From contig NZ_CP040297.1 of NCBI RefSeq assembly GCF_013393945.1, positions 5,651,296-5,683,295 of the forward strand: a DNA stretch of 32,000 nt, written 5' to 3'. Positions within the stretch are counted from its first letter, which is position 1. Every line of letters starts with the position of its first letter. The DNA is from Nostoc sp. TCL26-01. Lineage in GTDB: Bacteria; Cyanobacteriota; Cyanobacteriia; Cyanobacteriales; Nostocaceae. Under the pieces are notes generated by a model that worked only from the letters and a program-made list of their open reading frames with translations, searched no databases and was not told the DNA's origin. The translations under genes and the position numbers were made by a program. Shown here in pieces: positions 1 to 32,000 of the stretch.

Positions 1-153
1 GTGATTGAAGACTCTGTACCGGGTGTGCAAGCAGCATCCGCAGCAGGAATGACCGTTTTTGGCTATGCTGAACATGGCGATCGCACTGCGCTAGCTGAGG
101 CTGGAGCCAAGATAGTTTTTCACGATATGCGGCAGCTATCTCAACTCCTTTAG
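1..153 (+). CDS. HAD-superfamily hydrolase, C-terminal fragment (5' end outside window)
   Basis: Frame 1 is open from the window edge to TAG at 151-153. The translation VIEDSVPGVQAASAAGMTVFGYAEHGDRTALAEAGAKIVFHDMRQLSQLL has the E-D-S-x-x-G-x-x-A-A-x-A-A-G-M pattern of the last HAD motif. Confidence 0.6.
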   Translation: MIEDSVPGVQAASAAGMTVFGYAEHGDRTALAEAGAKIVFHDMRQLSQLL

Positions 154-411
154 CTATTAGACAACACAGAATGCAGTCTATTTTTGAGTCTCTGAATTTG
201 ATTTCTAGCTTTAAATAAATAACGACCATAAATCTGCGATCGCTTTTACCACCCAAATATTTTACAGGAGCGATGCCACCAAACATCGAATCAAGACGAG
301 AAAATCAGCTATCAGCAAAACTTTCTTCTATCAAATGTCTCTAATTGATACTCTCCCGCTAACCTCAAGGTGTAGCGAGAGAAACTTGCCTTGTGTAAAC
401 AGAAGCAATTT

Positions 412-1683
412 TTATCGAGCAATCCAAAGTCTCACGGCTGGTAATTGTGAAGAAAACCACAGCGCACCTAAGATACTCAGACTACCACAAACAATCAAGG
501 CATTAGTTGCACCAAAATTATCTGCCAAAGTTCCTGATAACAAATTCCCAAAGGGCATTGTACCTACCATTGCTAAAGCATAAAAACTCATTACCCGTCC
601 GCGCTTATCCTCAGCAACTAGGGTTTGGATAATCATATTACTACTTGTAATCTGTAGGATGGCAAAGCAGCCGATAAACACCAATATGATGATGGATAGC
701 TCAAGTTGACGCGATAGGGAGAAGGAAATTAAACTCATGCCAATCAAGACTTGAGCCGCTACAATCAAACGCTCTAAGCCTGCAATCCCTCGCCTGACAC
801 TTAGATATAAACAAGCAAGCAACGAACCAATCGGGGCGGAGGTGCTGAGGTAAGCCATTGTGGTTGCATCCCCATTTAAAATTTTCGCTGTAACGACTGG
901 CATGAGTGCGACATGAGACATCCCGACTAAACCATGTAACGATAGCATTAATAAAATGGCTCTAATCGGTTGGAATTTAGAGACATATTCAAAGCCTTCC
1001 CGCAATTTCTGCAAAGTGTCGCTCATGCCTGTCAGGGTTTGCATAGGTCTGACTGGCAGCCGCATTGCTTGTAGAGTCAAGATGGCAGGAATGTAGCTGA
1101 GGGTATCGTAGAGAAAACAATATTTTACCCCTAACGTAGCGATTAAAATCCCGCCTATAGCAGGCCCTAATACTAGAGAGGAACTTAACATCACAGAATT
1201 TAGGGCGATCGCATTACTCCAATCTGCGTGATCGTCTACGGTTTCGGTGACTATTGTATGGCGCACGGGCATATCTAAGCCCTTGAGCAAACCATTCAAG
1301 GCACTTAGCACCAATAGGATAGGAAAGGTGATCCAATTAGTGAAGGTGAGAATTGTTAACGCCAAGGAAACGCTAATTCCCAATATCTGCACTATCATTA
1401 ACAAGTCACGACGACTCCAGCGATCAGACAAGATGCCCGAAAAGGGAATTAGTAATAAGGTAGGTAAAAATTGTACAAATCCTGCCACTCCCAATAACCA
1501 AGCAGATTTTGTCAAATCGTATACCAACCAAGGAATCGTTAACTGCTGGGTCATAAATGTCCCAGACATTGATAGTAACTGTCCCCCAAAAAACAGCCGA
1601 AAATTACGCCAGCGTAAAGCAGGTAGATAACAGTACGTGATATTACTGATGCTTTTCCCTAAGTGTTGATGCCAAATTTTCAT
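412..1683 (-). CDS. MFS transporter (transmembrane secretion effector / ENTS-like type)
   Basis: 423-aa ORF that is hydrophobic throughout, with about 12 predicted helices. The N-terminal RNFRLFFGGQLLSMSGTFMTQ and the LSDRWSRRDLL loop are typical of MFS_3-type exporters. Confidence 0.85.
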   Translation of the reverse strand: MKIWHQHLGKSISNITYCYLPALRWRNFRLFFGGQLLSMSGTFMTQQLTIPWLVYDLTKSAWLLGVAGFVQFLPTLLLIPFSGILSDRWSRRDLLMIVQILGISVSLALTILTFTNWITFPILLVLSALNGLLKGLDMPVRHTIVTETVDDHADWSNAIALNSVMLSSSLVLGPAIGGILIATLGVKYCFLYDTLSYIPAILTLQAMRLPVRPMQTLTGMSDTLQKLREGFEYVSKFQPIRAILLMLSLHGLVGMSHVALMPVVTAKILNGDATTMAYLSTSAPIGSLLACLYLSVRRGIAGLERLIVAAQVLIGMSLISFSLSRQLELSIIILVFIGCFAILQITSSNMIIQTLVAEDKRGRVMSFYALAMVGTMPFGNLLSGTLADNFGATNALIVCGSLSILGALWFSSQLPAVRLWIAR

Positions 1684-1924
1684 GAGGAAGCTTTAATATG
1701 CTGTACTAACAATTAGTTTAACTAAACAAATTATATGACAATAGCCTGATTTAGTGCCGCAGATATTTCTGATTGCATACTACGATAAATCTATCGAGAT
1801 AGTGTATGATACTTTCAGTTATGCTCCCAGCATGGAAAAGTTGCGATCAGAAATATCGGCAAAATTCCCAAGGAAATAGGCGAGTGTGAACACCTCCTGA
1901 CAGATCAAACTCTGGAGAATCTTT

Positions 1925-2893
1925 ATGGGCTACAAACATATAGAAGTTAAACAGGTAGCTGGTTTTATCGGTGCGGAAATTGGCGGTGTAGACCTTTCAA
2001 GTCCGCTTTCTGATGATCAAGTCCAAGAAATTCGTAAAGCGCTATTAAAGTGGAAAGTTGTATTCTTTCGTGGTCAAAACATCGATCACGCTGCCCAGGT
2101 GGAGTTCACATCTCGTTTTGGCGAAGTGACTTTCGCCCATCCCTTGGGAGAACCTGAACCAGTTCCAGGATTTCCCCAAATCAAACCGGTAGATCGTAAG
2201 CTCTATGAGCGCCAGTATGGTTTTCGCACTGGCGGCCCTTGGCACACAGATGTAACGGCAGCAATTAACCCACCAGCCGCTTCAATTTTACGCGCTGTTA
2301 GTGTTCCCAGTTTCGGTGGTGATACCCAATGGAGTAACCTTGTTGCCGCTTATGAAGGACTCTCAGCACCTCTACGCGCCCTAGCAGATACTTTGAAAGC
2401 GGAACATCGCTTCAATGGAGGCGGTTATCAGCCCCGCAACGGCAAATTTAGCGATCGCATTGCTGTTAATCCCCTAGTCTCTATCCATCCAGTCGTCAGA
2501 GTTCATCCGGAGACTGGTGAACGAGCTTTATTCGTTAACCCTGGCTTTGTGTCGCACATTGTTGATGTGTCACCCCAAGAAAGCAAACTGTTGCTAGAGT
2601 TATTCTTCGACCAAGTCACCAAACCTGCCTATACCACCCGCTTCCGTTGGCAAAACGGTGATATCGCCTTCTGGGACAACCGGGCTACCGTGCATTTGGC
2701 TCCTCAAGATTTGGATCATTTGGATGTCGAACGTCTTCTCTATCGCACCACTATTACTGGTGATGTTCCTGTAGGGGTTGATGGTTCCCGTTCTGAAGTG
2801 GTTCATGGTGAGGTGTTCAGCGCTGAAGTACCTAGTGTCTTCAAACAACAAGCTGAGTCTCAGGAAGCACAACCAGCGCTGTCATCAAACTGA
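1925..2893 (+). CDS. TauD/TfdA-family Fe(II)/2-oxoglutarate-dependent dioxygenase
   Basis: 322-aa ORF. It carries WHTDVT (the H-x-D iron ligands), FGGDTQWSN, WDNRATVH (distal His) and the YRTTI tail, all characteristic of taurine/alkylsulfonate dioxygenases. Confidence 0.9.
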   Translation: MGYKHIEVKQVAGFIGAEIGGVDLSSPLSDDQVQEIRKALLKWKVVFFRGQNIDHAAQVEFTSRFGEVTFAHPLGEPEPVPGFPQIKPVDRKLYERQYGFRTGGPWHTDVTAAINPPAASILRAVSVPSFGGDTQWSNLVAAYEGLSAPLRALADTLKAEHRFNGGGYQPRNGKFSDRIAVNPLVSIHPVVRVHPETGERALFVNPGFVSHIVDVSPQESKLLLELFFDQVTKPAYTTRFRWQNGDIAFWDNRATVHLAPQDLDHLDVERLLYRTTITGDVPVGVDGSRSEVVHGEVFSAEVPSVFKQQAESQEAQPALSSN

Positions 2894-3060
2894 GTTCTGA
2901 GTCATGAGTGCTGAGTAAATTACAACTACTCGGTACTTGTTGACACAGACATAAACTCTTTTAGATATTTGTCAGTCGAAATTATTTAACTCCAAGAATT
3001 AAGCTGTCTGATTGCTGTAGTTAGAGTTGTGCAATCTCAAATTGATGAGGAAAGGATTTT

Positions 3061-3732
3061 ATGAGCAAGATACAACTTTACTTTGCCAAAGGCTCTACGT
3101 TCTCACAACGCACTCGTGTAGTCTTGTTAGAAAAGGGCATTGAATTTACCCCGATAGAAATTGATTTACAGAACAAACCTGATGGGTACACAGAGATTTC
3201 CCGTTATGGCAAAGTTCCAGCTATTAAACATGGCAATGTGATTGTTTACGAGTCTGCCATCATCAATGAATATCTAGACGAAGTGTTTCCCGAACCAGCT
3301 TTGTTACCCAGCGATCCTGCTAAAAAGGCGATCGCTCGCATCTGGATAGATTACGCCAATACTCGCTTTGTACCTGCATTTAACAAATTTCTCCGGGGTA
3401 AGGATAGCCAAGAACAGGAACAGGGAAGAAAAGAGTTTACAGAAGCACTTCTATATCTGGAACAAGAAGGATTAGGCAAAGGTGATTACTTGTTAGGAGA
3501 TCAATTTAGCCTCGTTGATATCAGCTTCTATCCTTGGTTTGAGCGTTTACCACTATTAGAACACTTCCGTCAATTAAGCCTACCAGCAGAAACACCACGG
3601 TTGCAGACATGGTGGGATTTAGTGGGCGATCGCTCCTCAATTCAAACAGTAGCAAATCCTGTGGACTTCTATTTACAAAGATTCGCCAAAATTCTTGGTG
3701 AACCGATTCCCGTTGGGGTAGCACAAAAATAG
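3061..3732 (+). CDS. glutathione S-transferase
   Basis: 223-aa ORF. The N-terminal thioredoxin-like part has GKVPAI...[11 protein letters not shown] (the cis-Pro and E-S glutathione-site motifs), followed by a helical C-terminal domain. Confidence 0.85.
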
Positions 3733-3744
3733 GATGTATCATCT

Positions 3745-4611
3745 ATGAGCTTAAATAATCAGGTTCTAGACAGACCCATTTCTCAAGAACTGCCATATGT
3801 AGAGGCTGAACTTAGTTACCTGGTTCCGATGGTAGAAAGACCTGTCAACTATACCTACGAACCGCCAGCCGGGATTCCGCGTACAAATGGCACTTTTCAA
3901 CCCTACAAAGTGCCTATCTATAATGCTCGTTCTCTTTTTAAAAACATCTCCTTAGACAAGGAAGGCTTTGCATTTACTGAACATCACACCAGTGTCAGCA
4001 ACTTTTACGACGACGAAGAAGTGCGCCGAGTTTATTATCCAGAAGCCGAGCAATTGTTAAAAGAGGTGACAGGCGGAACTAAGGTAGTAGTATTCGATCA
4101 TACCCTGCGTAATGCTGGTAAATCCAAGCCTGGTGAGAATAATATTAAAGAACCTGCCAAGCGCGTACACAACGACTTCACTGCCAAATCTGGCTATACT
4201 CGCGCCCGTTTGGAACTAGCTGCACGGGAGGTAGATGATAACGAAATTGAGTTACTATTGCAACAACGATTTGCCATTATTAATGTTTGGCGAGCGATCG
4301 CTAAACCAATCCAAGAATCACCATTAGCCTTGTGTGACGCGCAAAGTATTGCACCCACAGACCTTGTAGCTGGAGATTTAGTATACCGCGATCGCGTTGG
4401 CGAAACCTACGCAGTTACGTATAATCCCAAGCATCAATGGTATTACTTTCCACAAATGCACCCAGACGAAGCACTATTTATCAAATGTTTCGACTCCGCA
4501 GCAGATGGACGCGCCCGTTTTGCCGCCCACACAGCGTTTGAAGACCCCACTAGCCCAGCAGACGCACCCCCAAGAGAAAGTATCGAACTCAGAACCTTTG
4601 TCTTTTACTGA
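3745..4611 (+). CDS. CmcJ/NvfI-family oxidoreductase-like protein
   Basis: 288-aa ORF starting 12 nt after the GST stop. The segments VFDHTLRN, RVHNDFT, FAIINVWRAI and PLALCD recall the CmcJ/NvfI (AsaB-like) hydroxylase family. The assignment is from memory of family motifs only. Confidence 0.55.
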   Translation: MSLNNQVLDRPISQELPYVEAELSYLVPMVERPVNYTYEPPAGIPRTNGTFQPYKVPIYNARSLFKNISLDKEGFAFTEHHTSVSNFYDDEEVRRVYYPEAEQLLKEVTGGTKVVVFDHTLRNAGKSKPGENNIKEPAKRVHNDFTAKSGYTRARLELAAREVDDNEIELLLQQRFAIINVWRAIAKPIQESPLALCDAQSIAPTDLVAGDLVYRDRVGETYAVTYNPKHQWYYFPQMHPDEALFIKCFDSAADGRARFAAHTAFEDPTSPADAPPRESIELRTFVFY

Positions 4612-4618
4612 AAATGAA

Positions 4619-4649
4619 TGTAGAGACGTTGCATTGCAACGTCTCTACA
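4619..4649. repeat. small palindromic dispersed element (TGTAGAGACGTTGC-ATT-GCAACGTCTCTACA), possible bidirectional terminator
   Basis: A perfect 13-14 bp stem with a 3-nt loop lies between convergent genes (stops at 4611 and 4689). A near-identical copy sits inside the NB-ARC CDS at 17336-17360. Confidence 0.85.
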
Positions 4650-4688
4650 AGGATTTCGAGCAATGCAAAATTAAATTCGGTCGATGTT

Positions 4689-5891
4689 CTAGACAAATCG
4701 CTGAGTAAATTCATAAATTAAATCTACTCTGCCTTTGCGTAACATGGCTGGATCTAATCTTTCGGTGGTGTTGCAAGTCATTAACACAACTAAACGCTGC
4801 TTGAGATGAATACCACCTTCATCAATGACACTTTGATATAAAGTCCCATCTAGCAAACTCAAAATATGCTCAGTTTTGTTGTTATATTGAGCAACTTCTG
4901 AGGCTCGATTTTGGGCTAAATTATCAGCTTCGTTGATGATGATGCAAATTCGCTCTAGATATGTGGGAGGAACAAAGTTAGCGATCGCATCATGATCTAA
5001 AATAAAAATTACATACCCTAAGGGCATGAGAATTTCTTTGGCTACAGCTTGTGTCCATGCGGTTTTCCCTGTACCTGGTTCTCCGTGTACGACAACAGCT
5101 AGCTGATTTTGGTTGAGAATTGCCTGCTGTACTGCATCGGTAAAGCTTTGAATATCATCTGGGAAAGTGCGAATGGGGAATTGGCTGTGGACTTTACCCA
5201 CACGGCTTTGATAACCACTCAGCATGACTGCTAAATCGTAGGTGGCTTTGTTCACCAACGGAGAGAGATTTCTGGACATTAAAGTATATTGTCGTCGTCC
5301 GCGATCGTAAGCTTCTACTTGTAGCCAAATATCATATTTTGCCCAATAAGCATAAACGGTGTTGACAACATCTAGCCGTTCCCAGTTAATAAATTTATCT
5401 ACTGGGTAGTAAAAATCCCTTTCGGAATAATACTGAGTGATGATATCAGGAGAACTTAGCAAATTTAAAACGCGCAAGACTGTAATTTCTTGTAGTCTAT
5501 TGAGTACATAATCAATAGGAATACTATTGCGGCTAACAAATTGCAGGATGGGTGTTTCTGTGCTTAACACATCTTTATAACGATGATCTGGTGATTGAGG
5601 ATCTGGGGTAATATAGTTCCAAAACTTTTCGACTTCATAGCGTGTATTTTCCGACACTAAGCTTAAAACATTAGCCCACCAAGTATAATTATTCCTCCCC
5701 AAAACCTCAGCAAAATTACTGGCAAGATTTAAAGATTTTTGCGTTAATTCTTTTGTATCATTATGTAGTAGTTGTAAGAGAAATCCCCAGTCTAAGTCTC
5801 TGTGTAATGGTCTCCAACCACTAGCAAGTAAATTTTGCCGATTTTGATTATTAGGAATACTGTCATTGCTTCTAAAATAATCAAATTCCAT
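4689..5891 (-). CDS. AAA-family ATPase with an uncharacterised roughly 260-aa N-terminal region
   Basis: 400-aa ORF. It has Walker A GEPGTGKT, a Walker B-like IIINEAD, sensor-1 region LMTCNT and an arginine-finger region LRKGRVD. The protein ends 10 residues after that motif. Confidence 0.8.
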   Translation of the reverse strand: MEFDYFRSNDSIPNNQNRQNLLASGWRPLHRDLDWGFLLQLLHNDTKELTQKSLNLASNFAEVLGRNNYTWWANVLSLVSENTRYEVEKFWNYITPDPQSPDHRYKDVLSTETPILQFVSRNSIPIDYVLNRLQEITVLRVLNLLSSPDIITQYYSERDFYYPVDKFINWERLDVVNTVYAYWAKYDIWLQVEAYDRGRRQYTLMSRNLSPLVNKATYDLAVMLSGYQSRVGKVHSQFPIRTFPDDIQSFTDAVQQAILNQNQLAVVVHGEPGTGKTAWTQAVAKEILMPLGYVIFILDHDAIANFVPPTYLERICIIINEADNLAQNRASEVAQYNNKTEHILSLLDGTLYQSVIDEGGIHLKQRLVVLMTCNTTERLDPAMLRKGRVDLIYEFTQRFV

Positions 5892-5998
5892 ATGATTAAT
5901 TAAGTGAAGATGTTTTAATTATGAGGATTTAAAAACTATGATCTGTAAATATCTAAAACATGAATAAAAATTCACGATTAATAAAATTTTATCCAGGA

Positions 5999-6502
5999 TT
6001 AATATTTAGTTTTGGCAAAAACATTACACATCTTTTCTCTATTTTTTATTTCCTGAACACATATATTTATAGGATTTAAATCAGGCTCTATCCAAGCTTG
6101 GCGAGCTTCCCAAGACATAAGTAAATCTTGACTATAGTATGGAAATGGCAAATTTTTATTAGCATATCGATCAATTAATTCATTGACAAGCTGAAGGAAA
6201 TCACAATTTTTTTGAATATTCGATAAATATTGCTTGACCATATAAATCCAGAATAATGTCATAGTCTCATGATAGCCACTATTTTTTGCAGTTTCTATAT
6301 TCATCAATATGTTGTAACGTTGTATGCGTTCACGAATCAGATCAATAGCAGTTTGCTGATTGTAGTGAATAAGATACCAAAGCGCAACCGTTAAATGTCT
6401 ATGGTGATTCCATTGGCAACTTGGTAAAGTACCTTGTTCAAAGGCATTGATTAACTCTTCTATTTCCTTAATTGTTTGATAATGAACATTTACACTACCC
6501 AT
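5999..6502 (-). CDS. hypothetical protein (167 aa)
   Basis: Uninterrupted ORF in an AT-rich region, on the same strand as and upstream of the AAA ATPase gene. Its composition looks like a helical soluble protein. No family was recognised with confidence. Confidence 0.55.
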   Translation of the reverse strand: MGSVNVHYQTIKEIEELINAFEQGTLPSCQWNHHRHLTVALWYLIHYNQQTAIDLIRERIQRYNILMNIETAKNSGYHETMTLFWIYMVKQYLSNIQKNCDFLQLVNELIDRYANKNLPFPYYSQDLLMSWEARQAWIEPDLNPINICVQEIKNREKMCNVFAKTKY

Positions 6503-7144
6503 TGTTGATTTTTGATATAAAATGGATGAATTTTATAAATTATCGATATTGACTGTTGCCTGAGAGCTAAATAATAATATTCAATAATCTAGAAGTTGAG
6601 CAAAAATGAGGTGGGAGATATAGTATGTCAGAGGGAAAAGGCATATTACATTGATAAGCAAGTATAAAACTTCAATAGGGAGATTACTTATTCGGATACT
6701 TACTTTTTCACTGAGGTTGATTTTCAATAGTTTTCCTAGAATATTATGTACATAAATATCACTGTAATACGTGTAATACAAAAAGTCAATCTTTTTTTGT
6801 ATGGTAGTCAGATGTGCATCATAATTAAGTAAGCCAAACAATATTTAATACATTTTAGTTAAGAATATATACTTGGCATTGCAAGATCAATAAACACACA
6901 GTAAACCATAATTTTGTTTATCAAGTTATGATGAAGTTAATCAGAAATTATTCTGTAGTTTTGCCGATAATCAATAGATGTTTACTAACAGTGTAAAATT
7001 TAGGTTCTCTATCCTGTTAGTTGGTTGCATAAGTAAGGGTTGTTAGATGGAACATAGCACAATGGTAAGCATATCTAAGTTAGCTTGATCTGAATCCTTG
7101 GCGGAATATTGTATCTGTTGAAGGAAACATAACGATAAATCCTA

Positions 7145-7621
7145 ATGGAATCTTCTGGAGAAGAAATGTATCTAACACATTCATTCATAAGTGATGAAAA
7201 AAAGTGTAACTCTCAACAGCCTCTGGTGTTAGCCGTGGAAGATCATGATGATAGTCTATTGTTGATTAGTTATGCTCTTGAGTCACTTGGTTGTAGATTC
7301 ATTTGCCAAAGAGATAGTTCTGCAACTTTACTAGTAGCAAAAGAGCATCAACCGGATTTAATCATGTTAGATATTTTGCTACCCAGTATAAATGGGATTG
7401 AAGTTGTCCGTTATCTTAAACAAGAACCTCTGACTCAGAATATTCCGGTTGTTGCTGTCACAGCCTTAGCCACAAAAGGCGATCAGGAACGTATTCTCAA
7501 AGCCGGTTTTGACGAATATTTGAGTAAACCTTACATGATTGAAGATTTAGAAGCAGCAATTCGTCGATTGTTGTGTGGGAAATTCGACCTTCAGCCAGTT
7601 TATCAATTATGTCAAGAGTAG
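7145..7621 (+). CDS. single-domain response regulator (CheY-like receiver)
   Basis: 158-aa ORF with the acidic pocket VEDHDD, phospho-acceptor context IMLDILLP, VVAVTA and the conserved Lys in YLSKP. Confidence 0.85.
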   Translation: MESSGEEMYLTHSFISDEKKCNSQQPLVLAVEDHDDSLLLISYALESLGCRFICQRDSSATLLVAKEHQPDLIMLDILLPSINGIEVVRYLKQEPLTQNIPVVAVTALATKGDQERILKAGFDEYLSKPYMIEDLEAAIRRLLCGKFDLQPVYQLCQE

Positions 7622-7670
7622 GAAGGAGTGAGGGAGTGCTGTTAGCGGTAGCGGGGCGTTTAGCCCGTGC

Positions 7671-7719
7671 TGACCAATGACTATTGACTATTGACCATTG
7701 ACCATTGACCATTGACCTC
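7671..7719. repeat. STRR-like heptamer array (TGACYAW x7)
   Basis: The units read TGACCAA TGACTAT TGACTAT TGACCAT TGACCAT TGACCAT TGACCTC. The last unit overlaps the stop codon of the 7718-8836 gene. Confidence 0.9.
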
Positions 7720-8836
7720 AAACATTTTTAGGTAGTTTGATGGTAAATGTACTGCCTTTTCCTAATTCTGAGGTCACGCTGATTGTACCTTCGTGAGCTT
7801 CGATAATGCGACTGGATAAATGTAATCCTAAACCACTACCTGAGCGTTTGTTTCTACCTTGACGAAATCGCTCAAAGATGGTGGCTTGATCTTCAGGAGC
7901 AATCCCGTAACCTGTATCTTTGACTTCAATAGTTAACCAATTTTTATCAGATTGAGAAAAGTAAATCTCTATACCACCATTATCTGTAAATTTGATGGCA
8001 TTTGCTACTAAGTTATACAATACACGCCTTAGTTCTAGCGCGTCTCCCATGACAATACTGGCTTTTTCGCCCAGATGATCGATATCTTGGGTGTTAATTT
8101 TAAGACTGATGCCTTTTTCGTTAGTTAAAGTAGTGAGTTCGCTAATTACTTCTTTGGCTATTTCTTTGAGATTGCAGCTTTCGTAATTTAAGGTCTTTTT
8201 CCCTGCCTCGAAACGATAAACTTCTAGCAAGGTATTCACCATTTGCATGAGGTTTTGGTTGCTGCGAATCATGACAGCGATCGCTTGTTTCATTTCTGGC
8301 GAAATTTTACAAAAAGCTTCTTGCTGAAATAAATCCAACATCCGATCAGATGCGACTAGCGGGGTACGTAAATCGTGAGTGAGACGAGAAACAAAGTCTT
8401 CTCGTTGACGGGACATTTTCCGTTGTTCGTCTAAGCTGTGTTTGAGGCGGAGTAGCGATCGCACTCTCGCTAGTAGTTCATCTGTATCAAATGGTTTCCG
8501 AATAAAATCATCCGCACCAACATCTAAACCTTCCACTACACTTGATTCGTGAAAAGCTGTAATCAATAAAATCGGGATGTAGTTGATGGCTGGGTTATTG
8601 CGGATGCGTCTTGTCACTTCATAACCATCCATCCCTGGCATCATCACATCTAATAAAATTAAGTCAGGTGGAGACTCTTCAACTTTTCGCAAAGCTGAAA
8701 TGCCATCCATCGCTAAATCAATCTCATAGCCTTCACTTTCTAAAATGGTTTGCACCAGAATGAGATTATCTCTAGTGTCATCAACAGCCAGAATCCGATC
8801 AGTTTTCAAAGTTTCCACAACAGACATGATGATCAA
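7718..8836 (-). CDS. hybrid receiver-histidine kinase (REC-HisKA-HATPase)
   Basis: 372-aa ORF. The N-terminal receiver has DDTRDN, LILLDVMMPGMDG and the conserved Lys in FIRKPF. It is followed by the H-box SRLTHDLRTPL, the N-box NLVANAIKFT, and the G-boxes DTGYGI and GSGLGL. Confidence 0.9.
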   Translation of the reverse strand: MIIMSVVETLKTDRILAVDDTRDNLILVQTILESEGYEIDLAMDGISALRKVEESPPDLILLDVMMPGMDGYEVTRRIRNNPAINYIPILLITAFHESSVVEGLDVGADDFIRKPFDTDELLARVRSLLRLKHSLDEQRKMSRQREDFVSRLTHDLRTPLVASDRMLDLFQQEAFCKISPEMKQAIAVMIRSNQNLMQMVNTLLEVYRFEAGKKTLNYESCNLKEIAKEVISELTTLTNEKGISLKINTQDIDHLGEKASIVMGDALELRRVLYNLVANAIKFTDNGGIEIYFSQSDKNWLTIEVKDTGYGIAPEDQATIFERFRQGRNKRSGSGLGLHLSSRIIEAHEGTISVTSELGKGSTFTIKLPKNV

Positions 8837-8852
8837 CTTGTTTAATATTAAT

Positions 8853-10190
8853 TCATAGCTTGAGATGAGGATATCCCATTGATGCTTTGCTAGATTGAGC
8901 AGTAGACGACTGATGGGGGTTTTGATTAGAACAGTAAACCCCTTTATGATCTAATTGTAAAGGTGATGATGCTAAGGATGAGGATGACAATGATATTTGT
9001 CGTGGTAATTCAATTTTAAATTTTGAACCTACTTCTAGTTGACTTTCCAAAAAAATTTTCCCACTCATCATTTGCACCAGCGAGTTGATAATGGCTAAAC
9101 CCAACCCCGTACCCGGATATTTGCGGGTGATACTTTGATCAACCTGGCGAAAAGCTTCAAAGATATTTTGAAAATCTTTGGAAGATATGCCAATACCAGT
9201 ATCTCGTACAGCGATCGCTACACGATTTCCTGGTAGGTCTTGTGCCTCAATCCAAATACTACCAGACTCTGTAAACTTAATAGCATTAGATAATAAATTT
9301 ACTAAAATTTGTTTTACACGGACTGGATCATTAAAAATTAAAGAATTTTGTAAATCGATTTGCACTAATAAAGATAACTTTTTTGCTTCAGCCAGAGAAC
9401 GCATTTCTGTAACTGTGGTATGAATTACTTTAGTTAAATCAAATACTTCTGGTTGTAGCTCTAATCCTCCCTCCTGCAACTTAGAAAAATCTAAAACCTC
9501 ATTCAGTAACATTAATAAATGTTTACCATTATTCAGGATACGTTCTACCATATCCGTTTGCTGATTGGTCAATTGACCAAATTTAGGACGTAATAATATT
9601 TGGGAAAACCCAATGATGGCATTCATCGGTGTTCGCAGTTCATGGGACATGGTAGCCAGAAACTGAGATTTTAGCCTGGATGCTTCTAATAATTTTAAAT
9701 TTTGGCTGTGAATTTGTTGTCTTTGTCTTTCTAATTCTTGATTCTTCCGTACCAATTGCTCATGGCTTTCCCTCAATTGTTGGTATGCTACATCTGCCTG
9801 AGTTTCTGCACGATAAACCCGGATCGCATTGCGTAACACCTGAGATAAAGTTTCTGAAGAAATCTTAGATTTAGATAGATAATCTGTAGCACCAGCTTTC
9901 ATCAACTCCACAGCGATTTGTTCATCACCTTGAGCCGTGAGAACTACTAAAGGTACTTTAATGTCCCAAGAACGTAGTATTTGAATTAAGGTTAAGCCAT
10001 CTTGATCTGGTAAACGATAATCGAGGAAAACACAATCATAAGTATTATTTCTTAAGGTAGAAAGTGCGGTATTTCCGTCACTTACCTCTGATAGTTCCAT
10101 CTGCACACCTGCTTTGAGCAAGGCACGACGAACCACCATGCGATCTACCTCATCATCGTCTACAACCAAAATTTTCAGCGTCTGTTCCAT
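8853..10190 (-). CDS. hybrid receiver-histidine kinase (REC-coiled coil-HisKA-HATPase)
   Basis: 445-aa ORF. The receiver has VDDDEVD, VFLDYRLPDQDG and YLSKS. It is followed by the H-box MSHELRTPMN, the N-box NLLSNAIKFT, and DTGIGI and GTGLGL. It lies 16 nt upstream of the 7718-8836 gene on the same strand. Confidence 0.9.
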   Translation of the reverse strand: MEQTLKILVVDDDEVDRMVVRRALLKAGVQMELSEVSDGNTALSTLRNNTYDCVFLDYRLPDQDGLTLIQILRSWDIKVPLVVLTAQGDEQIAVELMKAGATDYLSKSKISSETLSQVLRNAIRVYRAETQADVAYQQLRESHEQLVRKNQELERQRQQIHSQNLKLLEASRLKSQFLATMSHELRTPMNAIIGFSQILLRPKFGQLTNQQTDMVERILNNGKHLLMLLNEVLDFSKLQEGGLELQPEVFDLTKVIHTTVTEMRSLAEAKKLSLLVQIDLQNSLIFNDPVRVKQILVNLLSNAIKFTESGSIWIEAQDLPGNRVAIAVRDTGIGISSKDFQNIFEAFRQVDQSITRKYPGTGLGLAIINSLVQMMSGKIFLESQLEVGSKFKIELPRQISLSSSSLASSPLQLDHKGVYCSNQNPHQSSTAQSSKASMGYPHLKL

Positions 10191-11276
10191 CGGTTTTTAT
10201 TTTCGCTGCCAAATACAGGTTGACATACAACATTTTTGATTTACAGTCATCTACTCAAAAGTTGATATTTTAGATAAATGATTGATTAATACTAACTTTC
10301 TACTTGACAAAAATTAATTGTTATCTCCTTTAATAATATCAGTTTATGTAATTAACAATTTGATTACCATAAACCATTACTTAAGAGGTAAATCAAATAA
10401 TCAATCTTATTATTTATCTACAGCTTGAAGATTTATGGTAAGGATACATCTGTCAGAATACAGGAGTTAGGATAGTTCAAATTCTCATATTTGATGAGTA
10501 AGCTAATATTTCTCAACCCTGATTAATTCTGACTTCTGACTCCTGGGTGCTGAATTCTTAGGATTCATGATATGAATCTTGTCATCATATGTTAACCATG
10601 ATTACTAATACTTTTTGTATTAAAACTATGTTTTTGAGTCAGATTGAGACAAGTAAATGAACAATTGTTGATTAATTAATTATTCATTCAGCCAGCCACA
10701 AATACTATCTGGGATGACAGACCCGACACTGACCAAGTAAAATAGAACACCCTATCAAGCTTCATCCCAATTGTAAAAGAGCAAGTTAACACACGTCCTC
10801 ACCCATTAGTGAGAGTTGGAGAAAAACATTGTGTACCATCAACTTGAGCAGTTTTACGCTCTCAAGCGTGAGGATCAACTCAAGTAAAATGCTTTTCTCG
10901 TCTGGAAAACAGACTCTAGATTAATCCCACCGATCCTATTCTACAAATCAGTTGCCTAAATCCTGGACTAATCACAGTGTTTTCTGGGCTATTTTTAGTT
11001 GTCAGGTTGGGAAAATCACAAAAACCTGATCTTCTTATCTCCAAACAATCACAGATCCATCATCTGTTACAATTGGGGGGAGTATGGGAGGTAAGTCTAA
11101 GAGTTAGAATCTGAAAATAAACAGATTCCCACATTTAGTTTTATTGACATTAAGTCGTAGGAGTCTAAGATCGTTTTTTTGTCCCAAATATCTGTTGTCT
11201 TGTTTAACCGCTATTAATACTTTCTTTGCCATATCGTAGGAATCTGCTTTGATTATTAAACTGATCTGCGTAGTCA

Positions 11277-11300
11277 GGCAATAGGCAATAGGTAATAGGG
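11277..11300. repeat. short heptamer array (GGCAATA GGCAATA GGTAATA GGG)
   Basis: Tandem 7-mers read directly from the sequence, inside the long intergenic region. Confidence 0.8.
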
Positions 11301-11636
11301 TTCTAGAAAATGAATAGATACGACATTTTGTATGCGTAAGTGCAGGCTACGCCAACAAAAATCAAATAGGAGTCCCACACATGAGTAGTTGATGATTTTT
11401 TACTCCTTGGCAAAAGTTGGATTGTGTCTCAATATTTGACATTTTTTATAAAATAGCGATATGTCTACAGTCAGATTTTTGCCTCTATCAGTACTCAAAA
11501 AAATAAAATTTATTATTTCTATCGGTGGATGCAGACACATTGATATATCATCTATCTTTAGTCTGGGAAAAACATAGAAGTGATTTAAGAAATATCGTAG
11601 TTCGCAAGATGCAATTAGAGAAGAGCGAGTGTAGCA

Positions 11637-12359
11637 ATGAGTGAGATAAGCATTATTTTAATTGAGGATCATGACTTAACTAGAATGGGGCTAAAAGCTG
11701 CTTTACAGTCTAATACAGGGCTGAAGGTGATTGGTGAAGCAGCCAATGCCACTCAAGGGCTAAAACTGTTAGAGACAGCCAAGCCAGATGTAGCTGTTGT
11801 AGATATCGGCTTGCCCGACATGGATGGGATTGAACTCACTCGCAAGTACAGACGCTACCAAGCTGAAAGTGGACAAACCCATACCAAAATTCTCATCTTG
11901 ACAATGGATCATACCGAAGATGCGGTATTGGCTGCCTTTGCCGCCGGTGCAGATTCTTACTATATGAAAGAAACCAGTATTAGCAGGCTGACAGAAGCAA
12001 TTCAGGCAACTTTTGGGGGGAACTCCTGGATTGATCCAGCGATCGCCAATGTGGTATTAAGAAAGATGCGTCAAGGCATCCCCGGTGAAAGTCAAGCCGC
12101 CGACAAACCCAAAACTGTCAAAATTGAAGCGCTACCGTCAGAATACGAGCAAGTTTTAGAAACCTACCCCCTCACACAACGGGAACTAGAAATTCTAGAG
12201 TTGATTGTCGCAGGCTGTAGTAACGGGCAAATTGCCGAGAAACTTTACATCACTGTTGGCACAGTCAAAACCCACGTGCGTAACATCCTCAATAAACTCT
12301 GTGCTGATGACAGAACCCAAGCGGCGGTGCGGGCTTTGCGTTCCGGTTTAGTTGCTTAG
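11637..12359 (+). CDS. NarL/LuxR-family response regulator (REC + LuxR HTH)
   Basis: 240-aa ORF. The receiver has IEDHDL and VAVVDIGLPDMDG. A long linker leads to a C-terminal LuxR-type HTH (LTQRELEILELIVAGCSNGQIAEKLYITVGTVKTHVRNILNKL). Confidence 0.9.
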   Translation: MSEISIILIEDHDLTRMGLKAALQSNTGLKVIGEAANATQGLKLLETAKPDVAVVDIGLPDMDGIELTRKYRRYQAESGQTHTKILILTMDHTEDAVLAAFAAGADSYYMKETSISRLTEAIQATFGGNSWIDPAIANVVLRKMRQGIPGESQAADKPKTVKIEALPSEYEQVLETYPLTQRELEILELIVAGCSNGQIAEKLYITVGTVKTHVRNILNKLCADDRTQAAVRALRSGLVA

Positions 12360-12373
12360 AGAGTCACTCATCA

Positions 12374-13741
12374 CTAGCCAAACCTTTCCCGGAAGCCATC
12401 AGCAATTCGCTTGGCTGCACCGGGTTTACCGAGGCGACGGATACCATTTTCGGCAATTGTGTGTAACCTATCGGGCTGTTTGAGGAGGGCTGGCACGATT
12501 TGAGCGACTTGTGCTGGTTCCTGGGCAAGAATGAGAGATAAGCCTAAGAGTCGGCTTTGGGCTTCGGCAAAACCAGGGTTGAATTGTGGCCCTTCACCAG
12601 GAATAGCGATCGCTGGTTTCCCTAAACCGATAAACTGTTCTGTAGCGGTTCCTGCCATAGCGATCGCTAAATCTCCCCAGTGTAAGCATTCGTTGTATGC
12701 TTGTTGGGTGAGGATAAGGTAGGCATTTCTTTGCTTGAAGATCAACGCATCGTTATCAGGTAAGGGGATGGGTGCGCTTGTGTCGGGTTGCCAGCCTTGA
12801 GATTGGACAGTTTCGGCTAGTATATTTAAGTCTAAACCGGGAGCGATCGCCCCTAAGAATACCACACTGCCAGAACTAGGTAAAATCGTGTCTCGTTCTG
12901 AAAAACTAGCCATCAATGCCGAGATAGCCACCATAATTACTTGCCAATTGTGATAAGCCTCCGGTGGGCGAGAACCAGGTAAGAGAGTGATGACCAATGG
13001 TCTAGCCATCTCTTGATATTGAGCATTAGCCAGATAAAATAACTGTGGAGAAATCCTGGGTTCTAAACCATCCATCATCGGGTTGCCTACATCAAAAGCA
13101 GGAATTGGCCAATTTTTTAAGATTTCTGTTGTCAAACTATCTCTGGGAAACACCGCCCGACAACGGCGACGACTCATCAACCAACGTTCCCAAGGATGGT
13201 AAATGGAACCAGAAAAGTTTTCCCATCGGGCTGATTTTGATTTTCTGGGCAGTATTCCCACCTCATCCCTAACATAATATTCTGACTTCGCCGTGCCTAC
13301 AAAAGCGTAGTTAGCACCACTAAAAAAAGCAAACAGCAGAGGCACTATATCACCCACAGCTAAGATAGCGGTTTTGTTACCTAATTTTTTTTGCGAACTT
13401 ACCCAACGACGCATCGCTTTTATTTGACTCCAGGTAAGTTGTAGCAAACCCCCACGCACATCTCGCACCAATTGCCGACTATCCATATACAGAAAGCCAC
13501 CAGAAGGCAAGGTTTGGACTGCACCAATTAAGGGAATACCTAATTGTTGATAAGCCCTACCTTCTCCCACCAAGGGCAAAGCAAAAATATCAGGTGGGTC
13601 TGTTTGTTGTAATAGTTCTTGCAAAATGCGTACAGCAATCACATCTTCCCCATGCCCATTGCTTAATACTAGTATCTGCAAACGAGGCGTTGCACTGAGT
13701 AAGTTAGCAGCTAGAGATGGTGGGGATAAGTAGTTGGACAC
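12374..13741 (-). CDS. lipid-A-disaccharide synthase-related (LpxB-like) protein
   Basis: 455-aa ORF. The N-terminal ILVLSNGHGEDVIA and C-terminal GTATEQFIGLGKPAIAIPGEGPQF resemble the cyanobacterial LpxB-related family. It is divergent from an Omp85 gene. The family call is from memory. Confidence 0.6.
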   Translation of the reverse strand: MSNYLSPPSLAANLLSATPRLQILVLSNGHGEDVIAVRILQELLQQTDPPDIFALPLVGEGRAYQQLGIPLIGAVQTLPSGGFLYMDSRQLVRDVRGGLLQLTWSQIKAMRRWVSSQKKLGNKTAILAVGDIVPLLFAFFSGANYAFVGTAKSEYYVRDEVGILPRKSKSARWENFSGSIYHPWERWLMSRRRCRAVFPRDSLTTEILKNWPIPAFDVGNPMMDGLEPRISPQLFYLANAQYQEMARPLVITLLPGSRPPEAYHNWQVIMVAISALMASFSERDTILPSSGSVVFLGAIAPGLDLNILAETVQSQGWQPDTSAPIPLPDNDALIFKQRNAYLILTQQAYNECLHWGDLAIAMAGTATEQFIGLGKPAIAIPGEGPQFNPGFAEAQSRLLGLSLILAQEPAQVAQIVPALLKQPDRLHTIAENGIRRLGKPGAAKRIADGFRERFG

Positions 13742-13764
13742 AATTAAATTCTTATGTAGAGATA

Positions 13765-13801
13765 GGTTACAGGTTACAGGTTACAGGTTACAGGTTACAG
13801 G
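13765..13801. repeat. STRR-like heptamer array (GGTTACA x5)
   Basis: Five perfect tandem GGTTACA units in the divergent intergenic region. Confidence 0.95.
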
Positions 13802-13892
13802 AAATAACTTGTGTAATTAATTCTGTCTGATTACTTACATTACTCATAAGCAAGATGGGGGTAGGGTGTAAACAGTGAACAGTGAACGTTTA

Positions 13893-13920
13893 TTAACTGG
13901 TAACTGATAACTGTTAACTG
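13893..13920. repeat. heptamer array (NTAACTG x4), preceded by AACAGTG x2 at 13871-13884
   Basis: The units TTAACTG GTAACTG ATAACTG TTAACTG were read directly from the sequence. Confidence 0.85.
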
Positions 13921-14167
13921 ATTTGTGCTTTGTATGCAGATGTTCATCAGAAACAAAATATCAAAATGACAGGTCTAGGTATGTAATTCGTTATTCTTGA
14001 TTTTTAGTTTGGCTATTGTAGGCTTACACCTACGTAGTAAGGCAAATTCAATACTTATATCAAAAATTAGGCTAATCATAGCGTGGAAATTTCTTTTCTC
14101 CATGCTTATTCCCCATTACCCCTTATCCCCAGAGGGGGTCCCGAGTTCCCCATTCCCCATTCCCAAA

Positions 14168-16186
14168 ATGATGCGCGTTCCTGCTGCGACAATTTTCACT
14201 CTAGTTACTTTAGCCGCTAGCAATGCTACTCAACAAGCCATTGCTGCACCTATGACAGCTGCTACTGAGATTCAACCAACGGAGGATTTAGTGATTCCTG
14301 TAGTGGAAGAAACGCCGACACAGGTTACATCTGTGGCATCACCAGAAACATTAGATACTCCACAATTTTCTCATAAATCTACAGTCATCGCCCAATCAAC
14401 TAATTCTCCTGTTGTACTTCCACCTGCTTCTCCTTCTGTGGTTACACCGTCTCCCCAGCCTGCAACTACGACTAACGATTTAGTGGTGACAGCAACAGAT
14501 GTACAGATAGTAGGGGTAACACCAGAATTAGAGCAAATTATTCGCCAAGTTATCCAAACTCAACTCGGTGGGGATACCAGTCAAAGTCAGCTACAAAAAG
14601 ATGTAGCCGCAATTTTGCAGACTGGCTTATTTGTGAGTGCGAATGTGAATAGCCGCACTACTCCATCTGGCTTGAATGTAGTTTATCAGGTGCAACCCGT
14701 GGTTGTGCGATCGCTGCAATTGACTAATGCTCAAGCCCTTACCTATCAAGTCATTCAACCATCTTTCCAGTCTCAAATCGGTCAACCAATTAGTCCTGTG
14801 GGACTCAAGCAAGCCGTAGCACAAGTCAATCAATGGTATGCCGACAACGGTTATAACTTGGCGCGGGTGTTATCAATTCAACCCAACCGTCAGGGAATTC
14901 TTAACATCAATGTGGCTGAAGGTTTGGTGAGTGATATTCAGTTTCGCTTTGTCAATGATGAGGGGAAACCTGTTGAGGGACGGACTAAACCAGAGTTTCT
15001 GCGGCAACAAATCAAACTCCAATCGGGGCAAGTTTTCCGAGAAAATACGGTTAAGCAAGATGTGCAGAAGTTGTATCAGACTGGCTTATTTCAAAGTGTG
15101 AATGTTGCCTTGGCTGGAGATGCGACAAAATTAGATGTGATTTATGAACTCAAGGAGAATGGGGCGCGGGCGATTAACTTGGGTGGTAGTTATAACGGTG
15201 ATGTAGGCTTGGTGGGGACTTTAAATTATCAAGACCAAAATATTGGTGGTAGGAATGATATTTTAGCGGTGAACTTGGGTTTAAGTACTCAAGATTTACA
15301 GTTTGATACTAAATTTATCAGTCCTTATCGTGACACAAATAGCGATCGCTTGGGTTACACTGTCAACACTTTCCGGCGGCGGGAAATTTCTCAAATCTTT
15401 GATGATCAAATTAAACTAGCTGACGGTGATAAAGTCCGGGAAAGTCAAATTGGTGCAGGTATCAGCTTGCAACGTCCCCTTGAAGGTTGGAATACATCTT
15501 TAGGATTTAATTATACTCGTACAAGTATTAGCGATCGCCAAGGCAAAATCACCCCAACTGATGCTCAAGGCAATCCCTTATCATTTAGTGGTACTGGTGT
15601 TGATGACCTGACAACTGTATCCTTCAGTGCCACCAAAGATCAACGCAATAATCCCAACAACCCCACGCAAGGTTCCCTATTGAGTTTGAGTACAGAACAA
15701 TCTGTACCTCTGGGACAAGGTAACATTTCTATGAATCGCCTGAGAGCAAATTACAGTCAATACGTACCAGTCAAATTATTCAGCAGTCAAACACCGCAAG
15801 TATTCGCCTTGAATTTGCAAGCAGGTACAGTCCTCGGTGATTTACCCCCCTACGAAGCCTTTAACTTGGGTGGTGCTAACTCAGTCCGGGGTTACGATGT
15901 CGGCAATGTGGGTAATGGACGTAGTTATGTACTAGCCTCCGCCGAATACCGTTTTCCCATTGTGCCGATAGTTGGGGGTGTACTATTCGCTGACTTTGCC
16001 TCAGACTTAGGTTCCGGTGACACCGTTTTAGGCAACCCGGCTGGTGTCCGTGGTAAATCTGGTACTGGCTTTGGTTACGGTGCAGGTATCCGTGTCAACT
16101 CACCCTTGGGTTTAATCCGCGCTGATTATGGTATTAACGATCAAGGGGAAAGTCGCGTGCATTTAGGAATAGGACAAAAGTTTTGA
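14168..16186 (+). CDS. Omp85/BamA-family outer-membrane protein assembly factor
   Basis: The start is placed at ATGATG (14168), giving a signal-peptide-like MMRVPAATIFTLVTLAASNATQQAIA. A Pro/Thr/Ser-rich linker, POTRA-like repeats and a beta-barrel ending in ...HLGIGQKF (terminal aromatic residue) follow. The 57 codons upstream in the ORF track run through CCCCATT-type repeats. Confidence 0.85.
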   Translation: MMRVPAATIFTLVTLAASNATQQAIAAPMTAATEIQPTEDLVIPVVEETPTQVTSVASPETLDTPQFSHKSTVIAQSTNSPVVLPPASPSVVTPSPQPATTTNDLVVTATDVQIVGVTPELEQIIRQVIQTQLGGDTSQSQLQKDVAAILQTGLFVSANVNSRTTPSGLNVVYQVQPVVVRSLQLTNAQALTYQVIQPSFQSQIGQPISPVGLKQAVAQVNQWYADNGYNLARVLSIQPNRQGILNINVAEGLVSDIQFRFVNDEGKPVEGRTKPEFLRQQIKLQSGQVFRENTVKQDVQKLYQTGLFQSVNVALAGDATKLDVIYELKENGARAINLGGSYNGDVGLVGTLNYQDQNIGGRNDILAVNLGLSTQDLQFDTKFISPYRDTNSDRLGYTVNTFRRREISQIFDDQIKLADGDKVRESQIGAGISLQRPLEGWNTSLGFNYTRTSISDRQGKITPTDAQGNPLSFSGTGVDDLTTVSFSATKDQRNNPNNPTQGSLLSLSTEQSVPLGQGNISMNRLRANYSQYVPVKLFSSQTPQVFALNLQAGTVLGDLPPYEAFNLGGANSVRGYDVGNVGNGRSYVLASAEYRFPIVPIVGGVLFADFASDLGSGDTVLGNPAGVRGKSGTGFGYGAGIRVNSPLGLIRADYGINDQGESRVHLGIGQKF

Positions 16187-16220
16187 GATGTTGATTAGCA
16201 CGGTGTCCAACGTTCTTTCC

Positions 16221-16308
16221 AACCTAACCCCCAGCCCTTTCCCTACAAGGGAAGGGGAGCAAGAATCAAAGCCTCTCTCCCTGTGGGGGAGAGGTTTGGA
16301 GAGGGGTC
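16221..16308. repeat. G/C-rich double-hairpin dispersed element
   Basis: Two imperfect hairpins, CCCTTTCCCT-ACA-AGGGAAGGGG and CCTCTCTCCC-TGTG-GGGGAGAGG, are followed by TTTGGAGAGGGG. A related GGGGAGAGGGAAGAGGGG stretch occurs at 30826-30850. Confidence 0.6.
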
Positions 16309-16372
16309 AACGAATTACGAATTATTTAGATAAACTGGAGAAAATCAGTATAATTGCGCTTTTATTGAGTTT

Positions 16373-16753
16373 ATGTCATTAACTGCTGCGGCGATCGCTA
16401 TCTTAGTCCTGACTAAAGCTTTTGAAAGAACTGGGGAAATCTTGGGCGAAAAGGTTTTAGAGCAAGGTGGTAAATTATTCTCGCTACTGAAACGCAAAGA
16501 ACCTCACACAGCCGCAGCCATTGAACAGGCACAAACACAACCTTTAGATTATGGTGACGCTTATCTCGTGGGACAGGTAGAAGCAGCCGCAAAAAAAGAC
16601 CCAGAAATTGCTCAAGCTATTGCAGCTTTGGCAGATGCGGTAAAATCTCAACCCGCGATTATCCAGAATTTTACCAACACTGTTGATAAAAATTACGGTG
16701 GTAATGTGGGGAACGTTGCTAATGACAACCGCACCCAAAACTTTAATTTCTGA
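16373..16753 (+). CDS. small helical protein with hydrophobic N-terminal helix and N/G/Q-rich C-terminal tail (candidate NLR-associated effector/adaptor)
   Basis: ATG-initiated 126-aa ORF. It has the head MSLTAAAIAILVLTKAF, an Ala/Glu/Lys/Gln-rich helical body and the tail IIQNFTNTVDKNYGGNVGNVANDNRTQNFNF. Its TGA stop (16751-16753) is in frame with the downstream NB-ARC ORF. Confidence 0.7.
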   Translation: MSLTAAAIAILVLTKAFERTGEILGEKVLEQGGKLFSLLKRKEPHTAAAIEQAQTQPLDYGDAYLVGQVEAAAKKDPEIAQAIAALADAVKSQPAIIQNFTNTVDKNYGGNVGNVANDNRTQNFNF

Positions 16754-16858
16754 CTACAGTCGCCTGAATGGGAACAGGTAAAGTCAAATCCCCCTACTGC
16801 AATACCACACAATTTACCCTGGAGTGGGGTAGAGAAATTTGTCGGACGTGAAACTGAA

Positions 16859-18778
16859 TTGCAACAACTCCACCAACTTTTGCAGCAAAATCCTCAAGTA
16901 GCCATCGCCGCTATTGCGGGGATGGGTGGAGTCGGTAAAACAGAACTGGCGCTGCAATATGCCTTGGAAAAACACGAGACTTATCAAGGGGGAATTTGCT
17001 GGTTACTGCCCAAAACCGGAGATATAGCCCTGCAAATTGTCCAGTTTGCCAGAACGCAGCTTGATTTAAAGCCACCAGAAGATTTTGATATCATCGCCCA
17101 AGTACAATACTGCTGGCGACGTTGGCGTGATGGTGATGTGCTGCTAGTGCTGGATGATGTCAGCGACTACGAACAAATCAAGCCTTACCTACAATCTCTA
17201 CCTCCCCGGTTTAAAGTGTTGATGACTACGCGCCAGAACTTAGGACGCATCCCACAGTTATCATTAGATGTACTACAACCAGAAGCCGCACACGAGTTAT
17301 TGCAATCAATTATTGGTAAAGAACGTATTAACCCTGTAGAGACGTTGCACGCAACGTCTCCCCTGTGTGCATGGTTAGGATATTTACCCTTGGGTGTAGA
17401 ATTAGTCGGACGGTATCTAGCACGGAAACAGGATTTATCCTTAACAGAAATGTTGCAACGCTTGGAAAACAAGCGACTAGATGAGCGTTCCCTATCTAAA
17501 TCTAAGTTAGAAGCTGACATGACAGCACAACGAGGTGTGTTAGCCGCCTTTGAGTTAAGTTGGCAAGAATTAGAGGACGACGCTAAACAACTCGGCTGTT
17601 TATTAAGTTTATTTGCCCCCGCACCTGTACCTTGGAACTTGGTAGAACAGTGTTTACCAGAAACAGATGCAGAAGATTTAGAGGAAATTAGAGACGATAG
17701 CTTACTGAATCTGCATTTACTCCAGCGTCAAGGCAAGGAAATCTATCAACTACATCCACTGTTGAGAGAGTTTTTCCAATATAAGCTTACAGGTTTAGAG
17801 CAGGTAGAGGAATTTAAGCGATCGCTCTGCCGACTAATGGTAGCAGTTGCTCAAGATATTCCTGACTCACCCATCCTTGAGCAAATAACCGCCATTTCTC
17901 CTGCCATTCCTCATATAGCTGAAGTAGCGAATCATCTCATTCAATACGTCAGCGATGATGATTTACTCTGGCCTTTCATCGGCAACGTTAAATTTTATAA
18001 TGGTCAAGGATTATATACTCAGGCTGAAACTTGGTCCCACAAGTGTCTAGAAATCACTAAAAAACGTTTGGGAGAAGAACATCTCTCTGTTGCCACTAGC
18101 CTCAACAACTTAGCGTATCTCTACCGTTCCCAAGGCAGATACAGCGAAGCCGAACCGTTGTTCATCCAAGCTTTAGCACTCTCGCGCAAACTTCTGGGAG
18201 AAGAACATCCCGATGTCGCACTTAGCCTCAATAACCTCGCGTCTCTCTACGAGTCCCAAGGCAGATACAGTGAAGCTGAACCGTTGTACATCCAAGCTTT
18301 AGCACTCATGCGCAAACTTCTGGGAGAAGAACATCCCGATGTCGCACTTAGCCTCAACAACCTCGCGTCACTCTACTGTTCCCAAGGCAGATACAGCAAA
18401 GCCGAACCATTGTACATCCAAGCTTTAACACTCATGCGCAAACTTCTGGGAGAAGAACATCCCGATATCGCACTTAGCCTCAACAACTTCGCGTCACTCT
18501 ATTACTCCCAAGGCAGATACAGCAAAGCCGAACCGTTGTACATCCAAGCTTTAGCACTCAGACGCAAACTCCTGGGAGAAGAACATCCCTCTGTCGCCAC
18601 TAGCCTCAACAACCTCGCATATCTCTACCGTTCCCAAGGCAGATACAGCGAAGCCGAACCGTTATACATCCAAGCTTTAGATATTTTGGAGCGACGGTTA
18701 GGAGTAGATCATCCTAATACTGTGACTGTGCGTAATAATCTAGCATATTTGCGCGATCGCCTCACTTCAGAACAGTAA
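16859..18778 (+). CDS. NB-ARC (STAND NTPase) + TPR repeat protein, NLR-like; homology extends upstream to 16754 with no start codon there
   Basis: The ORF has Walker A GMGGVGKT, Walker B LLVLDDV, TTR, and GYLPLGVELVG (the GxP/winged-helix region), then six TPR_10/12-type repeats. The codons at 16754-16858 encode ...IPHNLPWSGVEKFVGRETEL, the conserved pre-P-loop segment, but contain no ATG, GTG or TTG. Confidence 0.85.
   Translation: MQQLHQLLQQNPQVAIAAIAGMGGVGKTELALQYALEKHETYQGGICWLLPKTGDIALQIVQFARTQLDLKPPEDFDIIAQVQYCWRRWRDGDVLLVLDDVSDYEQIKPYLQSLPPRFKVLMTTRQNLGRIPQLSLDVLQPEAAHELLQSIIGKERINPVETLHATSPLCAWLGYLPLGVELVGRYLARKQDLSLTEMLQRLENKRLDERSLSKSKLEADMTAQRGVLAAFELSWQELEDDAKQLGCLLSLFAPAPVPWNLVEQCLPETDAEDLEEIRDDSLLNLHLLQRQGKEIYQLHPLLREFFQYKLTGLEQVEEFKRSLCRLMVAVAQDIPDSPILEQITAISPAIPHIAEVANHLIQYVSDDDLLWPFIGNVKFYNGQGLYTQAETWSHKCLEITKKRLGEEHLSVATSLNNLAYLYRSQGRYSEAEPLFIQALALSRKLLGEEHPDVALSLNNLASLYESQGRYSEAEPLYIQALALMRKLLGEEHPDVALSLNNLASLYCSQGRYSKAEPLYIQALTLMRKLLGEEHPDIALSLNNFASLYYSQGRYSKAEPLYIQALALRRKLLGEEHPSVATSLNNLAYLYRSQGRYSEAEPLYIQALDILERRLGVDHPNTVTVRNNLAYLRDRLTSEQ
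17336..17360. repeat. small palindromic element inserted in frame in the NB-ARC CDS
   Basis: GTAGAGACGTTGCACGCAACGTCTC has a 10-bp stem and is translated as VETLHATS. It belongs to the same element family as 4619-4649 and is flanked by CCCTGT on both sides (17332-17337 and 17361-17366). Confidence 0.8.
18068..18697 (+). repeat. five tandem 126-bp (42-codon) near-identical TPR coding repeats
   Basis: Units start at 18068, 18194, 18320, 18446 and 18572. Each encodes LGEEHPxVAxSLNNLAxLYxSQGRYSxAEPLYIQALxLxRKL. Confidence 0.9.
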
Positions 18779-18805
18779 CAGCAATCTTTAAAACCTAAAC
18801 TTTTA

Positions 18806-18943
18806 TGTTCCCATCTCGAAGCTTCCTGTTTTGAACTCGAAGTTTCCTGTTCCAAACAAAAACATTCCCGTTTTTCACTCAAAGTTTCGTGTTAAAAGTG
18901 AGAACGTTCCTGTTTCAAGCTCGAAGTTCCGAGTTCTGATACC
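18806..18943. repeat. degenerate tandem repeats with 21/42-nt period (core CTCRAAGTTYC-GTT)
   Basis: CTCGAAG/CTCAAAG cores occur at 18815, 18836, 18878 and 18919. The two 42-nt units (18860-18901 and 18902-18943) align throughout. The last unit shares 20 identical nt (CTCGAAGTTCCGAGTTCTGA) with 20165-20184. Confidence 0.8.
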
Positions 18944-18971
18944 ATTTCACTTTAATAATGATACAAATACG

Positions 18972-19093
18972 TGAGTCCGTCAGTCCGTCAGGGATTGTAA
19001 ATCCCTGTCTCATAGCTAAAGTCCTCTCAAGAGGACTGAATATCAGAGTCCATTTTAATGGACTTAAGCTATGAGACCACCGTTTTAACGGTG
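18972..19093. other. compact cluster of five perfect helices (hairpin / three-way junction / hairpin): structured RNA or nested palindromic mini-elements
   Basis: AGTCCGTC x2 (18973-18988) leads into an 8-bp hairpin, 18988-18995/18999-19006. A 10-bp outer stem, 19007-19016/19066-19075, encloses two 7-bp hairpins, AGTCCTC-TCAA-GAGGACT (19019-19036) and AGTCCAT-TTTA-ATGGACT (19046-19063). A 6-bp hairpin follows at 19076-19081/19088-19093. Confidence 0.6.
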
Positions 19094-19186
19094 GGCGGAC
19101 AATACCCAACGAGTAAGCTATATGTATCAGGATTTTTGTGAATTGGTATGAGCTTGAATGATGGTGTTGTAAAGGCGATCGCTCTC

Positions 19187-19293
19187 TCTTTTAACTCGAA
19201 GTTTTGTGTTCGCAGGTAGAATGATGGTGTTGTGAAGGCGATGTCTAACGACAAGCCGCAAGCGTCTACGCCACTGTTCAATTAGAGAATGAT
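19187..19293 (+). repeat. TA-island junction repeat, copy A (long form), ending in a TAGAAT-like -10 hexamer
   Basis: The sequence reads TTTTAACTCGAAGTTTTGTGTTC..GTAGAATGATGGTGTTGTGAAGGCGATGTCTAACGACAAGCCGCAAGCGTCTACGCC..TTCAATTAGAGAATGAT. An extra half copy (GAATGATGGTGTTGTAAAGGCGATCGC) lies at 19155-19181. Confidence 0.8.
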
Positions 19294-19301
19294 GTGCGGA
19301 C

Positions 19302-19436
19302 TCAAAGACTATTCCATTCTTCCAACGTGATTTCCCTCTCTATAATCACCTCGATTTCCCGAATCATCATCCGCAGTTGCGGTACGGAATACTCGTCATT
19401 AGAGGGAATAGTGAGACGATGTTGTTCATACAACAT
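19302..19436 (-). pseudogene. possible HicA-like toxin remnant (44 codons)
   Basis: The minus-strand ATG at 19436 gives MLYEQHRLTIPSNDEYSVPQLRMMIREIEVIIEREITLEEWNSL*. This resembles the C-terminal half of YcfA/HicA-type proteins. An in-frame TAG two codons upstream excludes a longer ORF. Confidence 0.3.
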
Positions 19437-19549
19437 AAACTAATAAGTGCGATTGTTTAGAATAAAATTAGCTGGCTGCAAAAGTGGCGATCGCTTGTTT
19501 GGAAAAAATCAATTAGGATAAATTATAGAATTACATTTACCAAAACCTT

Positions 19550-19768
19550 ATGTTAATTACATACACTGCAAAATATACAAAAACTAATAGCGGATATATG
19601 GGACAACTGATTGAATGGCAAGAGGTCATCACCGAAGGAGAAACCATAGAAGACTGTAGAACTATGTTACAAGACGCAACAAAAGAAATGATTCTTGCTT
19701 ATCGTCAGCAAAATAAAGAAATTCCTACGGGTAATTCTCTACTTGAACAAATTCCTATAGAGGTTTGA
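19550..19768 (+). CDS. hicB: HicB-family antitoxin
   Basis: 72-aa ORF. Its sequence (YTAKYTKTNSGYMGQLIEWQEVITEGETIEDCRTMLQDA...) is typical of short HicB antitoxins. It overlaps the following hicA-like ORF by 4 nt. Confidence 0.75.
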   Translation: MLITYTAKYTKTNSGYMGQLIEWQEVITEGETIEDCRTMLQDATKEMILAYRQQNKEIPTGNSLLEQIPIEV

Positions 19769-20121
19769 GTGTGTCAGTCAAGCGAAAAGATTTAATTAAG
19801 TACTTAGAAAATAATGGATTTTATTTGTTAAGAGAAGGCGGCAATCATTCCATCTATACTAATGACATAAAAACTATCCCTGTAAAAAGACATCGCACTA
19901 AAGATACCTTAGAATCGCTCAAAAAAATAGCAGATAGTCGAGATATGTCTTGTGAGGCATTACTTAAATTTTATATTGGGCAAGGTTTACGCCAAGATAT
20001 AGCTCAGTTATTTTCTAACCGCGTACTAGAGGCTACTGCTCAAGTTCTGGCACGACATATTCAATCAGAAGCAGAAATTTCACATATCTTACAAGAAATT
20101 CGCTCCCAAACTAATTGTTAA
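19765..20121 (+). CDS. hicA: chimeric ORF: HicA toxin N-terminal part fused to the C-terminal part of a CopG/BrnA-like antitoxin
   Basis: Residues 6-44 (KRKDLIKYLENNGFYLLREGGNHSIYTNDIKTIPVKRHR) match the HicA core. The remaining roughly 74 residues (LESLKKIADSRDMSCEALLKFYIGQGLRQD...) look like an RHH/BrnA-type antitoxin tail rather than the short HicA C-terminus. Confidence 0.6.
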   Translation: MSVSVKRKDLIKYLENNGFYLLREGGNHSIYTNDIKTIPVKRHRTKDTLESLKKIADSRDMSCEALLKFYIGQGLRQDIAQLFSNRVLEATAQVLARHIQSEAEISHILQEIRSQTNC

Positions 20122-20158
20122 TGCGTAGGGGGAGCATCGTCGTAGACATCGCTTTACC

Positions 20159-20237
20159 TTTTGACTCGAAGTTCCGAGTTCTGAGGTGGAATAATGGTGT
20201 TGTGAAGGCGATTTCTCCACTTAAATTGTAGAATGAT
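20159..20237 (+). repeat. TA-island junction repeat, copy B (short form), ending in TTAAATTGTAGAATGAT
   Basis: The sequence reads TTTTGACTCGAAGTTCCGAGTTCTGAGGTGGAATAATGGTGTTGTGAAGGCGAT..TTAAATTGTAGAATGAT. The last 17 nt are identical to 21249-21265. Confidence 0.8.
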
Positions 20238-20327
20238 GAGCATAGGCGGAGCATCACCATAGGCGATCGCCTTGGTAAGAGTTTGGATTGCACGCTTGTT
20301 TTGCAAGAAAGTTTGACAAATAGCTAT

Positions 20328-20768
20328 ATGACCAGGGTTTATCTAGATACCAGTATTTACAATCGTCCATTTGATGACCAAACACAACCAAAAATATTTC
20401 TGGAAACACAAGCTATCATCTTAATTTTACAAATGATAGAAGTAAGATTAATAGAATTAGTTAATTCTTCAGTTCTAGAATATGAAAATAGCCGTAACCC
20501 TTTTGTTGTCAATCAGCAATCAATGGAGCGATACTTACAAATAGCGACATTGAGAGTATTAGTAGATGAAAATATTAAAAACAGAGCAGAACAACTAGAA
20601 CAACAAGGCATTAAATCTATTGATGCACTTCATGTAGCGTGTGCCGAAGCTTCTCAAAGTGATTATCTTATCACTTGTGATAGGAGACTAATCAACCGAT
20701 GTCAGAATTTATCACTCACAGTTATCAACCCAAATAATTTTATTTTTGAGGTAGAAAATGGAAATTAA
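20328..20768 (+). CDS. PIN-domain toxin (VapC-like)
   Basis: The start is placed at ATG 20328 (MTRVYLDTSIY..., with the first acidic PIN residue). Later motifs are IDALHVACAE and DYLITCDRRL. The ORF track's upstream TTG start runs into the repeat. Confidence 0.75.
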   Translation: MTRVYLDTSIYNRPFDDQTQPKIFLETQAIILILQMIEVRLIELVNSSVLEYENSRNPFVVNQQSMERYLQIATLRVLVDENIKNRAEQLEQQGIKSIDALHVACAEASQSDYLITCDRRLINRCQNLSLTVINPNNFIFEVENGN

Positions 20769-20985
20769 AGTTATTAATGAACAAGAAAATTTACAAGAAG
20801 TAATGCAAATTTTACTTACTCACTTAGAACCATCGAAGGTAATGAAATTTTGGGCAGCTTGTAAACTAAGTGAAGGGGACTATTTGCAAGTGAAAGAAAA
20901 ACTTTTTGCTCAAGAAACAGTTGCTAGTTTATATACCAAAATCAAAGAATATCAAGATGATGATGGTAAAAAATCGCCAGAATAA
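20758..20985 (+). CDS. small protein, probable cognate antitoxin of the upstream PIN toxin
   Basis: 75-aa ORF overlapping the PIN gene stop by 11 nt, which suggests translational coupling. Its function is inferred from position only. Confidence 0.5.
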   Translation: MEIKVINEQENLQEVMQILLTHLEPSKVMKFWAACKLSEGDYLQVKEKLFAQETVASLYTKIKEYQDDDGKKSPE

Positions 20986-21102
20986 AGCTTCTAAGCCAAG
21001 CTGCCGTTGATGGGTGATGTTATTCAAGCTTTTGTTTTACCTAAGATTAATTATTTTACTACAGCGATGTCTGACGACAAGCCGCAAGCGTCTACGCTCG
21101 AC

Positions 21103-21265
21103 TTTTTTACTCGGAGTTTTGTGTTCTCAAGTAAAATGATTGTGTTATGAAAGCGGTGTTTAACGACAAGCCCTTCGGGTTCAGGGGTTCAGACTCGACG
21201 GGAACCGCCAAGACTCTGACCCCTTCACCACAAGCGTCTACGCTCCTGTTAAATTGTAGAATGAT
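21103..21265 (+). repeat. TA-island junction repeat, copy C (long form with a 58-nt nested insertion)
   Basis: It has the same order of blocks as copy A. The GTGTTTAACGACAAGCC / CAAGCGTCTACGC block is split by 21173-21230. The copy ends in TTAAATTGTAGAATGAT (21249-21265). A further free copy of the 33-nt block lies at 21066-21098. Confidence 0.8.
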
Positions 21266-21297
21266 CCTCCCCACAATGAGTTAGTGGAAATTTACCG

Positions 21298-21534
21298 ATG
21301 AATAAAGAATTAACGCAAGCGATCGCCTCTGAAATTCAGTTATTTCAGAATATTGAACAGAAAGAAAACTTTCTATTTTTACTTGGTGCTTTAATTGCTA
21401 AAGTAATTAGTTTGAAAAAAGCTGCGGAAGTTATGCAGTTAGAACCAACAGAATTACTTAAAATTCTAGACTTAATGGGAGTTGAGTTTTCGTATCTCTG
21501 TGAAGAAGATGTTGCTTTAGAAAAAAGCTGGTGA
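21298..21534 (+). CDS. UPF0175-family antitoxin-like protein
   Basis: 78-aa ORF. The pattern ...LGALIAKVISLKKAAEVMQLEPTELLKILDLMGVEF... is typical of UPF0175 partners of DUF3368 PIN-like proteins. It lies 4 nt upstream of the next ORF. Confidence 0.7.
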   Translation: MNKELTQAIASEIQLFQNIEQKENFLFLLGALIAKVISLKKAAEVMQLEPTELLKILDLMGVEFSYLCEEDVALEKSW

Positions 21535-21538
21535 ATGA

Positions 21539-22024
21539 ATGCAGATTGTTATTAATTCATCGCCACTGATTTTCCTATCAAAATTAAACTATTTGAATCT
21601 GTTTGTTGAATCTCCTGATGATTTCTACATTCCTCAATCTGTAGCGGATGAAATCAAAGCTAAATCAGATCCATCTAGCCAAACTGTTCAAGCTTTGATT
21701 AACTTTGGTAGTCTTCAAGTCCGAGCATCCAAGTTAATAACCCTTGTCAATAGTTTAAATCAACGCTTGGGCAAAGGCAAATCAGAAGCTATTGCTTTGG
21801 CAATTGAGTTAAACACAGATTGTGTCTTGTTAGATGACTCAACAGCCAGAAGAGAAGCCAGAAGACTCGGTTTAAATATCAAAGGTACGTTAGCTGTTAT
21901 CAAGAAATTGAGCAAAGATGGCAAAATCAGCATTGAAAGCTTGGATGAGCTTTATCAACAACTCATGCAAATTGAGTTTAGAGTTAAAAGGTCTTTGTTT
22001 GATAATATTTTTTCTGAAGATTAA
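21539..22024 (+). CDS. DUF3368 / PIN-like nuclease-domain protein (toxin candidate)
   Basis: 161-aa ORF. IVINSSPLIFLSKL, GKGKSEAIALAIE, VLLDDSTARREARRLGL and IKGTLAVI are hallmark segments of the DUF3368 family. Confidence 0.75.
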   Translation: MQIVINSSPLIFLSKLNYLNLFVESPDDFYIPQSVADEIKAKSDPSSQTVQALINFGSLQVRASKLITLVNSLNQRLGKGKSEAIALAIELNTDCVLLDDSTARREARRLGLNIKGTLAVIKKLSKDGKISIESLDELYQQLMQIEFRVKRSLFDNIFSED

Positions 22025-22266
22025 TAATACTCAGGGCGATCACTCTACTTTAAAGTGTAAATCAACAGGCGATCGCTTAAAAAGGAATCCATTCCAACCT
22101 ATCTATCCATTCTTCTGCCTCAGTAGTCTCCCAAACCAGCAACAGTTCTTGTGCTAATTGTCCTATTTGCTCTACTCCGAATGGAGTTTATAACTTTTCA
22201 GTGAATCTTTCTATATTTTACAAGAACACACAGCTTGGGTAAGTTCAGTTGCCTTAAGGTGTAGAG

Positions 22267-22323
22267 GAATCATGGTGGCGATCGCTCTACCCATGCCTTT
22301 ACACTGATATGATAATAGCGATA
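22267..22323 (+). repeat. 57-nt direct repeat, left copy, flanking the MazEF-like cassette
   Basis: GAATCATGGTGGCGATCGCTCTACCCATGCCTTTACACTGATATGATAATAGCGATA is about 52/57 identical to 23069-23125. Confidence 0.9.
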
Positions 22324-22504
22324 ACGTCCTGATGAACGCATGAATATCACAGGTGTTCAAGGCTTAACCGATGCCGAAATTTCTACCCTCAAAGCACTAG
22401 GCGCAGTGGAAGATAAGGAAATGCAAAATTAAAATATCAGGTAATCCTAAAATACAAGAGGATAAAATCGAAAATAGAGCAAACAACCCAAAAAACTTCA
22501 AGCT

Positions 22505-22711
22505 GTGAATACTCAACTAATTGATACTTTAGTGCAAATTATTCGCTCACTTTCTGCCACAGAACAAGCCTTACTCGAAAAAAAATTATTTAGCGATGTG
22601 AGTTACCCTTCAACTTTGGAACTGATGCAGCTGGCAGAAAAAGGTAGAGCTTTCGATTTCTTGCATGATGAACCTGATATTTATACAGCCGAAGATGGAG
22701 AACCTGTTTAA
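22505..22711 (+). CDS. antitoxin of a MazF/PemK-type module
   Basis: 68-aa GTG-initiated ORF. The C-terminal FDFLHDEPDIYTAEDGEPV tail is common in cyanobacterial antitoxins paired with PemK-like toxins. Its stop overlaps the toxin ATG (ATGA-type overlap at 22711). Confidence 0.65.
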   Translation: MNTQLIDTLVQIIRSLSATEQALLEKKLFSDVSYPSTLELMQLAEKGRAFDFLHDEPDIYTAEDGEPV

Positions 22712-23058
22712 TGACTTTGAGCAAGGGTGATATCATTCTAACTCAATTTCCCTTCACAGATTTAAGCCAAACAAAATTGCGTCCTGCGGTGATACTCTGG
22801 GTAGATTCGATAAAAGATGAAATTACTCTTTGCTTTATTTCATCTCAGAATGTTAATAACTTAACATCGGAAGAATTCGCAATATTAGACTCAGATCCAG
22901 ATTTTGTCAAAACGGGATTACGTATTTCTTCTAAAGTGAGAGTCACGAGAATTGCCACCTTAAATCGCCTTTTAGTGGTAAGACGCTTGGGTCAGTTAAC
23001 AACTCAGCAGATACAAAAACTAAATGAAATTATGATTCAAGCATTTCAATTATTATAA
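22711..23058 (+). CDS. PemK/MazF-family toxin
   Basis: 115-aa ORF. GDIILTQFPFTDLSQTKLRPAVILWV matches the N-terminal SH3-like signature of PemK/MazF endoribonucleases. Confidence 0.8.
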   Translation: MTLSKGDIILTQFPFTDLSQTKLRPAVILWVDSIKDEITLCFISSQNVNNLTSEEFAILDSDPDFVKTGLRISSKVRVTRIATLNRLLVVRRLGQLTTQQIQKLNEIMIQAFQLL

Positions 23059-23068
23059 TATATTTGAT

Positions 23069-23125
23069 GAATCATAGCGGCGATCGCTTTACCCATGCCT
23101 TTACACTGATATGATAATAGCGATC
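23069..23125 (+). repeat. 57-nt direct repeat, right copy, flanking the MazEF-like cassette
   Basis: GAATCATAGCGGCGATCGCTTTACCCATGCCTTTACACTGATATGATAATAGCGATC begins 11 nt after the toxin stop. Confidence 0.9.
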
Positions 23126-23160
23126 ACATCACTAATTCTGACGTATCGGTCAACCTATTT

Positions 23161-24723
23161 CTAAAAACTAAATGTGGTGCGAATTGCCCCGACAAATATA
23201 TCATTGTTACGGGAAATATGACCGGGGTCGGTGACGAGAAAAAAGCCGGGAGAAATACTAATATGATCGTTGACTAAGTAGCGATAGAAAACTTCGTAGT
23301 GGGTGGAATTGCCTGTATCTACGGCTGCAACTAATGTGCCGTTGTTGAGTTTTGGTGGTAAGCCGTAGAGGAAGCCAAAGAAATCTCCTTTTCTGCCGAA
23401 GGGGTCATATATACCTAACGAGACGGTGTAGGTGCTGCTGAGAATGACGGCATCTGATTTGAGAGAATCTGTCACCATGACACCACCCCAAGCACCAAGA
23501 ACTAACTGATTAGTTAATTGCCATCTCATACTGGCGTTGACGGCATGAATTTGTGCGGGTTCGTTAATGCCGCCTGATGTGTCGGCGTTACTGCTGCCTG
23601 TGCCGGTATCTAAGTTACCATTACGGGAGTAGGCGTTGACATAGGCTAAACCGGTGATCAATGAGGATGTGGGTTTGTATAAAACCTGTACTCCTAAAGC
23701 GCTATTGTCTGCACCCAATAAACCCCGACTGCTATCGTTGCTACCTCTTGTACCATAGGCAAATTGCAACCGTACTTCGTCAGAGACTAACCAGTCAAAG
23801 CCTAAGCCGGCATCTAGACTACCGATTTTGAAGATGGGAGTGGCACCGGCGAAGCTAGAAATTGCGCCTTGTCCTGCGTCGGCGTAGGGTGAGTTGGAAC
23901 TGAGTATACTGCCTAAGCTAAATCCTACAGGTTTGAAGGTGAAGACGACGCGATCGCCTAAAGCGGCGATGCGGTATTCTAGGGAATCTAATCTGACTTG
24001 GTTGTTGTAATCTGCTTGCCAAGCTAATCTTGCCATGTTGGTATTGAATGCGTCGGGATTACCAAAGCTATCGTTGGCAGCATTTCCTGATACGAGAACG
24101 GCACGAAAACGGTCTTTCCCTGTGAAGGAGGAAACTAGTTGTAATTGAGCCAAATAGGTAAAAATTGTGTTGGCTTCTCCTTTACCTGGAGGATCGCCAC
24201 CAAAGCCTGTGGCTACACCAAAGATGGCTTGTCCTCCTAACGCTACAGTGGTAGAAAATTGCTGGGAGGCGATGGTAGTACTACGAGCTTCTAGGGTGTC
24301 AATTCTACTTCTTAAAGTGGTTAATTCTGGGGCAAATTCTGTTTGCAGTTTTTTGATTGTTTCTAGGTCAGATTGGTCAATTTTATCTGTGACTCCAGAG
24401 GCAATTAATTGATTAATTTTATCTAAGGCGGCATTTAAGCCGGCGGCAAATTCGTAGCGAGTCATGGCACGGTTGCCTTGAAATGTGCCATCAGCATAAC
24501 CGGCAATGACTCCATACCTTTCTACTAATGATTGCAAGGCGACAAAAGCCCAGTCGTTAGGTTGGACATCAGATAGTTGCGATACTGATGTTACTTGTGC
24601 CATATCGTTTTCAGGTGTTAGTTCTGCTGCTAAATCTGCATTGAGATTTTCTGCTAACACAGGATTAACTACACCTAACGTCACTACTCCTGATAGGAGC
24701 AATAAAGCTATTTTATTTTGCAT
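23161..24723 (-). CDS. SLH-domain / OprB-family outer-membrane porin
   Basis: 520-aa ORF. A signal peptide is followed by an SLH motif (DVQPNDWAFVALQSLVERYGVIAGYADGTFQGNRAMTRYEFAAGL), a coiled-coil linker and a beta-barrel ending in ...IRTTFSF. Confidence 0.85.
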   Translation of the reverse strand: MQNKIALLLLSGVVTLGVVNPVLAENLNADLAAELTPENDMAQVTSVSQLSDVQPNDWAFVALQSLVERYGVIAGYADGTFQGNRAMTRYEFAAGLNAALDKINQLIASGVTDKIDQSDLETIKKLQTEFAPELTTLRSRIDTLEARSTTIASQQFSTTVALGGQAIFGVATGFGGDPPGKGEANTIFTYLAQLQLVSSFTGKDRFRAVLVSGNAANDSFGNPDAFNTNMARLAWQADYNNQVRLDSLEYRIAALGDRVVFTFKPVGFSLGSILSSNSPYADAGQGAISSFAGATPIFKIGSLDAGLGFDWLVSDEVRLQFAYGTRGSNDSSRGLLGADNSALGVQVLYKPTSSLITGLAYVNAYSRNGNLDTGTGSSNADTSGGINEPAQIHAVNASMRWQLTNQLVLGAWGGVMVTDSLKSDAVILSSTYTVSLGIYDPFGRKGDFFGFLYGLPPKLNNGTLVAAVDTGNSTHYEVFYRYLVNDHISISPGFFLVTDPGHISRNNDIFVGAIRTTFSF

Positions 24724-24841
24724 TTCTTCTCACACCCGATAAATAAATTCACAAGTTAATTTGCGTACTCAGTCCTGAGTGCTGAGTCCTGAGTGCTAAG
24801 TAAATTAAGAAGTACTCAGCACTCTTCATTAGTTAAAAAAA

Positions 24842-26059
24842 TTAGCGATCGCGAGCAATGCCTGTTGTCAAACTACCACGATAGGGAACGTTATCTTGTG
24901 GTGCTTCTCCATTGACGGCAAAAACTTCTATTTGGGTAATTTGTCCGTTGGCATTAATCACTGAACCACTAGCATTATTCCCACTCAAGCCGGCTTTATT
25001 GGATACGCCTGTATTGCCATTGATGGTGACAGTCCCTTTATCAAAATCGACTGAGATATTAGTTGGCGAATTGGGATTATTGTCAGGGATAAAAACGGCG
25101 TTGTTACCTCTGGTTTTATAGAAAGTCCCAGTAACGACTTGGGGGTTAACAATTCTCACGGAAATTGTTGGACGAGGGTTTAAATCACCTTCTGTACCGT
25201 TGAGTGCGTCGGCAAGAAATGTTCTGGTAAATCCTTTAAATCTTTGGGCTTGATTCTTCAAGGCGGCTAATGTTCGTACGCGGACAAATTTGAGGGTTTC
25301 TTGTACGGGTGGTGATTCTTGGGCAATTATTTTTTCTTGTCCTGGCCCCAATCCGGCCGCAAGGGTAATATTTTGATAAAATGCTGGCAGGTCAAATTCT
25401 TGAGGATTGCCGACTATGCCGTTTTTCACTGCTACTGTTTGACCACCACGTAAGGCGACGGCTTTTTTACCTTGTTGATCTGTGATTTTGATATCTCCAT
25501 CTGTGAGAGCAAACACTTGTGTGGTGTTGCGCTCTTGATTATGGATTACCATGACTGCACTAGCTAATTGTGCCGGTGGATATAATTTATCACTGGGGGC
25601 TGAAGTTGATGCGAGGATGGTGACTTGAGTTTGTGGTGTTTCTACTGCTGTGCCTACACTCCCTGGCGGACTCAAAATCAAAGCTGTGCCATTGTCTAAT
25701 TTAAATATGGTTTCATTTTGGGCAATGAGATTTGGCAATTTGAAGCGACGCAGTCCTGGTTGAAAGCGAAATACACTACTCTGATCTACCCGAATCAGGG
25801 ATTTATCATTAAAAAATAGTTGAGCTTCAGAACTCACTCCTGTTCTGACTGCATCTTTGGGAACTACAACATCTTTGAGTTTGGCTGGACGTTGGGTTTG
25901 ATTTTGTAATAGTAATTCTACAATTTTGCTGAGTTTATAGACTTCTGCACGGGTGAGGTTCTGCTCTGATTGAGCTAAGGCTGGGTTGAGCCAAAATAAT
26001 GTTAGCAAAGTACTAACAAGTAGCTGGCGCTGTAATGACCAAATTTGCCACCGCATCAC
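24842..26059 (-). CDS. secreted FecR-domain-like protein
   Basis: 405-aa ORF. A signal peptide (LLTLFWLNPALAQS) precedes an N-terminal region resembling FecR/PF04773-type beta-sandwich proteins and a Gly/Asn/Thr-rich C-terminal part. Confidence 0.55.
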   Translation of the reverse strand: MMRWQIWSLQRQLLVSTLLTLFWLNPALAQSEQNLTRAEVYKLSKIVELLLQNQTQRPAKLKDVVVPKDAVRTGVSSEAQLFFNDKSLIRVDQSSVFRFQPGLRRFKLPNLIAQNETIFKLDNGTALILSPPGSVGTAVETPQTQVTILASTSAPSDKLYPPAQLASAVMVIHNQERNTTQVFALTDGDIKITDQQGKKAVALRGGQTVAVKNGIVGNPQEFDLPAFYQNITLAAGLGPGQEKIIAQESPPVQETLKFVRVRTLAALKNQAQRFKGFTRTFLADALNGTEGDLNPRPTISVRIVNPQVVTGTFYKTRGNNAVFIPDNNPNSPTNISVDFDKGTVTINGNTGVSNKAGLSGNNASGSVINANGQITQIEVFAVNGEAPQDNVPYRGSLTTGIARDR

Positions 26060-26254
26060 ATTTGACCTTGAGTAATTTTGTTAAAGATATTTATAATCAT
26101 TTGATTTTATACTATATGGGGGATGGGTAAGATTTTTAAATAAAAACCCCTGATATAAGCAGGGGCTAAGGTTTCGCTGAGATAAGTGATGTTTACTACA
26201 ACTTGTTCTAGAGCATTTCCAGATAATTGTGAGAAAATTATTTTTGCGAATAAT

Positions 26255-27103
26255 TTACGTAGCTGTATCGCCTGTCAGGAAGTGCTTTACAGCTTGCTCG
26301 ATGTCTGGTTCTTTGAGCAGCGATTCACCGACGATGACTGCATTGATACCTGCTGCGGCTACGAGAGTGAGATCGGTGTGTTTGTATAGTCCTGATTCGC
26401 TGATGATTGTGATCCCCAGGTTTTGTAGTTGCGATCGCCTAGCGCCTAATAAGTTTTGAGTGGTGCTAATATCGGTGGTTAAGTCTTGTAAATTTTGGTT
26501 ATTAATGCCAATTAAGCGGATGTCTTTGATTTGCAGTACTCTGTCTAGTTCCGCTAAGGTGTGAACTGCAACTAAGGCATTCATCCCTAAGTAATGAATC
26601 ACGTACAAGAAGTCTTGCAATTCTCTGTCTGTGAGAATGGCGGGAATTAATAGTATAGCATCTGCACCGGCTGCACGGGCTACATAAATTTGGCAAGGAT
26701 CAATAATAAAATCCTTACATAATATGGGTAAGGGTACTCTTTGGCGGATAGCACGGAGCATTTCAAAATTGCCTTGAAAGAATGTAGTATCTGTGACGAC
26801 TGATAAACAAGCTGCGCCACCTCTTTCGTATGCTTTGGCGATCGCTATCGGTTCAAAGTCTGCCCGAATAATTCCGTGATTGGGAGATGCTTTTTGAATC
26901 TCGGCGATTAAGCTAGGTTTGTAAGAGTTTTGTTGTAATGCTGTTAAAATATCTCGCACGGTTGGTGCAGCAGTTAATTGACGTTGCAAAGATGCTAAGG
27001 ACATCTTTTGATGTAGTTGGGTGACTTCTTGCTTTTTCTGCCAGACAATCTCTCGAATAATGGGTTGCAGTCGGGCTGTATTGATGGCGCTGGAATACAT
27101 CAT
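26255..27103 (-). CDS. trpC: indole-3-glycerol-phosphate synthase paralogue (TrpC-like) with atypical active-site residues
   Basis: 282-aa ORF that looks collinear with IGPS. The matching segments are LIAEIQKASPNHGIIR, ACLSVVTD..FFQG, LPILCKDFIIDP, DAILLI, LVAVH, IGINNQNL, ISESGL and VGESLLK. Confidence 0.75.
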   Translation of the reverse strand: MMYSSAINTARLQPIIREIVWQKKQEVTQLHQKMSLASLQRQLTAAPTVRDILTALQQNSYKPSLIAEIQKASPNHGIIRADFEPIAIAKAYERGGAACLSVVTDTTFFQGNFEMLRAIRQRVPLPILCKDFIIDPCQIYVARAAGADAILLIPAILTDRELQDFLYVIHYLGMNALVAVHTLAELDRVLQIKDIRLIGINNQNLQDLTTDISTTQNLLGARRSQLQNLGITIISESGLYKHTDLTLVAAAGINAVIVGESLLKEPDIEQAVKHFLTGDTAT

Positions 27104-27170
27104 AGTTTAATTCGTAATTCGTAATTAGGAAAAAATGGTTTGATAATTCACAATTTTAAAAACATAGTTT

Positions 27171-27201
27171 CCATGCTCTATTTTTTGGGGATAGAGCATG
27201 G
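27171..27201. terminator. perfect 11-bp hairpin (CCATGCTCTAT-N9-ATAGAGCATGG) between the hetP-like gene and trpC
   Basis: The stem was read directly. On the minus strand it is followed by AAACTATGTTTTT, so any terminator function is weakly supported. Confidence 0.35.
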
Positions 27202-27460
27202 ATTAGTTATGAATTATTAATTAACGTGAGTTTGACAAAACAAGTTATCAAACGGCATTCAGGAGTCATACCAATTCAAAATTAAAAATTAAGAAAGCCT
27301 GGTTTTACAAGGGTTTCCGTGTCTGGATCTGTATCATATTTTTAGTGAATTGGTATCAGTCGTCAGAATTCAGTATGAATTAGAATAGCCCATCGTCAAG
27401 CCTTCTCTTTCAGAGATGCTTGTGGATAATTGGCAATATCCAACCCACGTTAATTACCAT

Positions 27461-27757
27461 TCAAATTGATTTCAGTCCGACATTTTTATTGGGAATCCAG
27501 TTTGATGGCAAATCAAATACTTCTTGATTATCTGATTTTGCAGTTTTGTCTGTATTATTTAGATAGTTATTTTTTAGTAATCGGATATAGGTACGATATG
27601 GAATGTAATCTATAGGGTTATAACCAGAAAATCGCAGCAGTAAAACACAAGCCCAAGAATATTTACCAGCTATGATTGCTTTGACAATTTGTTCAACTTG
27701 ATCGGTATTGATGTTTTTAACTGTCTGTGAATTGTAATTTGTTTCTTGCTGATACAT
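27461..27757 (-). CDS. HetP-family (heterocyst commitment protein-like) protein
   Basis: The core [44 protein letters not shown] matches the conserved HetP domain. ATG at 27757 is preferred over the TTG at 27784 in the ORF track. Confidence 0.8.
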
Positions 27758-27836
27758 AGAATTCCCTGATGATTTAATTGCCAACTTGATGTTAACCTTC
27801 AGCCTATTTGCCAGATAGGCGGCAGGTTAATTATGG

Positions 27837-28274
27837 TTAGAAACCTACTGATGGTTCTAAATTTTGCGGGTAGAATTGCACCATATTTTGAAAAATTTTT
27901 AGCCCTGTGATTTTCAGTTCACTGGGTATTGTCTGGGGTTGAGCAAATTTATGATTGAGATTGACTGGCTGGAGTTGCGATTGGGCGGATAGGTTTTGGG
28001 ACAAGGTTGGTAGTAGCACCTGGACACCAGGATTAAGTGAGGTGATGGTAAAGGTGTTGTCTCTGGTGGCAATTTGCCGTGGTGGATTGATAAATCCAAT
28101 TGCCCATCTTTGATATCGCCCTGGGTATTCGTAACTATTAGTCAGCAAACTTCCACGCACTTGATTTAGGTGGAAGAGAATCTCATCTAGTGCAGTGTCC
28201 ATCTTCACTTCGGTGATGTTGCGAGATATCCGCACGTTACCGAGGGTTGTGTTAGAGAGGAAGTCACAAATCAT
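27837..28274 (-). pseudogene. trpE: anthranilate synthase component I (TrpE) N-terminal fragment
   Basis: Residues 10-85 of this 145-aa ORF (LGNVRISRNITEV..ALDEILFHLNQVRGSLLTNSYEYPGRYQRWAIGFINPP..) match the N-terminal regulatory region of TrpE. The chorismate-binding catalytic domain (several hundred residues) is absent. Confidence 0.65.
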
Positions 28275-29146
28275 GGGTCTTTTCTGTGTGTTGGAGGGAG
28301 TATACTGCGATCGCCAACAGTGGGCGAAGGGCGATTTCTCTATCTCAACAAGAAGAGTTTGACACTACAACAGAGGTAAATCAGCACCAAATAATGATTT
28401 TTGAAAATAGGGGTGAATTTAACCAGTCAGCATTTTGCTCTGCTGGATAAATATCTAGTTAAATCAACCCCTAAAGATGAACCGTTTTGCAGAAGCAGCT
28501 TCTTTGCTTAGATTACTCAATCTTCGGCACGAGATATATGACTAATGTTTTGATAGACATATCTTTTTTTTCGTTATTTGAATTGATGAATCTGATTAAT
28601 AGTTCTATATGTCAGTTAGTTTTTTAATTATGGTCACTACTGTAATTTGTGATCAGCACACAATTGATGATGGATTGTTTAATATATCTTAATAAAAAAG
28701 TAACATTATTTGATAAGAGAAAATTTTCGTACAGAGGTTACTTTAGCTAATTTATATTAAAATCGTCATCTGAAATCACACATGAGATATATAAATCTCT
28801 ATTGATTTGGGGAATCCTTGGGGTTTGTACCTGTGGACTGCTATACATTACAGCAAAAATAAAATTACTTGATAACAACAGATTAATCTAAATATATTTA
28901 GTCTTGATTTTATTGGCAATTAGCATCGAAAGTGGGAAACCCTCTGTTATCTTTGTGTTGGTAAATACATAAGTTCTTAACTTTTACTATTTCTTTTGAG
29001 AGATATTTAATAAACACTAGGACAGATGATGTCCAATAAATGTACACCTCATGACAGATGACTCGGCACATTATTATGTAGTTAGATTCCTGATAAAGGA
29101 AAATCATAAAAAGGAGTCAAAATACAGAATAGTCTACCCGTAAAGC

Positions 29147-29420
29147 TCAAAGTTGAGCTAGCGCTGTTCGCGCAGCGTCTTTGTCAGGTTTCTCGTCGCA
29201 GGCGACTGGCGTGGGAGAGGCGGCTACCGCCGTAGACGATTTGCGGCTTGCCGCAGGCATCTGAACTGTGTCAGACAGAGATAGAGTTTTAACGCAAGAA
29301 TATTTTAATTTTTTTCGCCTACTAGGGACGAAAGTGCGTAGCGGGACGTAGTACGGTTTTAAACAACGATTCGTCACCCAACAATGCACTGAGTCGGTCA
29401 AAGTGTGGGACTCCAATTCA
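29147..29420. other. GC-rich hairpin-dense patch in AT-rich non-coding DNA (dispersed-repeat cluster or structured RNA)
   Basis: Short GC hairpins are present: GCGCTG-TTCGCG-CAGCG, GTCGC-AGG-CGAC, GGCGG-CTA-CCGCC and TGCGGC-TT-GCCGCA. Positions 29231-29261 are the reverse complement of the 33-nt TA-island block, matching about 25 of 32 positions. Confidence 0.5.
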
Positions 29421-30009
29421 TGCTGAACTCTGTGGGATAAAAATCTAGTATATGGACAAAAAATGCTTTTTTACGCTAAATGTATTACCATAGTATCTAC
29501 TAATCAAACTGAATCAAAAATGCTTTGTTGTAAATTAGCCTCATATAGTAGTCTTCACACTTCTTTAATAGCATATATCTCTATATAGAATATAGAAATG
29601 ATTTCTGCTTTTAAAAATACAGCCATTGGATATTAACCATTCCATACTAATTTTAAGATTGCTTTAGTTAAAAATTGTTGCTGGTTTACAGACTACTTTG
29701 TTGACAAAGGCAAAGTTATAAGTGAGAGAATATATTCATGGGTTTTTCTCATCTACTTACTGTAACCGAGAATTTGAAAAAGATTTGCATGGGTGATTTA
29801 ATAATATTCTCGACTTGCTAAGTCAGAGATATATTAGTCTGATTTTAATCACCTAAAATGAGGCTGAGGTAAGTTTTTTTATTAGCATAAAATATCCTAA
29901 ACTTAAGCTGAGGGTGGGCAATGTTCACTATATAATTCAGCCTTGAATACACGAAAATTTTTTGACATTTAGTTAATTTTTTCTGGCCGCCAATCTTAGT
30001 GATGGAAAA

Positions 30010-30930
30010 ATGATGCAAGAATCATCGAAAACAATTCTCGTCATTGAAGATGAGAGCGATACCCGCAATCTCTTTTTAACGGTTCTGGAAGCTAAAGGTT
30101 TTGATACCCTAGCGGCTGAGAATGGTTTTGTGGGTATTCAACAGGCACAAAAATATTTACCAGACTTAATTATTTGTGATATTGCGATGCCTGATATGGA
30201 TGGTTACGATGTTCTCAATGCACTACGACAAGATCCTGTAACAGCGATTATCCCCTTCATTTTTCTGACTGGTAGTCATGATAAAGCGGCTGTGCGTAAA
30301 GGTATGGAGTTGGGGGCTGATGATTATATCACTAAACCCTCTACTATAGAGGAGTTGATGAAAGCGATCGCTATCCGGTTACAAAAGCAAGCTCTACTTA
30401 AGCACTTGTATGCTAGCCAATCACATCAGCTTTCAGAAGCGATCCTTAATGATGCTGAGTTTATTTTTCCCCCAATTCCCCAACTCAAAGAAGTATTTGA
30501 TTACATTGAAGCGAATTACCATCAAGGAATTACTCTGTCGGATGTGGCGCTGGCGGTTGGCTATTCATCAGCTTACCTGACTAATCGAGTTGCTAAAGAA
30601 ACGGGAGATACTGTCAACGGTTGGATTCTCAAGCGTCGCATGGCAGCAGCGCGTCCTCTACTTAAGAATACCAATAAAACCATTGAGCAGATTGCGATCG
30701 CACTCGGCTATCAAAATGCTTGTCATTTCTCTCGTCAGTTTCGCCAACACCACGGCTTACCACCGAAGGCTTGGAGAAAACAGCAACAATCTCTTTACTA
30801 TGACAAGAACCTCAAGCCTAGAGGAGGGGAGAGGGAAGAGGGGACAGGGAACAGGCTGGAAAGTGTGTTGGTATCGGGGATTTTATCCTCAGTTTATGTC
30901 CTAAACTACTTAGCGACAGTGATAAATTAG
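30010..30930 (+). CDS. response regulator with AraC-type HTH output domain
   Basis: 306-aa ORF. The receiver has VIEDESD, LIICDIAMPDMDG and ITKP. The C-terminal AraC/XylS HTH has ITLSDVALAVGYSSAYLTNRV and IEQIAIALGYQNACHFSRQFRQHHGLPP. The last roughly 45 codons run through a GGGGAGAGGG-type repeat. Confidence 0.85.
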   Translation: MMQESSKTILVIEDESDTRNLFLTVLEAKGFDTLAAENGFVGIQQAQKYLPDLIICDIAMPDMDGYDVLNALRQDPVTAIIPFIFLTGSHDKAAVRKGMELGADDYITKPSTIEELMKAIAIRLQKQALLKHLYASQSHQLSEAILNDAEFIFPPIPQLKEVFDYIEANYHQGITLSDVALAVGYSSAYLTNRVAKETGDTVNGWILKRRMAAARPLLKNTNKTIEQIAIALGYQNACHFSRQFRQHHGLPPKAWRKQQQSLYYDKNLKPRGGEREEGTGNRLESVLVSGILSSVYVLNYLATVIN

Positions 30931-30932
30931 AG

Positions 30933-31244
30933 TTAGTTGTTTTGGGATTTTGTCCACTGCTGGATTAACAGTTGTATTCCTAAAGCTAACAAACCAATGG
31001 CAACTAAACTAAATATCCCACTTCCCAAGGCAACTATCCCAACTACCAAGGTACGTACGGCAGAAGTCAGATTGACGACTAATTGGTTATCTGAATGGAT
31101 GGGTTTTTTGGCAAAATTTGTGGCGATCGCTATCATTAATGAATATGCTGCATATCCTAGTCCGCCGGCAACTGCTGCGCCTAGCACACAACGTAAGGGT
31201 GTGGTTGTCTCTGTTGGTTGAGTTGGATTTGGGTCGTTGTTCAT
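30933..31244 (-). CDS. DUF3082-like small membrane protein
   Basis: 103-aa ORF with two hydrophobic helices (LRCVLGAAVAGGLGYAAYSLMIAIA and VRTLVVGIVALGSGIFSLVAIGLLALGI). It lies directly downstream of ispE on the same strand. Confidence 0.65.
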   Translation of the reverse strand: MNNDPNPTQPTETTTPLRCVLGAAVAGGLGYAAYSLMIAIATNFAKKPIHSDNQLVVNLTSAVRTLVVGIVALGSGIFSLVAIGLLALGIQLLIQQWTKSQNN

Positions 31245-31261
31245 AGTGAAAGTCGAGATTT

Positions 31262-32000
31262 TTAATTACGAATTATCTGAATTCCATGTGTAATTGTCTG
31301 TGTCACAAATAATTCTAAATCTTCGTCGGGAATTGCTTGTCTAACTTGTAATTTAACTTGTTCTGCTTGTTGTTGAGATTGACAAAGGGCGAAGACTGAA
31401 GGCCCGGAACCTGACATCATAGTGCCGATGACATCTGGTTGAGATGCGAATAGTTCTCTGAGTTGCAATACTTGGGGATAAGCTGGTAATACTACTTTTT
31501 CCAAATCATTGTGCAATTTTTGGGCGATCGCTATAGTGTCTTTTGCTAAAATTGCTTTGACGATTGCACCTGAATGGACTGCGGCGGCTCGTGCTGCTAA
31601 ATTATCTGTGTCTCGAATATAAAAATTACCAAATTCCTGACGATAAGTTTTATATGCCCAGGCGGTAGAAACTTCTAAGCTACGATATTTCGCCAATACT
31701 ATATATATATGATCTAAACTGGGCAGTGGTGAAAGTTGTTCACCTCTACCTGTGGCGATGACTGTACCACCCGCCACACAAAATGGTACATCGGAACCGA
31801 GCATCGCACCTAATTCTTCGATTTCTATTTGGGTTAGTCCTAAGTTCCACAGTAAATCTATCCCTACCAAAACTGCTGCGGCGTTAGTTGAACCTCCCGC
31901 CAAGCCAGCTGCAACGGGAATATGTTTTTTCACGGTTATGTCCACACCACCATGTTTAGCTAAAGCTTCAGGAAATTTTTTCGCCATCAGTTCGGCGGCG
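31262..32000 (-). CDS. ispE: 4-diphosphocytidyl-2-C-methyl-D-erythritol kinase, 5' end outside window
   Basis: It has the GHMP kinase motif [18 protein letters not shown] and the C-terminal [11 protein letters not shown]. The frame stays open upstream of the first Met to the window edge (..AAELMAKKF..). Confidence 0.9.

Follow-up and report, generated by a model that had tools for sequence, protein, structure and literature searches.

The window analysed here, a stretch of 32,000 nucleotides from Nostoc sp. TCL26-01, carries an open reading frame (ORF) of 126 aa (16373-16753) that opens at the ATG at 16373 and closes at the TGA at 16751-16753. An NB-ARC/TPR gene lies directly 3' of this small effector gene, collinear and on the same strand, as it does in about 50 homologous loci. 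The two ORFs share one frame and the TGA is the sole break between them; past it, 674 codons stay open up to the stop at 18776-18778. The nucleotide right after the TGA is a C, and the first ATG, GTG or TTG 3' of it is the TTG at 16859, codon 36. An earlier, sequence-only reading of this DNA had pointed out the shared frame, the split by a lone TGA, the 35 codons without a start and the C after the stop, and all of these hold on re-reading. No terminator-like site was found between the two ORFs, and the promoter-like site at 16325-16354 is a weak candidate for the promoter of the effector ATG. The features of the locus are as follows.

16325-16354, + strand: promoter-like site (TTTAGA, 18 nt, TATAAT) just 5' of the effector ATG, 10/12 matches in a consensus scan
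16373-16750, + strand: Bell-type small effector ORF, 126 aa, WP_179050551.1 (ORF listing, 92 homologues)
16658-16750, + strand: BASS-like tail IIQNFTNTVDKNYGGNVGNVANDNRTQNFNF, read from the sequence
16751-16756, + strand: putative recoding site, UGA then CUA; TGA in 64 in-frame and 33 metagenome loci
16754-16761, + strand: 8-nt spacer CUACAGUC from the stop to stem 1, constant in all motif-bearing loci
16754-16858, + strand: linker and start of the NB-ARC module, 35 sense codons without ATG, GTG or TTG, LQSPEWEQVKSNPPTAIPHNLPWSGVEKFVGRETE
16762-16779, + strand: predicted pseudoknot stem 1, GCCUG (16762-16766) with CAGGU (16775-16779), loop AAUGGGAA (RNAalifold)
16770-16792, + strand: candidate pseudoknot stem 2, GGGA (16770-16773, within the stem 1 loop) with UCCC (16789-16792), moderately supported by covariation
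16780-16788, + strand: A-rich pseudoknot loop between stem 1 and the 3' arm of stem 2
16850-17506, + strand: NB-ARC NTPase domain (Pfam PF00931, 9e-16), residues 33-251 after the stop
16919-16942, + strand: Walker A motif GMGGVGKT, inside the NB-ARC domain
17990-18775, + strand: TPR sensor array of 126-nt units (Pfam TPR_12 7e-105, TPR_10 1e-81; repeat family D1)
16373-18778, + strand: predicted read-through product of 801 aa, from the frame, conservation and comparison with two-gene loci
Junction: example of a predicted junction-spanning peptide of the 801-aa product, TQNFNFWLQSPEWEQVK

The small protein has the build of a Bell effector, namely a predicted alpha-helical domain of about 100 aa with a hydrophobic N-terminal helix. 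Its AF2 model (pLDDT 67) consists of six helices and a disordered tail, the hydrophobic first helix spanning residues 3-15 (MSLTAAAIAILVLTKAF) and leading into a helical body, and the N-terminus is kept across 40 homologues. The N/G/Q-rich tail (residues ~96-126), where AF2 shows the disorder, fits the G/N/Q-rich BASS motifs of about 25 aa in composition and position. The 92 homologues of the protein in the database are without exception free-standing, with lengths of 102-209 aa; those at 55-65% identity have BASS7- or BASS5-type tails of the kind tabulated by Dyrka et al. 2020 (bioRxiv 10.1101/2020.01.06.895854, Table S2). The tail type of the window is confined to TGA-type loci among the loci compared, and, in a departure from the known Bell/BASS pairs, its string NYGGN is missing from the paired-motif table of that study. 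No Pfam, NCBIfam or PADLOC model matched the small protein (in Pfam there was only a sub-threshold GST_C_8), Foldseek against the PDB returned nothing below E = 1, and a sequence profile search of the PDB returned designed coiled coils only and nothing relevant. The Bell/BASS analogy drawn in the sequence-only reading gains support from the BASS7 and BASS5 tails of the sister members and from the TAA/TAG sister loci, which form motif-matched pairs.

The downstream frame encodes an NLR/STAND protein of the NB-ARC-TPR kind, as seen from its matches to PF00931 (9e-16) and TPR_12 (7e-105) and its GMGGVGKT motif. Neither a BASS motif nor a start codon lies between the TGA and the NB-ARC domain in the window. 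The linker found there has a homologue in the two-gene locus L061, the SQSERAKLNPP that comes after the NLR's own BASS, and resembles linkers within continuous all-in-one NLRs, e.g. P0156.

The arrangement is widespread. Of 76 intact homologous loci, spread over about 16 cyanobacterial genera, 64 have a TGA followed by a long in-frame ORF; a lone stop inside a frame that stays open beyond it is kept across divergent relatives, as is expected of read-through. The continuation is in frame in 64/66 intact loci ending in TGA versus 0/10 of those ending in TAA or TAG (Fisher p = 7e-11, uncorrected for relatedness, and overstating independence because many loci are paralogues or close relatives). 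From the TGA to Walker A the distance takes seven values between 147 and 168 nt, every one a multiple of 3. On these counts, the in-frame TGA arrangement is far beyond what chance would give. The partners are mutually non-homologous, and every one is in frame, with 124-1201 open codons; they include nSTAND1-WD40, nSTAND3, NACHT and a membrane protein with a PsbP-like domain, among others, with at least eight architectures. Alpha/beta-hydrolases occur as other effectors at the same joint, and the joint is also found on plasmids, conjugative ones among them.

The identity of the stop is equally constrained. Where the partner ORF is complete (53 loci), TGA is the stop at the junction in 53/53, with TGAC in 52, and the partners' own stops are TAA in 27, TAG in 14 and TGA in 12. 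When metagenomes were scanned by the pseudoknot motif described below, with no stop demanded, TGA stood at the same distance in 33/33 genuine hits. No sense codon was found at the junction stop in about 100 loci (homologous loci and metagenome hits), a chimeric query (effector + W + NLR N-terminus) retrieved no sense-codon fusion with the joint, and the joint is absent from P0213, a distant continuous relative at 38% identity. A single in-frame stop in a lone genome would look just like a nonsense mutation of recent date in an all-in-one effector-NLR, a pseudogene of such a gene or a sequencing error, and the first of these had been one of the two explanations offered in the sequence-only reading. 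Comparison of relatives at the stop, as suggested there, returned mostly TGA, with TAA or TAG in 10 loci, and neither TGG nor any other sense codon. With the stop present in about 100 loci, 92/92 homologues free-standing and partner ORFs that stay intact over hundreds of codons, with no sign of decay, the fresh nonsense mutation is refuted and we assign a practically negligible probability to this whole class of explanation. For the other possibility raised, read-through with free effector and a rare fusion as its products, the comparative evidence gives strong support.

Conservation extends from the stop into its 3' context, beyond what coding needs, which is a further mark of read-through. 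The consensus 3' of the stop is CUR-NAG, with an 8-nt spacer and then a compact H-type pseudoknot. The codon after the stop is CTA in 55 of the 64 in-frame loci, CTG in 5, CTC in 2, ATA in 1 and CCA in 1; the Leu codons here are CTN in 62/62 cases (CTA in 55), against a background in the same ORFs of 53% CTN and 9.9% CTA. Third codon positions are near-invariant over 20 codons past the stop and show normal variability beyond. Since no ORF of at least 40 aa overlaps 16751-16800 in another frame or strand, the nucleotide conservation at the junction does not stem from such an ORF.

The predicted pseudoknot emerged only from the comparison of loci, by RNAalifold on the alignment; in single-sequence folding of the window junction, the hairpin alone is ordinary in stability (z = 0.31). 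Over 52 loci, 98.4% of cells are paired and 4/9 pairs show compensatory changes, the covariation score is reached by 0/500 shuffles, and slid controls are at most 51% paired. The helix of stem 1 is 99.6% paired in these 52 loci, a fraction inflated by the derivation of the structure from the same sequences as were counted. Its pair 15-26 is CG in 24, UG in 14, UA in 11 and GC in 1, with C-A absent, and L021 carries three compensated pairs; the compensatory covariation of stem 1 is strong. Support for stem 2, of only 4 bp and with one covarying pair, is moderate: pair 20-42 is GC in 37, CG in 4, GU in 4 and AU in 2, and in an independent metagenome set the stem is 89% paired with a covariation score above 499/500 shuffles. 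Predicted energies are -5.9 kcal/mol for stem 1 and -5.2 kcal/mol for the stem 2 duplex. An RNA structure with covariation a few nucleotides 3' of the stop is typical of read-through signals, and a stimulatory role may be presumed for it. The pseudoknot is absent from 12 in-frame TGA loci, namely the L025 group (with a 9-nt deletion), L048, L049, L056, L057 and L059, and it is therefore dispensable for the arrangement. In the L025 group, RNAalifold gives another hairpin 5 nt past the stop, with zero covariation.

Could the conserved ~45 nt be mainly a DNA-level recombination joint that shuffles effector and sensor cassettes, the TGA being a passenger and a normal stop? The joint links Bell subfamilies or alpha/beta-hydrolases to NB-ARC, NACHT, nSTAND and membrane partners, it travels on conjugative and other plasmids, and its internal variation is dimorphic and mosaic, all of which speaks for such a role. 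However, the compensatory changes (C-G to U-A without C-A, G-C to C-G, and the L021 triple) indicate selection on an RNA helix, and the in-frame requirement would go unexplained. We consider it very unlikely as the main explanation; a recombination joint can accompany read-through but cannot replace it.

A UGA with a conserved hairpin shortly 3' also calls to mind selenocysteine, directed by a SECIS-like element, and bacterial selenocysteine recoding shares with the window the pairing of a UGA with a nearby conserved RNA structure. Here, however, no SECIS model matched, and an Rfam search over 16300-17000 returned no relevant family up to E = 10; the architecture is that of a pseudoknot, in which the hairpin loop is itself paired, and selenocysteine would be of no evident use at the linker position. 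The Sec trait is undetected in Cyanobacteria (PMC1794560), and we regard this reading as highly improbable. Two further candidates were rejected. Frameshifting to -1 or +1 would need a slippery heptamer, which is absent; conservation is also lacking in the codon that precedes the stop, and the partner is in frame 0. For termination-reinitiation, CUA is no start codon, the CTG overlapping the stop is out of frame, and codon 17, an ATA, is ACA in 11/39 loci.

The strongest competing explanation to weigh is an ordinary two-gene operon, in which UGA terminates fully and the NLR starts without a motif from a codon inside the ORF, be it TTG, GTG or non-canonical (in the window, the TTG at 16859), the RNA element being used otherwise, for example in pausing, in coupling, or in the processing or stability of the mRNA. 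This is how the NLRs are annotated by gene callers and RefSeq, P0108 and P0109 from a TTG that gives 'MPLSGV...' and the Acaryochloris sensor gene from an ATT; most loci offer a candidate in-frame TTG or GTG from codon 18-27 on, and 12 loci do without the pseudoknot. These candidate starts are nevertheless unconserved: in the NB-ARC loci the first ~17 codons past the TGA never contain a start codon, the TTG at codon 21 is TTA in 15/39 loci, the window included, and in L067 a start codon is absent all the way to Walker A. Nor would an operon explain why 64/66 TGA loci keep the frame, with seven spacing classes and partners of at least eight unrelated types among them, or why TGA-C is near-universal (52/53) while the partner stops vary, and its sensor would miss a motif present in every two-gene relative. 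We judge it unlikely that this explanation accounts for the locus, though separate initiation of a motif-less NLR might coexist with read-through.

Dyrka et al. 2020 (bioRxiv 10.1101/2020.01.06.895854) described two-gene Bell/BASS-NLR amyloid signalling pairs in filamentous bacteria, by a screen for matched motifs in separately annotated proteins; stop codons and read-through go unmentioned there. The TAA/TAG relatives of the window locus are classical pairs of this type, with an NLR that starts from a separate ATG and carries the amyloid motif a second time. In the TAA/TAG sister loci L020, L022, L060 and L061, the motif of the Bell tail is repeated at the N-terminus of the NLR, and in L020, L060 and L061 this copy is followed by a linker homologous to that of the TGA loci. 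The window has no separately encoded NLR with the same N-terminal motif, and, judging from these comparisons, the sensor of TGA loci can gain an amyloid motif only via read-through.

We therefore favour, as the likely interpretation of these comparative data, that the locus is an immune module of a Bell/BASS-type effector and an NLR expressed via programmed UGA read-through. One mRNA would be translated from the ATG at 16373, and the majority of ribosomes would terminate at the UGA at 16751, freeing the 126-aa effector with its amyloid-prone N/G/Q tail. The stop would stand in a weak context (UGA-C, CUR-NAG), with the pseudoknot, 8 nt 3' of it, at the mRNA entry channel while the UGA fills the A site. 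A minority of ribosomes would decode the UGA, most likely as Trp, and enter the NB-ARC/TPR sensor, giving an 801-aa fusion in the predicted order Bell, BASS, X, linker, NB-ARC and TPR, where X is probably Trp. The effector's amyloid motif would then sit in the fusion where the two-gene relatives hold their NLR-side copy, and by virtue of this placement ligand-driven oligomers of the fusion, the rare product, would seed the amyloid fold and act as a template for the free effector, the abundant one; membrane damage and cell death would follow. We infer the occurrence and efficiency of read-through, the inserted residue, the stimulation by the pseudoknot, the amyloid templating and the killing. 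Amyloid templating would not be a universal rationale for the joint, because some alpha/beta-hydrolase effectors with it (L087, L092) have no recognisable amyloid tail. On balance we also lean towards a broader proposal, that UGA-CUR-NAG, the 8-nt spacing and the H-type pseudoknot form a portable recoding cassette of filamentous and some other cyanobacteria, which NLR loci would use to make a free death effector and a fusion at a fixed ratio, with one amyloid motif as both sender and receiver.

Compared with the closest known systems, the Bell/BASS pairs and Bab/Agp in E. coli (bioRxiv 10.1101/2024.11.07.622273), the window has the same helical effector of about 100 aa with a hydrophobic first helix and a C-terminal G/N/Q-rich motif of about 25 aa, and the same collinear NB-ARC/TPR gene immediately 3'; the same-family sister loci are motif-matched pairs of the BASS5 and BASS7 types. 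In contrast to these pairs, the window sensor has no start and motif of its own and lies in frame behind a conserved UGA and pseudoknot, so that one motif copy would serve both proteins. The predicted fusion also resembles the all-in-one effector-NOD-repeat NLRs of fungi and bacteria, with an N-terminal effector, NB-ARC and TPR, but the conserved stop would make the fusion a minor product, with free effector also released.

The closest parallels for the RNA element are viral. Gag-pol read-through in the retrovirus MuLV uses a UAG, an 8-nt spacer and a pseudoknot, and luteovirus-type pseudoknots are compact and of the H-type. The window shares with these a single in-frame stop, a conserved 3' context and a small H-type pseudoknot whose third loop is A-rich, and with MuLV the 8-nt spacer and the predicted pairing of a major short with a minor extended product. 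It differs in its bacterial host, in belonging to a chromosomal or plasmid immune gene and in a UGA read against RF2 rather than eRF1; its stems are of 5 and 4 bp only, and its function is presumed from comparison. In phage Q-beta, a leaky UGA extends the coat protein to A1, which is minor but functionally required, and our proposal has in common with it the bacterial ribosome, the UGA, the near-cognate tRNA-Trp and a minor extended protein. We know of no downstream pseudoknot in Q-beta, whereas here a cellular gene family carries a conserved RNA element.

Programmed stop-codon read-through is well known in viruses and very rare in bacterial cellular genes. Our targeted literature searches found neither a prior description of a conserved-UGA effector-NLR joint nor bacterial cellular read-through with a conserved downstream pseudoknot. 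If the proposed mechanism is true, it would make this the first cellular bacterial gene family in which programmed read-through is linked to a pseudoknot, and it would add a third NLR architecture beside the two-gene and all-in-one forms. It would explain the coupling to their sensor of many Bell-type effectors that seemingly have no motif-bearing NLR partner, and show how the effector:sensor ratio is set, and a single motif copy would free two copies from the need to co-evolve. The element, if real, would also give bacterial ribosomes a compact read-through signal of natural origin, open to direct testing with reporters. Annotation pipelines truncate such sensors, label them "partial" or assign ad hoc starts (TTG, ATT), and surveys of NLR amyloid motifs on annotated N-termini consequently miss the class. 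The pseudoknot, the wide spread of the joint and its use by non-Bell effectors and non-NB-ARC partners go beyond the sequence-only reading. The window also has a 94%-identical paralogue.

The small protein is identical (100%) to WP_179050551.1 of Nostoc sp. TCL26-01, and after its TGA the same frame stays open for 674 codons, encoding an NB-ARC/TPR protein (Pfam: NB-ARC 9e-16, from residue 33 past the stop; TPR_12 7e-105). The +4 base after the TGA is C. Every item of the earlier sequence-only description of the locus (ORFs, shared frame, lack of an early start, C after the stop) was found in the window, laid out as follows.

16373-16753: effector ORF of 126 aa, from ATG 16373 to TGA 16751-16753
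16762-16766 with 16775-16779: stem 1 of the proposed pseudoknot, -5.9 kcal/mol
16770-16773 with 16789-16792: stem 2 of the proposed pseudoknot, -5.2 kcal/mol
16859: TTG, codon 36, the earliest ATG, GTG or TTG downstream of the TGA
16919-16942: Walker A, GMGGVGKT
18005-18806: TPR array of five 126-nt units with DNA identity of 64-82%, internally conserved repeats as seen in fungal NLRs
18778: end of the open frame

The sequence-only reading had offered either a fresh nonsense mutation or read-through giving free effector plus a rare fusion, and the homologues refute the former. Searching 5.8 billion proteins with the small protein returned 92 homologues of 102-209 aa, none of them fused. Nostoc sp. 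ATCC 53789 (83% identity) has the same layout, with NQTFNF, TGA, CTA CAG and the NLR in frame. Of 80 loci taken from one-genome-per-species contigs and analysed by script, 76 have an intact small ORF. Comparison of these homologous loci at the stop position, as had been proposed, showed a TGA followed by an in-frame long ORF in 64 of the 76. Two end in TGA without continuation: one lies in an unrelated context, and the other (L068) has the joint, that is, the TGA plus the conserved downstream RNA element, with early stops behind it, and seems to have decayed. Ten end in TAA or TAG, none with the NLR in frame; the association between stop type and in-frame continuation is strong by Fisher's exact test (7e-11), which ignores relatedness among loci. 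Among the genera represented are Nostoc, Komarekiella, Aulosira, Calothrix, Amazonocrinis, Dendronalium, Tolypothrix, Scytonema, Potamolinea, Aerosakkonema, Floridaenema, Microcoleus, Microseira, Coleofasciculus and Waterburya.

Stop usage was checked internally on the 53 loci whose partner ORFs are complete. At the junction all 53 have TGA, in 52 of them as TGAC, while the terminal stops of the partner ORFs are TAA in 27, TAG in 14 and TGA in 12. Measured from TGA to Walker A, seven spacings occur (147, 150, 153, 156, 159, 162 and 168 nt), every one divisible by three. These comparisons establish the anatomy of the joint and its conservation. Possible decayed joints were also seen in an ENA metagenome protein (P0139), where what looks like a 1-nt indel shifts the TGA out of frame, and in locus L100, which reads TGA CTG TAG and so has a second stop.

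The codon 3' of the stop in the 64 in-frame TGA loci is CTA in 55, CTG in five, CTC in two, and ATA and CCA in one each, against a leucine-codon background in the same ORFs of 53% CTN and 9.9% CTA. The codon preceding the stop is not conserved. UGA is the bacterial stop most prone to read-through, and RF2 efficiency varies with the +4 base (PMC5289835).

Over codons 1 to about 20 past the stop, third positions are nearly invariant and substitutions fall at first and second positions, a pattern unlike coding conservation. Normal third-position variability returns at codon 21. RNAalifold gave a 5-bp hairpin beginning 8 nt past the UGA, from which we proposed by inspection an H-type pseudoknot (position 1 is the T of TGA). 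Stem 1 pairs G12-C-C-Y-G16 with C25-R-G-G-U29, stem 2 pairs N20-G-G-A23, within the stem 1 loop, with U39-C-C-N42, and the A-rich third loop has 9 nt. On 52 loci, the same sequences from which the pseudoknot was derived, 98.4% of cells are paired, with compensatory changes in four of nine pairs; none of 500 shuffles reached the covariation score, and slid partners were at most 51% paired. Pair 15-26 on 76 distinct sequences is C-G in 44, U-G in 17, U-A in 14 and G-C in one, and never C-A. In stem 1 of locus L021 (GUCGG with CCGAC), three pairs are compensated. Stem 2 is short; its pair 20-42 covaries (G-C, C-G, A-U, G-U), and when re-tested on loci from a pattern leaving both positions free it was 89% paired, its covariation score matched by one of 500 shuffles. 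Twelve in-frame TGA loci are without the element, and no Rfam family matches it. In seven loci (L025, L027, L029, L032, L036, L040 and L045, about 4364-4470) stem 1 has lost its 3' arm to a 9-nt deletion that keeps TGA-CTA and the frame; here RNAalifold gives another hairpin 5 nt past the stop, with no covariation.

With the stop in the A site, a structure separated from it by 8 nt lies at the mRNA entry channel. Retroviral read-through and -1 frameshift signals share this geometry, and on such established knowledge the joint may be likened to them. Selenocysteine insertion would also use a UGA, and is unlikely: there is no SECIS match, the structure is a pseudoknot and not a hairpin, and the Sec trait was not detected in Cyanobacteria (PMC1794560). 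The sequence is at odds with frameshifting and reinitiation, and a pseudogene is refuted.

In NB-ARC loci, the first ~17 codons past the stop contain no ATG, GTG or TTG. Candidates further on are plain Leu or Val codons, inconstant between loci: at codon 21, 15 of 39 loci, the window among them, have TTA in place of TTG, and L067 has no candidate ahead of Walker A. Gene callers begin these NLRs at whatever codon exists, for example TTG giving "MPLSGV...", and NCBI often labels them "partial". On plasmid pREB5 of Acaryochloris marina MBIC11017 (L119, 1075-3500), the RefSeq start is ATT, 17 codons past the TGA.

The ten TAA/TAG loci are classical two-gene Bell/BASS-NLR pairs, in which the NLR lies in another frame, has its own ATG and repeats the effector's tail motif at its N-terminus. 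In L020 the effector tail is KLAEKIGIVVQGGTVNIEKLSL and the NLR N-terminus MAEKIGVVNYGKTNIGTLIVG; in L061 they are TTIENWKGINIKGGNSTINNPNFNF and MTTENWNGINIKGGNPVINISQSERAKLNPP...FVGR. These tail types are BASS5 and BASS7 (Dyrka et al. 2020, Table S2). Because of them the family, judged by its tails, is operationally Bell/BASS, although profile and structure searches found no curated model or solved fold matching the small protein. The linker past the NLR-side motif (SQSERAKLNPP) and the post-TGA linker (LQSPEGERVKLNPP) are homologous, and therefore a read-through product would carry the effector's motif exactly where two-gene relatives have their NLR-side copy. TGA-type sensors without read-through would have no motif whatever. 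An ordinary operon with internal initiation of the NLR would leave the frame, the stop identity and the missing motif of the TGA loci unaccounted for.

Mutually unrelated partners all follow the joint in frame, open for 124-1201 codons: nSTAND1 with WD40, nSTAND3/5, NACHT, divergent NB-ARC, NB-ARC with DUF7779 and a phycobilisome-like domain, membrane proteins with a PsbP-like domain or a Pro/Ser-rich region, and small proteins of unknown family. Together with the seven Walker A spacings, this indicates a frame retained across independent events. One NB-ARC partner (L101:4669-6654, minus strand) ends not in TPR/WD40 but in a phycobilisome-protein (globin-like) domain (Pfam PF00502, 1.9e-36), an unusual NLR sensor domain.

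A scan of metagenome contigs for the pseudoknot motif, in which the TGA was not demanded, gave 36 matches, three by chance and 33 genuine. All 33 have TGA at the identical distance; the next codon is CTR, or ATC in one hit. Their upstream ORFs are further Bell subfamilies and, in six (L087, L092, L094, L098, L103 and L109), an alpha/beta-hydrolase (DUF676/PGAP1-like) whose joint leads into NACHT-type NTPases. Some hydrolases have a BASS9-like tail (L103); those of L087 and L092 have no recognisable amyloid motif. Plasmids carry the joint as well, namely the conjugative plasmid pREB5 in unicellular A. marina and one in Nostoc sp. UHCC 0870. Given these varied effectors and plasmids, it behaves as a portable cassette between effector and partner. 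Cassette shuffling may occur as well, but a DNA recombination joint would leave RNA covariation and frame unaccounted for.

That read-through occurs, with what efficiency, and how the pseudoknot and the signalling work are inferences from these sequences. Most ribosomes would stop at the UGA and release free effector, and a minority would read through, probably inserting Trp, aided by the UGA-C context and the pseudoknot; in the window this would yield an 801-aa effector-BASS-linker-NLR fusion. Sensor oligomerisation could then let the internal motif copies nucleate an amyloid fold, which would template the abundant free effector as two-gene systems do. Where the effector lacks an amyloid motif, the device may simply yield free effector and all-in-one NLR at a fixed ratio.

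The founding BASS paper (Dyrka et al. 2020), whose screen depends on separately annotated NLR N-termini, mentions neither stop codons nor read-through; later papers from the field likewise leave read-through unmentioned, and full-text literature searches found nothing similar. The proposed arrangement would combine a known immune module with recoding logic familiar from viruses.

The window locus has the following neighbours.

13997-16186: Omp85/POTRA outer-membrane protein gene directly upstream (Pfam Omp85 1e-73)
16190-16300: G/C-rich palindromes in the 180-nt gap ahead of the effector gene
19149-19293, 20150-20241 and 21064-21265 (also 18809-18936): intergenic element of ~80-140 nt in three copies, each lying shortly before a toxin-antitoxin-like pair
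19550-22024: series of toxin-antitoxin-like pairs downstream of the NLR

The pairs are UPF0150/HicB-like with HicA (118 aa, ~60 of them in an additional C-terminal part), PIN with a small ORF, and a small ORF with a DUF3368 protein. The intergenic element may be a MITE-like repeat or a common regulatory region, and a 23-nt sub-repeat lies directly past the NLR stop. In Nostoc sp. ATCC 53789 (L001), the orthologous NLR is followed by a similar HicAB and PIN neighbourhood.
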